Positions 1-64,000 of a stretch of 64,000 nt of DNA are shown here, piece after piece; positions within the stretch are counted from its first letter, which is position 1; each line of letters opens with the position of its first letter. This DNA is from Thermoflavifilum sp. (GTDB taxonomy: Bacteria; Bacteroidota; Bacteroidia; Chitinophagales; Chitinophagaceae). The notes below the pieces were generated by a model that was not told the DNA's origin, made no database searches, and worked only from the letters and a program-made list of their open reading frames with translations. The DNA is taken from assembly GCA_023511875.1 (NCBI GenBank), contig JAIMAQ010000003.1, positions 189,936 through 253,935 on the forward strand. The letters are read 5' to 3'. The position numbers and the translations under genes are program-made.

Positions 1-133
1 CTGCATCGCCTGAGGGGGTATGATGCAGAGTGGTTGTGCTGGTAATTTTAGCATCTGGGAATAAGGAGCAATAAAACGCTGCAGCTTCTTTCGCTTCCTT
101 GTTGAACCACAAATGAGGGATGATTTTATACAT
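1..133 (-). CDS. VOC/PhnB-like glyoxalase-superfamily protein, N-terminal part only (gene runs off the window)
   Basis: Hand translation of the minus strand from the ATG at 133 gives MYKIIPHLWFNKEAKEAAAFYCSLFPDAKITSTTTLHHTPSGDA. This is the typical N-terminus of PhnB-like VOC proteins. It is absent from the ORF track because it is truncated. Confidence 0.6.
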   Translation of the reverse strand, partial: MYKIIPHLWFNKEAKEAAAFYCSLFPDAKITSTTTLHHTPSGDA

Positions 134-204
134 GACATTTCATTTTTTCATGCTTCATCAAAAAATGTTTCTATTTGGATTTTTTATCTGCAGAGAATAT
201 TCCA

Positions 205-624
205 TCAATGCGTTTCGGTATATTCTTTAAAATGATCCAAAATAGCTTGCCAGCCAGCTTTTTGCATTTCGGCAGGGTTAATGGTTTCTGCATCAAAAGC
301 AATAGTCACTATTGTTTTGCCATTGATCTCTTCAAAAGTAGTGATTGCCTGCCGACCATTGGGCATAGTATAAGTAATTTTTTGATGATGAATGATTTCG
401 TCGTAGATGCCCTCAAAGTCGAATCCCGAACTACCATCTTTGGCTTCCATGCGATAGGTAAATTTACCACCTATTTTCAAGTCATTTTTTGCCCATGGAC
501 AATGCCATTCATCAACAGCATAGTTCCAATGTACAATATGATCGGGTTTAGTATAGTATTTCCATACTTTATCTACCGGTGCATGTACGGTAGCGGTGAC
601 AATAATGGTTAATGAGTGAGGCAT
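205..624 (-). CDS. SRPBCC-superfamily protein (Aha1/activator-of-Hsp90-ATPase-like domain)
   Basis: The ORF 205..684 has sequence features typical of SRPBCC/AHSA1 proteins (TATVHAPVDKVWKYYTKPDHIVHWN...). I place the start at the internal ATG at 624 (MPHSLTIIV). Confidence 0.65.
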   Translation of the reverse strand: MPHSLTIIVTATVHAPVDKVWKYYTKPDHIVHWNYAVDEWHCPWAKNDLKIGGKFTYRMEAKDGSSGFDFEGIYDEIIHHQKITYTMPNGRQAITTFEEINGKTIVTIAFDAETINPAEMQKAGWQAILDHFKEYTETH

Positions 625-821
625 AAAAAATCGTTTTAAAAGGTTCATTAAAAAATAAATATCCCGTTTATTCCTTCTATGCAAACAAGTAATATGTAAT
701 TATTCTATTGCGTTTTTTATGCCTGACGCTCATACGTTATCCTGAAAATCATTTATCAAAAATGCGTACAATTCTATATCGTTTGCAACAAGCAGGAATT
801 ATATCTAATAGTTGTTTCCAA

Positions 822-1226
822 TCAGGCTTCATCAACATTTATTGTACGAATATCCGATGCTAATTTTCTTTTTTGATGATAAAAAATATACGAGCCAAAT
901 ACCAAGATCAATCCAAAAGATATGAAGGATATTCCTATACTTAAATCCCCTACTGCAACAAAAGAATAAATAGCCATAATCAGATCAAAAGTAAATCCCG
1001 CATAAGCCCATTCTTTTAACCTAGAAAATCCAGGAACAACTATTGCTATAACACCGCATATCTTTGCCCAGCTAATTACCGGTATAAAATAAGAAGGATA
1101 ACCTAAATGGTCATGTATGAGTGCATAGGATTGTTCGGGATTAGCCAAGCCACTCATACCACTAAACAACATGTAAACAACCAACAGGCCGGTAAATATC
1201 CAGTAAAATATTTTCAGTTTTTTCAT
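822..1226 (-). CDS. DoxX-like small integral membrane protein
   Basis: 134 aa with about four hydrophobic helices. The N-terminus MKKLKIFYWIFTGLLVVYMLFSG is typical of the DoxX-like family. Confidence 0.6.
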   Translation of the reverse strand: MKKLKIFYWIFTGLLVVYMLFSGMSGLANPEQSYALIHDHLGYPSYFIPVISWAKICGVIAIVVPGFSRLKEWAYAGFTFDLIMAIYSFVAVGDLSIGISFISFGLILVFGSYIFYHQKRKLASDIRTINVDEA

Positions 1227-1342
1227 GCGATAAAATTATTTACGCAGATCAAGTTGCTTACATTTGATGTAGAATCGTCTTTACAGAAACTCTATGGATA
1301 AATTCGAGCCTTTTGTTTTGTATGCTGCACATTTTTTTTTGA

Positions 1343-1771
1343 CTACCCCTTGCTGTAGTTAATCATCCAACATACACCAAATTTATCTTTAAAGCTGCCA
1401 AAATAATCTCCCCAAAACTGATCTTGTATGGGCATCTCCACCACACCTCCTTTAGAAAGCGCATGAAAAATACGATCAGCCTCATCACGACTGCTTGGAG
1501 AAAGCATGATATAACAATTGTTGCCCATCACCAGTTTATGTCCCCTTGAGGGTAGCGGATCACTGGCCATAAGTATTAACCCATTGCCTAATGAAAGAGA
1601 AATATGCATGACTCGATTCTTTTCTGCTTCGGGCAGATTTTCAAAGCCTGGCACATCTTTCATGTACATGACGCCCTGGCCCATAAATTCTCCACCTAAA
1701 ACCCCCTTATAAAAGTTCATGGCTTCCTCGGCTTGGCCATCGAAATTGAGATAAACATAAATTGCTTTCAT
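1343..1771 (-). CDS. VOC family (PhnB-like glyoxalase/bleomycin-resistance fold) protein
   Basis: 142 aa. The pattern MKAIYVYLNFDGQAEEAMNFYKGVLGGEF ... FGVCWMINY is characteristic of PhnB-like VOC proteins. Confidence 0.7.
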   Translation of the reverse strand: MKAIYVYLNFDGQAEEAMNFYKGVLGGEFMGQGVMYMKDVPGFENLPEAEKNRVMHISLSLGNGLILMASDPLPSRGHKLVMGNNCYIMLSPSSRDEADRIFHALSKGGVVEMPIQDQFWGDYFGSFKDKFGVCWMINYSKG

Positions 1772-1888
1772 GGTTGTTTGATTTATTGTTTAAAAGATAA
1801 ATGACTTACTTCATGATTACGCTTGTTATATAAAGTTAAATCGTTTACGATAGATGGAAACTATACATAAAATGCATGTGGATTATAT

Positions 1889-2098
1889 TTAAATCAATAC
1901 TTCACATATAAAACCATTTTTCCTCAACGCCTCTTGAATATGTTCAATCTGTAAATCACCTCCTTCTACTCTAAGCACCTTATCTATATCGTCGAGTACG
2001 AAATTCATTTCATAATGAGGAAAATATTGCTGGAGAATAGCCAAAAGCTTCTCTGCTTGACGATGACTTACCACATTGGTTTTAAATATTTCTACCAT
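1889..2098 (-). CDS. hypothetical small protein (69 aa)
   Basis: A clean ORF in its own intergenic slot. I recognise no motif. Confidence 0.4.
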   Translation of the reverse strand: MVEIFKTNVVSHRQAEKLLAILQQYFPHYEMNFVLDDIDKVLRVEGGDLQIEHIQEALRKNGFICEVLI

Positions 2099-2232
2099 TT
2101 TTACTCTCCTATTTTTTGAGGGGTCTTATGCAAACTTAATTTGATCAAGCATATATTTAGAGGTGCAAAAAAGACATTTTAAGGGGTTAAATGCGGCAAT
2201 AATTATGCTTATCTTTGTTTAAAACTCAACGC

Positions 2233-3216
2233 ATGAAACATATTACACTATTGGTACCCTATATGAGTAATCTGGGAAGCATCGATAATCCACTACGGGC
2301 TTTTTCCGAAGTGAATAGATGGTTAAAGGCGAATGACCGCCCAGCTATGTTTCAGGTGGAACTAGCTGGGCTAAGTAAAGAAATCAGTTTAAATGAGGGT
2401 AAATATGTGATTCGTTTAGACAAACATATTGAAGAGATTAGCTCCACCGATTTCATCATCATTCCCGCATTAGATGGCGATATTGCAGAAAGCCTGAAGA
2501 TGAATCAGGCTTTTATTCCCTGGCTCATTCGGCAATACCGTTGTGGTGCAGAGATTGCAAGTCTTTGTGTAGGCGCGTTTTTATTAGGAGCTACGGGCTT
2601 GCTCAATGGTAAATCTTGCTCTACTCACTGGCGAGCCATGTGTTTGTTTACAGAAATATTTCCTGAAGCAAATCTGGTGGCCGATAGAATCATTACCGAT
2701 GAATGCGGTTTATATACCAGTGGAGGAGCTTTTTCTGCTGCTAATCTAATTCTCTATATCATTGAAAAATTTGCAGGGCGAGAAGCTGCTATCTATTGTG
2801 CAAAGATGTTTCAGATCGACATGGATCGTTGTAGCCAGTCGCCATTTATTATTTTTGACAAACAAAAAGATCATTCCGATGAATTGATTAAAAAAGCACA
2901 AGAATATATTGAAAAGAATTACGCCCATAAGATTACGGTGGCACAAATTTGCTATATGTTGGCCTTAAGTCGAAGAAATTTTGAACGAAGATTTAAGCAA
3001 GCCACCTCTAATACGGTGGCTGCTTATATCCAGCGAGTAAGAATAGAAGCCGCTAAAAAACTTTTGGAAACCAGTGGGAGAAATATAAATGAAGTGATGT
3101 ATGCCGTAGGTTATCAAGATACTAAGGCCTTTCGAGAAGTGTTTCGGCGGATTACTGGTCTTTCACCCATAGCCTATCGAAATAAATACAATCCAAAAAC
3201 AATTCCCCAATATTGA
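2233..3216 (+). CDS. GlxA-type transcriptional regulator (DJ-1/PfpI-like N-domain plus AraC-family HTH)
   Basis: The C-terminal AraC HTH reads ITVAQICYMLALSRRNFERRFKQATSNTVAAYIQRVRIEAAKKLLE...GYQDTKAFREVFRRITGLSPIAYR. The N-terminal half resembles a class I glutamine-amidotransferase/DJ-1 domain. The ATG at 2233 is preferred over the TTG at 2215. Confidence 0.8.
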   Translation: MKHITLLVPYMSNLGSIDNPLRAFSEVNRWLKANDRPAMFQVELAGLSKEISLNEGKYVIRLDKHIEEISSTDFIIIPALDGDIAESLKMNQAFIPWLIRQYRCGAEIASLCVGAFLLGATGLLNGKSCSTHWRAMCLFTEIFPEANLVADRIITDECGLYTSGGAFSAANLILYIIEKFAGREAAIYCAKMFQIDMDRCSQSPFIIFDKQKDHSDELIKKAQEYIEKNYAHKITVAQICYMLALSRRNFERRFKQATSNTVAAYIQRVRIEAAKKLLETSGRNINEVMYAVGYQDTKAFREVFRRITGLSPIAYRNKYNPKTIPQY

Positions 3217-3223
3217 CGCAAGC

Positions 3224-3778
3224 ATGTCTGCTACCTATGTCTTTAATCATATAAACGCAAATCATATGTCGTCGAATCAACGGGAAACATATACCATACC
3301 TCCTCAAACACGCATTGGACATGTGCATTTAAAGGTGGCCAATCTAGAACGATCGTTAAAATTTTATCGAGACTTATTGGGTTTTGAAATAACCACTCAA
3401 TATGGTCATCAAGCCATCTTTCTTTCGGCTGGAGGATACCATCATCATATTGGGCTCAACACCTGGTATAGCCAAGACGCCCCTCCTGCCCCGATCCACA
3501 CGGCCGGATTATATCATTTTGCCATTCTATATCCTACCCGAAAAGATTTAGCCCTGATTTATCATCGACTATTAAAAGCTCACTATCCACTGGTAGGAGC
3601 TAGTGATCACGGAGTTTCAGAAGCTATTTATCTACAAGATCCCGATGGAAATGGGGTAGAACTGTATTGGGATAGACCAGCTGAACAATGGCCACGCAAG
3701 CCAGATGGTACCCTACATATGTATACTCGACCTCTTGATTTGGAAAATCTTTTAAAAGAACTCGATGAGAAGAAATAA
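3224..3778 (+). CDS. VOC family protein (glyoxalase/extradiol dioxygenase fold)
   Basis: IGHVHLKVANLERSLKFYRDLLGFEI ... SEAIYLQDPDGNGVELYWD are typical VOC beta-alpha-beta-beta-beta motifs. Confidence 0.75.
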   Translation: MSATYVFNHINANHMSSNQRETYTIPPQTRIGHVHLKVANLERSLKFYRDLLGFEITTQYGHQAIFLSAGGYHHHIGLNTWYSQDAPPAPIHTAGLYHFAILYPTRKDLALIYHRLLKAHYPLVGASDHGVSEAIYLQDPDGNGVELYWDRPAEQWPRKPDGTLHMYTRPLDLENLLKELDEKK

Positions 3779-3804
3779 ATTAGCGTTCTATTTTAGAGTT
3801 ACAA

Positions 3805-4539
3805 ATGATGCAAGCCGAAACGCATAAGCTCGATATCCTCGCCATAGCCGCCCATCCAGATGATGTAGAACTTTCTTGCGCAGGTGCCTTGATCATACAC
3901 GTACAAATGGGGCATCGGGTAGGGATTCTGGATTTAACCGCTGGAGAATTGGGCACACGCGGCACACCCGAAACAAGAGCCCAGGAGGCTAAAAAAGCCA
4001 CGGAAATCATGGGCATTGACATTCGAGAAAATGCTGGCCTACCCGATGGATTTTTTCAAAACGAGAGAGAACATCAATTGCGCATTATTCCCTATATCCG
4101 CTATTTTCAACCAGATATTGTGCTCACCAATGCCGAACGAGATCGCCATCCCGATCATGGCCGCGCAGCCGAGTTGGTAGAAACGGCTTGTTTCCTCTCT
4201 GGTCTACGCAAGATTGAAACCCATTGGAAAGGCCATCCACAACAAGCCTGGCGTCCTAAGCACATTTGGCATTTTATTCAAGACGAAGACTTAGAGCCAG
4301 ATTTTATTGTAGATATCAGTACTGTCATGGAGAGAAAACTAGAAGCCATCCGTGCCTTTGCCTCCCAATTTTTGGCCGACCCTAAAGACCCACTGCAAAC
4401 CTATATTTCCACACCGGCCTTTTTTGAACACATCATTCAACGAGCCAGTATGTGGGGTTACCGCATCGGTACCCAATATGGTGAAGGATTTACCTCTCGA
4501 AAAAAACTGGGCGTGAGTCATCTAAAACAATTTCTCTAA
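3805..4539 (+). CDS. bshB1: bacillithiol biosynthesis deacetylase BshB1 (LmbE/PIG-L family)
   Basis: LDILAIAAHPDDVELSCAGALI...LDLTAGELGTRGT...HPDHGRAAELV contains the LmbE-family AHPDD and HxDH zinc motifs. bshA is also present in the window. Confidence 0.8.
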   Translation: MMQAETHKLDILAIAAHPDDVELSCAGALIIHVQMGHRVGILDLTAGELGTRGTPETRAQEAKKATEIMGIDIRENAGLPDGFFQNEREHQLRIIPYIRYFQPDIVLTNAERDRHPDHGRAAELVETACFLSGLRKIETHWKGHPQQAWRPKHIWHFIQDEDLEPDFIVDISTVMERKLEAIRAFASQFLADPKDPLQTYISTPAFFEHIIQRASMWGYRIGTQYGEGFTSRKKLGVSHLKQFL

Positions 4540-4551
4540 AATCCCAGAGAG

Positions 4552-5472
4552 ATGAAACATCTTATCCTCGCAATTGTTCTGCTTCTGCTTAACTGCACGA
4601 GTTGGGCACAACATTATCGCATCGACCGTAAATTGCAACGTCAATTGGAAGCGCTAGTAAAGCCTTTCCACGGTCAGGTGGGTATTTATGTACATAAATT
4701 AGGTACACGCAAAGAGGCGGCTATCAATGCCGATTCACTTTTTCCTACAGCCAGCATGATTAAAGTAGCCATACAAGCAGTGATTTTTCAGCGTATTGTA
4801 GATAGTCAATTGCAATATCATCAAAATCTCTTATACCGCGATTCGCTGTACTATCCTGGGGTAGATATTTTAGGCATGGCCAAAGATAGCACGCACATTG
4901 AGCTCAGTAAAGTAGTGATGCTCATGATCACTGAAAGCGACAACACCGCTGCTTTATGGTTGCAATCGCTCGCTGGTGGTGGAACAGCGATTAACCAGTG
5001 GCTAGCCAAGCATGGGTATCAATACTATCGGGTAAACTCTCGCACACCAGGCCGAGAAAAAGCATACCAGGAATATGGATGGGGACAAACAACTCCCAGA
5101 GAAATGGCTAGATTTCTAATTCAACTCCGAAGAGGAGAACTCGTTTCTCCCGCTGCCAGCGAACGTATGTATCGCAATCTATGCCATATCTATTGGGACG
5201 ATGTGGCTTTATCTCAAATTCCGCCATATGTACAAGCTGCATCTAAGCAGGGAGCCGTAAATGATTCTCGCTCGGAAGTAGTGCTGGTCAATGCTCCTCA
5301 TGGTGATTATGTTTTTTGTGTAGATACGAAAAATATTGCCGATCAAAGCTGGACACACAATAATGAGGCCTGGCAACTGATTCGCAATGTATCGGCCTTG
5401 CTCTGGCATTATTATGAGCCTCATGATACTTGGAGCCCTCCTGCAGGATATGAACAGTTTATGCAAGAATAA
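4552..5472 (+). CDS. class A beta-lactamase-related serine hydrolase, secreted
   Basis: It has a signal peptide, an SxxK motif (ASMIKV), an SDN motif (ESDNTA) and a KxG-like motif (SKQGAV, which deviates from KTG). Confidence 0.7.
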   Translation: MKHLILAIVLLLLNCTSWAQHYRIDRKLQRQLEALVKPFHGQVGIYVHKLGTRKEAAINADSLFPTASMIKVAIQAVIFQRIVDSQLQYHQNLLYRDSLYYPGVDILGMAKDSTHIELSKVVMLMITESDNTAALWLQSLAGGGTAINQWLAKHGYQYYRVNSRTPGREKAYQEYGWGQTTPREMARFLIQLRRGELVSPAASERMYRNLCHIYWDDVALSQIPPYVQAASKQGAVNDSRSEVVLVNAPHGDYVFCVDTKNIADQSWTHNNEAWQLIRNVSALLWHYYEPHDTWSPPAGYEQFMQE

Positions 5473-5498
5473 CTGCGACTATAGCATATCGATGCACC

Positions 5499-5556
5499 GC
5501 TGTGGGCTCTCCTTCCGCTCACTTCGATACGCTTCGCTACTCAGTGACGGTGGAGC
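5499..5556. repeat. direct repeat B, copy 1 (about 58 nt)
   Basis: gctgtgggctctccttccgctcacttcgatacgcttcgctactcagtgacggtggagc recurs with a few substitutions and one indel at 5995..6052. Confidence 0.9.
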
Positions 5557-5577
5557 CTCATCACATCGACCTTCAAA

Positions 5578-5636
5578 TTTTCTGGCAGTCTTGAATTCTC
5601 TTTGCTTCTTTCTTTGTTTCAAGACAAAGAAAGAAG
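5578..5636. repeat. 59-nt repeat A, copy 1, with a perfect 13-bp hairpin
   Basis: The unit is ttttctggcagtcttgaattctctttgcttctttctttgtttcaagacaaagaaagaag. The stem is cttctttctttgt / acaaagaaagaag (5605-5617 and 5624-5636) with loop ttcaag. Confidence 0.95.
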
Positions 5637-5653
5637 GAATATCTCTCAACCAT

Positions 5654-5712
5654 TTTTCTGGCAGTCTTGAATTTTCTTTGCTTCTTTCTTTGTGTCAAGA
5701 CAAAGAAAGAAG
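5654..5712. repeat. 59-nt repeat A, copy 2
   Basis: Same unit as 5578..5636 with 2 substitutions (gaattTtc; loop Gtcaag). Confidence 0.95.
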
Positions 5713-5924
5713 ATTACAACGTTATCCATCAAATCAAACATCATCAATCATCTTCCACATCGACCTTCAGAAAAATGGCGTGAAGAAATGGGCGAACATG
5801 AGCGTGAAACGGAAAATGAGCTGAGATATGGATAAGAGTTGAAGTATCAAAAAGCTGATTCAGTACACACAAGCTCATAGGGGTATTTCATTTTCCGTAG
5901 CGAAATGGAGCCCATTTCAGCCAT

Positions 5925-5983
5925 TTTTCTGGCAGTCTTGAATTTTCTTTGCTTCTTTCTTTGTTTCAAGACAAAGAAAGAAG
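5925..5983. repeat. 59-nt repeat A, copy 3
   Basis: Same unit as 5578..5636 with 1 substitution. Confidence 0.95.
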
Positions 5984-5994
5984 AATACATCATT

Positions 5995-6052
5995 GCTGTG
6001 AGCTCGCTTCCCGCTCACTTCGATACGCTATCGCTACTCAGTGACCGTGGAG
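5995..6052. repeat. direct repeat B, copy 2
   Basis: gctgtgagctcgcttcccgctcacttcgatacgctatcgctactcagtgaccgtggagc matches 5499..5556. Confidence 0.9.
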
Positions 6053-6080
6053 CTATTATTACTCAACAACCGCGTTTTGT

Positions 6081-6248
6081 TTAGCGGCTGTTACCTTCCA
6101 CTATCCTTATCTCCTCCTCTGTTAAATCATACAACTTATACACCAACCTGTCTATTTCTTGCGCTAATTCTTGTGTGTTGGCTTGGAGGTTTTGTTTTTT
6201 GGCTGAAAGAATTTTACTTGCCATTACCTCGATTTGATCAATAAAAAT
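6081..6248 (-). pseudogene. orphan 3-prime fragment of an Eco57I/TaqI_C-type DNA methyltransferase gene (C-terminal ~55 codons only)
   Basis: Hand translation of the minus strand gives FIDQIEVMASKILSAKKQNLQANTQELAQEIDRLVYKLYDLTEEEIRIVEGNSR*. This aligns with the C-terminus of the 1030-aa methyltransferase (..EKQIDQLVYKLYGLTDEEIKIVEGEK*). No upstream coding body remains: the frame is closed at 6258-6260 and abuts the stop of the 756-aa gene. Confidence 0.75.
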
Positions 6249-6253
6249 AAATT

Positions 6254-8524
6254 TTATTTAATACTTTCACAAAGTGCTTCATAATGTTCTTTGTCTTTTT
6301 TTTCTAAAACTGAAAGTACAGTTTTTATTGCAATTTCGATCTCATGTATGTCAGGAAATTTTTGTATATGTTCTGGATTTTCTTCGTGTGAATATTCATC
6401 AAGTATTTTAAGTGTTGTTTGTTTTTCAGATGCTTCCGTAAAACCTTTAAAAAATTTATCAGCTTTATCTTTAAATTTGCTACCATCTGGATATTTTACA
6501 AACAAATATGACTCAAGAAACCTTCTTGCAATATTTGGCAAGATGTAAAGTAATTCAAAGTTGTTTTTATCGTTTGAATCGTTGAATTTTTTTAATTCTG
6601 AAAAAAGATAATTATACTCACTTTTGAAATTTCTTAAAACCTTTGGCAATTCGGTTATTGTTGAAATTTTATCATCATTCGATTTAATCTTTTTAATTAA
6701 ATAAAAGTTTTCTTTATCTTTTTTACTTCTTCTATTTGTTGTTCCATCAGGATCGCCTTTAACCATATCTTTTAAAAGATTAAAAAAATCAAAGTTATGT
6801 GTAGTAATAAATACCTGTCCACAATCTTTTAATTTTTCTGAAAGAAATCCGTAAACATGAAAAATATGATTAGAATCAAGGCTGGATACAGGATCATCAA
6901 TAAATATTATTGCCTTTGATTTATCAAAATTATTTTCTTCTAACTTGGTCATAAAGTAAATTAAAGAAATAATATTTTTTTCTCCTGTGCTTAGGTTTTT
7001 TGCTACAATTCCTGCCCGATTTACTTGATAAGTTCCATCATCAAAAGAATTTAATTTTATTTGATCGTCTCGAAAAAATTGCTTTAGATATTTGTTTACT
7101 TTTTCTGCTCCAATATTTGCCTGTTTTATTTTTGAATTTATACTATTTATTGTCTCTACAATATTACCGAATTCTTTTTCTTTTTCTTCCTTTTGTTTTA
7201 TTAACTCTTTTATTTGATTATTTAGCTCGTAATATTTTATTTCATCAATAGCTTTTGCTGAATAGTGATTGATTAATTTTAACTTAGTATCTTTCTTTTG
7301 ATTTTCTAACTGGTTAATTTTAGCGTTGTTATTATCAATGATAGTATTAACATCGTTAATATATTGATTAATCTGATTTTCAAGTTTGGTTACAGGTAAA
7401 TCAATAATCAGGATGTCAAATGGTTTGTTCTTTTTTTCTTCTATTTTTGTGATTAAAGTATCTAGTAATTTTATATAATTACCTTCTAATTTACTCTTTA
7501 ACTCCTCTTTCTTTTGTTCATATTCTTTTGAATAATCCGGGTAGAATCTTGCCTTATCTGGGAATTGAATTTTGCTTATGGAATTATTATGATTGTTTAT
7601 TTCTTGCTCAATCGACTTCAAATCCTGCATTAATTTATCGTATTCTTCTGAAAAGTGTTTATTTAGTTTATCAAATAAATCTTCAGGCAGTTTGTTTCCA
7701 CAGAACTGACAGTATTCTTCATTTTTATGTAAATCCAATCCTTTTCTAACCCATTGATTTAATTCTGGATTACTTTTAAGTTTTTCAATTATTTGTTGAG
7801 CGGATATCTTTTTTTCGCAGATATTTTTAACCTTTTGATAAAGTGATTGTGCTTTTAATTCAATAGAGAGTGTATTGATAGATTGATAACTCGTTTGGTC
7901 CCTATAAAGTCGAAGATTTTTACTTTCTTCATCGCCTGATAAAATGTAATTTGAAATATTTGCACTTAATTCTTCAATTTTTTCTTTTAAGTTGTTTTTA
8001 TCAAATTTTCGGGGATTAGTAATGCCTAATATTCTTCTAATTTCACTGGCTTTGTTTGTTAAATTATTTTCTAATTGTGTACTTTTTTCCTTAAGTTCTC
8101 TTTCAATATTTGTTTTTTCTTCTTCAATTTTTTGTTTTTCCTCTTCTTTCTTTTTTAACTCTTCTTGTAACCCAATTGATTCTTTACCCATAATTAGCAC
8201 TGGATTAATTCTATGGTTTTCGTCGTTCCATTTGAAATTTTCTTCAACAAAATCTTCATTAAAAACACAGATAGGAACTTCTTGATCGATATTACTTTCT
8301 GAGATATTTCCATTTTCTGTTTCCAAACAAAATTTTGTACCGGGGTAGTCCTTATGTAAATTTCTCTCTTCAATACATCTAAATAATCTAGAAAGGGAAG
8401 TTTTACCTGAATAATTCCAACCATAAAAGAAATTAAATTGTTTAAATTCTGAGCAACTATTATCCCACTCAAAATTTTTATATAAACCCAAGTTTTCAAT
8501 TTTTGAAATTTTCTTTATTCTCAT
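6254..8524 (-). CDS. RloC/PrrC-like ABC-type ATPase (AAA_13-like) with coiled-coil CxxC hook; putative anticodon nuclease
   Basis: The ATPase motifs are Walker A GWNYSGKT (aa 35-42), ABC signature LSTGEK (511-516), Walker B IIFIDDP (539-545) followed by SLD, and an H-loop TTH (574-576). About 470 K/E-rich coiled-coil residues lie between them and contain YCQFCG (C272/C275). The C-terminal NIARRFLESY...YSHEE has the R-x3-E...H arrangement described for the PrrC/RloC nuclease domains. Confidence 0.7.
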   Translation of the reverse strand: MRIKKISKIENLGLYKNFEWDNSCSEFKQFNFFYGWNYSGKTSLSRLFRCIEERNLHKDYPGTKFCLETENGNISESNIDQEVPICVFNEDFVEENFKWNDENHRINPVLIMGKESIGLQEELKKKEEEKQKIEEEKTNIERELKEKSTQLENNLTNKASEIRRILGITNPRKFDKNNLKEKIEELSANISNYILSGDEESKNLRLYRDQTSYQSINTLSIELKAQSLYQKVKNICEKKISAQQIIEKLKSNPELNQWVRKGLDLHKNEEYCQFCGNKLPEDLFDKLNKHFSEEYDKLMQDLKSIEQEINNHNNSISKIQFPDKARFYPDYSKEYEQKKEELKSKLEGNYIKLLDTLITKIEEKKNKPFDILIIDLPVTKLENQINQYINDVNTIIDNNNAKINQLENQKKDTKLKLINHYSAKAIDEIKYYELNNQIKELIKQKEEKEKEFGNIVETINSINSKIKQANIGAEKVNKYLKQFFRDDQIKLNSFDDGTYQVNRAGIVAKNLSTGEKNIISLIYFMTKLEENNFDKSKAIIFIDDPVSSLDSNHIFHVYGFLSEKLKDCGQVFITTHNFDFFNLLKDMVKGDPDGTTNRRSKKDKENFYLIKKIKSNDDKISTITELPKVLRNFKSEYNYLFSELKKFNDSNDKNNFELLYILPNIARRFLESYLFVKYPDGSKFKDKADKFFKGFTEASEKQTTLKILDEYSHEENPEHIQKFPDIHEIEIAIKTVLSVLEKKDKEHYEALCESIK

Positions 8525-8536
8525 ATCTCCTCCTTT

Positions 8537-11500
8537 TTATTTTTCCCCTTCCACTATTTTAATCTCCTCATCGGTTAAACCATATAACTTATAGACGAGC
8601 TGATCAATTTGTTTTTCGTACTCGTGGACTTTAGCTTGTTTGGCGGAATTTTCCAAATAGTCGTCGTCTTTGGTGATAGCGAGGATTTTATCTACAAGGT
8701 CAATAAGTGGTTTTTGGTCAATGTTTTCAAAATTTGGAGTGGGTATCCGCCCTACATATTGGGCGTCATATCGTGTACTTCGGATAGCATTGCTGTAAAT
8801 AAACTTGTAAAGCAGCCAAGCAAAAAGTTTCGAATTATTAATGCCAAGCAGAAATCTTATATCAACTCTTTGATCCGTAACAAAAGTACAAGATATTGTT
8901 TCATAAACGAGGTTATAATCCATATCCAATGCTGCTTGAAGAAAGAAATGTGGATATGGATTTTGGACATGGGCAATGGCTAGCTGATTCAGAATCTTAG
9001 GCCTGAGCAAATATGCATACTCCCGCTTGTCAAATTTACTGATGTCAACAAAATCTGTAGCTTTATCTAAGTGATAAGGAAAAAGCTGTGCTCCCCTATA
9101 GATTGGAGTTGCACCGGGAAATTTGGCAACCTTACTTTGCCAGTTAAGGCCTCTTTCAATAGAGACATAATCTTCCCAACGAGCTTTAAAACTGTTAATT
9201 ATTTTTTTGATAACCGCCAACTCTTTGGGGTATTGACCGGCTAACAATACTCTGCGGTTGTGGAATATATCCTTAGAGACTTCCCCTAATTCTAAAACTT
9301 CATTGCCGTCGTAAAGACCTGTTACATAAAATCCCTGCTGTTTCACTTTCTGTTTTACAAAAATGACCTGCTCAAGTTTAACAAATTCAAATGCCTTGCC
9401 GCTGTCGATTAATTTTTGTAGTGTTGGAAACAAAAAACTTGCGCAAGAATTCCATCCTAAAGAGTAGCAAAGCGATTTTGGGACTATAAACGAGTTGACC
9501 CCATTAACTTGGCAAATATCATCTGCAACATAAATGAAATAAATTGCAGAGTTTTTAGTGGAAGACCGCCATTCATTATATCGACTATCAAGTGTTTTCT
9601 TTTCGTTCTTGTTCAAGTCAGCACCATACGGCGGGTTTCCAATCACCACATCAAAGCCACCTTTTTCGTGGAATACCTCAGAGAAGTACACCTCAAAATC
9701 AAATTCCGTATGCCCGTTAGTGATTTGAATAATGAGTTCGTCAATCTGCTTTCTATAATCCTGCTTTTTACTTGCGTTTGTCTCGTTGAAATAGAGCGGT
9801 TTCAATTTTTCAAGTTTATTAAACAAGTCAGCGTTGAATAGGCCTTTTTCAACGCCCAAAAGCGAATTGCCCTGCACAATCTTATAATCCAAGTTTGGCA
9901 AGGGCTGAACTTTCGCACGGTCTTCTTCATCCACAATAAGCGATAGCCAGAGACGGAGTTTAGCGATTTCCACTGCACCTGGATCAATGTCTACGCCGTA
10001 TAGGTTATTTTGTATGGCCTCACGCTTAAAATTATAGGATGTTCTCTCATCATTTCTACCGATGTATGGAGTAAGGGCATTTCGGGCTCTAATAATCTCG
10101 TGCATCATGCCTACTAAAAAGGCGCCGGAGCCAACGGCGGGATCGCATACGCGAATTAAGGCGAGTTTTTCATCTATGAGTTTAGCGTGCTTACGGATAC
10201 TCTCTGGAAGCTTGGCTTTATCGTATCTACCTTTGTAATTTTCGTTGTTAGTAGTTTTTTCAAGATACGTTTCATCATGCTCTATCACGGCTTCGCCGTA
10301 TTTGATAAGCGTTTCAATATCCTCTTTACTCACTTTCCCATCCAGCTCGGTCGCCAGATAATTCGCCAAGCTTTCTTGGCACATATAATGAACAATTTCG
10401 GGGGGAGTGTAGTAAGTGCCTTTGGATTTTCTATCCTTTATTTCCAGAAGATTTTCAAAAACTTTACCGAGCATTTCAGGGTCAATGGCTACTTCTTTCT
10501 CCAGCGGTTCATCTTCCTTGACTGTAAAATTGTAGCGGTCAAAGACATCTAAAATACCATCGCCAGTATCGCCATCTTTTGTTTTATTATTATTAGAAAA
10601 TAGTTCATTAGGAATGAGAATATCTGAATGCACCCAATCGTAATTGCCAATGGGGTCAAATAGACCCCCATTTAGGAATGGGATTTTGCAATTGAAACGG
10701 CTGTAGTAATCATCATCATGACGGCGGTCAATGCGTAGTGCTTCGTAAAACAGAGGTTCGAGTATATCATTGAAAAAGTTGTCATATGTACAGTGTTTGC
10801 CCTCGAAAAGTTCTCTTAAAAATTGTTTTGATCCAGTGCCCCATTGTGAATCACGTTTCACACCAAACCAACCTTTCTTTTGCAAAAAATATAAAAATAC
10901 AATCTGGCCCAAAAGTTTTTTGGCGAAATCAACCGTGTCAACATTCTTTTCCTTGAAATCAGCTTCTACTTTTGGGTTTTTCTTGACTATGTCATCAAGC
11001 GATTCCTTAAGTCGCAGAAAAAGCTCACGGTACTTTTCAAAAAATTCTTCGGTGACGCGCTCAACGCTAAAGACTTCTTCTAAGTCAGCAAGAGTTGGGC
11101 TGGCTTCATCATTTAAGAGAAGAGGTAAAAGACGGCTTTGGGCAGTATGGCTGTTTTCGTTTTTGCCGACTAAAAAAGAGTGGCGCCGGGCAGGGGTAAA
11201 TTCTTCTTCAACTTTGCCTTTTTCATTAAACTTATATTCCATCTTAACGAGAGAAAAGCGCCAGTCATCATTATTAGGCGATACAAAAGCCACAAGTGCT
11301 GCATCTCTCAACACACCACCACGGCTGCCTTTAAGGTATTTAGCAATAAAATTTCTTTGTTTTGTTCTGGCCCGCTCAAGGCTGGTTTCCCTTATAAGAT
11401 GAACAATAAGAATATCTATCTCCTTCCCTTCGGGGTCTTTGTATTTTCCTATGCGTTCTAAAGATTCAACTGAATCAGCAAAGTCGTCAAAGATGAGATT

Positions 11501-11629
11501 GCCCTTATAAACAAAATGGGCATCATCAATGTGTTTGAGAATATTTTTTATCAAATAAACAAATTGCTCTTTGTTAAAAGAGTTTTGCAAGGCTTTTTGT
11601 ATGAGGTTTTTTGCTATATCTTCATTCAT
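8537..11629 (-). CDS. Eco57I/MmeI-like (type IIG/IIL-like) gamma-class N6-adenine DNA methyltransferase with C-terminal target-recognition region
   Basis: The methyltransferase motifs are motif X KGTYYTP (403-409), motif I DPAVGSGAFL (496-505) and motif IV NPPY (665-668, nt 9626-9637). Family-typical helical-domain strings are FLYFLQKKGW, IPFLNGGLF and FDRYNFTVKE. The tail is TaqI_C-like (LVYKLYGLTDEEIKIVEG). Confidence 0.85.
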   Translation of the reverse strand: MNEDIAKNLIQKALQNSFNKEQFVYLIKNILKHIDDAHFVYKGNLIFDDFADSVESLERIGKYKDPEGKEIDILIVHLIRETSLERARTKQRNFIAKYLKGSRGGVLRDAALVAFVSPNNDDWRFSLVKMEYKFNEKGKVEEEFTPARRHSFLVGKNENSHTAQSRLLPLLLNDEASPTLADLEEVFSVERVTEEFFEKYRELFLRLKESLDDIVKKNPKVEADFKEKNVDTVDFAKKLLGQIVFLYFLQKKGWFGVKRDSQWGTGSKQFLRELFEGKHCTYDNFFNDILEPLFYEALRIDRRHDDDYYSRFNCKIPFLNGGLFDPIGNYDWVHSDILIPNELFSNNNKTKDGDTGDGILDVFDRYNFTVKEDEPLEKEVAIDPEMLGKVFENLLEIKDRKSKGTYYTPPEIVHYMCQESLANYLATELDGKVSKEDIETLIKYGEAVIEHDETYLEKTTNNENYKGRYDKAKLPESIRKHAKLIDEKLALIRVCDPAVGSGAFLVGMMHEIIRARNALTPYIGRNDERTSYNFKREAIQNNLYGVDIDPGAVEIAKLRLWLSLIVDEEDRAKVQPLPNLDYKIVQGNSLLGVEKGLFNADLFNKLEKLKPLYFNETNASKKQDYRKQIDELIIQITNGHTEFDFEVYFSEVFHEKGGFDVVIGNPPYGADLNKNEKKTLDSRYNEWRSSTKNSAIYFIYVADDICQVNGVNSFIVPKSLCYSLGWNSCASFLFPTLQKLIDSGKAFEFVKLEQVIFVKQKVKQQGFYVTGLYDGNEVLELGEVSKDIFHNRRVLLAGQYPKELAVIKKIINSFKARWEDYVSIERGLNWQSKVAKFPGATPIYRGAQLFPYHLDKATDFVDISKFDKREYAYLLRPKILNQLAIAHVQNPYPHFFLQAALDMDYNLVYETISCTFVTDQRVDIRFLLGINNSKLFAWLLYKFIYSNAIRSTRYDAQYVGRIPTPNFENIDQKPLIDLVDKILAITKDDDYLENSAKQAKVHEYEKQIDQLVYKLYGLTDEEIKIVEGEK

Positions 11630-11632
11630 AGT

Positions 11633-14600
11633 TTATCCATTAATTAAATATTCTGATAAGATTACTTCTCTTGGCCCAAAAGTATGCGCTGCACTTTCCG
11701 CGATATGGCTTTCCAAAAATTCAGATGGGATGTTGTTTTGCAAAAGCGCAAGCACTCTAAGAGGGTTAGGTGGTCCTTTTTCTAGTTCTTTATTCAATAC
11801 TTGATTTACTGTTTTTGCGGTTTGTTTGGGTATAGCACCTTCCTCAAATTGTTGCATCACTTTTTTATAATAATCTATTTGGTCTTCGGTAAGCTGTCGG
11901 GTATCCATAAAGACCGCTTTAAGGATTTTTAATACCTGCGTTGTGCTCTCTCTGCCGCTCCGTTTTGCTTTTAGCTCTATTACTTCTTCGGTAGTGGCGA
12001 GTTCAAAAGCTTGTTTGTTTTTCTCAAGTTTATCGTAAAAGTCTGCGTTTAATTTCTCACGAGCGTCTTCTCGGTTAGATTCAAGGAGTTTTGCTGCAGT
12101 AATAAAGTCAATTTCTTTAGCATCTCCGCTACCTGTAAGAAAGAATTTTTGAAGTTTGCCTTTTCTAAAATAAGTCAGAAGCTGATTCTCTTTTACGTCA
12201 TGTTTCTTGGCTGTTCGTGCCTTTTTGGGCAATCGTTTAATCTTTTCAAATAAATCAGGATCATTATCGCGTATGTCTCTAATTATCTGGAGATACTTTA
12301 ATTCGCTTTCATCATCTTCGTCTTCACCAGTGATAGTTTTTTTGGAAATGAGGCGGTTAAAAAGTTCATGTGATTCTATTACTTCTCCTTCAGTAAGAAG
12401 TTGTGCATCAGCACCTAAAAGCGTTATAAATGCTTGTATTTTAGTCTCTGCGGCTTCTTTGAGTTTTATTTGGTCGTTGGATTGTTCGGTTGGGAAAAAA
12501 TTAAATATGTATATTTTATCAAAAGTTGTATCAACGCGGTTGATTCGACCGACGCGTTGCATAAGCCGGGTTGGGTTCCAGGGAATATCATAGTTAATAA
12601 CTACATTGGAGCGGTGTAAGTTTACGCCTTCAGACAAAACTTCAGTAGTAATAAGGATTCTGTAGTCGTCTTTAGGGAAACGCGCTCGAGCGTCAAAATT
12701 TTCGATTACTTTTTCTCTTATGGATGCACTTGACCCGCCAGTGAAAGAAAGAACTCCGCCCGGGAAGTTTTTCCCCAGATTTGCAGCAAGATATTCAACC
12801 GTTTCTTTTGATTCTGAAAAAACAATTATTTTATTTTTCTTAAAGATATGTCGCGATGAAAGAAGATCAACAAACGAAAGTAATTTTGGATCGCGCTTTA
12901 CGGTACTCCATAGTTTTTGTATCACTTTTAGAATAAGCAGATCGCTTTCTAAGTCTTCTTTAAAGTCTTCATCAAAATCTTCTGCTGGATATTTCTTTGC
13001 CTTGTCACTTTCTATTAGTCTTTGAATTGCTTCATCGTCATCATTTTCCAAGAGTTCAAAGATTTTGTTGGCGTATTTTTTACTGACATAAACACTACCT
13101 TGCTTAAACTCCTTTAAGAAAAGCTCATAATAAGAAACAAATCGGTTAACGGTATTTCGGAAAGCGTAAAAACTGCTTTCCAATCGTTTAATGAGCAAGA
13201 TTTTCATAAATCTTCCCATATTTTTTTGAGACTGAATTTCTAACTGATCGGGTCTGTCGTCTCCTTTGTAGTAAAGCATGGGCATATATCGGGCGTACTT
13301 AAATTTTTGAGCAATAAGCTCAACGGTTTTATTGAAAATTTCATTTTCTTCTTTGTTTAACTGATAGAATACGGGTTCCGGAGTTTCCACTTCTGGAAAT
13401 TTAAGATTCTGATTTTTTAGGTCATCGGAGAAGTAAGTTTCAATTTCTTTTCTCGTACGCCTTACCATAAGATACTTCAAAACCTTTTCTCGGATCTCTT
13501 TTGCGTTTTCTTTTGCGGTTTGTATATATTTTGCATGATCTTTTTTTCTATCCAATTTTTTAATTCTCTGTTCAAGCTGGCCAAAAAAAAGTTCAAGATT
13601 TGGCAGATTGGGGATTGTGCTTCTCCTTGCATTTTGAAAAAGTTTAATCTGACTTAAAATATCCTTTGGAGTATTATTAAGCGGAGTAGCTGTGACAAGT
13701 ATTATTCTTTTACCTCTGCAAATCTGTGCAAGTTTTTCGTAAGTGATGTTTGACTCTGTTCTGAACCGATGTGCTTCGTCAATAAAAATGTTCTTGTATT
13801 TTTCAGTGCCTCGCTGAATAAGATGGTCTAACTTGCCGAGAGACTCAAAGTCTGCTGGCACGCGGAAGTCTGAAAAAACATTTCGCCACGAGCCAGGATT
13901 TGCTTCTTCCAAAAGCACAGGAGGTGCTAATACAAGGGTGCGACCATCAAGCTGGCTGGCCAGCATAGCAGAAACATAAGTTTTACCAAGACCTACTACA
14001 TCCGAAATAAAAACACCGCCGTATTCTTCAAGAATTTTTTTTGCGTTTAATACGGCTTGCTCTTGATACTCTAATCGTTTAAATCCTATCGGAGCATATT
14101 TGAAGATAACTTCATTCGTCTGACGAAGTTCATCTTTGAAATACTCATATAAAAATTTCAGATAAAGCTCATAAGGGGTAATTGTATTATTTAGCCAAGT
14201 TTTTTCTTGAATAGTTTGTATGTATTTGTCGCTCACGTCTACGGCGTCTTTCCAAAGCGCTTCAAATTTGGCTCTGGCAAATTCATAATCAGCACGGTTT
14301 TTTAATTCTACATTAAATTCAAGATTATCTACCAAACCAGCTTGCGTAAAATTGCTTGAACCGGTGATTACTCGCCCTACATCGCGATCGCCTTCAAAGA
14401 AAGACATAATATATAACTTGGCATGGAGCTTTTCTGTTGGATAAGCTTTTATTTCTATCTTTCCACTTTTTAACCATTCCAAAAATTTCATTACTCCTTC
14501 TTCAACCTGTTTGCTATCTTTAGAATCATCCATTTCGTTTACAAGTGATTGTGAAAAAAGTTCTTTTGTTTCAGCATGAGAAAATTGCAGTTCTGATTGT

Positions 14601-14830
14601 TTCGCCTTTTCTATTAATTCTACAGTTTTCTTGCTGGTGCTAATACCAATAAGGATTCTAATGTTTTTTGTTTTCTCTAAAGATGTATACAACTTATAAA
14701 AACCACTTGTATAGAAGTAACCAACTAAGACATCAAAAAATTCGGTGTCTTTGATCAATGCTTTGAAGCGCTCAAGAAGGTTTTGCTCGCGTTCGTTTGT
14801 GATAAATGTGAGATCGGAATGAGTAGCCAT
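11633..14830 (-). CDS. PLD-family (single HKD) nuclease domain fused to an SNF2/SF2 helicase
   Basis: The HKD motif is LHAKLYIM...GSSNFT (H136, K138, N160; nt 14351-14425). The helicase motifs are I GLGKT (280-284), II DEAH (351-354), III VTATPLNN, and C-terminal motifs SEGVNL and QRVGRINR. About 250 aa at the C-terminus have no motif I recognise. Confidence 0.85.
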   Translation of the reverse strand: MATHSDLTFITNEREQNLLERFKALIKDTEFFDVLVGYFYTSGFYKLYTSLEKTKNIRILIGISTSKKTVELIEKAKQSELQFSHAETKELFSQSLVNEMDDSKDSKQVEEGVMKFLEWLKSGKIEIKAYPTEKLHAKLYIMSFFEGDRDVGRVITGSSNFTQAGLVDNLEFNVELKNRADYEFARAKFEALWKDAVDVSDKYIQTIQEKTWLNNTITPYELYLKFLYEYFKDELRQTNEVIFKYAPIGFKRLEYQEQAVLNAKKILEEYGGVFISDVVGLGKTYVSAMLASQLDGRTLVLAPPVLLEEANPGSWRNVFSDFRVPADFESLGKLDHLIQRGTEKYKNIFIDEAHRFRTESNITYEKLAQICRGKRIILVTATPLNNTPKDILSQIKLFQNARRSTIPNLPNLELFFGQLEQRIKKLDRKKDHAKYIQTAKENAKEIREKVLKYLMVRRTRKEIETYFSDDLKNQNLKFPEVETPEPVFYQLNKEENEIFNKTVELIAQKFKYARYMPMLYYKGDDRPDQLEIQSQKNMGRFMKILLIKRLESSFYAFRNTVNRFVSYYELFLKEFKQGSVYVSKKYANKIFELLENDDDEAIQRLIESDKAKKYPAEDFDEDFKEDLESDLLILKVIQKLWSTVKRDPKLLSFVDLLSSRHIFKKNKIIVFSESKETVEYLAANLGKNFPGGVLSFTGGSSASIREKVIENFDARARFPKDDYRILITTEVLSEGVNLHRSNVVINYDIPWNPTRLMQRVGRINRVDTTFDKIYIFNFFPTEQSNDQIKLKEAAETKIQAFITLLGADAQLLTEGEVIESHELFNRLISKKTITGEDEDDESELKYLQIIRDIRDNDPDLFEKIKRLPKKARTAKKHDVKENQLLTYFRKGKLQKFFLTGSGDAKEIDFITAAKLLESNREDAREKLNADFYDKLEKNKQAFELATTEEVIELKAKRSGRESTTQVLKILKAVFMDTRQLTEDQIDYYKKVMQQFEEGAIPKQTAKTVNQVLNKELEKGPPNPLRVLALLQNNIPSEFLESHIAESAAHTFGPREVILSEYLING

Positions 14831-14853
14831 AGTTAATCGATTAAACCATCAAC

Positions 14854-14878
14854 GCTCACCCTAGGCTTACGGGTGAGC
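14854..14878 (-). promoter_or_regulatory. 8-bp GC-rich hairpin 24 nt upstream of the helicase start codon
   Basis: gctcaccc-taggcttac-gggtgagc. No U-tract follows on either strand, so it is not a classic terminator. It could be a 5-prime UTR structure. Confidence 0.35.
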
Positions 14879-15458
14879 TCAATAAATAATGCTAGCTGTT
14901 GATGAATGCCCAAGCTTATACGAATAACCATACCTATGTTCCCAATGGCGAGCCTTGGTGCCCTGCCCCGGGAATAGCCTTTCGGCATGCGCAACATGTT
15001 ACAGGTGATACCATCTGATTTCAACATCAAATTACTTGCCTTGATCCTATCAACAGATAAAGATAAAACGCATTCATCATCTATTTTATGCTATTTCATT
15101 TTATTCAACTTCATCACCTTAGCAAGAATATGCTAGGGCCATCGAATCGCTGTGGAGTAGGGCAAGGCGCTATACTACCATACATAGCAGCATCTTTTAC
15201 CCCAAAAAACATATTGCCAGCAGGCACACAAAAATGTTTACATGGTTTGGCCATGATGAGCGGCGTTTTAAAAGCTCACTCGAAAATTGCAAGCAGAGGA
15301 GTTTCTCCAATTTGCCGTAAAAAGCTTTTCCTTACCTTACCAAACAATTCTTCTAAATCAGGTTGCCGATGCACACAAACTTACTCTTTCCTCCTTTCAA
15401 TGAGTTAATAAAGCTTTCCTTAAAACTCTCTTATATTTACCCTGCATCGTGAGTGTTC

Positions 15459-17357
15459 ATGAATTTTCCCAATCATCAATGGGTTGCATGCCTACTGATG
15501 GGTTGCCTTCTACAGGCATCTACAGCCGTAGCTGTGCCCACTGCTTTGCGGGCATTCACAATCATTCAGCAAAAGACCGATACTGTACCGCCACGTAGTC
15601 AAGCAGGCTTTTTTCACAAGATTGGCCAGCAAGTAGATTCACTCATGAGTCGGCACTACCGCGATTCACTGCTGAACAAGCTGACTAGAGCCCATGAGCC
15701 TCCTCCTGCTTCCAGCCCCACTCCTCAGCTCACCCTTCGCGAGCAGGCTTTTCGTCCATATCAAGGTCGTATCATTCGGCATATCAGTTTTGTGCAGGTG
15801 CCCGTCTTTGGCCCACGTAGTTTGAACGATACCAGCTATCGGCCTATACGCTTGATAAACATCGCCAATAGTTTGCATACGCCTACTCGTCTGCGCTTCA
15901 TTCGGAGGGCCTTGTTTTTTCAACCCCGCCAGCGAGTAGATGCCCGCCTCTTTGCCGATAATGAACGCTACTTGCGTAGCCTACCTGTGATTGAAGATGC
16001 GCAATTCAAGCTTATCCCCGTGGGCCAAGATTCGGTAGACGTACAAGTGATTACCAAAGACCTATTTGAATTTGGTGGCAATATTGCACAACTCGACCCC
16101 ACCAAATTTCAAGGCAATGCATTCAACAAAAACTTGTTTGGAACGGGCAAAGGCATAGAGCTGGGGGCGGCCTGGAATCATGATTATTTCCCTCGCTGGT
16201 ATACAGAATGGATGTATAGCGACTATAATATTGGGCATAGCTATGCCAATCTGGTGGCCGGGTTTAGCCAACTCAACGACCAATCTGCGCTCGACACAGG
16301 TTTGTATGAACAAGCGGCTTTCTTACAATTGAGTCGGCCATTATACAGCACAACAGCCCGTTTTACCGGCGGGCTGGAGATGGCTTGGCATCAGAGCATG
16401 AACATTCATCGGCTGCCCGATAGCCTGTTTCGCGACTATCAATATGGCATTGTAGATGCTTGGGCTGGATATCATTTACCCAGGGAGCTGGGCACGAGTA
16501 CACACGCTTTGCAAATGGCTCTCTTGCTCAGGCAATACAATATTTTTTTTACCCGCAAACCCACCCAACCTACATTGGCTACCGATCCATTTTATAACAA
16601 CCGCCGCTACCTTTTGGGGCAGCTGGTGCTCTACCGGCAACACTATGTCGTTACTCAGCGCCTATTTGGCTTCGGCCGAACCGAAGATATCCCTATTGGC
16701 GTTCAGTTTTCGCTTTCCGGAGCCATAGAGCGTTATGTTGGGCTGCGTAGGAAATACACTGCTGTAGGCGGAGAAGCTTTCTTAGTAACGCCCCTTCATG
16801 GTCTTTGGCACGGCCAGTTGGAACTGGGGAGTTTTTGGCACAAGGGTTCACAAGATGCCATCATTCATGCGAGCGGTGATTATTACAGTTCATATGTATC
16901 GCTAGGGCGTGGCGGATGGCGAATTTTCGCAGGAGCCGACTGGCTTAGTTCGCCCAATCCTTATTTCAACAAACCACTTAATATCAACGGTAGTCACGGT
17001 ATCACCGGATACCGCTATACTACCATCAATGGCTACCAGCGCTTAAATGTTTACCTACGATATACCTACTATGCCCCCTTTCGCTTCTATGGATTTGGCT
17101 TTCATGTCTATGCTTTACTACAAGGATCTTCCCTAAACAATACAAATGGGGAAAACAACCAATTTTATCAAGGATACACAATAGGAGCAGAAATCCGTAA
17201 CGAAAACCTACCCATCAACACCTTACAACTCAGTGCCAGCTATTTCCCGGCTGCACCTTCAGGAGTCAAAACCTGGTTTTTGCAAATCACCACGATTAGC
17301 GATTTTCGGTTTAATGTGTTTAGCTTACGCGCACCGGCCTTGCTGGAGTTCCAATAG
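15459..17357 (+). CDS. hypothetical secreted/outer-membrane protein (possibly an Omp85-like beta-barrel)
   Basis: It has a signal peptide (CLLMGCLLQASTAVA) and a C-terminal half rich in aromatic/glycine beta-strand pattern. The family is not identified with certainty. Confidence 0.5.
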   Translation: MNFPNHQWVACLLMGCLLQASTAVAVPTALRAFTIIQQKTDTVPPRSQAGFFHKIGQQVDSLMSRHYRDSLLNKLTRAHEPPPASSPTPQLTLREQAFRPYQGRIIRHISFVQVPVFGPRSLNDTSYRPIRLINIANSLHTPTRLRFIRRALFFQPRQRVDARLFADNERYLRSLPVIEDAQFKLIPVGQDSVDVQVITKDLFEFGGNIAQLDPTKFQGNAFNKNLFGTGKGIELGAAWNHDYFPRWYTEWMYSDYNIGHSYANLVAGFSQLNDQSALDTGLYEQAAFLQLSRPLYSTTARFTGGLEMAWHQSMNIHRLPDSLFRDYQYGIVDAWAGYHLPRELGTSTHALQMALLLRQYNIFFTRKPTQPTLATDPFYNNRRYLLGQLVLYRQHYVVTQRLFGFGRTEDIPIGVQFSLSGAIERYVGLRRKYTAVGGEAFLVTPLHGLWHGQLELGSFWHKGSQDAIIHASGDYYSSYVSLGRGGWRIFAGADWLSSPNPYFNKPLNINGSHGITGYRYTTINGYQRLNVYLRYTYYAPFRFYGFGFHVYALLQGSSLNNTNGENNQFYQGYTIGAEIRNENLPINTLQLSASYFPAAPSGVKTWFLQITTISDFRFNVFSLRAPALLEFQ

Positions 17358-17367
17358 ATGAATTCAT

Positions 17368-17823
17368 TTAAGGTTGTGGGGATTGAGGCGGAGGCAAAGG
17401 CTGCCCTTCTGGATGTGCGGCGGCAACAGCTGGATGCTGCTGGCCATGATGGCAACTATAACAGGTGATCTTGGCATTCATGTATACATCTACAAAATTG
17501 CCTTTTACACCAAAATATTTGCGATTGATTTTTTTCATCATACGCATCATCTCTCTGGCTTCACGTTTTTCGGGCTTGGCATCAGAAGCAAAATCCATAT
17601 CGCCATTTCCCTTGCTCACGTGGCAGCCACTGCACTTAACACCTAAAGCCTCGCTAAAATCGTGCATGATTTTGATAAGCGAGGCATGATCGATATCTTT
17701 AGGTAAAACTTTTAAGTTTTGTGGATGATGTTCTTGCTGGGGGTTGGGCTGAGTGAAAGCCATGCCTAAGGCTAAAATAAGGGTAATGCTGGCTAATGCT
17801 ATCAACTGACGGTAGTGTATCAT
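17368..17823 (-). CDS. dihaem c-type cytochrome (photosynthetic-reaction-centre cytochrome c subunit-like family)
   Basis: It has a signal/anchor sequence and two CxxCH haem motifs (CSGCH, CYSCH). Confidence 0.7.
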   Translation of the reverse strand: MIHYRQLIALASITLILALGMAFTQPNPQQEHHPQNLKVLPKDIDHASLIKIMHDFSEALGVKCSGCHVSKGNGDMDFASDAKPEKREAREMMRMMKKINRKYFGVKGNFVDVYMNAKITCYSCHHGQQHPAVAAAHPEGQPLPPPQSPQP

Positions 17824-17961
17824 TATTTTTGATTTTCTGCTAAAATAATGTATTTGTTGCTACAAATAATTGATATGAAAAGTTATTTTTTGGTTATAGA
17901 GATAGAAAAAGTCTGAATGAACGGGCATTTGGCAACATGAGTGGTAAAAAAACTAAAAGAT

Positions 17962-19599
17962 ATGCATCAACCATTTTCTGTTAGCGGAAATATTGTTGAC
18001 CTGGTTCATCAACGCATCTATGCGGGCACCCTTGAGGTAGAAAATGGACTGATTAGCCGCATTCGAGAAGACAATACCATTTATCCCCAATACATCTGTC
18101 CAGGATTCATTGATGCCCATGTGCACATTGAAAGCTCCTTGCTCGTGCCAGCAGCCTTTGCTCGGCTGGCTGTGGTGCATGGTACTGTGGCTACCGTTTC
18201 CGATCCTCATGAAATCGCCAACGTCTTAGGCATGGAAGGCGTTTTGTTTATGCTTCAAAATGCGGCATCCGTACCGTTTAAATTCTTTTTTGGTGCACCC
18301 AGTTGTGTGCCAGCCACATCGTTTGAAACGGCAGGAGCCACATTAGATGCCCATGCGGTAGACCAACTTCTTTCTCGCGACGATATCTGGTATCTCAGCG
18401 AAATGATGAATTATCCTGGTGTGCTGCACCGAGATGCTGAAGTGATGAATAAGATTGCATCTGCCCAGCGGCATCATAAGCCTATTGACGGCCATGCTCC
18501 AGGTTTACGAGGAAACGATGCCGCTCAATATGCAGCTGCGGGCATTTCTACAGATCATGAATGCTTTTCCCTTCAGGAAGCCGAAGATAAACTAGCAGCC
18601 GGCATGCATATCATCATTCGCGAAGGGAGTGCTGCACGAAATTTCGAAGCCTTAATCCCTCTCCTCGAGCATTACCCCGACCGCATCATGTTTTGCAGCG
18701 ACGATAAGCATCCCGACAGCTTGGTGGCAGGCCATATCAACGAACTCGTGAGGAGAGCATTGGCAAAACGTCATACACTGTTTCATGTGTTGCGAGCCGC
18801 TTGCTTGAATCCTATCCAGCACTATCGCCTGCCTGTGGGCACACTGCAACCCGGAGATCCCGCCGATTTCATTATCATAGACAATTTTGAAAGGTTAAAT
18901 ATTCTCGCTACTTACATACAGGGCATATGTGTGGCCCAACACGGGCAAACGCTTATTTCACACACTACTACACCCACTCCCAACAACTTTCGAGCGGCTA
19001 AACTTAAACCCGAAGACCTGGAAGTGAAAGCCCCATCGGCTAGCTGCACGATTCGGGTAATAGAAGCTATCGATGGGCAAATTGTAACTGAGGCTTCTCA
19101 AATGCCGGCCAGGATTCAAGAGGGTAAAATAGTGAGCGACCCTCAACGCGACATTTTAAAACTCGTGGTAGTCAACCGATATCGCCCCTCTTCGCCCGCA
19201 GTGGCCTTTATTCGCGGATTTGGGCTGAAAAAAGGAGCTATCGCTTCATCAGTAGCGCACGACAGCCATAACCTGATTGCCGTAGGTACTCACGATGAAA
19301 TGATCCTGAAAGCCCTTCAGGCCATCATGGCTCATGGAGGTGGGTTGAGTGTGGTACATGAACAAAAACAATTAATCTTGCCCTTACCCGTGGCCGGACT
19401 CATGAGTACTGACGAGGGCTATACCGTAGCCAAAAAATACGAACAATTAGATGCCGAGGCAAAAGCCATAGGATCTAAACTCCGGGCTCCATTTATGACA
19501 CTTTCTTTCATGGCACTGCTCGTTATCCCTAAACTTAAACTCAGCGACCAAGGCTTGTTTGACAGCGAAACGTTTCGCTTTACCTCATTGTGTGTTTAA
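17962..19599 (+). CDS. ade: adenine deaminase
   Basis: The amidohydrolase metal motif is GFIDAHVHIESS. The length and the C-terminal adenine-deaminase-type domain fit. The start could be the ATG at 17962 or the GTG at 17941. Confidence 0.8.
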   Translation: MHQPFSVSGNIVDLVHQRIYAGTLEVENGLISRIREDNTIYPQYICPGFIDAHVHIESSLLVPAAFARLAVVHGTVATVSDPHEIANVLGMEGVLFMLQNAASVPFKFFFGAPSCVPATSFETAGATLDAHAVDQLLSRDDIWYLSEMMNYPGVLHRDAEVMNKIASAQRHHKPIDGHAPGLRGNDAAQYAAAGISTDHECFSLQEAEDKLAAGMHIIIREGSAARNFEALIPLLEHYPDRIMFCSDDKHPDSLVAGHINELVRRALAKRHTLFHVLRAACLNPIQHYRLPVGTLQPGDPADFIIIDNFERLNILATYIQGICVAQHGQTLISHTTTPTPNNFRAAKLKPEDLEVKAPSASCTIRVIEAIDGQIVTEASQMPARIQEGKIVSDPQRDILKLVVVNRYRPSSPAVAFIRGFGLKKGAIASSVAHDSHNLIAVGTHDEMILKALQAIMAHGGGLSVVHEQKQLILPLPVAGLMSTDEGYTVAKKYEQLDAEAKAIGSKLRAPFMTLSFMALLVIPKLKLSDQGLFDSETFRFTSLCV

Positions 19600-21560
19600 G
19601 CATTTTGGTCATTGAACGGCTTTGGTGCTGAGGGCTGTTTTTTCATGCGCTCTCTTTCCCAACCCAACAGTTCGCGACCCTTTAAGATGATTTGAATGCC
19701 CTTGCGTCTAAGCCAAATGGAACGCCGAAACACATTTTCCTCTTCCTTCCGCCTATGATAAGCTGTTACAATATTCTGGTACGTAATCAATCCCATCACT
19801 TCCCCAGAAATCGGGTCTACTACGGGTACTACATCGGTCTGGCATTCATCCATGGCATCTACAGCCATACTTAACGTATCGAATGGAGAAACGGCACAAG
19901 GTTTCTGCTCCACCAATTCGGAAATGGGTGTATTGGGAGGATGTGCATGGCTAAAAATATCTTTCCGCCGAACAATACCAACCAGCCGCTCCTGAGCATC
20001 AACTACAACAAAGTTATTCATCTGAGAGGCAAATGCATTCTTTTTGATCCACTCCTTTGCATCTTGAATGGTATTATATGCACTGAGCACATTCACCGCC
20101 TCTCCAATCACATCTTTCACCAACAATTGCTGTAAGATATCTGGCTCATATGTATCGGGGGAATGAATGCCTCGCCGCTCAATTTTTTCGGTGAGAATAG
20201 TTCCTTTCATGAGGAAAAACGAAACGGTATATGCAGCGGTGCAAGCGCCCAAAACCGGCAAAAGACCATGAAGCTGGCCAGTGGTTTCTACCACAAATAC
20301 AATTGAAGTAAGTAATGCTCGAGTGGCACCTGCAAACATAGCCGCCATGCCTACTAAGGCACATATAGACATCTGAATGGGTAAATGAGGAAAAAAATGC
20401 AGCAGATAATAACCCAAAAGTGCACCTAACCCCCCTCCAATGGTAAACAATGGGGCTAAAGTGCCTCCCGAAGTGCCTGATCCTAAAGAAATAAACCAGG
20501 AAAGATATTTAAGTAAAAACAAGACGAGTATTACCGAAAGAGTCACATGCCCCGATAGCAACAAGCGAATATTGTCGTACCCTACCCCCATGGTACTCGG
20601 CGCAAAATAGCCCACCACACCCACTACTATTGCCCCTATCGCTGGCCACCACATCCAGTGAATCTTGGTCTTATCAAACATATCTTCCACCCAGTACACG
20701 CTTTTAGAAACAAACGCCGAGACTATCCCAACAACCAAACCCACAGCCAAATAAATCAATAAAGCCATCCCGCTCGATTCGGGAATGGATGGCATGGCAA
20801 AAATGGGAGTCTGCTCAAACAAAATAAAATGCATCACATCGGCAACAGCACAACTGAGGATAACGGGAATCAACGAACGAGGGGAAAATTCGAAAAGCAA
20901 TAATTCTACTGCCAATAAGGTAGAAGCCAGTGGACTGCCAAAGATAGCCGTCATGCCAGCCGCTGCACCCGCAGCTAACATAATTTTCCGCTCATTATCG
21001 GTGATGCGCATGATTTGTCCAGCCAACGAGCCCAAAGCACCCCCAGTAGAAATAATAGGGCCTTCTGCACCAAATGGTCCACCACTACCTATGGATACTG
21101 CAGAGGAAATAGGCTTTAAAAAAGTAATCACCGGCGGCACCTTACTGCGACCCGCGAGAATACGCTCCATGGCTTCGGGTATTCCATGTCCCCTGATGCC
21201 CGGCGATCCATATCGTGCCATTAACCCCACTACCAATCCTCCAACTATGGGCATCAATACAGTCAACGCCCCCATGTAGGCATTGGTAGGATCAACAGGT
21301 TCAATGGATATTCTTTTGTAAAAACATAGATTAGTAAACAAATTGATGAGCCAAATCATGCCTTTGGCTATAAAGCCAATCAATACGGCATTAAAAATGG
21401 CTTGTAACGCGAGATAAACGACCCTTTGGGAAAAACCGCTGCGCGGGGCTGCAAGTAACTTCCCTTGTGCTTCTCTTAACCCTTCAAAACTGGTGGCAAC
21501 GGGTATTGACTCTTGTTTGCTCGACGATGATGTAGGTTGTGGTTTATTTTTTTCGGACAT
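19596..21560 (-). CDS. ClC-family chloride channel/H+-Cl- exchanger with C-terminal CBS pair
   Basis: The ClC selectivity motifs are GSGGPFGAEGP, GIPE and GxFxP-like. It has multiple TM helices, and the C-terminal ~150 aa is CBS-like. Confidence 0.85.
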   Translation of the reverse strand: MSEKNKPQPTSSSSKQESIPVATSFEGLREAQGKLLAAPRSGFSQRVVYLALQAIFNAVLIGFIAKGMIWLINLFTNLCFYKRISIEPVDPTNAYMGALTVLMPIVGGLVVGLMARYGSPGIRGHGIPEAMERILAGRSKVPPVITFLKPISSAVSIGSGGPFGAEGPIISTGGALGSLAGQIMRITDNERKIMLAAGAAAGMTAIFGSPLASTLLAVELLLFEFSPRSLIPVILSCAVADVMHFILFEQTPIFAMPSIPESSGMALLIYLAVGLVVGIVSAFVSKSVYWVEDMFDKTKIHWMWWPAIGAIVVGVVGYFAPSTMGVGYDNIRLLLSGHVTLSVILVLFLLKYLSWFISLGSGTSGGTLAPLFTIGGGLGALLGYYLLHFFPHLPIQMSICALVGMAAMFAGATRALLTSIVFVVETTGQLHGLLPVLGACTAAYTVSFFLMKGTILTEKIERRGIHSPDTYEPDILQQLLVKDVIGEAVNVLSAYNTIQDAKEWIKKNAFASQMNNFVVVDAQERLVGIVRRKDIFSHAHPPNTPISELVEQKPCAVSPFDTLSMAVDAMDECQTDVVPVVDPISGEVMGLITYQNIVTAYHRRKEEENVFRRSIWLRRKGIQIILKGRELLGWERERMKKQPSAPKPFNDQNA

Positions 21561-21581
21561 TTCCCCTGAGGTTAAAAAACG

Positions 21582-21935
21582 TTATATGCCCCTCTCAGAC
21601 ATGCGCTTTTTTAATTGTAAAACGATATATCGCTGTTCATTTTTCTCCCACTGCATCACACTTCTGACTACTGCTACAAATACCGCAATCATGAGTGCAC
21701 CTAAAGTAATCAGCACCAGATCACCATGAGTAACCAATGCCCGATCGCGCCATCCATCTACCAAAAAATAGGTAATCATCAGCAGGCCAAACACAAGGCC
21801 AAACATCAAATTGATGCCTAACCGGTATTTCCACCTGGGTAGCCGCCGGCGAACCTGCTCCCAATAAAGCAAAAATTGTTCTTCTTGAGGCGTGAGCGTT
21901 TCATTCATGATTTGGGCAAAAATAACAAAATTCAA
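21582..21935 (-). CDS. hypothetical small membrane protein
   Basis: It has two predicted TM helices. It is co-oriented with the ClC gene and 21 nt upstream of it. An alternative start lies at 21908. Confidence 0.45.
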   Translation of the reverse strand: MNFVIFAQIMNETLTPQEEQFLLYWEQVRRRLPRWKYRLGINLMFGLVFGLLMITYFLVDGWRDRALVTHGDLVLITLGALMIAVFVAVVRSVMQWEKNEQRYIVLQLKKRMSERGI

Positions 21936-21972
21936 GCATGAGGCCTAAAGCCTTGTTTACGGAAGTCATCCA

Positions 21973-23076
21973 TTAAGATTGATGGCCAATCCACAAGGCG
22001 CCACCAATGCTATCCCGACTTGCACCCGTTACGGAAGCCAGCGCTGTGCTTTCTTCACGCCACCTTCTGATGGCTAAAAAAGCCATGATAAGAGCTTCTT
22101 TGTATTTCACAAGATCTGCATCGGGCACCTCCACTTCAATCTCCAAGCTACGCAGCCACTGGCTAATGCGTGAGATAAGATATTGGTGAAAAGCTCCCCC
22201 ACCTGTCACCAACATCTTAGCTGGTGCATGGGCTTCTGGGATGCGCTCCCTGACCATCTCTACAGCCTTGGCTATTTGTTGCGCAATATGTTCACAATAA
22301 GTAGCCAAGCGATCTTCCACGGAAAAAGATGAGCTGGCAAGCATGGGCCAAACCTGCTGGCTTACCCATTCGTTTGACAGCGATTTGGGGAAGGGTTTGG
22401 CATAAACGTCGAACTGGTTTAATAGGTCGAGTAGATCAGGCTGTATCTTGCCCTGAGCCGCTAGCCAGCCATCGCGGTCAAAAGGCTGTTGCCGAAGCTC
22501 TGCTAAGCGATTAAGTATCTGATTAGTTGCGCATATATCGAAAGCCACAGGGCGATTACCCATTTGGCAAGTGAGGTTGGCAATGCCTCCTAAGTTGAGC
22601 AACCAGCCATATTCGGCAAACAACCATTTTTCGCCAGCTGGCACCAGCGGCGCTCCTTGTCCGCCTAATGCCACATCCATCATCCGCAACTCACTCACTA
22701 CTGGCAAACCCGTGAGCGCAGCTATCACCGCTCCATTACCCAGCTGATCACTGAAACCTTCTTCTGGGCGATGAAATCCCGTGTGGCCATGCGAACCAAT
22801 CAAATCAACCCGATAATGCAACTCATGGGCGTCTATAAATTCGAGTATTCTTTCTGCAATAAACTTGCCCAATGCTACATCGAGGCGTTTATAAGAAAGC
22901 GCATCCAGCGTAGGGATATGGCGAAGTTGAGTAGCCAGCGCATCTGGATAAGGATAGCAAGTGGCTGCTTCCAAGTAATATTGCCATTTCCCGGATGTTT
23001 CTAAAAATTGCGCATACACGATATCCAATCCATCAACCGAACTGCCCGACATGATGCCGATCGCTTTATAAATCAT
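21973..23076 (-). CDS. anmK: anhydro-N-acetylmuramic acid kinase
   Basis: MIYKAIGIMSGSSVDGLD is the typical AnmK N-terminus. The ORF-track start at 23268 would add 64 non-conserved residues and overlap upp. Confidence 0.85.
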   Translation of the reverse strand: MIYKAIGIMSGSSVDGLDIVYAQFLETSGKWQYYLEAATCYPYPDALATQLRHIPTLDALSYKRLDVALGKFIAERILEFIDAHELHYRVDLIGSHGHTGFHRPEEGFSDQLGNGAVIAALTGLPVVSELRMMDVALGGQGAPLVPAGEKWLFAEYGWLLNLGGIANLTCQMGNRPVAFDICATNQILNRLAELRQQPFDRDGWLAAQGKIQPDLLDLLNQFDVYAKPFPKSLSNEWVSQQVWPMLASSSFSVEDRLATYCEHIAQQIAKAVEMVRERIPEAHAPAKMLVTGGGAFHQYLISRISQWLRSLEIEVEVPDADLVKYKEALIMAFLAIRRWREESTALASVTGASRDSIGGALWIGHQS

Positions 23077-23175
23077 GCTGATCGTTTTGCACAAAATTAT
23101 GGCTTTATCTAAGCCACATCGGGAAACTATCGAAAACTCTGCACTGGTGTACAGTAGATTTTGTATTTTGCCGCC

Positions 23176-23844
23176 ATGAGCGCTCACCAGCCGAATGTAA
23201 TCAACCTCAGCAAGCAATATTCCATTCTTCACGAGTGGATCTATGAAATTCGTTCGGTAGATGTGCAAACCGATCGGATGCGGTTTCGGAAAAATTTAGA
23301 GCGGATTGCCGAAGTGGCGGCTTATGAAATCAGCAAGCATTTGCCTTATGTCAAAAAATTATGTACCACCCCGCTAGGAAATACTCACTGCTGGGTTTTG
23401 GAACAACAGCCAGTGATTGCCACTATTCTGCGCGCTGGTTTGGCTATGCATCAGGGCTTGTTGAATTATTTTGATAAAGCCGATAATGCTTTTGTTTCTG
23501 CTTATCGCAAACATCATGATGATGGCTCATTTGAGATCAGCTTAGAATACCTCTCTTGCCCCTCGCTCGAAGGTCGTTATCTCATCATCTGCGATCCCAT
23601 GTTGGCCACAGGATCTTCTCTGGTAAAAGCCATTCAATTTTTGTTGGAGTGCGGGCAACCCATACAAATCCACGTGATAGCTGCTATCGCCTGTACAGTA
23701 GGAATCGACTATTTGCATAAACATTTTCCCCAAACTGTTGTCTGGGCTGGTGATATTGACGAAGAGCTCACTGCTCGCGGGTATATCGTTCCTGGGTTAG
23801 GCGATGCAGGCGATTTAGCTTATGGCGGAAAGCAACAACAATAA
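23176..23844 (+). CDS. upp: uracil phosphoribosyltransferase
   Basis: The PRPP-binding loop is LIICDPMLATGSS, with C-terminal GLGDAGD. Confidence 0.85.
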   Translation: MSAHQPNVINLSKQYSILHEWIYEIRSVDVQTDRMRFRKNLERIAEVAAYEISKHLPYVKKLCTTPLGNTHCWVLEQQPVIATILRAGLAMHQGLLNYFDKADNAFVSAYRKHHDDGSFEISLEYLSCPSLEGRYLIICDPMLATGSSLVKAIQFLLECGQPIQIHVIAAIACTVGIDYLHKHFPQTVVWAGDIDEELTARGYIVPGLGDAGDLAYGGKQQQ

Positions 23845-23884
23845 AATGTTGTAACTTTCTGTTAAATAATACACAATTCTACAC

Positions 23885-24913
23885 ATGCTTGCGCCCATAC
23901 GAAGAAGATGGTTATGGATTTTTTTGCTGGTGATCTGGGCCACACAAAGCCTAAAGGCACAAGATCCTCATTTTACCCAGTTTTTCGCTTCACCGCTTAC
24001 CCTGAATCCAGCCAATACGGGTCTTTTTTCGGGCATCGGACGTATTGCCGCTAATTACCGTAGCCAATGGGGAAGCATTTCTACTCCTTTTGTTACTGGC
24101 ACTCTCTCGGCCGATTTTAATCTTTTGAAAAATCTCATCCCCGCCAACGATGTTTTGGGTGTAGGGGGCTTGGTGTTGTACGACCAAACGGGCGGCGGAG
24201 GCTTAAAAACGGAATATGCAGCCATGTCGGCTGCTTACCACAAAGCACTAGATGTAGATGGAAATATTACACTTGGCGCTGGCGTGCAAGTAGCTGTGAT
24301 CCAAAAACGGCTAGATTTTTCTAAACTGATTTTTGAAGACCAGCTCACCAGCAATGGATTTGATCCAACACTACCCAGTGGCGAATATATTCCCAACGCT
24401 AGCATCACCTATCCCGATTATGATGTGGGCTTGATTTATAATCAACTCATTGGACAATGGTCGAGTTTTTATGTAGGTACTTCCTATTACCATATCTCTC
24501 AACCACATGAGTCTTTCCTCGGTGCTAATTATCACCTACACTCGCGCTTTACCTTCCATGGAGGAGGCGTTGTGGGTTTTAACTCTTCTACTAGCCTCTA
24601 TCTAAGTGGTTTATACATGAAACAAGGTAGCGCTACCGAAATGGCCATTGGGGGCGCTTTAGGCTTGCTGGTCAATGGCTTACCCGAAACACCTGTAGTA
24701 TTTTATGCAGGAACTTGGTATCGCTATCGCGATGCCGTTAACCCATATGTGGGTCTTCAAATCAACAACTTGCAGGTGGGTATCAGCTACGATGTCAATA
24801 CTTCTAGCCTGCAGGCAGCTTCCTTGCATCGAGGTGGTATGGAGATTTCGTTGATCTATACCTATCCCCCTCCTGGGCCTGATTTGAAGCGCTACAAGTG
24901 CCCACGTTTTTAA
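23885..24913 (+). CDS. PorP/SprF-family type IX secretion system membrane protein
   Basis: It has a signal peptide followed by AQDPHFTQFFASPLTLNPANTG, the hallmark PorP/SprF N-terminal motif. Confidence 0.8.
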   Translation: MLAPIRRRWLWIFLLVIWATQSLKAQDPHFTQFFASPLTLNPANTGLFSGIGRIAANYRSQWGSISTPFVTGTLSADFNLLKNLIPANDVLGVGGLVLYDQTGGGGLKTEYAAMSAAYHKALDVDGNITLGAGVQVAVIQKRLDFSKLIFEDQLTSNGFDPTLPSGEYIPNASITYPDYDVGLIYNQLIGQWSSFYVGTSYYHISQPHESFLGANYHLHSRFTFHGGGVVGFNSSTSLYLSGLYMKQGSATEMAIGGALGLLVNGLPETPVVFYAGTWYRYRDAVNPYVGLQINNLQVGISYDVNTSSLQAASLHRGGMEISLIYTYPPPGPDLKRYKCPRF

Positions 24914-24987
24914 TCATTCACATATAATGATAAATTATACATGAAAAATATTTTAAAATCATATTAATTTGCGAGAAACACTTTATC

Positions 24988-25677
24988 ATGAAAAGGGTCA
25001 GTGAAGATGTGCCTCGATATGATGGTGCGATGGGAAATCAGCTCTTCTTTGAGCCCTCATTGCAAGAGATCTTCGATAAGCTGCCAGCTTTGGTTTATCT
25101 CCGCAATCAGCTTACTGGGGGCATTACTTGGTGCAATAAAGCTACCGAAGACGCCTTTGGATTGCCTGCTCAAACCATATATGCTTTAGGTAATAATTTG
25201 TTTGAACAGATCCTTTATCCAGATGATTTTTATTTAGCCAACCTGAGTAATCAACATTATCACCAGAAAAGTGAAAATTTTGCTGGAGTGATTCGGGTTC
25301 GTCGGGTAGATAGCTCTGTTTACAGATGGTTTGTTGGCATATCTACTCCATTTCGGTTTACGCCAGATGGCAAGGTGTGGCTCACTCTTTGCATTTTTAT
25401 GGATTTTACTTCGGCTGTTTACACACAGCAACAACTGAGTGAAGCCCTTCAACAAACTCTCAGCCAGCGGTACAAAGCCATTCACGATACCCTTACTCCT
25501 CGAGAAAAAGAAATTATTAAGCTCATTGTTGCTGGTTATACCAATAAAGAAATTGCGCAGAAGCTTTTTTTGAGCCGCTACACGGTAGAAGGTTATCGAA
25601 AAAATATTCGGCTCAAACTCAATGTGAATTCTACTCCCCAACTCGTAGCCTTAGCCAAGCAAATCGGATTGGAATAA
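24988..25677 (+). CDS. LuxR-family transcriptional regulator with PAS-like sensor domain
   Basis: The C-terminal HTH is LTPREKEIIKLIVAGYTNKEIAQKLFLSRYTVEGYRKNIRLKL. Confidence 0.8.
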   Translation: MKRVSEDVPRYDGAMGNQLFFEPSLQEIFDKLPALVYLRNQLTGGITWCNKATEDAFGLPAQTIYALGNNLFEQILYPDDFYLANLSNQHYHQKSENFAGVIRVRRVDSSVYRWFVGISTPFRFTPDGKVWLTLCIFMDFTSAVYTQQQLSEALQQTLSQRYKAIHDTLTPREKEIIKLIVAGYTNKEIAQKLFLSRYTVEGYRKNIRLKLNVNSTPQLVALAKQIGLE

Positions 25678-25681
25678 AAAA

Positions 25682-25707
25682 AACCCCAAAAATGGGGGTT
25701 GTTTGTC
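25682..25707 (+). terminator. putative rho-independent terminator
   Basis: The hairpin aacccc-aaaaat-ggggtt, followed by a T-rich stretch gtttgt, lies 5 nt after the LuxR-type gene stop. Confidence 0.5.
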
Positions 25708-25770
25708 TGATTACCCATCGGGTATCTTTGTAAGCTGTTTTACCATTTTTCAAAAAATAAAATATATCCT

Positions 25771-25980
25771 ATGGAAATGAACCTTTACGAAGTGTATCGT
25801 ATACTGGGTATGGAAGATTCGTCTAGCCCCGAAGAAGTCATCTCCCGGTATCGCGAATTAAAACAACAGTATACCCAAATCAAAGAGAGTACAAAAGATT
25901 TGAAAACCCAGATGTTATATCAGCTCAAATTGATTGAGCTTGATGATGCGTATCTATATTTCATTCGACATCATCTTTGA
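25771..25980 (+). CDS. hypothetical small protein (69 aa)
   Basis: An isolated ORF. It has weak J-domain helix II-like similarity (YRILGMEDSSSPEEVISRYRELKQQY) but no HPD tripeptide. Confidence 0.4.
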   Translation: MEMNLYEVYRILGMEDSSSPEEVISRYRELKQQYTQIKESTKDLKTQMLYQLKLIELDDAYLYFIRHHL

Positions 25981-26039
25981 TTCGTGTTCAGATACGATCT
26001 CGGGCTCATCAATCACCAGCAGGTAGTAGTTCGGAAGCG

Positions 26040-26687
26040 TTAACTCTTGTGGTTAACGCTTTCTTTTTTTAGCCCTTTTCCTTTGCTCACCCAGGGATTA
26101 TTTTTTAGGTAAAACCGATAAGGCAAATAAGCATCTTCACCGGCATAGGCAACGCCTACTCGGGTATCGGCAACGATTAATTCGGTGTGGATGGGGTTGG
26201 CTTCCTCGATCCAAATGAGGTTGTCGGTAAGCGATAGACCATTGTGCTGGCGGTAATGGATACCCAAGGCACGGCTTAGACTTCCTGGGCCCGATGTGAG
26301 GGTGTAATCGAGTTGTTGTTTACCCGTTCTTTTTAGCATTTCGGGAATGCCTTCATCGGGCTGCAATGCCCGTATGAGCACGGCATGTGGGATATTGGCT
26401 TCGTTGGTAACCACATTAAACAAGTGATGAATGCCATAACACAGATACACATAGGCTACGCCGCCCGGTTGATATAGGGCCTCGTTGCGGGCTGTACGTC
26501 GGCCCCCATACCCATGTGAAGCCCGATCGGTGATGCCGGCATAAGCTTCGGTTTCTACGATAATTCCGCTGGTGATATGCCCATTCACCCGAGTAACGAG
26601 CCGTTTGCCCAGGAGTTCACGGGCAATTTGCACTACATCAGTGCCGCGGTAAAAAGAAAGCGGTAATTTGCACGAACGGCGATTCAT
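26040..26687 (-). CDS. DNA-3-methyladenine glycosylase (AAG/Mpg family)
   Basis: GIIVETEAYAGITDRASHGYGGRRTARNEALYQPGGVAYVYLCYGIHHLFNVV is the conserved Mpg core. The start is set at ATG 26687. Confidence 0.85.
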   Translation of the reverse strand: MNRRSCKLPLSFYRGTDVVQIARELLGKRLVTRVNGHITSGIIVETEAYAGITDRASHGYGGRRTARNEALYQPGGVAYVYLCYGIHHLFNVVTNEANIPHAVLIRALQPDEGIPEMLKRTGKQQLDYTLTSGPGSLSRALGIHYRQHNGLSLTDNLIWIEEANPIHTELIVADTRVGVAYAGEDAYLPYRFYLKNNPWVSKGKGLKKESVNHKS

Positions 26688-26724
26688 GATGAGCAATTGG
26701 ATTGCAATTTTACAATAATCTGTT

Positions 26725-27456
26725 ATGTGCATGTCCAAACCAATTCCCGTAGGTACCCTATATTTGATTCCTACACCGCTTCATGAGACTGCATTCGACA
26801 GCTTATCGGTTGAAACAAAGCCTTTGTTGAAGCAGATTCCAAATTTTTATGTAGAAAAAGCCACTACCATCAGGCGTTTTTTGAAAAAGTGGATGCCTGA
26901 GCTTCCCTTAGAAACGAAGGTGTGGATAGAGATCCAAAAACATGGAGAGATTGATTTAGAGCCTTTAAGGAGATGGCTAAGCCAAGGTGAGGAGGTAGGG
27001 GTGATGAGCGAGGCCGGATGCCCAGGCATTGCCGATCCAGGTCAATTGCTTGTAGCCGAGGCACATCGGCTGGGAGCCCGCGTAGTACCCATCAGTGGCC
27101 CAAGCGCTGTGATGCTGGCTTTGATGGCTTCGGGGTTTAACGGACAGCTATTTCGCTTCAATGGCTATTTGCCCATACAGGCACGCCGGCGACGCCAGGC
27201 CTTGCTGGAGGGGGAGCGTCGTGTGTGGGAATTAGGAGAAACGCAAATTTTCATTGAAACGCCATACCGCAACATGACTCTCTTGCAAGCTTGCCTACAT
27301 ACCCTGAAGCCCAACACATGGTTGTGCGTAGCGGCTCATCTCACCGCCCCCGATGCCTTGATCATCAGTTCTTCCATTGAGCATTGGAAATCTTTACCTG
27401 TACCGGATATCCATCAAAAGCCGGCTATATGGCTCATTGGCCAGCCCGCTCAATGA
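26725..27456 (+). CDS. SAM-dependent methyltransferase of the tetrapyrrole-methylase/RsmI-like fold
   Basis: GTLYLIPTPL ... SEAGCPGIADPG ... GPSA are RsmI-like motifs. Confidence 0.7.
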   Translation: MCMSKPIPVGTLYLIPTPLHETAFDSLSVETKPLLKQIPNFYVEKATTIRRFLKKWMPELPLETKVWIEIQKHGEIDLEPLRRWLSQGEEVGVMSEAGCPGIADPGQLLVAEAHRLGARVVPISGPSAVMLALMASGFNGQLFRFNGYLPIQARRRRQALLEGERRVWELGETQIFIETPYRNMTLLQACLHTLKPNTWLCVAAHLTAPDALIISSSIEHWKSLPVPDIHQKPAIWLIGQPAQ

Positions 27457-27833
27457 TATTCCAAACTGTCGGGCTTTTCTACATCTAGCAAAGCCGTGGC
27501 AATGGTTGCCGATTCCCCGCGCCAAGGCAGGCGCCCTTTGTAGGTAAGAAGTTTCAATACCACTTCATCACCGCTATAATGCATCAAAGAATCGGCCAGC
27601 GAAGCTCGCTCCACTGAAAAATGCAATTCTCGCTTCGTACTATCACCTTGTTCTAGCGCAGCAGGCAGTATCAATACCCCTTCGTAAGTTTTAAATACAT
27701 ATCCCCGCTGTACAACCGACACCAATATGCCATGCTGAATACTTACCTGATAAGGAGTAAGATACCTAAAGTAAACCAGCGTACCCAACAAGATGAGCAA
27801 AATAAAAATCGTCACAAAACTAAATCGGGCCAT
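27450..27833 (-). CDS. hypothetical membrane-anchored protein
   Basis: 127 aa with an N-terminal TM helix. No recognised motif. Confidence 0.45.
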   Translation of the reverse strand: MARFSFVTIFILLILLGTLVYFRYLTPYQVSIQHGILVSVVQRGYVFKTYEGVLILPAALEQGDSTKRELHFSVERASLADSLMHYSGDEVVLKLLTYKGRLPWRGESATIATALLDVEKPDSLEYH

Positions 27834-27917
27834 CAGGTGAAAAATACAATTTTCTTCACACAGCAGCCAAACCCATCCGCAAAAATGTGATTACCTTAGT
27901 TGTTCAAATAATCAATT

Positions 27918-29066
27918 ATGCGTATTGGAATTGTTTGCTATCCTACTTATGGAGGAAGTGGTGTAATTGCTACTGAATTGGGTAAGGCTTTGGCCGACAA
28001 AGGCCATCTGGTGCATTTTATCACTTATCAGCAGCCTGTGAGGCTCGATCATTTTCATGCCAATATTTATTATCACGAAGTAATCGTTCCCACATATCCT
28101 TTGTTTGATTATCCTCCTTATGAATCGGCATTATCGAGTACATTAGTAGATGTAGCCTTGAATAGTCATCTCGATTTGTTGCATGTACATTATGCCATTC
28201 CCCACGCTTCCACGGCTTATATGGCCAGAGAAATTCTCAAACGTCAAGGAAAATATTTACCCGTGATCACTACTTTACATGGCACCGATATTACGCTGGT
28301 GGGTCGTGATAAGACTTATGCGCCTGTGGTTTCTTTTTCCATCAACCAATCGGATGCTATTACTGCTGTATCGCGCAACTTGCGCGACGAAACCCATCGC
28401 TCATTCGACATTCGAAAAGATATTGAGGTTATCTACAACTTCGTCGATCCCCAGCGTTTCTACCGTAGGTCGCTTCCACAATTTCGCGAGGCCATCGCAC
28501 CTCATGGCGAAAAAATTTTGGTACACGTGTCCAATTTTAGACCTATTAAGCGAGTACAAGATGTGGTTCACATTTTCCGAGAAGTACATGAAGTGGTGCC
28601 TAGCAAATTGCTGCTCGTGGGTGATGGGCCTGAACGACCAACCATAGAACGTATGTGCCGTGAGCTACAACTTTGCGATGATATTCGGTTTGTAGGCAAA
28701 CAAGAACAATTAGAAGATATTCTTTCGATCAGCGACCTATTCTTACTTCCTTCGGCATACGAGAGCTTTGGATTAGCGGCTTTAGAAGCGATGGCCTGTG
28801 AAGTGCCTGTGATTTCATCGAATGCTGGTGGATTGCCCGAGGTAAACATCAATGCTGAAACAGGTTTTCTTAGCCCTGTTGGCGATGTGCAGCACATGGC
28901 AGCACATGCCATTCAATTGTTGAGCAACGAGGAAATGCTGCAGCGTTTTCGGAAACAAGCGCTCAAAAGATCTACGCTTTTCCATCTGGAAAAAATTATT
29001 CCTCAATATGAAAACCTATATCAGCAAACGATCCAACAACAACCAGCTTTTTCCTTACAAGCTTAG
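27918..29066 (+). CDS. bshA: N-acetyl-alpha-D-glucosaminyl L-malate synthase BshA (GT4 glycosyltransferase)
   Basis: MRIGIVCYPTYGGSGVIATELGKALADKGH is the typical BshA N-terminus. The GT4 E-x7-E region is ESFGLAALEAMACEVPVI. Confidence 0.85.
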   Translation: MRIGIVCYPTYGGSGVIATELGKALADKGHLVHFITYQQPVRLDHFHANIYYHEVIVPTYPLFDYPPYESALSSTLVDVALNSHLDLLHVHYAIPHASTAYMAREILKRQGKYLPVITTLHGTDITLVGRDKTYAPVVSFSINQSDAITAVSRNLRDETHRSFDIRKDIEVIYNFVDPQRFYRRSLPQFREAIAPHGEKILVHVSNFRPIKRVQDVVHIFREVHEVVPSKLLLVGDGPERPTIERMCRELQLCDDIRFVGKQEQLEDILSISDLFLLPSAYESFGLAALEAMACEVPVISSNAGGLPEVNINAETGFLSPVGDVQHMAAHAIQLLSNEEMLQRFRKQALKRSTLFHLEKIIPQYENLYQQTIQQQPAFSLQA

Positions 29067-29075
29067 CCCATGCTA

Positions 29076-30476
29076 TCATTGCCCATTGCTGCTGAGCCAG
29101 AGTGCTGGATTCATCGATTCGGTGCCTTTGTAAATCAAGAAATGTAAATAAGTTTCGCCCGACTCATCATTGGTATACACAATACCTATGGGTTGCTTCG
29201 TTTGCACGTGTTCACCAGCCTTGACCAGCGGTTTTAATAAATTGGAATATACCGTGAAATACTGACCATGGCGGATGATCACCGTCCAGCGATTATATTG
29301 ATCAAAAGTAGCCGTAACTACATCGCCTTCAAATACCGCCCGCACGATGGCGCCTTTTTCTGTGTCTATATTCACTCCATTGTTCTCAATTTGCACATAA
29401 GAAAGCACGGGATGCTGATGGCGACCGTAAGGATCAGAGATATATCCTTTTTCCACGGGCCAAGGAAGCCTTCCTTTATTGCCTTCGAAATTGCTAGAAA
29501 TCAGCTTTTCTTCGGGGGTCTCGGTAAGTGCTGCCGATACGCTACTGCTGGCCGAGGAAGCAGCTGCACTGCTAACATCTGTTGAGCTCCTGGCTTTTGC
29601 CGACTCTGCAGCCGCTTTTCTACGCGCTTCCTCAATCTCACGCCTAATTAACGCAGCTAAGGTAGCATCGAGTTTTTTCTGAGCCCTGCGCTTTTCTTCA
29701 ATATCGGCTAAGATTTGCTTTTCCCTACCTTTTAAAGTAAGCAATAAACGATTTTTTTCTTGCTTTTCTTGTTCGAGTGCTTGCCGCTGCTTTTGTTGAT
29801 CGGAAAGAGCCTGGGTACGCTCTTGCTTGCTGGCAGAAAGTAACCTGATTTTTTCTTTTAGTAAGTCTTCCGTTTGTATGATTGATTGTGCTTGACGACG
29901 GCGATAATCGCGCAAGCGTTTCACATATGCATACCGGTGCAGGGCTTCGTTGAAACTGTTCGCCGAAAGAATGAAATGCAGATAGTCGTACATGCTGCGA
30001 TTTTTGTAGGTATATACCACCTCGCGAGCATATTCAGCCTTCAACGTATCTAAGTCGTTTTCTAAATCTTGAATATCTTGATAAGCACGGCGAATATCGC
30101 GATCAATCAAACTAATTTCATCGTTGAGGTTTTCGATGAGTCGATTCCGTAGGCTAATCTTATTTTGCAATAACTGCACCTGCCGAATAGTTTGGCTTTT
30201 GTTTTTTTGAACTTCTTTTAGATGCGCATTGGCTTCCTCCAGCTGACGTTGTAACTGTATTTTCTCCTTTTCTAATTCGGCACGGGTAGGCATGTGGGTG
30301 CCGGTCTTCTGTGCAAATAGCAACAGGCTTGGGCTTAAAACCAGAAACCCCAATAAACCAATAAAGCACATCCACTGGCGGTGCAAGCTTTTCACACGCG
30401 CAAATTTAACCAAATGCCTTGCATAGACACACAATTGCTGCAACAACCCTATCATTTTTAACATGCTTCCCTTCAA
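29076..30476 (-). CDS. M23-family murein hydrolase activator/peptidase (EnvC-like: coiled coil plus LytM domain)
   Basis: A long coiled coil is followed by a C-terminal M23/LytM-like domain (GVNIDTEKGAIVRAVFEGDV...HFLIYKG). The start is uncertain (30476 or 30371). Confidence 0.75.
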   Translation of the reverse strand: MKGSMLKMIGLLQQLCVYARHLVKFARVKSLHRQWMCFIGLLGFLVLSPSLLLFAQKTGTHMPTRAELEKEKIQLQRQLEEANAHLKEVQKNKSQTIRQVQLLQNKISLRNRLIENLNDEISLIDRDIRRAYQDIQDLENDLDTLKAEYAREVVYTYKNRSMYDYLHFILSANSFNEALHRYAYVKRLRDYRRRQAQSIIQTEDLLKEKIRLLSASKQERTQALSDQQKQRQALEQEKQEKNRLLLTLKGREKQILADIEEKRRAQKKLDATLAALIRREIEEARRKAAAESAKARSSTDVSSAAASSASSSVSAALTETPEEKLISSNFEGNKGRLPWPVEKGYISDPYGRHQHPVLSYVQIENNGVNIDTEKGAIVRAVFEGDVVTATFDQYNRWTVIIRHGQYFTVYSNLLKPLVKAGEHVQTKQPIGIVYTNDESGETYLHFLIYKGTESMNPALWLSSNGQ

Positions 30477-31351
30477 AGCTTTGTATAATGAGCAGGTATA
30501 GCAAAAGGAAAGCTTAAAGGTTGATTGAGCAAGATGGCTTGAACCTGCACATCTAGTCTCAAACGCTGCTCAGCATGAGCAGAATCGGGAACAATGAGCT
30601 GCCATCCTTGTGGAGATGAGGCCGAACCAGGGCGATAAACATACTCAATAACAGCCTCATCGCGGCTACTATCGACCACAGAAGTAAAACTATGCTGCAC
30701 GCGTAACAAGCTTTTTTGCCAGGACCCTGTAGGCATGGCAAGCCACAATTGATTGACAACACTATCGGCTTGCATGGTGAGCTGCATGGTTGTAGAATCG
30801 TATTGCAAATGCGTAATCAATGGACTGAGAAATAAAGGGTTGCCAACTAACAAATTTTGTAACATATGAAAATTCACGGGAAATCCTAGCCATTTAGATA
30901 TATCTGCGAAGCTTTTTTGATAATATTCATGTTTCAACCGATTAAGCACTGTGATGCTATCGGGGGTCACCAGGGCTCGCACCACTTCAATACCCAACAG
31001 AGCCGTAGCATTTAGCCAAATGAGGCTATCGGAACGAATGCGCAGGTTTACTACTGCATTTTGCTGTTCATCACCATGGATATAATTGACCTTCAAGCGG
31101 GCGGCATACGTTTGAAACTGCAGGGTATGCTCCTTCAGCTGATCATACCAATAGCGTGTATCCATCATCTTTTCTGCAGAAGCTGAAGTAGTAGGTGTTG
31201 AAGAAACAGCAGGTGAAACTGTTGTAGATGGATTGGCTTTGGCACCCGAAAACAAATGGCGTACAACATGGCAAGCCGTAAGAGAACTAACTGTTATCCA
31301 TCCTAACAAAACATAGCCAAGGCGTGGCATCAAAAGCCTTTCATTTCTCAT
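30473..31351 (-). CDS. DUF4292-like lipoprotein
   Basis: It has a lipobox (LTAC). It sits between a TPR gene and an M23 gene, an arrangement typical in Bacteroidota. An alternative start lies at 31330. Confidence 0.55.
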   Translation of the reverse strand: MRNERLLMPRLGYVLLGWITVSSLTACHVVRHLFSGAKANPSTTVSPAVSSTPTTSASAEKMMDTRYWYDQLKEHTLQFQTYAARLKVNYIHGDEQQNAVVNLRIRSDSLIWLNATALLGIEVVRALVTPDSITVLNRLKHEYYQKSFADISKWLGFPVNFHMLQNLLVGNPLFLSPLITHLQYDSTTMQLTMQADSVVNQLWLAMPTGSWQKSLLRVQHSFTSVVDSSRDEAVIEYVYRPGSASSPQGWQLIVPDSAHAEQRLRLDVQVQAILLNQPLSFPFAIPAHYTKL

Positions 31352-33134
31352 GCAGATATAATGTTTGAAGTTGTATTTTTTGTTGTAAAATTTCTGAGGT
31401 ATCTCCTTTTTCTACAGCCATTTTCCACGACGATATGGCATCTGCTATCCGATGCAAAGCAAACAAGATATCGCCATAATGTACCCAATAACCCGAACTA
31501 TGCTGAGCCTCTGGATGTGCAAGCGACTTTTGCATCCATTTCAAGGCTTGTGTATAATCTTTTAATTTAAACAATACCCAGGCATAAGTATCTTCATAGC
31601 TGTATTCGTCGGGTTTTAAGCTTACGGCTTTTTGAATCATCTGCAACGCTTTTTTCAAATGCTCTCCTCTTTCGGCTAAATAATAGCTATAATTATTTAA
31701 GATCAAATCATTGTTGGGATCCAAGGCAAGAGCAGCCTCAAAACAGCTATCGGATCGGCTATATAGCTGTAAATCGTTGTACACCGAACCCAATAAAGAA
31801 AGCACTTGAAGCTTCAGGTCGCGATCTTGTTGGGCTAAATTTAGCGCCTGTTGTAAAGGTTCAACGGCCTGCTGAAGGGAATGGCTCCGCACCAAAGCAG
31901 TGCCATAATAATAATACCCTTCTGGCTGAGCTGGGAAAAGCTTCATTACCTGGCGACTGAGTGTGAGTAGTTGCTGGTTTTGCTCTTCCACCGCATATGC
32001 ATTCATGAGAAACTGCCACCAAGTAATATTGCTACTATCGAGTGTAATGGCTTGAAGATAAGCCCGATTGGCGCTATCCCAGTGGCCTGCCGACATCCAA
32101 ATATCTCCATACAACGCAAAAGCCCGACTATCGGTTGGATGTGCACGAATCACCATTTGCGCCAAACGCACGGCTCCCTCGAGTTGAGAGCTATCGATTT
32201 CGATGTACTTCAAAAAAGGATATAAAAATTCAATTTTTTGCTCGATGTCGAGATCGGGATTCGCGAAAGCTTTCGACATATATCGATAATAAGCCGCTGT
32301 ATCGCCTTTGCGACGATATTGCAACGCCACGGCGATCAATCCTTGTGGATAATTGGGAAACCTGCTCAGCAAGGCTTGCCATACCACCAAAGCAGAATCA
32401 TCCATCTGATGTTCATGATAGATTTGCGCCAGCAAACGATAATAACGCGGCTCATCGGGATATTGATGAATTAACCTCCGCACTTCGGCAGCAGCAGCTT
32501 CCACACTGTCTATGGCCAAATAAATACGTTGCTTTTGATACACATACTCTTCCTGCAATCCATTGATCTTCTCGAGTTGATCAAAAATTTTTAATGCGCT
32601 GTCTTCTCGATGAAAACGCGACTCAGCAAGCAAAACACCTTCGTTATAGAGGTAATCTGTTTGATAAGGATGTTTTCGATACAAATCCGCAAAAATAGCC
32701 GCTGCTGAATCGTAGCGATGGTTCATGACCAGCAGATCGGCATAATTGATCTGATACCACCGATTGTCGGGCTCCAGAATAGTGGCTTTTCTAGCATAAA
32801 ATAAAGCTCGATCGGGCTGCTGAATCTGGGCAAACAACCGGGAAATTTCAAAATGTGCAGCTGCATTTTCAGGAGAGTAAGCCAAAAATAAAAATAAGTC
32901 AAAGAGTGCACGGTTGAAGTTGCCTTGCTGTTTATGAGTCTCCGCTGCAATAAACAAACTATCCAGATAAACTTGCTGAGAAGCCTGATCTGAAAAATGC
33001 CGTAAATGGGTAAAATGCGGATAATGCGCCGAAGAAGATAACTTTTTGGCAGAATGACAGCCGAGCAAATAAATCGTTAGCAACCCCATCCAGCAACCAT
33101 ATAGCAACAGTCTCTTCATGGCTTTTCTCACCAT
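31341..33134 (-). CDS. tetratricopeptide-repeat (TPR) lipoprotein
   Basis: It has a lipobox (LLGC) and many TPR-like A/Y/L repeats. An alternative start lies at 33119. Confidence 0.7.
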   Translation of the reverse strand: MVRKAMKRLLLYGCWMGLLTIYLLGCHSAKKLSSSAHYPHFTHLRHFSDQASQQVYLDSLFIAAETHKQQGNFNRALFDLFLFLAYSPENAAAHFEISRLFAQIQQPDRALFYARKATILEPDNRWYQINYADLLVMNHRYDSAAAIFADLYRKHPYQTDYLYNEGVLLAESRFHREDSALKIFDQLEKINGLQEEYVYQKQRIYLAIDSVEAAAAEVRRLIHQYPDEPRYYRLLAQIYHEHQMDDSALVVWQALLSRFPNYPQGLIAVALQYRRKGDTAAYYRYMSKAFANPDLDIEQKIEFLYPFLKYIEIDSSQLEGAVRLAQMVIRAHPTDSRAFALYGDIWMSAGHWDSANRAYLQAITLDSSNITWWQFLMNAYAVEEQNQQLLTLSRQVMKLFPAQPEGYYYYGTALVRSHSLQQAVEPLQQALNLAQQDRDLKLQVLSLLGSVYNDLQLYSRSDSCFEAALALDPNNDLILNNYSYYLAERGEHLKKALQMIQKAVSLKPDEYSYEDTYAWVLFKLKDYTQALKWMQKSLAHPEAQHSSGYWVHYGDILFALHRIADAISSWKMAVEKGDTSEILQQKIQLQTLYLHEK

Positions 33135-33571
33135 TTACCCGTATGCCCAAATCCTTGCATGCCACGGGCTGTAGCCGCCAATTCTTCCACGGCCTCCCAT
33201 TCTACCCGCACAAAAGGTGCTACAATCAACTGTGCAATACGCTCACCGGGCTGTATTTCTTGCGTTTCGGTAGACAAATTGATGAGCATTACCTGTATCT
33301 CGCCTCGATAATCGGGATCGATAGTTCCCGGCGCATTGAGTACTGTGAGCCCTTGCTTCCAGGCCAATCCACTTCGTGGCCGCACCTGAGCTTCATAACC
33401 AGCAGGCAACTCAATGTATAAACCTGTTGGGATCAACACCCGCTGGCCTGGCTCTACGTGAAGAGGCTCTTGCAGATTTGCGCGTAAATCCATACCAGCA
33501 GCGCCCACCGTAGCATATTGCGGAGCAGGGTAAGGAGAAAGATTGATGAGGCGAATTTTTAAAGTATCCAT
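33128..33571 (-). CDS. dut: dUTP diphosphatase
   Basis: GAAGMDLRA, RPRSGLA and GTIDPDYRGEI are the dUTPase motifs. The ATG at 33571 is preferred. Confidence 0.9.
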   Translation of the reverse strand: MDTLKIRLINLSPYPAPQYATVGAAGMDLRANLQEPLHVEPGQRVLIPTGLYIELPAGYEAQVRPRSGLAWKQGLTVLNAPGTIDPDYRGEIQVMLINLSTETQEIQPGERIAQLIVAPFVRVEWEAVEELAATARGMQGFGHTGKW

Positions 33572-33641
33572 GACATACAAAGGTAAGGTTTTGACCTACG
33601 AAGGAAATACGCGCAGGTTGTAGTGGAAAAAGAAATTTGCA

Positions 33642-34130
33642 CTAAGCTAACTCTAACAAAACGACTGCCATAGCCACAACCCCCTCTTCGCGCCCCACAA
33701 AACCCAAACGCTCGGTAGTAGTAGCTTTGATAGAAACCTGATGCGGAGCAATCCCCACAATACGGGCAATTTCCTGCTGCATGGCTGCAATATATGGCTT
33801 GATTCGGGGAGCTTGCAAGCAAACAGTGGAGTCGATATTGCTCACCCGATATCCTGCTTCTCGCACTAGATCTACCGTGCGCTCCAACAACAATCTGCTA
33901 TCCACTCCTTTCCAGGCTGAATCGGTATCAGGGAAATGGGTACCGATATCGCCTAATGCAGCAGCCCCCAACAACGCATCGCAAATAGCATGCAACAACA
34001 CATCGGCATCGCTATGCCCTACAGCTCCTTTCGAAGAAGGAATATCCACTCCTCCTAAACGCAAGCCACCGCTGACTTCGGTGGAGAGCATATGCACATC
34101 AATACCCTGGCCTATCCGAAAACCTGCCAT
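33642..34130 (-). CDS. ispF: 2-C-methyl-D-erythritol 2,4-cyclodiphosphate synthase
   Basis: The diagnostic string is GQGIDVHML...GHSDADVLLHAICDALLGAAALGDIGTHFPDTD. Confidence 0.9.
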   Translation of the reverse strand: MAGFRIGQGIDVHMLSTEVSGGLRLGGVDIPSSKGAVGHSDADVLLHAICDALLGAAALGDIGTHFPDTDSAWKGVDSRLLLERTVDLVREAGYRVSNIDSTVCLQAPRIKPYIAAMQQEIARIVGIAPHQVSIKATTTERLGFVGREEGVVAMAVVLLELA

Positions 34131-35309
34131 CTATTGCTTTTTACCAAAATCAAATAATAGGGAAAACCGTAAAGTATTCGAAAGAGGATTGCGGCGAATA
34201 CCCGATCCAGAAGGCACGAGATAAGAAAAATTCAATCCAAAATTATTGTAATTCAATCCTAAACCAGCCGTAAAATACTGCCGGTCTCCTTTGTATTTGC
34301 TTTCATGGAAATATCCAGCTCTTACGGCAAACAAATCATTATACCAATATTCTATCCCTATACTGTAGGTAACTTCTTCTAACTCTTCTTTCACCCCACC
34401 CGGTGCATCTCCAAACGATTTGAAAATGCCCTCCACCACGCCAATGTTATAGTAATTGGCTAAACCTGCCGAATCGCGCGGAGGCGTGGGCACTAATAGC
34501 TTGTTGAAATCAACCGTAAAGGTCAGCTTGTTGTATTCATCGGGCTGCGTGGTATAAGCCCCCCCAATGCCTAAATTGGTGGGTAAGAAATTCTTTTGGG
34601 TAGCACTATTGGTATAAGAAATCTTATTCCCAACATTGGTGACGGCCGCTCCAAAGCTCCAGGTATGGCTTCCCCCGTTATTATTGTCAATAGTAGCGGT
34701 ATAATAAGCCGAAATATCGCCAGCCACAGCCTGACCGGCCTTGTAGGTACTGCCATCATTGGGATTGTAGCCCGATGCTAAATTGGAGTAAATATATCGC
34801 AAAGCAATACCCAACCCCCAGTTGTCCGACAATTTTCGAGCATATCCCGCATCTAAGGCAAACTCGCGGGGGCGAAATTGCCCTTGATCCATTCCCCGAA
34901 AATCGTAAAACTGCACATTCCCAAGCGAAAAATAGCGTAGCGATGCGGCTATTGACTGAGTTTCATCTAATTGCTTGTAACCACTTAAATCGGCTAAATA
35001 TACATCGTTTACCAGCTGAGTGAGCCAGGGCGTATAAGTGACCGATACAGCACCCGGCTGTCTCGCAAAAGGAATCTTCGACAGATTCCAATATATCGAA
35101 TTGGCATCTGGCGAAATGGCTACCCCCGCATCACCCATCGCCCCACTTCGTGCATCTGGAGAAATTCGCAAAAACGGCACTGCTGTATTAATCACATTCC
35201 TCCGTCCATCAATAGATGTACTAGAATCAATTTGCTGGGCCACCGACATCAGGGGTAATAAGGGTATGCTCAAGCTCAAAAAAAGAATGACTTTGTTCAC
35301 TCGGGCCAT
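34131..35309 (-). CDS. porV: type IX secretion system outer-membrane shuttle protein PorV (LptO)
   Basis: NTAVPFLRISPDARSGAMGDAGVAISPDANS is the PorV hallmark. It has a beta-barrel pattern and lies divergent from gldJ, as in other Bacteroidota. Confidence 0.8.
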   Translation of the reverse strand: MARVNKVILFLSLSIPLLPLMSVAQQIDSSTSIDGRRNVINTAVPFLRISPDARSGAMGDAGVAISPDANSIYWNLSKIPFARQPGAVSVTYTPWLTQLVNDVYLADLSGYKQLDETQSIAASLRYFSLGNVQFYDFRGMDQGQFRPREFALDAGYARKLSDNWGLGIALRYIYSNLASGYNPNDGSTYKAGQAVAGDISAYYTATIDNNNGGSHTWSFGAAVTNVGNKISYTNSATQKNFLPTNLGIGGAYTTQPDEYNKLTFTVDFNKLLVPTPPRDSAGLANYYNIGVVEGIFKSFGDAPGGVKEELEEVTYSIGIEYWYNDLFAVRAGYFHESKYKGDRQYFTAGLGLNYNNFGLNFSYLVPSGSGIRRNPLSNTLRFSLLFDFGKKQ

Positions 35310-35670
35310 GTATGGTTCTGGTTTGGCAAATAATTTAATTCAATGTAAAACAAGGATAAACTTACAACAAAATTTTTAGTTATTGTAATTTTTACGCAAA
35401 CTAATCTTTTTTCTCAAAAAGCTGCAGATGATAAACGATTTACCCATGTGTTTATTATTTTGATTTATCAAAAAAAATAATGTTTTCTCTATCCAGATAC
35501 CTGCACACTCCGCTGTTTTCATGTCAAAATATTTCAAGCAAGCTATAATCCCTGCATGAATGAAATAGGAATTTTATATACTTTACACCCCCATTTACAC
35601 GTTAGTATGTCTCAAGCAAAATAAAAAAAATGTTTTTGCGTTTATTCAGATAAATCCAACCTGAAAAACC

Positions 35671-37206
35671 ATGCGTACTAGATTCATTTCTTTTTGGATG
35701 TGTGCAGGAGCAACGGTAATGTTGCTCGGCTCCTGCAGTATATTTAAGAAAAAGTATGAAAAGTCATCCGTTACGGGTTGGGATTACAACAATCCCAAGT
35801 GGGGCGGATTTTATGTAGCCAAAAATAAGGAACAGCAAACGGGACCTGGGCTTGTATTTGTGCAAGGTGGTACTTTCACCATGGGTGCTACCGAACAAGA
35901 TGTCATGTATCAATGGAACAACATTCCCCGTCGGGTAACGGTATCTTCGTTTTATATCGACGAAACCGAAGTAGCCAATGTGCATTACCGCGAATATCTC
36001 TTCTGGCTCAACCGTGTTTTCGGGCAAACCTATCCGCAGGTTTATCTGAAAGCCCTTCCCGATACATTGGTTTGGCGTAGCGAACTGGCCTACAATGAGC
36101 CATTGGTGGAGTATTATTTCCGCCATCCTGCCTACAATTATTACCCTGTGGTGGGTGTAAACTGGGAGCAAGCTTCTGATTTTTGCAAGTGGCGCTCTGA
36201 CCGAGTCAATGAAAAATTGCTCATCGATGCGGGCATTCTTTCCATGCAAGATATCGACAACGAACAAGCAGATAATGTGTTTACCACCAGCGCTTATTTA
36301 GCAGGTCTGTATGAAGGCACACCTGGAAAGATGGCCAATTCCCGCAAATCTCCCTATCGTAATCCCGACGGTACCCCCCGCAACGTTACCTTCGAAGATG
36401 GTCTACTCCTACCCAATTATCGGCTCCCCACAGAGGCCGAATGGGAATATGCTGCCCTGGCTTATATTGGCCAAAATCCCAACCCATCTCGTAAGGAGGG
36501 CAAACGCGGCGAAGAACTGATCATGAACCGGGAAGTCTATCCCTGGTCTATCAATCCTACCGGATTACGAGATCAGCGCAGAGGTAATTTCGAAGGACAG
36601 TTCCTGGCCAATTTCAAACGTGGCCTGGGCGACAATATGGGAGTTGCTGGAGGTTTAAATGATCGAGCTTCCATACCTGCACCAGTAAAATCGTATTATC
36701 CCAATGCATTCGGGATTTATAATATGGCGGGAAACGTTAGCGAATGGGTAGCCGATGTATACCGACAACTAACCCCTCTAGATGCCGATGGGTTTAATTA
36801 TTTCCGCGGAAATGTATTTATGGATGTATACCGCAATGCCCAGGGTGAATTCGAAAAAGATAGCCTGGGCCGCCTTAAACGCATCATAGAGCCCGATTCT
36901 ATTGCCGAAAAACGCCTAAATTATCAGCGTGCAGATGTGCGTAATTATGATGATGGCGATAGCCTTTCAGGCGCGAGTTACCAATATGGCATCACTTCTT
37001 TAATCAACAACCAAACTCGGGTCATTAAAGGTGGCTCTTGGAACGACCTGCCTTATTGGCTCTCCCCTGGCACCCGTCGCTACATGCAACAAACCATGGC
37101 CACCAATACGGTGGGCTTCCGCTGTGCCATGGACCGCGTAGGCAGCCAGGAAGGCAACGGGTTCCGTACGGGCAACTATTTCCGCCAACCCCGACAAAAA
37201 CGATAA
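35671..37206 (+). CDS. gldJ: gliding motility lipoprotein GldJ (SUMF1/FGE-like domain)
   Basis: It has a lipobox (LLGSCS) and a sulfatase-modifying-factor-like fold (YPVVGVNWEQASDFCKWRS...RVIKGGSW). It is followed by murF, as reported for gldJ loci. Confidence 0.8.
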   Translation: MRTRFISFWMCAGATVMLLGSCSIFKKKYEKSSVTGWDYNNPKWGGFYVAKNKEQQTGPGLVFVQGGTFTMGATEQDVMYQWNNIPRRVTVSSFYIDETEVANVHYREYLFWLNRVFGQTYPQVYLKALPDTLVWRSELAYNEPLVEYYFRHPAYNYYPVVGVNWEQASDFCKWRSDRVNEKLLIDAGILSMQDIDNEQADNVFTTSAYLAGLYEGTPGKMANSRKSPYRNPDGTPRNVTFEDGLLLPNYRLPTEAEWEYAALAYIGQNPNPSRKEGKRGEELIMNREVYPWSINPTGLRDQRRGNFEGQFLANFKRGLGDNMGVAGGLNDRASIPAPVKSYYPNAFGIYNMAGNVSEWVADVYRQLTPLDADGFNYFRGNVFMDVYRNAQGEFEKDSLGRLKRIIEPDSIAEKRLNYQRADVRNYDDGDSLSGASYQYGITSLINNQTRVIKGGSWNDLPYWLSPGTRRYMQQTMATNTVGFRCAMDRVGSQEGNGFRTGNYFRQPRQKR

Positions 37207-37228
37207 TCTCCTCACTCACTTCATTTTC

Positions 37229-37266
37229 AAGGCCTTTCTGAAACTGCAGAAAGGCCTTTATTTTTG
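37229..37266 (+). terminator. rho-independent terminator after gldJ
   Basis: A perfect 12-bp stem aaggcctttctg / cagaaaggcctt (37229-37240 and 37247-37258) with a 6-nt loop, followed by tattttt. Confidence 0.8.
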
Positions 37267-37305
37267 CTTACCCCACTTAACGCAATAGCAAAAACTGATG
37301 TGCCC

Positions 37306-38592
37306 ATGATCTCTATCCCCGAATTGTATACCTACTACCGCCAATACCCACATGTACAAACCGATAGCCGAAAGCTCCAACCAGGAGAAATATTTTTTGC
37401 CCTTAAAGGTCCTCATTTCGATGGACATCAGTTTGTAGCAGAAGCCCTGGAAAAAGGGGCTAGCTATGTGGTGGTCGACCGTGCAGATGCCGTCATTCAA
37501 CAAAACTGCTTATTGGTAGCCGATACCTTACGCGCACTCCAAGGTCTAGCCCGACTTCATCGTCTTCAACAAAACATTCCCTTTCTAGCTATTGGAGGTT
37601 CCAATGGGAAAACCACCACCAAAGAGCTGATCCGCTCTGTCTTGTCGACCACCTATCAAGCATATGCCACACCAGGCAATTGGAATAACCATATTGGCAT
37701 TCCCTTGACCATCTTAAGCATGCCATCCGATACCAATTTTGCCATTATTGAGATGGGCGCCAATCATCCAGGAGAAATGATGCAATATTGTGATATCGTG
37801 AACCCAACACACGGGCTAATCACCAATATTGGCAAAGATCATTTAGAAGGATTTGGAAGTGTGGAAGGAGTAAAAAAAGCCTATAATGAGCTCTACGACT
37901 ATTTGCGGCTTACAGATGGGATGGCCTTCGTTTGTCGAGACCTATCCGAGCTAGTAGAAATATCGGCAGGAATAAAACGCATGTTTACCTATGGCCAACA
38001 TCACGATGCCGATGTGAGCGGGCTTTTGGTGAGCAGTTATCCTTATTTGCAATTATTCGTTAAATCCCAGGGTAACTCATTTGAGCTAAGCACGCGGCTC
38101 ATGGGCACATATAATTTTCACAACGTGTTGGCTTCGGTGGCCGTAGGAATATATTTCGGGGTGTCTATTCCCAACATACAGGCGGGAATCGCCCAATATA
38201 TTCCCCAAAACAACCGCTCGCAAATTGTTGAAAAAGATGGAAATGTATATCTTCTGGATGCCTACAATGCCAATCCTTCTAGCATGAAAGCGGCCATTGA
38301 AAGCTTTGCCGCTATGCCAGTCAATAAAAAAGTATTGCTGCTAGGCGCCATGAAAGAATTAGGCGCGGCTAGTGAAGCCGAACATCAGGAGCTAGTACGG
38401 TTGATTGGGCAATACAATTGTTGGGATCTCGTAGCCCTCACTGGCGAAGAATTTGCAGCTATTCCACACCCCTATGTATATTTTCCAAATGCCCAAGCGC
38501 TGCGCACCTGGTGGCAACAACAGCACATCACAGGTGCTCACGTATTGGTAAAAGGTTCACGTAGCCTGGCGATGGAACAAGTTATTCACTAA
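37306..38592 (+). CDS. murF: UDP-N-acetylmuramoyl-tripeptide--D-alanyl-D-alanine ligase
   Basis: The Mur ligase P-loop is GGSNGKTTTKE, with DAYNANPSSM. The start is moved to ATG 37306 because the TTG at 37264 lies inside the terminator. Confidence 0.9.
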   Translation: MISIPELYTYYRQYPHVQTDSRKLQPGEIFFALKGPHFDGHQFVAEALEKGASYVVVDRADAVIQQNCLLVADTLRALQGLARLHRLQQNIPFLAIGGSNGKTTTKELIRSVLSTTYQAYATPGNWNNHIGIPLTILSMPSDTNFAIIEMGANHPGEMMQYCDIVNPTHGLITNIGKDHLEGFGSVEGVKKAYNELYDYLRLTDGMAFVCRDLSELVEISAGIKRMFTYGQHHDADVSGLLVSSYPYLQLFVKSQGNSFELSTRLMGTYNFHNVLASVAVGIYFGVSIPNIQAGIAQYIPQNNRSQIVEKDGNVYLLDAYNANPSSMKAAIESFAAMPVNKKVLLLGAMKELGAASEAEHQELVRLIGQYNCWDLVALTGEEFAAIPHPYVYFPNAQALRTWWQQQHITGAHVLVKGSRSLAMEQVIH

Positions 38593-38691
38593 ACATTCAC
38601 TTCATTTCAGGGCTGAGGTAAACGTTTGCCCAATGGAAAACTGAAGCAAGAATATTATCTTCCGCTCGAAAATGCCCTAACAGCTTTACCC

Positions 38692-39843
38692 ATGAACCTT
38701 TCTTCTTCGCAACGCTTTTTGTCGCTCGATGTCTTGCGTGGACTCACGATTTGTTTCATGATCATCGTCAACACGAGTGCTCCAGGTGTGCAGGCTTATC
38801 CCCCTCTGGAACATGCTCATTGGTTTGGCTTCACACCTACCGATTTGGTATTTCCCACATTTATGTTTGTCGTAGGCAATGCCATGAGCTTCTCAATGAA
38901 AAAATATATCCAGCAGGGATCTGCAGCTTTTTGGAAAAAAGTGGTGAAACGCACCATCATCATTTTTCTTCTGGGTTATTTGATGTATTGGTTTCCTTTC
39001 TTCTACTTCACCGATAGTGGGCAATGGGCCTGGAAGCCCTTTAGCCACACGCGCATCATGGGCGTGTTGCAACGCATTGCGCTTGGATATTTCTTTGGTT
39101 CCCTTATCGTATACTACTTATCTCAACGAGCAGCCACGCTGCTTTCTATTGCCATCTTGCTGGGATATTGGGGGTTGCTTTATCTCTTTGGCGATCCTCA
39201 AGCACCGTTGAGCATGACGGGTAATGCAGTACTTAAGCTCGATCGTTGGCTTTTTGGAGATAATCATTTGTACCATGGCGAAGGTATTCCGTTTGACCCA
39301 GAAGGCGTGTTGAGCACTTTGCCCGCTATTGTCAATGTGGTGTGGGGCTATTATGCAGGAAAATTTATCCAAGAAAAAGGAAAAACATACGAAACCATCG
39401 CCAAGCTGATGATGGTAGGAGCTATTTTATGCTTTATCGCGTTGTTTTGGAACCAAAGCTTCCCCATTGCCAAAAAGCTCTGGACTAGCTCTTTCGTACT
39501 CTATACCGTAGGACTCGATTTACTGATCTTAGGCCCATTGATGTATGGATTGGAGTTACGTACCGATCTGGCTCAACGTCCAGTAATGCGTAAGCTTACG
39601 TATTTTTTTGAGGTTTTTGGCCGTAATCCGTTGTTTATTTACCTGGTGTCGGAGTTGTTGATAGAAATTTTGTGGATGATTCCCGTAGGTGAAGACGATC
39701 TACCCCAATGGGTCAGCGACCATATTTTTCAGAAAATAGCCGCTGGAGCCTTCGGAGGGTTGCTTTATTCCTTGACTTATATGGGCATTTGCTGGCTAGT
39801 GGGTTATTTCTTGGATCGGAAAAAGATCTATATCAAAGTATAG
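38692..39843 (+). CDS. membrane acyltransferase of the heparan-alpha-glucosaminide N-acetyltransferase-like (DUF1624/DUF5009) type
   Basis: It has RFLSLDVLRGLTICFMIIVN and about 10 TM helices. Confidence 0.65.
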   Translation: MNLSSSQRFLSLDVLRGLTICFMIIVNTSAPGVQAYPPLEHAHWFGFTPTDLVFPTFMFVVGNAMSFSMKKYIQQGSAAFWKKVVKRTIIIFLLGYLMYWFPFFYFTDSGQWAWKPFSHTRIMGVLQRIALGYFFGSLIVYYLSQRAATLLSIAILLGYWGLLYLFGDPQAPLSMTGNAVLKLDRWLFGDNHLYHGEGIPFDPEGVLSTLPAIVNVVWGYYAGKFIQEKGKTYETIAKLMMVGAILCFIALFWNQSFPIAKKLWTSSFVLYTVGLDLLILGPLMYGLELRTDLAQRPVMRKLTYFFEVFGRNPLFIYLVSELLIEILWMIPVGEDDLPQWVSDHIFQKIAAGAFGGLLYSLTYMGICWLVGYFLDRKKIYIKV

Positions 39844-41122
39844 TATCCTGGCAATGCCTGTGCAAATCTTTTACCGAGCCAAAGCCAATCGCATCTTTCA
39901 TGGGGGGATGTTCGGTGAGCTCCACAGCCTTTAGGAGCTTATCGGGCCCAAAGCGGTCTTTAATGTCATACACTGCGCGCAACAGGTTGCGCTGGCTAAC
40001 CGAATCTTCAAACAAGCTCAAGGGCACCAATTCGGCGGGAATAAAATCGCTTACCGTTACTCCCATGGCGGTGATGGCATCATTGAGCAAGGGATCTGTT
40101 TGATGTTTCTCCATAAACTGTTGCATGCGTTGGCGGATAGCCTGGAGCAATAGGGTGCCCTCTTGAACTGGCCTGGGTAGTCGGATCCGTTGGTGCCACC
40201 GATGCTCATAAGCATAGGTTAGGGTAATTGCTACTTCTCGGCAACACACCTCCTGGCCAACCATGCGCCGCTCGAGTGTCATACAAAGAGCCACCAGCAA
40301 ATCTTCCAGCACACGCAAGCTTTGCCGCTGAGCAGCCGATACTTGCCGCATCGCTTGCATAGTCTTGTAAGGATGATCCATGATGTCTACTTCCGCAAAA
40401 TTGAGCCGATAATGCCAATGCAAACCCACGATGCTTTGGCATACTTGCTTCAAATGCTGGGGAGAAGCATAACGAAGCTCAAGTGGGGTGCGAATGCCAC
40501 CACGTATTAGCCGAGATGCCATCGCCTCGGCAATGCCCGGCAAATCGGTAAGCTGCAAGCTACTTAGCACCTCATCGATATTGTGCGGCGTAATCATGAC
40601 CAGTCCATCGGGTTTTTGGAGTTCAGTACCCAGCTTAGCCAGAAAAGCATTGGGTGCAATTCCAATAGAGCATCGTAACCAATCGCCTACTTCTCGGCGA
40701 ATATCGGCCTTAATCTGCCGTGCTAAAGCCATGGGATCGGGATATACCAATCGATATGCCCGCAGATCAATGACGGCCTCATCGATGCTTTTGGGAATGA
40801 CTTCTTCGGCATAACGGCGCAACACCTGCATGATTTGGATATGAAAAGCCCGATAGCGATCAGGACGAGTTTCCAGCGGCACGAGATCTGGACAGCATCG
40901 CATGGCCTCTGGCAAGCGCATGCCCGTCTTCACCCCACGCTGCTTCGCCTCAATAGATGGTGCAATCACACACCCATTTTTCCCCGTATACACACAAACC
41001 CCTATTGGCCGGCCACGCAAATAGTAATTAACCTGTTGCTCACAGCTGGCAAAAAAACTGTTCATGTCTACAAACATTACATACCCACCATCTGTTTGTG
41101 CATGAAGTGAATTCCGGTTCAT
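39833..41122 (-). CDS. Y-family DNA polymerase (DinB/UmuC-like)
   Basis: VDMNSFFASCEQ (catalytic Asp region) and SIDEAVIDL are Y-family motifs. Confidence 0.8.
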   Translation of the reverse strand: MNRNSLHAQTDGGYVMFVDMNSFFASCEQQVNYYLRGRPIGVCVYTGKNGCVIAPSIEAKQRGVKTGMRLPEAMRCCPDLVPLETRPDRYRAFHIQIMQVLRRYAEEVIPKSIDEAVIDLRAYRLVYPDPMALARQIKADIRREVGDWLRCSIGIAPNAFLAKLGTELQKPDGLVMITPHNIDEVLSSLQLTDLPGIAEAMASRLIRGGIRTPLELRYASPQHLKQVCQSIVGLHWHYRLNFAEVDIMDHPYKTMQAMRQVSAAQRQSLRVLEDLLVALCMTLERRMVGQEVCCREVAITLTYAYEHRWHQRIRLPRPVQEGTLLLQAIRQRMQQFMEKHQTDPLLNDAITAMGVTVSDFIPAELVPLSLFEDSVSQRNLLRAVYDIKDRFGPDKLLKAVELTEHPPMKDAIGFGSVKDLHRHCQDTIL

Positions 41123-41284
41123 CTTACTGTGGTTAATTTAGCAACTAAATTACTAAATATTTTAGCAAAAGTATATGTGGTAAAACCCTCTTGTTAAGAT
41201 TTTCGTATTTTCTTATACATGATTTGTAGAACCTATAAAAAGCTCGTAATTTCAACGTAAGTTCTTTTATTCATCACTTTAAAT

Positions 41285-41671
41285 ATGTTTGCTATGACAA
41301 CGAAGAAACACATGTTAGGCGGATTACTGATCGCTTGCTTTAGCTTTTTGGCTGTTTCTGCTTCCGCCCAGAAAACCGTTACCGTAAAAGGCGAAGTACT
41401 CGACATGAGCTGTTACATGGCTAAAGGTGCTCACGGAGCAGGCCATGCTTCTTGCGCTAAGATGTGCCTCAAGGGTGGCGCCCCAGCCGGTTTGCTCACC
41501 AGCGATGGCAAAGTATACCTGCTGGTAGAAAACCACGATAAGGCTGCTCCTTATGAAGAAGTGCGTAAATACGGGGCCGAACAAGTAGAAGTCACGGGTA
41601 CGGTAGAAAATAGAGGCGGTGTGCAAGCCCTAGTGGTCGATAACGTAAAAGCCTCGGGCGGTAGCATGTAA
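41285..41671 (+). CDS. hypothetical secreted Cys/His-containing small protein
   Basis: It has a signal peptide. The mature part contains SCYMAKGAHGAGHASCAKMC. The family is not recognised. Confidence 0.5.
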   Translation: MFAMTTKKHMLGGLLIACFSFLAVSASAQKTVTVKGEVLDMSCYMAKGAHGAGHASCAKMCLKGGAPAGLLTSDGKVYLLVENHDKAAPYEEVRKYGAEQVEVTGTVENRGGVQALVVDNVKASGGSM

Positions 41672-41698
41672 TTCCTAATGGCTAGAAGACTACTCACT

Positions 41699-41738
41699 AC
41701 ACCTGTTCCTCACCATCTGGCGGAACGGGTGTTTTTTA
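41699..41738 (+). terminator. rho-independent terminator
   Basis: The stem is acacctgttcc / ggaacgggtgt (one G-U pair), followed by tttttt. Confidence 0.7.
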
Positions 41739-42021
41739 TTTATTTCATAAAAGCACATCACTGGTATTTATCAGGAAAAATCGTGGCGGGAGAGAAATAG
41801 CCTAATTTCAGCAGCAACTCACTATCTTATTAGATAGATTTTACGCCCATCTTCAATCAGTTAATTTTTTCCATTCGCCAATCAGGTGCTATACTTTTGA
41901 AATTCCATCCTATCCTATTCTCTTTTCCCCAATTCGTAGACCTTTGCTTGAGTGCTGCCTAAACTTTTCTTTTCTCCCTATGAAAATAGTTTGCTAATCT
42001 TGTATACTCAACACTTTTATC

Positions 42022-42954
42022 ATGTGGATGAAATTTTTCTTGCTCCTTTTGTTCATCATGCCTACTTATCTATTCGCTCAACAAGTGATACCCTTGTATA
42101 CAGGTGCTATTCCCAATGCGCGTACCGAGAACTCGGTACACGAAACTTCTACTACCGATGCCCGAGGTATTGTACGGGTGAGTGGGGTAACCACGCCTAC
42201 GCTTAGGGCTTACTTTCCCGATTCCAACAGGGCTACTGGCACGGCTATTATCGTATGTCCAGGAGGTGGGTATACGATTTTAGCTATCCAACACGAAGGA
42301 TATGATGTAGCCGAAGCGCTCCGCCAATGGGGCATTACGGCCTTTGTGTTAAAATACCGCTTGCCCGACGACCGCATCATGATCGATAAATCTATTGGCC
42401 CTCTACAAGATGCACAACGAGCTATTCAATTGGTGCGCGAAAATGCTGCCAATTGGCATATCAACCCCCACCAAATCGGTATCATGGGTTTTTCTGCGGG
42501 AGGTCATTTGGCGGCCATGGCTGGCACCCGTTTTCAAGAGGCTTTTATCCCGAATCCCCAACGGGTATCGCTCCGACCCGATTTTATGATCTTGTGTTAC
42601 CCCGTCATCAGCATGACCGATAGTCTCACCCACATGGGCTCACGCGAGCACTTGCTGGGCGCACATCCTACCGCGCAACAAATCAAAGATTTTTCAGCAG
42701 AAATGCAAGTGAGCTCTCAAACCCCACCTACCTTTATCATGCAATCTACTGCCGATCCAGGAGTAAAAGTGGGCAACAGCGTGGCCATGTACCTGTCCCT
42801 ACATGCCCACAACGTGCCAGTAGAAATGCATCTCTATGAAAAAGGGCCTCATGGCTTTGGTATGCATAATCCAGATACTCCCGATCAATGGATGGATCGC
42901 CTGCACAACTGGCTCATCAGCAATGGTTGGCTTCCCAAGCAACCAGCCAAATAA
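42022..42954 (+). CDS. secreted alpha/beta hydrolase (esterase/lipase, Aes-like)
   Basis: It has a signal peptide, an oxyanion HGGG-like PGGGY and the nucleophile elbow GFSAGGH. Confidence 0.75.
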   Translation: MWMKFFLLLLFIMPTYLFAQQVIPLYTGAIPNARTENSVHETSTTDARGIVRVSGVTTPTLRAYFPDSNRATGTAIIVCPGGGYTILAIQHEGYDVAEALRQWGITAFVLKYRLPDDRIMIDKSIGPLQDAQRAIQLVRENAANWHINPHQIGIMGFSAGGHLAAMAGTRFQEAFIPNPQRVSLRPDFMILCYPVISMTDSLTHMGSREHLLGAHPTAQQIKDFSAEMQVSSQTPPTFIMQSTADPGVKVGNSVAMYLSLHAHNVPVEMHLYEKGPHGFGMHNPDTPDQWMDRLHNWLISNGWLPKQPAK

Positions 42955-42962
42955 ATGGCTGC

Positions 42963-43649
42963 TCATCCGCGATGTTTTGGGGAAAAGCTTCTCTGTAAAC
43001 GAGCGTAATACCGACAGATCTCCTTCAAGCCGCATATGTCGCATTTGGGCTTTCTAGCCAAACACACATATCGACCATGTAAAATCAACCAGTGATGAGC
43101 TTTATGGACTTTCTCAGGAGGAAATAATTTCACCAATTTTTGCTCAACTTTTAATGGGGTGTTGGCAGAAGCTGGCACCAAGCCAAGTCGATGAGATACC
43201 CGAAATACATGCGTGTCTACAGGCATATTGGGTTGGTTATACAGCACGGCCGTGAGCACATTGGCTGTTTTTCGGCCCACGCCAGGTAATTGCATCAAGG
43301 AGACGACATCGGTAGGAATTTCACCATGATGTTGCGCTACAATCTGCTGGGCGGCTGCAATTAGGTGCTTGGCTTTACTGTTGGGGTAGCTAATACTCTT
43401 GATATAGGGAAAAACTTCATCAAAGCTGGCTCTTGCCAGGGCATGCACATCGGGGAAAGCGCGAAAAAAGGCCGGTGTAACTTGGTTCACTCGTTTGTCG
43501 GTGCATTGTGCGGAAAGCATCACGGCTACCAGCAACTCATATGGATTGCTATAGTGTAGCTCCGTTTGGGCATTGGGCATATGTTGTTCAAAATATTGAA
43601 CGAGAAAAGCGGCCTTTTCTTTAGGGCTCATGCGGCAAGTTTGGCTCAC
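42963..43649 (-). CDS. nth: endonuclease III
   Basis: The HhH-GPD motif is LPGVGRKTANVL, and the 4Fe-4S cluster motif is CLARKPKCDICGLKEIC. Confidence 0.9.
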   Translation of the reverse strand: MSQTCRMSPKEKAAFLVQYFEQHMPNAQTELHYSNPYELLVAVMLSAQCTDKRVNQVTPAFFRAFPDVHALARASFDEVFPYIKSISYPNSKAKHLIAAAQQIVAQHHGEIPTDVVSLMQLPGVGRKTANVLTAVLYNQPNMPVDTHVFRVSHRLGLVPASANTPLKVEQKLVKLFPPEKVHKAHHWLILHGRYVCLARKPKCDICGLKEICRYYARLQRSFSPKHRG

Positions 43650-43721
43650 AAAAATAGGTTGCGGGCTTGATGAACACGCAAAGAAATCGGGAAAACCAAA
43701 AGAAAGGATGCAAAAACGACG

Positions 43722-43964
43722 CTATTTATTACCTGGAAAGCGTTCGCTGATCTTGCCATTATTCTTCAGCGAGGCATGTAGAAGGATGGCTCTGATAGTG
43801 GCCGGATCGGGAGGCAGGTGGAAATAATCTAATTGCTCCAAGACCTGCCGAGCCGCTTCGGCATCTTCGCCAGTGAGGCCCAACATGCGAATGGTTTCTT
43901 CAATAAAAGCTTGGCGGTCTTCTCTATTGGGAGAAAGCTTTTCTTCAGGAGTAAAATTGGCCAT
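43722..43964 (-). CDS. hypothetical small protein (80 aa)
   Basis: A clean ORF in its own slot. No motif recognised. Confidence 0.4.
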   Translation of the reverse strand: MANFTPEEKLSPNREDRQAFIEETIRMLGLTGEDAEAARQVLEQLDYFHLPPDPATIRAILLHASLKNNGKISERFPGNK

Positions 43965-44046
43965 GAACTGGAGATTTGAGGTGACACCATCTTTCTCATG
44001 TTAATCGAATATTAAAACGATGTTCACCCCAAATTATTGTTGCCAA

Positions 44047-44343
44047 TCAACGTGTTTTTTGAAACTCTACCTGATAGAGATCGGCTTGTGGGGGTTTGAA
44101 AAAATAATGGGTCCGTGCAAATTGAAGCAGATGGGTAGGATTTTGCTGGAGGGCAGCCCGTTGTTGTTCGGCCTGCTCAATTTGCTGTTCATAAAATGCT
44201 TTTTCTCTTTGCAGGTCGCGTATTTGACCGCTGAGATGCCATTGAGAAATCAAGTCATCATGGTCGAAAAACAACATCCACAGCACGAAAGCTATGGTAA
44301 TGACTACATACTTATTGCGTAACCACTTGGGTATCCGTTTCAT
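44047..44343 (-). CDS. septum formation initiator (FtsB/DivIC-like) protein
   Basis: A single TM helix plus a coiled coil. It lies immediately downstream of eno, the classic eno-ftsB arrangement. Confidence 0.7.
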   Translation of the reverse strand: MKRIPKWLRNKYVVITIAFVLWMLFFDHDDLISQWHLSGQIRDLQREKAFYEQQIEQAEQQRAALQQNPTHLLQFARTHYFFKPPQADLYQVEFQKTR

Positions 44344-44379
44344 GTAAAGTGGCTTTGGGCAAACACTATTGCTCCAAAT

Positions 44380-46612
<2,233 letters not shown>

Positions 46613-46733
46613 AAAACTTACACAACGAAAATACGGGTATTCGAGAGCTATTCCGCTAAAATCCTGTTAAATCCATTTCTTGCTTGACTAGAATTATTTA
46701 GGCAACTGATTTTCCTCATGTATTTTTACACTT

Positions 46734-48461
46734 ATGCAAATGTGGAAACATGCTTCTTTAAGCTGCTGTCTGTGGATTTCTTCGGTTTTGATTGGCTTTT
46801 CTCAGGTCCAGTCTTCTTACCCCCAACATTTATTTGCCAGTCCTCTCCATATTCCCCTGCTACTTGCTGGTAATTATGGTGAGCTGCGCCCCGATCATTT
46901 TCATGCGGGGCTCGACATCAAGACGCAAGGGCGTATAGGGCTGCCCGTATATGCCTCTGCCGATGGATATATCAGTCGGGTCACTATTTCCAACTCTGGA
47001 TATGGACACGCCATTTACATCCAACATCCAGAAGGCTATACTACAGTATACGGGCATTTAGAACGCTTTATGCCGGCTCTCGCTGCTTATGTAAAAGAGC
47101 AACAATATCTGCAACAAAGCTGGGCAATAGATCTCAAACTACGGCCCAATCAGTTTCCTGTGAAGCAAGGACAACTCATTGCCTGGAGCGGAAATACGGG
47201 ATCAGTAGCGGGTCCACACCTGCATTTTGAAATTCGCAATACGTCCACACAAACCCCATTGAATACGCTATTGTTTGGATTCCCTGTGAAAGATCATATT
47301 CCCCCCACGATCTACAGAATTGCCATTTATGACCGTGATCAAAGCATTTATCTGCAACGCCCCCTTGAAGTGCCAGTACATTTGATCAACGGGCACTGGA
47401 CCACTCAACCCAGCGAACTACTGGTCAATTCTCGACATATTGGACTCGGCATAGAAGTACTCGACCATGAAGATCATACCTCCAATGTATTTGGCATCTA
47501 CGAAGCCCGGCTATACGATGATGGGTACCAGGTGGCCAGTTTCAAGCTCGATAGTATTTCTTTTTCCGACATGCTTTATGTGAATGCCCACATGGATTAT
47601 GCTACCTGGCGGCGTGAAGGTCGTCAATATCAACTGTTTTTCCCGCTTTCTGGCAATCACTTGCCTATTTATTCACTATCTACCTCCCGTGGAATGATTG
47701 ATCTGAGCGATGGCCGCCCCCACCATCTGAGTATCGAAGTAAAAGATGCTTATGGAAACACGCGTGTAGTGAGGTTTTTGGTTAAACTAGCTCCTGGAAT
47801 CAAAGCAATTCGCGAAGCGCCCGACAGCTGTGTACTTCCCATGATACCCGGTGTTCGTAACATCGTAGACGAACCTAATCTTTCCTTTTACCTTGACCCC
47901 GACGCGCTGTACGACCGAATTTGTTTTCACATGGAAGTGGAAAATTCACCCGACCCTCAATTGCTTTCGCCCATATATCGTTTAGAACCCGCTGATATTC
48001 CGCTTCAAACACCTTTTACCCTCTACCTGAAGCCCCATCCAGATATCCCCCAACCCTTGCACCAGAAGCTGGTGATCATTCAACACAATGCAAGGCAAGA
48101 AACCGTGGCCCCCGCTATTTGGGCATCTGGAGGATGGCTTAAGGCTGATTTTAGAAGTTTCGGTAGCTTTTTTGTTGAAGCCGATACCGTAGCCCCACGC
48201 ATTGAGCCATTAACACGATTGTACCCAGGCATTCGCCTTACACAAGCTCGAGAAATTAGGTTCCGTATAACCGACAACCTGAGCGGAATTGCCGACTATC
48301 GGGCCGAATTGGATGGCAAATGGTTGCTCATGGGGCAATTCAAAAACACGATTTATTATATTTTTGATGAGCATTGTGGGCCAGGCAAGCATACGTTGAC
48401 CCTGACGGTACGCGATCGAGTGAACAATATCAGCACTTATACGTTAAACTTTATTCGTTAA
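46734..48461 (+). CDS. M23-family metallopeptidase with long C-terminal extension
   Basis: The HxxxD motif is HFHAGLDI and the HxH motif is GPHLHFEI. It has a signal peptide. Confidence 0.8.
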   Translation: MQMWKHASLSCCLWISSVLIGFSQVQSSYPQHLFASPLHIPLLLAGNYGELRPDHFHAGLDIKTQGRIGLPVYASADGYISRVTISNSGYGHAIYIQHPEGYTTVYGHLERFMPALAAYVKEQQYLQQSWAIDLKLRPNQFPVKQGQLIAWSGNTGSVAGPHLHFEIRNTSTQTPLNTLLFGFPVKDHIPPTIYRIAIYDRDQSIYLQRPLEVPVHLINGHWTTQPSELLVNSRHIGLGIEVLDHEDHTSNVFGIYEARLYDDGYQVASFKLDSISFSDMLYVNAHMDYATWRREGRQYQLFFPLSGNHLPIYSLSTSRGMIDLSDGRPHHLSIEVKDAYGNTRVVRFLVKLAPGIKAIREAPDSCVLPMIPGVRNIVDEPNLSFYLDPDALYDRICFHMEVENSPDPQLLSPIYRLEPADIPLQTPFTLYLKPHPDIPQPLHQKLVIIQHNARQETVAPAIWASGGWLKADFRSFGSFFVEADTVAPRIEPLTRLYPGIRLTQAREIRFRITDNLSGIADYRAELDGKWLLMGQFKNTIYYIFDEHCGPGKHTLTLTVRDRVNNISTYTLNFIR

Positions 48462-48482
48462 TGCCTTAAACCTCATTCTACT

Positions 48483-48956
48483 ATGGCTACTTTACAAGAA
48501 GGGGATCTGGCCCCCGATTTTACCGGCATCGATCAACACGGCCAAACCGTGAGGCTTTCTCAATTCCGAGGGAAAAAAGTAGTGCTGTATTTTTATCCCA
48601 AAGACAACACTCCTGGTTGTACCGCCCAAGCCTGCAGCCTGCGTGATCATTATGCCCAACTCCAGCAAATGGGGTTGGAAGTGATTGGAGTAAGCACCGA
48701 CTCGGTGAAAAGCCACCAGAAGTTTGAGCAAAAATACCAATTGCCCTTTACCCTGATTGCCGACACTGATAAGCAAATTGTACAAGCCTATGGCGTATAT
48801 GGGCAAAAAAAATTCATGGGAAAATCATTTCTAGGCACCACCCGAACCACATTTATCATCAACGAAAATGGCATCATTGAAAAAATTATTCGCAAACCCA
48901 ATACTGCTCGCCATGCCCAGGAGGTAATGGAGGCAGTTGGCCATTCTACGAAATAA
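48483..48956 (+). CDS. bcp: thioredoxin-dependent thiol peroxidase (Bcp-type peroxiredoxin)
   Basis: YFYPKDNTPGCTAQAC contains the peroxidatic and resolving Cys in Bcp spacing. Confidence 0.9.
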   Translation: MATLQEGDLAPDFTGIDQHGQTVRLSQFRGKKVVLYFYPKDNTPGCTAQACSLRDHYAQLQQMGLEVIGVSTDSVKSHQKFEQKYQLPFTLIADTDKQIVQAYGVYGQKKFMGKSFLGTTRTTFIINENGIIEKIIRKPNTARHAQEVMEAVGHSTK

Positions 48957-49038
48957 CTTCGATGGATGTTGCTGTTTCGTTGCTTTCCCCTTTGTAACTT
49001 TAAGGGTAAAGCAACCTTTTCTCACTTTACACCGATCC

Positions 49039-49650
49039 ATGGAGGAACAAAGCAACAACCTGGTGCCCATCACGGAAGAACAGCTTGCTTTCCTTCTGGA
49101 AGGATGCCGCAATGGTATGTCGACCAGCCAACAACAGCTGTATGAGCATTTTTGCCGGTATGCTATGGCTATATGCCTGCGCTACGCTCATCAGGAAGAT
49201 GAAGCTAGGCAAGTGATGAACGATGGATTTGTGAAAATCTTTACCCATATCCATCAGTTCAAACCCGATGAACAACAGAACTTGCTGATTGGTTTCAAGA
49301 GTTGGCTAAAAAAAATCATGGTTTTTACGGCTATCGATTATTATCGGGCCAATCGAAAACATCAACACCAAGAAATCGATTATACGGTCATGCATACAGC
49401 CAGCTCACAGCCTAGTGCAGTAGACAAGCTCAGCCATGCTGAGCTGATACAAATGGTGCAAAGCTTATCGCCAGCCTACAGAATCGTGTTCAACATGTTT
49501 GTCATTGATGGCTACTCGCATGAAGAAATAGCTCGTAGGCTAGGTATTTCTGTGGGTACTTCCAAGTCAAATCTTTCTAAGGCCCGTGAAAAATTGCGAA
49601 AAATGTTACTCTCCAAATATGCAGAAATTTACTCCCGATATGAGCGATGA
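49039..49650 (+). CDS. ECF-type RNA polymerase sigma-70 factor
   Basis: Region 2 reads EDEARQVMNDGFVKIF...DYYR, and the region 4 HTH reads DGYSHEEIARRLGISVGTSKSNLSKAREKLRKML. The start is set at ATG 49039. Confidence 0.85.
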   Translation: MEEQSNNLVPITEEQLAFLLEGCRNGMSTSQQQLYEHFCRYAMAICLRYAHQEDEARQVMNDGFVKIFTHIHQFKPDEQQNLLIGFKSWLKKIMVFTAIDYYRANRKHQHQEIDYTVMHTASSQPSAVDKLSHAELIQMVQSLSPAYRIVFNMFVIDGYSHEEIARRLGISVGTSKSNLSKAREKLRKMLLSKYAEIYSRYER

Positions 49651-50818
49651 AGAGCTGGATAAGCTCTTCCAACAAGCTGCCGACGCCCAGCAACCAGAGG
49701 TGCCGCCCAGCAACTGGCAAGAGATTGCCCATCGGCTGCACCATTCTCGTTGGCAGGTACTGCCTCGAGGCTGGTTCTGGATAGGCATGGGCGCTGCGGC
49801 TGCAACTATAGGCTGGCTTTCCTGGAAGCTCTGGTTACAACCAGCGTCTACAGTAGTTACCCCCCCACAACCCAATCATGTGGTAGTACAACAACCTGCA
49901 TATCCCCCCAGAAATACCCCACAATCGACTCCATTGCCCAACAAATCGATAACACCTCATTCAGCAACAGCCTTTCCCTCATCTAGCCTGCACACCTCCT
50001 CAAAAAACCAAAGTCGAGCTACACACATACCGGCCCTTCCACCGGTAAACCCAACAAATCTTGAAAGCTCTACGCAAGAACCTGCTCCTGTACCCGATTC
50101 ATTGAGCTTAGCTGTAGCAGTAGCTAACACGGAATTGCCATTCATTCGGCCAACCACTACTCCCACTATCCAGACCCCTGTAGACGAGCAAGTACGCTTG
50201 CATCGGGCCGATTTTCAGCGATTGCATCCTTATAAATGGAGTGTTCGTTTCCTGACGGGCCCCAGTTGGGCTAAACTTCCCCATAGTGCAGCCAATTATT
50301 CTACCTTTAGTTCGGGTTTGATGCTTCAAGTAGAGTTGCTTCCTCGGTTGCATGTAGAAGCTGGCATGCTGTGGAGTCGCGCCTATTACGAAGGCACTCC
50401 GCATGATTACCATATTCCCATTTCTCCCAGCATGCGCGAAAACATCAAAGACATCGATGCCTCTTGTAAAATCACGGATATCCCTATCAACATCGAGTGG
50501 GATGCTTGGAAACTTCGTAATGGTCGACTATTCATGGGTACAGGACTCTCTTCCTACCTCATGCGCAGAGAAAATTATGTATATTCCTACAAACGATATA
50601 TTCCAGGCTATCCCTGGCAGGTGAGCCTAAAAAACGAAAACCAGCACCTGTTTGCTGTTTGGAATATTTCTGCAGGCATCGAAACCTATATCAATCCCCA
50701 TTTCTCCATTCAGCTCCAGCCCTACTTCAAGTTGCCTTTATCGAATATTGGATACGGGCAGGCTCGACTGCAGAGTTTTGGAACCTGGTTTTCCCTGAAT
50801 TATCATTTTCAACCTTAA
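49640..50818 (+). CDS. membrane protein with Pro-rich linker and C-terminal beta-barrel-like domain; possible ECF sigma partner
   Basis: The start overlaps the sigma gene stop by 11 nt. It has an N-terminal cytoplasmic segment, one TM helix (FWIGMGAAAATIGWLSW), a P/T/S-rich linker, and a C-terminal alternating aromatic pattern ending in NYHFQP. Confidence 0.55.
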   Translation: MSDEELDKLFQQAADAQQPEVPPSNWQEIAHRLHHSRWQVLPRGWFWIGMGAAAATIGWLSWKLWLQPASTVVTPPQPNHVVVQQPAYPPRNTPQSTPLPNKSITPHSATAFPSSSLHTSSKNQSRATHIPALPPVNPTNLESSTQEPAPVPDSLSLAVAVANTELPFIRPTTTPTIQTPVDEQVRLHRADFQRLHPYKWSVRFLTGPSWAKLPHSAANYSTFSSGLMLQVELLPRLHVEAGMLWSRAYYEGTPHDYHIPISPSMRENIKDIDASCKITDIPINIEWDAWKLRNGRLFMGTGLSSYLMRRENYVYSYKRYIPGYPWQVSLKNENQHLFAVWNISAGIETYINPHFSIQLQPYFKLPLSNIGYGQARLQSFGTWFSLNYHFQP

Positions 50819-50891
50819 CGAAAATTTAGATTAACCAACCAACTCGTTTGTGATCTAACTCGTTTATTTTGACAAAAACAATTTCTTGATC

Positions 50892-51503
50892 ATGTTTGCC
50901 AAATGGTTTTTGCTCACTTTAATGGGTGCCTTAATGTTCCCAACTATAGATACGCCCACATCTACCCAAACGCCCGGAAATTCTTCTTCTCCCATTGCAG
51001 ACGTATTGATATGCCGCAATGCCCATATTTCTTTTTATTCTCCAGCCCCCATCGAAGATATCAAAGCAGAAAGCGATCAAGCCGTATCTGCTCTAAACAC
51101 GGCTAATGGCAATATTTATTTCAAAGTGTTGATCAGGAGTTTTACTTTCCGACGCAGTCTGATGCAGGAACATTTCAACGAAGATTTTATGGAAAGCGAT
51201 CAATATCCCTTTGCTGAATTCAAAGGCAATATTGTGCAAGTGCCCGACCTGAGCAAAGATGGCAGCTATCCCGTGCAGGTACAGGGCAATTTAACCATAC
51301 ATGGGGTGACTAAAGCTTATACAGTTCCAGCCACATTAACAGTAAAAAATCAACAAGTAAGCGGGCATGCGGTATTTAATGTAAAACTTGCCGACCACCA
51401 TATTCAAATTCCTCGCTTGCTCATGAAAGATATAGCCGAACAAGTGCAGGTTACGGTAGATGCTACTTATACTCCCGACCCAGCTCAGCAAACGCATCAT
51501 TAA
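50892..51503 (+). CDS. YceI-family periplasmic protein
   Basis: FKGNIVQVPDLSKDGSYPVQVQGNLTIHGVTK is a typical YceI-like pattern. It has a signal peptide. Confidence 0.7.
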   Translation: MFAKWFLLTLMGALMFPTIDTPTSTQTPGNSSSPIADVLICRNAHISFYSPAPIEDIKAESDQAVSALNTANGNIYFKVLIRSFTFRRSLMQEHFNEDFMESDQYPFAEFKGNIVQVPDLSKDGSYPVQVQGNLTIHGVTKAYTVPATLTVKNQQVSGHAVFNVKLADHHIQIPRLLMKDIAEQVQVTVDATYTPDPAQQTHH

Positions 51504-51639
51504 CCAAATTCTGTTCATTCGTTTCCTTCCCTTAAACGTTCACATCCAGTAACTAGATATACAGCTCATGCAGAAAACCAGGAGGAGCTTAGGCAACTTC
51601 CCGGTCAATAAAGTCGATTAATAGAGAAAGCTTTTGGGG

Positions 51640-52614
51640 ATGAAAGATTTTACCCACTCGTTATGGCTCTTAGCATGTCTATGCTGCTGCCATGCAGCTC
51701 TTGCCCAGGAAGATCTGAGCCGTTTGTTCACCGATAGCAGTAGTGTGCAACTACCCGTGCTGGCCACCTTCAAAGGCACTACTTTGGTAAACCTGCAAAC
51801 CTCCAAAACCCTACATGCACATGACCTCTTATTTATTGTTGGTCATCGCTTTGGTGATTTCGCTGGTGCTAATGGAGGCGGAAAAACTTTTTTCGGTATG
51901 GATGCGATTAGCGATGTATTGATTGGCTTTGAATATGGTCTTTCTCATCGCCTCACGCTGGGTATAGGCCGCGACAAAGGCGCCCCCAATGGCATTTCTG
52001 AATACCAAACCCAACTGTTTTACCTAACAGGTAAATATCGCTTACTCGAGCAAACGACCAGAAACCAAATCCCCATTTCTCTAACCCTATTTGTAAGAAA
52101 TGTTTTCAGTGCAGTAAAAGCCCAGCCCATTCCCGCTTCCAATATCCATTTTACCCAATTTACCGACCGGTTGAGCGAAACTTTTCAGCTGTTGCTGGCG
52201 CGTAAATTTTCCGAACGTTTCTCAGCAGAATTGGTGCCTACATACATTTACCGAGCCACAACCACTCCAGAAGATCCTCATCATTTGCTGGCATTAGGAG
52301 CAGGCCTGCGTTGGAAAATCAACAAACGCATGGCCCTCATCGCCGACTATGTTCAACCTTTCCGTAACACCCAATCCCGTGACTATTACCGAACGCTCGG
52401 GCTGCGTTTCTACCCACCCCTGGGTATTGGCTGGGAAATAGAAACAGGCGGACATGTATTTCATATTGAATTCACCAATGCTACTTCCATATTAGAAAAC
52501 CAATTTATTCCTAACACAACTACTACATGGACAAACGGGCAATTTCGATGGGGATTTAACCTGACTCGAACGTTTACCCTGAAAAAAGGAGCAGCCGAAG
52601 AATGGAAGCAATAG
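51640..52614 (+). CDS. putative outer-membrane beta-barrel protein (DUF5777-like)
   Basis: It has a signal peptide. GHRFGDFAG...FFGMDAISDVLIGFEYGLSHRLTLGIGR resembles that family. The assignment is from memory of the motif and is unverified. Confidence 0.5.
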   Translation: MKDFTHSLWLLACLCCCHAALAQEDLSRLFTDSSSVQLPVLATFKGTTLVNLQTSKTLHAHDLLFIVGHRFGDFAGANGGGKTFFGMDAISDVLIGFEYGLSHRLTLGIGRDKGAPNGISEYQTQLFYLTGKYRLLEQTTRNQIPISLTLFVRNVFSAVKAQPIPASNIHFTQFTDRLSETFQLLLARKFSERFSAELVPTYIYRATTTPEDPHHLLALGAGLRWKINKRMALIADYVQPFRNTQSRDYYRTLGLRFYPPLGIGWEIETGGHVFHIEFTNATSILENQFIPNTTTTWTNGQFRWGFNLTRTFTLKKGAAEEWKQ

Positions 52615-52632
52615 AGGGTTGTTGCATCAGGT

Positions 52633-52703
52633 AGGGTTGATCGCTAGGAAGTATTTTCTTCCTGGGTCAGATCAACCCTTATTATCAGGTAAATTTTACC
52701 TGA
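52633..52703. promoter_or_regulatory. two adjacent perfect inverted repeats between the barrel gene and apaG (terminator and/or operator)
   Basis: The first repeat, agggttgatc...gatcaaccct (52633-52642 and 52670-52679), encloses the inner hairpin ggaag-tatttt-cttcc. The second is the 19-nt palindrome tcaggtaaa-t-tttacctga (52685-52703). Confidence 0.5.
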
Positions 52704-52745
52704 ATAGAATTACAAATTAATTATCTTTACACAAACCTACCTGCA

Positions 52746-53129
52746 ATGAAAAAGGTTACGGAAGGCGTTACCATCAGCGTGGAAACGTTTTTTCAGCCCG
52801 ATTACTCTAACCCCATGGGCAATGAATTTATGTTTGCCTATCGTATCACTATCGAAAATGATAACATCTTCCCCATTAAGCTCTTACGCCGGCATTGGTA
52901 TGTGGTGGATTCAAACGGCCTCCGCCGCGAGATTGAAGGTGAAGGTGTCGTGGGCATGCAACCCATCATTGCAGCTGGTGAACGCTATCAATATGTTTCG
53001 GGGTGCAATTTGCGCACCGAAATGGGCAAAATGTATGGCGTTTATCTGATGGAAAATTTGATGACTAAAAGAGTGTTTGAAGCCAAGATTCCAGAATTTC
53101 AAATGATTGCCCCGCTTAAGATGAACTGA
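52746..53129 (+). CDS. apaG: ApaG (DUF525) protein
   Basis: FMFAYRITIENDNIFPIKLLRRHWYVVDSNGLRREIEGEGVVGMQPII matches the ApaG family pattern. Confidence 0.85.
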   Translation: MKKVTEGVTISVETFFQPDYSNPMGNEFMFAYRITIENDNIFPIKLLRRHWYVVDSNGLRREIEGEGVVGMQPIIAAGERYQYVSGCNLRTEMGKMYGVYLMENLMTKRVFEAKIPEFQMIAPLKMN

Positions 53130-53856
53130 TCGTAGCTGCTTGCATCCATGCACAGGCCACGATGGCCGCTGTTTCTGTTCGTAATCGTGTATCTCCCAAA
53201 GAAACCTCTTGCCAACCCAAGGCTCTGGCCAATTGAATTTCTTCTGGTGTAAAATCGCCTTCCGGCCCAATCAATACACATACAGATGTTTGCGAGGTGG
53301 GCAAAGTCCATATCCAGCTTTTGGATCCAGGCTCACAATGAGCAATGGCACGTATGGAAGCATTGCATTGCTGGATCCAATCGGCAAATGCAATCGGCGA
53401 TGATAATTCGGGTAAATAATATTGCCTGGACTGAAGCATGGCGGCGATCATGAGCTGACGATACCGATCGGGCTTCCATCGGCTATGTGTTGAGCGGGCG
53501 GTAAGCAACGGATAAATGCGGGTAACACCTAATTCAGTGGCTTTTTCAATAAGCCATTCGGCCCTACCCGTATGATGAGGCAAGGCTACGCCCAGCCATC
53601 GCGCTGGAGGGGGAGCTTGTTGGGCAACACTTTCTAGCTGCACCCAGGCCGAACGGCGATCCAATTCCTTCAATACCGCCTCTGCCACTTGCCCTATGCC
53701 ATTGGTTAAAAGCAGCCTGTCGCCCACACGCATGCGCAACACCTGCACCGCATACCGATAGTTGGCTGCATCGAGCTCTACCTGCTCATGCAAGCTGGGC
53801 ACATACAACAGCGGTAATTCACGGGCGTAGGTATAAGGTGGCAAAAATTCTTCCAT
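53116..53856 (-). CDS. rsmE: 16S rRNA (uracil1498-N3)-methyltransferase
   Basis: The PUA-like N-domain is VLRMRVGDRLLLTNG, and the SPOUT C-domain is LIGPEGDFTPEE...GDTRLRTETA. Confidence 0.85.
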   Translation of the reverse strand: MEEFLPPYTYARELPLLYVPSLHEQVELDAANYRYAVQVLRMRVGDRLLLTNGIGQVAEAVLKELDRRSAWVQLESVAQQAPPPARWLGVALPHHTGRAEWLIEKATELGVTRIYPLLTARSTHSRWKPDRYRQLMIAAMLQSRQYYLPELSSPIAFADWIQQCNASIRAIAHCEPGSKSWIWTLPTSQTSVCVLIGPEGDFTPEEIQLARALGWQEVSLGDTRLRTETAAIVACAWMQAATISSS

Positions 53857-53858
53857 GC

Positions 53859-55418
53859 TTAAAACGGCGCATCTTCATCGAGATCATTCATGTAATCGTT
53901 CATCCGCGAAGAACGTTCAATATACAAGCGAGACGAATCATTTTCGGTATATGAGCCCGAAACCGATTTGTTAGGAAATACACCCAAACCCTGCTCTTCG
54001 AATTCAATAAATTTCTGAATCGATTTCAGCATCTTGAGCTTGATGGTATCTAACCGACCATTACGATGTTTAGCGATGCGAACATACGTTTCGCCTTCAG
54101 TAGATTCTCCAAATTCATTGGTGGTGATATCATAATATTCAGGACGATAGAGGAAGAGCACCACGTCGGCATCTTGCTCAATAGCGCCCGATTCTCGCAA
54201 ATCACTCAGTTGTGGCATCTTGTTGGTATCTTTTCTTTTCTCCACTTCACGGCTCAGCTGAGAAAGGGCAATGATTGGAATTTCGAGTTCTTTGGCTAAC
54301 GATTTCAGGTCACGAGAAATTTTACTGATCTCTTGTTCGCGATTCACGTTCCGATTTTCATGATTACTGCTCATCAACTGTAAATAGTCGACGATTACAA
54401 GGCCTATTTGGTGCTTGCCTTTCAGTCGGCGACATTTGGCACGCAGTTCAAAGATATTTAGGGCTGGTGTATCGTCAATAAAAATGGGGGCTTTCGCCAG
54501 CTTAGCCATACCATTATTCAGCTGGGCAAATTCATAATCGGCCAATTTACCCCTGGAAATGCTTTCCAACGAAATTTCCGTTTCCATTGCCAGAAAACGC
54601 TGGATAATTTGATCACTCGACATTTCCATAGAAAACACAGCTACGGGAACGGGTTGAGTGGGATGCAATGCTGCATTGCGAGCTAAGTTGAGCGCAAATG
54701 CTGTTTTCCCTACAGATGGGCGTGCAGCCAAAATAATTAAGTCGGAACGTTGCCAACCATAGGTAATAGCATCCAACGATCGAAATCCCGAGGGCACCCC
54801 GGTCATATGATCGGAACGGTTTCGCAACTCCTCAATTCGCTTAATGGCTCTCACCACCAAAGAGTCGATAGGAGCAAAATTTTGCCGCAGGTGGTTGTCG
54901 GTGATCTCAAAAAGCTTGGTTTCTGCATTGTCGAGTAAATCAAAAATATCTGTGCCTTCTTCATATGCCTCAGCAATAATTTCTCCAGAAATACGGATGA
55001 GCTCGCGCTGAATAAATTTTTGCAAGATGATTCGCGCATGCGCTTCAATATTGGCCGCCGAAACTACCGATTGAGTAAGCTTGGTCACATAATAAGCCCC
55101 TCCCACCAATTCCAATTCCCCTGTTTTACGCAATTCTTCGACCACGGTGAGAATATCTACAGGAAGCGATTGATCGGCCAAACGCCGAATGGCAGAGAAA
55201 ATCCGCTGATGAGCCTCTACATAAAAACATTCTGGCTTCAAAATCTCCAGAGCAGTCTCATAAGCCGTCTTTTCTAGCATGATCGCCCCCAGCACAGCTT
55301 CTTCTAAATCGGGCGCCTGCGGAGGTACTTTGCCATACATCAATCCGCTCAGGTCTATAGTTTTTTTTCGGCCTGCCGATGCCCGGCTATCTTTTTTAAG
55401 ATGTACTTCCATCGACAA
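53859..55418 (-). CDS. dnaB: replicative DNA helicase
   Basis: PPQAPDLEEAVLGAIML is the DnaB N-domain. Walker A is AARPSVGKTAF. Also present are SMEMS and DYLQLM. Confidence 0.95.
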   Translation of the reverse strand: MSMEVHLKKDSRASAGRKKTIDLSGLMYGKVPPQAPDLEEAVLGAIMLEKTAYETALEILKPECFYVEAHQRIFSAIRRLADQSLPVDILTVVEELRKTGELELVGGAYYVTKLTQSVVSAANIEAHARIILQKFIQRELIRISGEIIAEAYEEGTDIFDLLDNAETKLFEITDNHLRQNFAPIDSLVVRAIKRIEELRNRSDHMTGVPSGFRSLDAITYGWQRSDLIILAARPSVGKTAFALNLARNAALHPTQPVPVAVFSMEMSSDQIIQRFLAMETEISLESISRGKLADYEFAQLNNGMAKLAKAPIFIDDTPALNIFELRAKCRRLKGKHQIGLVIVDYLQLMSSNHENRNVNREQEISKISRDLKSLAKELEIPIIALSQLSREVEKRKDTNKMPQLSDLRESGAIEQDADVVLFLYRPEYYDITTNEFGESTEGETYVRIAKHRNGRLDTIKLKMLKSIQKFIEFEEQGLGVFPNKSVSGSYTENDSSRLYIERSSRMNDYMNDLDEDAPF

Positions 55419-55577
55419 TCTCCTTTGGGTTTGAGGTGTTGGTTTGGCTGAAAAAACAATATGAATTGATCATGAAAAATTCATGAACAAATCTTGAACT
55501 TTTCAGCCTATTGAAACTAAGGTAATGGGTTTTTTAGATTCCCAAATAACCCTTTCAGTAAAAAATTTATTCTTTCC

Positions 55578-55684
55578 TTATGCACAAATTATCCTACTGT
55601 CATTGCATAATTATGCATCTATTTAGGCCTGGTTTTCCACCAATTTTATCGATTGCTCTAATACTATCCACAGGATTTTCCACA
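55578..55684 (+). promoter_or_regulatory. cluster of four DnaA-box-like 9-mers
   Basis: The 9-mers are TTATGCACA (55578-55586), TTTTCCACC (55633-55641), CTATCCACA (55664-55672) and TTTTCCACA (55676-55684). All are in the same orientation, and each has 0-1 mismatch to TTWTNCACA. Confidence 0.45.
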
Positions 55685-55848
55685 AAGCTCGTGAAAAAAG
55701 ATTTTGCTCGCTATCCTTGTTTGTGTGTAAAAAATTTCTACGGCATAAGTTCTTAATTTTACGCCCCGCCGGGGTAAACATTAGCCCTAAAAAGTTGATG
55801 TTTCATCACCCGCCTTATGCGGAAAAAGGATGTAAAGACTGCTGGTTC

Positions 55849-58320
55849 ATGAAAATCGCTTATCACTGGTTATTGCAATATCTCCCCCTTGGAAAAGCCG
55901 GATGGCCCCATATCTTGGAAGCAGAGGAAATTGCTCAGATACTCACTTCCGTTGGGCTAGAAGTGGAACAGCTGACCGAATTTTCTTCTATTCCAGGCGC
56001 ATTAGAGGGGCTCGTAGTGGGAGAAGTAGAAGCAGTATGGAAGCATCCCGATGCTGATAAACTCCAGCTCACGCGGGTAAAAATAAGCGACAATCGATCG
56101 CTTCAAATTGTATGTGGTGCACCTAATGTAGCCGTAGGGCAAAAGGTGGTAGTGGCACTTCCAGGAACCACCTTACACCCCTTGAAAGGTGAGCCCTTCC
56201 AGCTAAAAACCACCAAGATCCGCGGACAACTAAGCGAAGGTATGCTATGTGCTGCCGATGAGATCGGACTGGCTGAAGATCATAGTGGCATCCTCGTACT
56301 CGATGCCACTGCCAAGCCAGGCTCGCCACTCTCGCATTACATTCCCGTATTCCAAGATCGTGTTTTCGAAATCGGCCTTACCCCCAACCGCATGGACGCC
56401 ATGAGCCATATTGGGGTAGCCCGCGATATCTGTGCATATGTAAACCACCACCATCGCCTACAGGGCACTCTCCAATGGCCTAGTATACATACTTTCCCCA
56501 ATACGGGCTTAGCCCCTTCTCCCATACAAATAGAAATCGTAGACCCCGACGCTTGCTTGCGGTATGCAGGATTGCTCATCGAAGACGTACAAGTGGGCCC
56601 TTCGCCAGCCTGGCTTCAAGCAGCCCTGGAATCGATTGGCATAAAACCCATCAACAACGTCGTAGATATCACCAATTATGTATTGCACGAATGCGGCCAA
56701 CCTTTGCATGCGTTTAATGCAGATGCCATAATAGGCAATTGCGTGCGAATACGAAAAGCACAACCAGGCGAACATTTGCTAACACTCGATGGCAAAGACC
56801 GCTCGCTATATCCTACCGATCTCATGATTTGCGATGCTCAGCAGCCTATGTGCATCGCTGGCGTATTCGGTGGCGTGGCTTCTGGCATCCAAGAAAATAC
56901 CCGACGGGTGTTTCTCGAAAGTGCCGTCTTTCATCCAGCATCGATCCGACAAACTTCCTTGCAACATGGATTGCGCACAGAAGCCGCCTTACGCTTTGAA
57001 AAAGGGGTGGATATTTCCCGGGTACTATTTGCATTGAAACGAGCAGCCCTGCTCATCCGTGAATTGGCTGGCGGACAAATTCGCTATCAACTCGTAGACC
57101 TATATCCACACCCCCCTGCACCCCGCCAGATTAGACTTACCAAACACTATTTGTTTTCTTTAAGCGGGAAAAACTATCCCCAGCAAGCCGTAGAAAACTT
57201 GCTGGAAGACCTGGAATTTGAGCTCATTTCGGCTAATGAACAGGAATGGATCTGGCAGGTGCCTCCATTTAAACACGATGTGAAGCAACCAGCCGACCTG
57301 GTAGAAGAAATCATGCGGATTGATGGCTTAGACCAAATACCGATTCCATCGAAAATGCACTTTTCTCCAGCACATCACCGCTTTCGTGACCGCGAAAATC
57401 TACAGGAAAAATTATCAGATTACCTGGTGGCTAAAGGATTTAGTGAGATATATACCAATTCTATTTCCAATAGCCAACTATACACGCCCTATCCGCAGGA
57501 AAATATCGTGCATCTCCTCAACCATTTAAATGCTGAACTCGACGTACTGCGGCCTTCTATGCTGGAAAATGGCCTGGCATGTGTGGCTTTTAACCAACAT
57601 CATCGCAATGAGCAAATTGCTTTTTTTGAATTCGGAAAAACTTATCACCAAACTGGCATAGGTGAATATGCCGAACAAGAGTTCTTATCGATTTGGCTAG
57701 CAGGCGATCACCACCCACAATGGTGGGCACCAGCACCCAGTAACTCACCTCCCAGTTGGTTTTTCCTGAAAACAATTGTAGACAATATCTGCCGTATGGC
57801 AGGTATTTCTCTACTCGAATTTAGCGAGCAGGCTTCCCACCCTCGGCTAAACCCTTGCCTTGGCCTACACATGCAAGGAGAACCCCTTGGCATATTAGGA
57901 GCCGTAGATACCCAAACGGGGCACCTGTTCGATATGCAACTACCCGTGTACTATGCCGAATTAGCGTGGCATAAATTGGTACAAGCCCAAGCCAATACCC
58001 GTGTCCAGTACCAAGAAATCATCCCTTATCCTGTGGTGCGGCGAGACATTTCTTTCCTGATCGATCGAGAAATTCCTTATGCCCATATCCACATGACAAT
58101 CGCTTCCGCAAAAGTTCCCTACCTGATCGATTGGCGACTCATTGATCTATTTGAAAGTGCTAAGCTGGAAGCTGGAAAGAAATCGTGTACCTTGAGCTTG
58201 TTTTTCCAACATCCAGAACGAACCCTTACCGAAAAGGATGTAGATCAAAGCCTACAACAGATGATCCAAACGTTGGAACAACAATTGCATATCCGTTTAC
58301 GCCAGGGCAATAACCCTTAA
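55849..58320 (+). CDS. pheT: phenylalanine--tRNA ligase beta subunit
   Basis: The N-terminus is MKIAYHWLLQYLPL, the tRNA-binding domain is VGEVEAVWKHPDADKLQLTRVKI, and B3/4 and B5 regions are present. The ORF-track start at 55717 adds 44 non-conserved residues. Confidence 0.93.
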   Translation: MKIAYHWLLQYLPLGKAGWPHILEAEEIAQILTSVGLEVEQLTEFSSIPGALEGLVVGEVEAVWKHPDADKLQLTRVKISDNRSLQIVCGAPNVAVGQKVVVALPGTTLHPLKGEPFQLKTTKIRGQLSEGMLCAADEIGLAEDHSGILVLDATAKPGSPLSHYIPVFQDRVFEIGLTPNRMDAMSHIGVARDICAYVNHHHRLQGTLQWPSIHTFPNTGLAPSPIQIEIVDPDACLRYAGLLIEDVQVGPSPAWLQAALESIGIKPINNVVDITNYVLHECGQPLHAFNADAIIGNCVRIRKAQPGEHLLTLDGKDRSLYPTDLMICDAQQPMCIAGVFGGVASGIQENTRRVFLESAVFHPASIRQTSLQHGLRTEAALRFEKGVDISRVLFALKRAALLIRELAGGQIRYQLVDLYPHPPAPRQIRLTKHYLFSLSGKNYPQQAVENLLEDLEFELISANEQEWIWQVPPFKHDVKQPADLVEEIMRIDGLDQIPIPSKMHFSPAHHRFRDRENLQEKLSDYLVAKGFSEIYTNSISNSQLYTPYPQENIVHLLNHLNAELDVLRPSMLENGLACVAFNQHHRNEQIAFFEFGKTYHQTGIGEYAEQEFLSIWLAGDHHPQWWAPAPSNSPPSWFFLKTIVDNICRMAGISLLEFSEQASHPRLNPCLGLHMQGEPLGILGAVDTQTGHLFDMQLPVYYAELAWHKLVQAQANTRVQYQEIIPYPVVRRDISFLIDREIPYAHIHMTIASAKVPYLIDWRLIDLFESAKLEAGKKSCTLSLFFQHPERTLTEKDVDQSLQQMIQTLEQQLHIRLRQGNNP

Positions 58321-58332
58321 GCAACGTTACCT

Positions 58333-58626
58333 ATGCAGCCTCAAGAAACACTCGATAATATTGAGCAGAAGCTCAGGCAATTGGTAGAGCGCTACAAGGC
58401 TACTCTTCAAGAAAATCATCGATTAAAAACCCAGCTGGCTACCCAAAGTCAAGAACTCCAAGCCTTGCATGCAGAGGTAGAACGACTTCGTACACAAGTG
58501 CAAATTACGCGCATGGTGAAAATTAACACCCTCAATCTCGATGAGGCTGCTCGTAAAGAAATCAGAAACCTGCTAAACAACTATATCCGAGAAATCGAGC
58601 TCTGTATTGCCGAACTTCAACTTTAA
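58333..58626 (+). CDS. hypothetical coiled-coil protein (possible cell-division associated)
   Basis: 97 aa with heptad-rich sequence, located directly upstream of zapA. Confidence 0.5.
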   Translation: MQPQETLDNIEQKLRQLVERYKATLQENHRLKTQLATQSQELQALHAEVERLRTQVQITRMVKINTLNLDEAARKEIRNLLNNYIREIELCIAELQL

Positions 58627-58638
58627 CCCTTCAGCTTT

Positions 58639-58923
58639 ATGGAAACACCCAATCAATTAATGGCTATACAGGTTACCCTTGCCGACCGGTCGTATCGACT
58701 GAAGATTTATCCTCAAGAGGAAGCTTTTATCCGACAAACCATTAAAAGCCTCAACCAAAAAATTTTAGAATTCAAAACCAACTATGCAGGCAAGGATATG
58801 CAAGATTATATTGCCATGTGCTTGATTGACTATGCCACCCAACCCAATAACCATTCAGCTGCTGCTCTACAGCCTTCCCTGAAACATATTGAGCAACTAC
58901 TCGACCAAGCCTTGCAGCTATAA
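58639..58923 (+). CDS. zapA: cell division protein ZapA
   Basis: IQVTLADRSYRLKIYPQEEAFIRQTIKSLNQKILEFK is the typical ZapA N-domain. Confidence 0.8.
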   Translation: METPNQLMAIQVTLADRSYRLKIYPQEEAFIRQTIKSLNQKILEFKTNYAGKDMQDYIAMCLIDYATQPNNHSAAALQPSLKHIEQLLDQALQL

Positions 58924-59006
58924 ATGCACAAGCGGCTAATTTTGTATCTTCGCACATTCTACTTTACCGCCTGTAAAGGCCTTTTTTATGAACCAAATCA
59001 TTTCAC

Positions 59007-60575
59007 ATGGATATGTCTATCGGATTATTGATTGGGATTGGAGTGGCAGCTGCTATCGTGGGCATCCTCATTGGGAAACTGATCTTCTCCAAAAATACAC
59101 AACACCGCATCCAAGAGGCAGAAGAACAAGCCCAAAAAATGCTAGCCGAAGCCAAGCTCGCCGCTGATACCCTCAAAGAAAAAAAACTATTAGAAGCTAA
59201 AGAACATTACCTGCAACTAAAAGCAGAGTTTGAAAAAGAAGTCTTGCAACGCAACCAGAAGTTGCTGGAAGCCGAAAACCGCATCAAACAAAAAGAACAG
59301 TCGTTAAACCAGAAAACCGAAAATGTACAACGGCAGATTCAAGAAAACCAAGCCTTGAAAGAGCATCTGCAGCGCCAATTGGAAATCGTCAACCAGCAGC
59401 GCACCGAATTAGAAAAGCATCAGGAAGAGCATATTCGACGATTGGAAAAAATAGCCGGGCTTACTGCAGAAGAAGCCAAAGCTCAGCTCATAGAAAGCCT
59501 GAAAGAAGAAGCACGCACGCAAGCTATGGCTTACCTGCAAGAGATGATGGAAGAGGCTAAAGCCAAGGCTAGTAAAGAAGCTAAAAAAATCATTATCCAA
59601 ACTATACAGCGCACAGCTGCCGAGCAAACTATCGAAAATGCCATTACGGTTTTCAACCTGGAGAGCGACGAAATCAAAGGCCAAATCATTGGCCGTGAAG
59701 GACGCAATATCCGCGCCATAGAAGCCGCTACCGGAGTAGATCTTATCGTCGACGATACCCCCGAAGCTATTGTACTTTCTTGCTTCGATCCACTGCGTCG
59801 AGAAGTTGCTCGCCTTTCGCTGCAACGCCTGATCCAGGATGGCCGAATCCATCCTGCTCGTATTGAAGAAGTGGTAGAAAAAACCAAACGCCAGCTCGAA
59901 GAACAGGTAATGGAAATTGGCGAACGTACCGTCATTGAACTGGGTATCCACGGCATGCACCCAGAGCTGATCCGTATGGTGGGTAAAATGCGCTTCCGCT
60001 CATCCTACGGCCAAAACCTGTTAATGCACTCTAAAGAAACAGCCAACCTTTGTGCCATCATGGCCGCTGAGCTGGGCCTGAATCCCAAACTGGCCAAGCG
60101 CGCAGGGCTACTACACGATATTGGCAAAGTGCCCGACGAAGAAAGCGAACTCTCGCATGCCTTGCTGGGCATGAAGCTAGCTGAAAAATACAATGAACAC
60201 CCTGCCGTGGTCAACGCCATAGGAGCCCATCACGACGAAATTGAAATGACCTATGTGATTGCACCTATCGTGCAAGCTTGCGATGCTATCAGTGGCGCTC
60301 GCCCAGGTGCCCGCCGAGAAATCATGCAAAGCTATCTGCAACGTATCAAAGACCTGGAAACACTGGCAATGAGCTTTTCTGGGGTGGAAAAAGCTTATGC
60401 CATCCAGGCAGGACGCGAACTGCGCGTGATCGTGGAAAGTGAGAAGGTAAGCGATAGCGATGCCGATCGCCTCTCCTTCGAGATCGCTCAAAAGATTCAA
60501 AATGAAATGCAATTCCCCGGACAAATTAAGGTGACTGTCATTCGTGAAAAACGCGCGGTGAGCGTGGCTAGATAA
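59007..60575 (+). CDS. rny: ribonuclease Y
   Basis: It has an N-terminal TM helix, a coiled coil, a KH domain ([15 protein letters not shown]) and an HD domain (LLHDIGK...GAHHDE). Confidence 0.95.
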
Positions 60576-60657
60576 AACATCATCTGGCTTCGGCTAGCTT
60601 CTGTGGTACGTGAATAAGCATGTTTTCAATGTTACTGGGTATGTTTTTCATGCATTC

Positions 60658-61398
60658 ATGGAAACAAATTGCCTCAATCCGTTAATCAGCATCGTTATAC
60701 CCACCTATCAGGAAGCAGGCCAGATAGGGAAACTAATCAGCTATTTACGTGAAATCATCGTTCAAGAAGGTTTTGAAGAAAAGGCTGTTCAAATCATTGT
60801 TTGTGACGGCGGCAGTACAGATCAAACTCTGCAAGAAGCTAAAGCCGCAGGGGCACTCACTTTGCTTTCCCCTAAGAAACAACGCGCAGCTCAGATGAAT
60901 GCAGGTGCTCAATTGGCTAAAGGCAAAATCCTCTATTTCCTTCATGCAGATTGTTATCCTCCTACCCATTTTCTATCAGCCATTCAAAAAGCAGTTTCAG
61001 CAGGCTATTTAGCAGGATGCTTTCGCATGCGCTTTGATTCAAATAATTGGCTGCTCAAAATCAATCAATTCTTCACCCGCTTACCGTTCCTGTTTTGCAG
61101 GGGAGGCGATCAATCTCTTTTTATTACCCAAGAACTATTTCAGAAATTGGGTGGATTCAATGAATCAATGATCATCATGGAAGATTTTGACATCATTCAA
61201 CGTATTCAGCGAAATCATAAATTTTATATCATCCCTGATTATGTAAAGGTATCTGCACGAAAGTATACAACAAATCCCTGGTGGAAAGTACAGTTTGCAA
61301 ATTTTATCGTGATGCGCATGTACCTGCGAGGAGCTTCCCAACAAAAATTGAAAGATACTTATCAACGCTTACTGGCATATCGCAGATCTGAGGAATAA
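60658..61398 (+). CDS. GT2 glycosyltransferase of the arsenosugar-cluster type (TIGR04283-like)
   Basis: ISIVIPTYQEAGQIGKLI ... CDGGSTD ... FLHAD are GT2 motifs. It sits next to the ArsS-type cluster. The start is uncertain (ATG 60658 or GTG 60610). Confidence 0.65.
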   Translation: METNCLNPLISIVIPTYQEAGQIGKLISYLREIIVQEGFEEKAVQIIVCDGGSTDQTLQEAKAAGALTLLSPKKQRAAQMNAGAQLAKGKILYFLHADCYPPTHFLSAIQKAVSAGYLAGCFRMRFDSNNWLLKINQFFTRLPFLFCRGGDQSLFITQELFQKLGGFNESMIIMEDFDIIQRIQRNHKFYIIPDYVKVSARKYTTNPWWKVQFANFIVMRMYLRGASQQKLKDTYQRLLAYRRSEE

Positions 61399-61401
61399 TC
61401 T

Positions 61402-62013
61402 TTATTTTAGTAAACACTGGCTATACATTTTTTTCCAAGTTTCTGGTACATCTTCCCAGAAATCCACATCTGGCAAGGGCTCTAGCAAAACATATGACAA
61501 GTTCAAAAAGTAAATTTGAGCTAAGGTGTATTTTAACACCTCGGGAGTACTCCATGGTATAGCTTCAAACAATTCTGGTATGGGCTTACGTAATCCCATT
61601 AGATAATAGCCTCCATCAAGAGCTGGACCAATTACCACATCTTGAGCTTGAAGATATCTATACGCATCGTGGATATGAGTAGCATTGAGCAAAGCACAAT
61701 CACTTCCAATGATCACCACTCGTTGATAGCCTAATGAAAATAATTCTTGAAAAGCTGATTTCATTCGAATACCTAGATCCCCAGTGCTTTGGGATCGTTT
61801 GATCACATCTGCTGGCCAAAGATCGTCTTTTACAATTTCATCGGCATAATACACAAATTTATCTGCCTTCACAACACGAGATACTTCTTGAGTGTGTTGC
61901 AACAATTTTTCATAAATCCACAATGCAGCCTGGGCTCCCGCTTGCTGAGCAATTCTGGTCTTGACCTGGCCGGGTTTTAATGCGCGTACAAAAATAATGA
62001 GTGCATCACCCAT
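61402..62013 (-). CDS. DUF2064/TIGR04282-like glycosyltransferase (arsenosugar-cluster type)
   Basis: MGDALIIFVRALKPGQVKTRI is the family-typical N-terminus. The start at 62013 lies 2 nt after the arsS stop, and I prefer it to 62043. Confidence 0.65.
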   Translation of the reverse strand: MGDALIIFVRALKPGQVKTRIAQQAGAQAALWIYEKLLQHTQEVSRVVKADKFVYYADEIVKDDLWPADVIKRSQSTGDLGIRMKSAFQELFSLGYQRVVIIGSDCALLNATHIHDAYRYLQAQDVVIGPALDGGYYLMGLRKPIPELFEAIPWSTPEVLKYTLAQIYFLNLSYVLLEPLPDVDFWEDVPETWKKMYSQCLLK

Positions 62014-62015
62014 GA

Positions 62016-63065
62016 TCAAGATTTTACTATTTGGCCTCCGCAACTAGAACCTGCACCAGCAGTACATCCGTAACAATGTTGGTGAATCACAATTTCTCGC
62101 TGGTTGAGTAGCTCAGGCGAGAACTGACTTATGTGGTGGCCAGCTTGTGAGCGTATGGGTAAATCGAGCATTTGATTAAAATCGCAATCATATAAATATC
62201 CTTCCCAACTTACCGATAGAGTGTTTCGACACATGAGGCCATGAATAGCCGACGGATTGAATGATTGAACCAATTTCAACATGTAATTTTCATAATTACC
62301 AGTAGCTAAAAGGTACTCCAGATATCGGCTAATAGGCATATTGGTAATAACAAATAGTTGATTAAAACGTATTCTATATTCTTCCCATAACACTTGCTGA
62401 TAGGTAGCCTGCAATTCTGCTTGTGAAGCAGGTAAAAAAGCTCCTGCAGGATTATAAACGAGATTAAGTATTAATCCACTTTCTGGCTGTCCATAGCCAA
62501 CTGCGTTGAGCATCTGTAATGCTTTGATAGATTGAGTAAATACCCCTTGCCCACGCTGCTTATCGGTACGATCAGCAGAATAAAATGGCAAAGAAGCTAT
62601 GACCTCCACTTGATGTTTTCGATAAAACTCCGGTAAGTCATGGTATTTTTTATTGGCTAAAATAATCGTGAGATTACAGCGCACCATGATGTGAGCACCA
62701 AGTGCTGCAGCAGATTCAACGAGCCACCGAAAATGAGGATTCATCTCTGGAGCACCTCCCGTGATATCTACAATGGGAATATGATATTTTTCTACAGCTT
62801 GCAAGCAATAAGCCATGGTTTCTTTGGTCATGATTTCATGCCTGTCGGGGCCTGCATCTACATGGCAATGCTTGCATGTTTGATTACACATCTTGCCAAC
62901 ATTTATTTGCAAGATTTCTACTTGCTTAGCTCGTAAAGGATAAGCATTTGCCAGTTTTAATTTTTCTTCAAACGGAGGAACGCCAAGTTCAATAGATTCA
63001 TGCAACACTTGAAGTTGGTTTGCAGGATCTGCTAGAAAGTGATGTTGCGATAATAATGATTTCAT
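62016..63065 (-). CDS. arsS: radical SAM/Cys-rich protein ArsS (arsenosugar biosynthesis type)
   Basis: The radical-SAM motif is CNQTCKHC (CxxxCxxC). The C-terminal Cys-rich tail is HCYGCTAGAGSSCGG, with Cys (TGC) at the position that is Sec in some homologues. Confidence 0.75.
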   Translation of the reverse strand: MKSLLSQHHFLADPANQLQVLHESIELGVPPFEEKLKLANAYPLRAKQVEILQINVGKMCNQTCKHCHVDAGPDRHEIMTKETMAYCLQAVEKYHIPIVDITGGAPEMNPHFRWLVESAAALGAHIMVRCNLTIILANKKYHDLPEFYRKHQVEVIASLPFYSADRTDKQRGQGVFTQSIKALQMLNAVGYGQPESGLILNLVYNPAGAFLPASQAELQATYQQVLWEEYRIRFNQLFVITNMPISRYLEYLLATGNYENYMLKLVQSFNPSAIHGLMCRNTLSVSWEGYLYDCDFNQMLDLPIRSQAGHHISQFSPELLNQREIVIHQHCYGCTAGAGSSCGGQIVKS

Positions 63066-63083
63066 GATGAATCATTTAGTGAA

Positions 63084-63428
63084 TTACATAGCTATTTCCT
63101 TTACTTTATTCATCATTTGAACGCTATGCACCAATGATGCACCTCCGCGAATAGCAGCTGCAACGTGCACAGCCTCCATCATCTGAGCCTCATTCCAACC
63201 TTTGCTGTATGATTCGGTAGTATAGGCATCAATACAATAAGGGCATTGCACGGCATGAGCCACAGCAAGTGCAATCAAAGCTTTTTCTCTGGCAGTTAAT
63301 GCTCCATCTTGGAAGACCTCACCATAGTAAGCAAAAAATTTCTCTGCCAAGGAAGGCTGAAACGACCCGATTTCATTAAATTTAGCTAAATCGTGAGCGT
63401 TGTAGTAATGAGATGTGTTACTCATCAT
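63084..63428 (-). CDS. AhpD/carboxymuconolactone-decarboxylase-like peroxidase-like protein (arsenosugar-cluster associated)
   Basis: AREKALIALAVAHAVQCPYCIDAY carries the CxxC of the AhpD-like fold. It overlaps the upstream gene by 4 nt. Confidence 0.7.
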   Translation of the reverse strand: MMSNTSHYYNAHDLAKFNEIGSFQPSLAEKFFAYYGEVFQDGALTAREKALIALAVAHAVQCPYCIDAYTTESYSKGWNEAQMMEAVHVAAAIRGGASLVHSVQMMNKVKEIAM

Positions 63429-64000
63429 TTATCGTTTTTATAGTGATTTAAATATAATGACCAATCGTAAGATTTAAACTTCACTCGTGGATGAGCATCT
63501 GCAGCAATCAAACCTAATTGTTTCACCAACTCAACCATTTTCTTTTTGCCTCCGAAATCATGTCTAAACCATCCCATAATCGCAGGGAGATATAAAACAT
63601 GATGAATACTATCAACAGTCAATTCATTGAACAAGTAATTTCTCATCGCTAGGTTTAATTGCATATCTATATGCCCTGGATCATAAAAAGCAATAGGTGG
63701 GCAACTTTTCGCCCCACAATTCAATGCAAAATGAATACGATAATCAAGAGTATCCACCCTAAACCGTTTTTCAAAAGAAGATGGAAATAACTTATGGAGA
63801 TAACCTAAACTCCATTTAATAGCCGAACGACGCAATAATCCGTGTTCGATCTCATCTAAGCTAAGGGAATAACCTGCAACATGAATCTGTAAGCTACGAA
63901 AGAATTTTCCCCGATGATGATATAATGAGGTGTCTCGTTGTAACAAAATCTGCACAAATGCATTATAAATGTTTAACCAGAAAGCTTTTTTGTGTGCATC
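63425..64000 (-). CDS. DUF547-domain protein, C-terminal part (gene continues past the window end)
   Basis: The frame stays open to nt 64000 (..DAHKKAFWLNIYNAFVQILLQRD..). KAFWxNxYN and CGAKSCPPI are DUF547 hallmarks. The 'M' at 63955 in the ORF track is an internal GTG. Confidence 0.7.
   Translation of the reverse strand, partial: DAHKKAFWLNIYNAFVQILLQRDTSLYHHRGKFFRSLQIHVAGYSLSLDEIEHGLLRRSAIKWSLGYLHKLFPSSFEKRFRVDTLDYRIHFALNCGAKSCPPIAFYDPGHIDMQLNLAMRNYLFNELTVDSIHHVLYLPAIMGWFRHDFGGKKKMVELVKQLGLIAADAHPRVKFKSYDWSLYLNHYKNDK

Follow-up and report, generated by a model that had tools for sequence, protein, structure and literature searches.

Directly behind the stop codon of an RloC-like defense gene, the last gene of a restriction-modification (R-M) operon in Thermoflavifilum sp., lies a short stretch of DNA that reads like the end of a methyltransferase. 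We asked what this stretch is, which gene it came from, and how it came to lie there. The window analyzed was a stretch of 64,000 nucleotides (assembly GCA_023511875.1, contig JAIMAQ010000003.1, positions 189,936 to 253,935). The original prediction, made from the letters of the window, saw in it the orphan tail of a second, related methyltransferase and offered two histories: truncation of an older resident methyltransferase by the present cassette, or insertion of the RloC-like gene behind a methyltransferase with duplication of its tail. The features used below are as follows (tail types A and B are described in the text).

5995 to 6080, minus strand: region 3′ to the orphan, containing a REP-like hairpin element and colinear with the sequence that flanks an A-type orphan at locus L001 (score of 68, versus 20 ± 4.4 for shuffles).
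6081 to 6257, minus strand: orphan A-type methyltransferase tail, open over 58 codons if the stop at 6081 to 6083 is counted, and clearly homologous to the family from "QIE" at 6236 onward.
6093 to 6155, minus strand: conserved core of the orphan tail, IDRLVYKLYDLTEEEIRIVEG, the downstream arm of an imperfect direct repeat.
6096 to 8596, minus strand: block common to the window and locus L095; from the 3′ part of the upstream tail core, it runs through the stop, 12 nt of spacer, and the RloC-like gene and across the junction into the orphan tail.
6254 to 8524, minus strand: RloC-like ABC ATPase/anticodon-nuclease-type gene (AAA_13, E = 2.6e-139; PADLOC PDC-S06, E = 5.7e-180; GC, 0.26).
8537 to 11629, minus strand: Eco57I/TaqI_C-type N6-adenine DNA methyltransferase (type IIG-like) of 1030 amino acids, with its native B-type tail.
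8546 to 8608, minus strand: core of the intact methyltransferase tail, which is the upstream repeat arm and the place where homology to RloC modules at other loci ends on the left.
11633 to 14830, minus strand: PLD(HKD)-SNF2 helicase/nuclease, partner of the methyltransferase (PADLOC "HKD+Snf2," E = 1.1e-41).

The fragment is a genuine remnant of the last ~55 codons of an R-M methyltransferase of the Eco57I/TaqI_C type, adjoining the RloC-like gene as predicted. Translation of the minus strand from 6260 to 6081 gives IKFIFIDQIEVMASKILSAKKQNLQANTQELAQEIDRLVYKLYDLTEEEIRIVEGNSR between two stop codons. Against a profile built from 63 tails that terminate long methyltransferase open reading frames (ORFs), the orphan matched over profile positions 3 to 51 (E = 6.8e-25) with 84.6 bits, compared with a median of 78.9 bits for intact tails, a surprisingly good preservation. 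Run over the window in six frames (2,927 segments), the profile matched in exactly two places, the orphan and the intact tail (E = 6.4e-19). When the 53-amino-acid fragment was searched against a database, 58 matches down to an E value of 1e-12 came back, all of them methyltransferase tails, so that a similarity first noticed by eye holds up in proper alignments and searches. The fragment also follows the pattern of the terminal two-helix segment (...ILxAKK..ADT..E.EIDxLVYxLYGLTEEEIxIVE) of COG1002/YeeA-like, type IIG-like methyltransferases, and the hand alignment of IDxLVYKLYxLTxEEIxIVEG with the intact tail was reproduced at 17 of 21 amino acids and 48 of 63 nucleotides (intact core at 8546 to 8608). 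A search of PDB sequences with the tail found no solved homologue.

The reading frame of the fragment is closed upstream by a TAA at 6260 to 6258, and the stop codon of the RloC-like gene lies at 6256 to 6254, both as described originally; the fragment is not contiguous in frame with specificity and catalytic domains. Because the frame is closed at this point and an intact AAA_13 gene ends at 6254, the fragment is an orphan and not a gene. The statement that it is missing from the ORF track was mistaken, since the mechanical ORF list contains a 47-amino-acid ORF beginning with ATG (6081 to 6224). This ATG, at 6224, is GAG in L095, and neither a start codon nor boundaries are conserved among relatives, as they would be for an independent small gene. 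Replacements of P by L and of D by N at near-invariant positions had hinted at decay, but the score is as high as those of intact tails and we claim no measurable decay. Between the window and L095, the dN/dS ratio of the orphan is 0.67, a value from 22 differences only that does not distinguish neutrality from constraint; the RloC-like gene has a lower ratio (0.37). Promoter and terminator scans around the fragment gave nothing better than shuffles, and an Rfam scan of the whole window detected no RNA family.

RloC is defined by ABC-ATPase motifs, a coiled-coil insert with a CX2C zinc hook, and a C-terminal triad, Arg-X3-Glu-X36-52-His, in which Ser often precedes His (Davidov and Kaufmann 2008, PMC2610378). 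In agreement with this definition, the protein encoded in the window carries a Walker A motif (GWNYSGKTS), a CQFC hook that is kept in six relatives, and RRFLE, likewise kept in relatives, followed after 41 residues by SH; it covers positions 6 to 702 of the 713 in the AAA_13 profile. Homologues are labelled "wobble nucleotide-excising tRNase" in some databases, which for the window gene is a putative activity. The gene lies on the same strand as the rest of the operon, and it is followed by nothing but the orphan, a REP array, and a beta-lactamase gene in convergent orientation. A search of the window with the REP consensus of L001 found no copy at ≤4 mismatches. GC content is 0.26 in the RloC-like gene, 0.37 in the fragment, 0.39 in the methyltransferase, 0.36 in the helicase, and 0.43 in the window as a whole; the original remark on composition is only partly right, the fragment being intermediate and not host-like. 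Relatives of the RloC-like protein with 70 to 80% amino acid identity occur in Bacteroidota and Ignavibacteriota, and in seven hosts the module keeps a GC content of 0.26 to 0.29 next to genes of 0.30 to 0.54. By its composition across hosts and its taxonomic spread, the RloC-like module is foreign and mobile.

The orphan and the intact tail belong to two different types. The orphan is an A-type tail (QIE..ILSAKK..ADT..) and the resident methyltransferase has a B-type tail; the 5′ half of the former, QIEVMASKILSAKKQNLQANTQELAQEID, and that of the latter, LIDLVDKILAITKDDDYLENSAKQAKVHEYEKQID, which is 5 residues longer, cannot be aligned as copies. The B-type tail is present in about 85% of the top 120 homologues of the window methyltransferase and is native to this subfamily, and the closest relatives of the orphan are A-type tails of other methyltransferases. 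Close homologues of the window methyltransferase number more than 7,900. The orphan is therefore not a copy of the present tail. In the family of the window methyltransferase, proteins are 72 to 79% identical over the N-terminal 60 to 75% and have unrelated C-terminal domains; the 5′ half of the tail changes type together with the specificity domain, and homology resumes at the tail core. The two tails do form direct repeats flanking the RloC-like gene, as proposed (92 nt, 71% identity, in the same reading register around this single AAA_13 gene). In the core, the longest identical run is 11 nt, and differences number 2, 3, and 10 at codon positions 1, 2, and 3, respectively. Because the protein motif is conserved and the differences are mostly at third positions, the 76% nucleotide identity of the cores is no evidence for a recent duplication of the present tail. 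Given 48 of 63 identical nucleotides and so short an identical run, the suggested precise deletion of the RloC-like gene by recombination between the tails is unlikely in the window; it is more plausible at L095, where the cores are identical in 47 of 49 nt.

Comparison with L095 shows that the association of the RloC-like gene with the orphan is not peculiar to this site. Window positions 8596 to 6096 and L095 positions 7929 to 10438 form one colinear block with 87.5% identity over 2,512 nt, in which the spacer and gene start (AAAAATAAAAAGGAGGAGATATGAGAATAAAG) and the gene/orphan junction (TATTAAATAAAATTTATTTTTATT; ~29 nt, window 6271 to 6243) are identical. The L095 methyltransferase has no helicase and is unrelated to that of the window upstream of the core, and the flanks share no synteny. 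Since the junction is found there behind a different methyltransferase, it predates the present helicase-methyltransferase pair of the window. The L095 orphan, too, is followed by a REP-like element, of the same family as that in the window flank. The upstream tail at L095 is of the A type, with the core matching that of the orphan as given above (direct repeat of 49 nt, 96%), and the 5′ halves of the two tails are far more diverged than the cores, which requires gene conversion or a later crossover.

Other loci show the same parts in other combinations. Homology to L019 and L095 begins at window position 8596 and homology to L098 begins at 8617; at L019 and L098, the RloC/AAA_13 gene follows an A-type tail and precedes a B-type orphan. 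AAA_13 genes only ~25% identical to that of the window are flanked by repeats of 127 nt (74%) at L101 and 107 nt (80%) at L080. Close homologues of the RloC-like gene are truly embedded in the type I loci L096 and L097, between direct repeats of 26 or 17 nt from the 5′ end of hsdS. At L001, the genes in front of the same A-type orphan and REP flank are a further methyltransferase and an extra gene of another kind. Look-ups of sister strains with the exact beta-lactamase and RloC-like proteins returned only short contigs of the same strain, broken off within the orphan core or at the REP array, and neither an empty site nor an alternative allele; relatives lacking the RloC-like gene (L079 and L102) are just 50 to 64% identical. 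A metagenome scan with the RloC-like protein, spent on low-complexity peptide patterns, yielded two distant loci, without tails.

Orphan tails are a footprint of extra defense genes attaching to R-M systems, one that is common and strictly polar in the sampled loci. When methyltransferases were divided into 14 segments of 50 amino acids, extra copies were found only of the last segment, in 12 of 55 loci, all of them downstream and on the same strand. The profile scan detected orphan tails in 19 of 80 loci, a set chosen by tail similarity in which two-tail loci are over-sampled. Tail repeats of 50 to 210 nt with 70 to 96% identity were present in twelve loci besides the window and L095, and the extra copy usually flanks a defense-candidate gene; genes lying between tails on the same strand belong to PDC-S06, PDC-M30A, PDC-S31, PDC-M04A, PDC-S19, and HEPN_LA2681. 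The left junction usually falls inside the last 3 to 16 codons, so that the insert supplies its own C-terminal codons and stop, and it follows that the insert came from behind another tail. The 5′ ends of the orphans are spread over profile positions 2 to 36, with remnants of up to ~190 amino acids in the profile scan. An apparently identical breakpoint at QIE had suggested a site-specific mechanism; we rejected this because the effect is mostly one of ascertainment, a 53-amino-acid query recovering fragments of the same extent. Appended genes without an orphan occur at L102 and at L016 (138 nt available), and at L099 a new 3′ end has pushed the tail aside without a gene in between. In the open-access literature we found no earlier description of duplicated methyltransferase 3′ ends flanking defense genes, which is weak negative evidence.

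The reading that best accounts for these observations, to which we assign a probability of roughly 0.6, is that an RloC-like gene was inserted behind an A-type methyltransferase, whose 3′ end was duplicated in the process, and that the present helicase-methyltransferase pair was joined later. An RloC-like defense gene would have attached behind an A-type Eco57I/TaqI_C methyltransferase, duplicating about the last 55 codons; the upstream copy would have kept the methyltransferase intact, and the downstream copy would have been left orphaned directly after the stop of the new gene. The unit of tail core, stop, RloC-like gene, orphan tail, and REP-like flank may then have been inherited or transferred whole, and in the lineage of the window, a B-type methyltransferase body with its PLD-SNF2 helicase would have been joined to it by recombination within the conserved tail core. 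The original duplication and its mechanism, the exchange in the core, and the order of events are what we infer from the arrangements compared. The later exchange could have run in either direction, replacing the methyltransferase upstream of a resident RloC-orphan unit or moving the unit behind a resident methyltransferase. A single-period Campbell integration of a circle carrying RloC and a tail into the present B-type methyltransferase was rejected for the window, because the 3′ end of the orphan and its REP-like flank are colinear with the A-type orphan flank of L001 and not with B-type recipient sequence.

The two histories first proposed fared differently. If an A-type methyltransferase at this chromosomal site had been truncated by the arrival of the helicase-methyltransferase-RloC cassette, the orphan would be its leftover; the difference in tail type, the low GC content of the whole cassette relative to the window, the displaced tail of L099, and the orphan and REP flank that L001 carries behind other genes all fit such an event. 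L095, however, has the entire block from core to orphan, with the same junction, behind a different methyltransferase without a helicase and in a different context, so that the arrival of the present three genes cannot have created this junction, and the RloC-like gene, at a GC content of 0.26 versus 0.36 to 0.39 for its two partners, has a composition of its own, which disfavors arrival of the three genes as one unit. We consider truncation by the present cassette unlikely. The alternative of insertion with tail duplication was right about the kind of event and wrong about the methyltransferase concerned. Taken literally, it has the gene inserted behind the present methyltransferase and the two copies of the present tail diverging in place, as the 92-nt, 71% repeat in register around a single gene and the common occurrence of such repeats elsewhere (80 to 96% identical) might suggest. 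This is very unlikely, given that the 5′ halves QIEVMASKILSAKKQNLQANTQELAQEID and LIDLVDKILAITKDDDYLENSAKQAKVHEYEKQID do not align as copies, that the B type is native to the subfamily, that the orphan is nearest to A-type tails of other methyltransferases, and that third positions account for 10 of the 15 differences between the cores, as expected for two long-separated functional genes.

That the orphan has been kept for a function, as a small peptide mimicking the C-terminal helices of the methyltransferase or as an element in cis (a downstream homology arm through which the cassette is exchanged or excised, or a 3′ untranslated region [UTR] element), appears distinctly unlikely. All orphans examined (window, L001, L005, L008, L095, L099, and L101) have an open frame, the profile score equals those of intact tails, the core is nearly unchanged between the window and L095, and substitutions among orphans are mostly at third positions, a bias equally expected if orphans were recently cut from functional genes. 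There is no conserved start, though, and L095 is without ATG, GTG, or TTG in its first ~38 codons; the 5′ ends vary (profile positions 2 to 36), several orphans are visibly degraded (e.g., L019, ...EDERKEVYWSV; L062; and L057), and the dN/dS ratio of 0.67 exceeds the 0.37 of the RloC-like gene. Most likely the orphan is noncoding baggage and amounts, at most, to a 3′ UTR for the RloC-like gene; even so, it supplies family-wide homology beyond that gene. Chance resemblance or a low-complexity artifact, which the shortness of the fragment could bring to mind, is virtually impossible in view of the profile match (E = 6.8e-25, one of only two in the window), the 58 database matches down to 1e-12, and the 87.5% nucleotide identity with L095 in a 2.5-kb block that contains the orphan.

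How does this locus compare with known systems? Classical cases of embedded defense genes are prrC within EcoprrI and the rlo genes of Campylobacter. In the displacement model for rhs and cdiA, old gene ends are pushed downstream and kept as orphans when a new 3′ module recombines at the conserved part; in Rhs/CdiA, recombination occurs in a conserved region ahead of the variable C-terminus, and the orphan retains a functional toxin and immunity pair, whereas here the conserved piece is the extreme C-terminus and the orphan has no functional domain. Among known kinds of event, the locus comes closest to insertion with long target duplication, recognized by direct repeats of >30 bp (Nobusato et al. 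2000; Furuta, Abe and Kobayashi 2010, PMC2853133), which often span a translation stop/start and leave the target gene intact (PMC2853133). The likeness lies in a unit without a mobility gene of its own, in long repeats of variable length (here, 50 to 210 nt), and in the R-M setting; the repeats in the window (92 nt at 71%) and at L095 (49 nt at 96%) exceed 30 bp and enclose no mobility gene. Long target duplication, however, inserts an R-M system into an ordinary chromosomal site (PMC2853133), whereas here the inserted unit is an accessory defense gene, and its target is the 3′ end of an R-M methyltransferase gene or, alternatively, the hsdS 5′ end; the window repeats, moreover, are of different tail types. 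Swapping of target recognition domains in type IIG and type I methyltransferases (Furuta 2010) resembles the joint switch of the specificity domain and tail 5′ half, but swapping alone puts no second tail behind a downstream gene.

Of embedded defense genes, 96.7% are oriented like their host system (Payne et al. 2024, bioRxiv 10.1101/2024.01.29.577857); that study leaves the mechanism of embedding open, offers the idea of a "genomic sink," and does not contain the word "recombination." The genes between tails resemble those of Payne et al. in family (PDC-S06/AAA_13, DUF3644 [HEC-08], DUF3800, and DUF2971), in orientation, and in the tie of RloC to R-M loci. The window gene differs in being appended after the last gene of the system and not nested between genes, and so it is not embedded in their sense. 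The tail repeats are a structural footprint absent from their account.

Defense genes inside or at the end of R-M operons are well documented, and the orphan tail is a physical scar of such an attachment. It provides a search rule for new accessory defense genes, namely, whatever sits between a methyltransferase tail and its orphan copy, and in annotation, such "hypothetical proteins" of 40 to 90 codons that follow a methyltransferase should be marked as gene relics. It also suggests a mechanism open to testing: if recombination takes place in the conserved tail core, the process should depend on RecA, pass through circular intermediates, and allow precise excision that restores the methyltransferase. 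More tentatively, as a possibility that we regard as doubtful but worth stating, the extremely conserved 3′ core of Eco57I/TaqI_C-family methyltransferase genes may serve as a portable docking site for defense modules consisting of tail core, gene, and orphan tail. If so, the traveling genes would be RloC/PDC-S06, DUF3644/HEC-08, DUF2971, DUF3800, radical-SAM, and HEPN genes; modules would recombine behind any family member in any genome, and their excision would leave the methyltransferase whole again. In such a recombination-based gene-cassette system, the orphan tail would act as the second homology arm, and this would be the mechanism by which defense genes become "embedded" in R-M operons.

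The minus strand of the window from 6260 to 6081 translates to IKFIFIDQIEVMASKILSAKKQNLQANTQELAQEIDRLVYKLYDLTEEEIRIVEGNSR, bounded by a stop codon on each side. The upstream stop, TAA at 6260-6258, overlaps the 3′ end of a 756-aa RloC-like gene (stop codon, 6256-6254), and translation thus confirmed that the frame is closed at 6258-6260 and that the fragment (the orphan, 6081-6257) abuts the RloC-like stop. The orphan lies in the -1 frame relative to the RloC-like frame; no sign of frameshifting was noticed. All three of its neighbors share its strand:

6254-8524, minus strand: RloC-like gene, 756 aa; full-length AAA_13 (E=2.6e-139), stop 6256-6254; PADLOC PDC-S06 (E=5.7e-180)
8537-11629, minus strand: methyltransferase, 1030 aa; Eco57I/N6_Mtase/MmeI_Mtase/TaqI_C; PADLOC "type IIG restriction enzyme-methyltransferase"
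11633-14830, minus strand: PLD-SNF2 helicase, 1065 aa; PADLOC "HKD+Snf2"

The 756-aa AAA_13 protein contains Walker A and CQFC (zinc-hook) motifs, and 41 residues lie between its RRFLE and the SH that follows. This last feature is the RloC triad, given by Davidov and Kaufmann as Arg-X3-Glu-X36-52-His (PMC2610378). As judged from these motifs, the protein qualifies by sequence as an RloC.

Over 21 codons, the orphan and the intact tail (8546-8608) are identical in 17 residues and 48 of 63 nt, as originally claimed. Identical runs reach at most 11 nt, and third codon positions hold 10 of the 15 differences, a pattern indicating that the two window tails are old relatives under protein-level selection and not recent copies of each other. 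A profile built from 63 tails ending long methyltransferase open reading frames (ORFs) was run on 2,927 six-frame window segments and matched two, the orphan (E=6.8e-25, 84.6 bits) and the intact tail. When the fragment was queried against 5.8 billion proteins, every one of the 58 matches was a tail. This search was word-indexed and its query 53 aa long; all proteins it retrieved were of 42 to 93 aa, though thousands of long methyltransferases share the tail; that all hits are short is therefore partly a property of how the search selects candidates. On these alignments, the resemblance of the orphan to a methyltransferase tail is real.

The core of the tail (the last ~21 residues) is near-universal in the methyltransferase family, and the preceding ~30 residues fall into types, A-type in the orphan (QIE.LVDKIL.AKK.NP.ADTS..E.EID) and B-type in the resident methyltransferase (LVDKILAITKDDDYLEN.AKQAKV.EYEKQID); a third type within the family reads ...FISSFYGLTKENVEFLKNYEVEFRLSDEGQ. 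Among the best 120 homologues of the resident methyltransferase, ~85% carry the B-type tail, while similarity to those with the A-type is restricted to the N-terminal 60 to 75%. It follows that the tail's 5′ half is swapped together with the specificity domain and that the B-type is native here; the present gene is therefore not the source of the orphan. Homologues of 8537-11629 form a very large family (7,987 hits at E≤1e-100), with ≤79% identity over the N-terminal 60 to 75% fused to unrelated C-terminal parts, as in classic specificity-domain shuffling.

The key comparison is L095, a 24.6-kb assembly contig that encodes a 1279-aa methyltransferase (DUF7149/DUF7814/Eco57I/TaqI_C) with an A-type tail and without a helicase. 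The methyltransferase is followed, after 12 nt, by an RloC-like gene (80% amino acid identity to that of the window) and then by IKFIFINQLEVEAGKILSVKKQNPQSNTQELEWKIDRLVYKLYKLTEEEIRIVENKTVVE and a stop. Window 8596..6096 and L095 7929-10438 form a single aligned block (87.5% over 2,512 nt) that begins inside the upstream tail's core and ends at the end of the orphan core; stop, spacer, start, and the junction between gene and orphan are identical inside it. The stop junction itself, ATTAAATAAAATTTATTTTTATT, is identical at window 6243-6271 and L095 10263-10291. Beyond the core upstream, the two methyltransferases are unrelated, and no synteny of flanking genes was found between window and L095. 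Within L095, the two cores are identical in 47 of 49 nt. Past the orphan stop, the window and the flank of an A-type orphan in another related locus (L001) are colinear, and the REP-like hairpin element that the window carries there is the one that follows the L095 orphan; the 3′ end of the window orphan is thus also of A-type lineage.

These observations bear on the two origins considered in the original prediction. In one, a resident methyltransferase was truncated when the present cassette arrived. Since block and junction are common to L095, the junction is older than its tie to the present helicase-methyltransferase pair, which argues against that origin. In the other, the RloC-like gene was inserted behind a methyltransferase whose tail was duplicated. 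Insertion with tail duplication is consistent with L095, the layout of which looks like the original state, an A-type gene with its 3′ end duplicated around the inserted gene; the duplicated tail was not that of the present gene, as the orphan is A-type and the native tail B-type. The precise deletion of the RloC-like gene predicted to follow from the two tails is unlikely in the window by RecA-type recombination, at 76% identity with 11-nt runs, though such a deletion would keep the reading frame and recreate an intact methyltransferase.

By its sequence features, the RloC-like gene is a mobile module. Its GC content is 0.26 to 0.29 in the window and six related loci (L016, L019, L095, L096, L097, and L098), and that of neighboring genes is 0.30 to 0.54. 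Relatives with 70 to 80% amino acid identity were found in Bacteroidota (Acetofilamentum) and Ignavibacteriota (Ca. Tepidiaquacella). Homology ends sharply, on the 3′ side at the stop codon or ≤9 nt from it in all comparisons, and on the 5′ side within the tail core in L019, L095, and L098 and exactly at the start codon in L096 and L097. L019 and L098 show the mirror layout of A-type tail, RloC-like gene, and B-type orphan. In the type I R-M loci L096 and L097, the gene (75% amino acid identity) precedes hsdS, nucleotide homology runs exactly from start to stop codon, and the 5′ end of hsdS (KQTEIGMIP...) is directly repeated around it, over 26 nt in L096 (5254-5279 and 7603-7628) and 17 nt in L097 (7954-7970 and 10303-10319). 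These repeats read as the same insertion signature at another target. AAA_13 genes only ~25% identical to that of the window also lie between tail repeats, in L101 (127 nt, 74%) and L080 (107 nt, 80%).

Tail duplication is general and polar in the sampled loci. A tail-alignment scan with one genome per species yielded 80 loci, in which most tails end intact genes of 900 to 1600 aa; a profile scan detected orphan tails in 19. In the 14 loci with a main tail and at least one orphan, every orphan was downstream on the same strand. As a control, the intact methyltransferase of 55 loci was split into fourteen 50-aa segments and the locus was searched with the gene masked. Downstream same-strand extra copies were found for the last segment only (12/55 loci), and extra copies of segments 2 to 8 were never found; outside the gene, segments 9 to 14 matched nothing but a tandem paralogue, apart from one marginal hit of 13 aa. 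The repeats (50 to 210 nt, 70 to 96% identity) start 94 to 170 nt before the stop and end -49 to +59 nt from it. Often, therefore, the "intact" gene owes its final few codons and its stop to the insert, which implies that the insert came from behind another tail.

The repeats enclose same-strand genes, most of them defence candidates (AAA_13/PDC-S06, radical-SAM/PDC-M30A, HEPN_LA2681+TPR, DUF2971/PDC-S31, DUF3800/PDC-M04A, and DUF3644/PDC-S19); one IS200-type transposase and several unknowns were also found. L015 and L099 have an orphan without an intervening gene, L068 has three tandem tail ends with no gene between them (10094-10404; 127-nt period, 83 to 85% identical), and L102 has an appended gene without an orphan. 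A lone A-type orphan follows a PLD + radical-SAM gene in L005/L006 (8412-10219), in housekeeping surroundings with no methyltransferase nearby; in L013, a related radical-SAM gene (PDC-M30A) lies between two tails that are 89% identical over 210 nt.

Of the processes described so far, insertion with long target duplication comes closest; it was reported for R-M units themselves, and its repeats frequently cover a stop or start codon, which preserves the target gene (PMC2853133). In the proposed history, an A-type methyltransferase may first have had its 3′ end duplicated around the RloC-like gene, with L095 near the ancestral state. The unit from core to orphan was then inherited or transferred whole, as the block common to window and L095 shows, and the homology limits suggest that upstream parts were exchanged, in one direction or the other, by recombination in the conserved core, where specificity-domain swaps also end.

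The orphan is probably not functional as a gene, because no conserved start codon was found between window and L095, orphan boundaries vary between loci in the profile scan, and some orphans are degraded. The window orphan is well preserved (84.6 bits against the tail profile); its dN/dS against L095 is 0.67, from only 22 differences, too few to inform. The orphan could still act in cis as a homology arm.

A repeat-rich intergenic array (5499-6050) separates the orphan from a β-lactamase gene. Upstream of the array, a plus-strand gene run (2215-5472, assigned by same-strain look-up) is convergent with the defence operon:

2215-5472, plus strand: gene run with AraC/DJ-1 regulator, glyoxalase, and PIG-L deacetylase (3805-4539)
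4552-5472, plus strand: class A β-lactamase (Beta-lactamase2, E=1.6e-45)
5499-5548 and 5995-6048: REP-like element, 35 to 50 nt, two copies
5570-5647, 5646-5723, and 5917-5994: 78-nt element with TTCTTTCTTTGT...ACAAAGAAAGAA hairpin, three copies

Same-strain metagenome contigs all end ~75 nt past the β-lactamase stop, at the first REP copy. L012, from the window's strain and the sole other assembly of the orphan locus, ends at about window 6120, in the orphan core and not in the REP array, which could reflect either k-mers shared with the tails of other community members or true heterogeneity in the population. The REP-like element GGTCGCTGAGTAGCGAAGCGTATCGAAGCGACC also forms arrays around small GIY-YIG genes (95 to 99 aa) adjoining orphan tails (L001 10160-11050, L095 10430-10596, and L076 142-441); the GIY-YIG ORF of L076 runs into a tail-like end (...LTEHEIKIEEGNLK).

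The orphan itself is an ordinary gene relic. That defence genes are embedded in R-M-type systems is known, and the mechanism was explicitly left open (bioRxiv 10.1101/2024.01.29.577857); no description of duplicated methyltransferase tails as a footprint of embedding was found in the open-access texts searched. Tail duplication that recurs with this polarity is a new form of a known kind of rearrangement, and it makes how defence genes become embedded a testable question.
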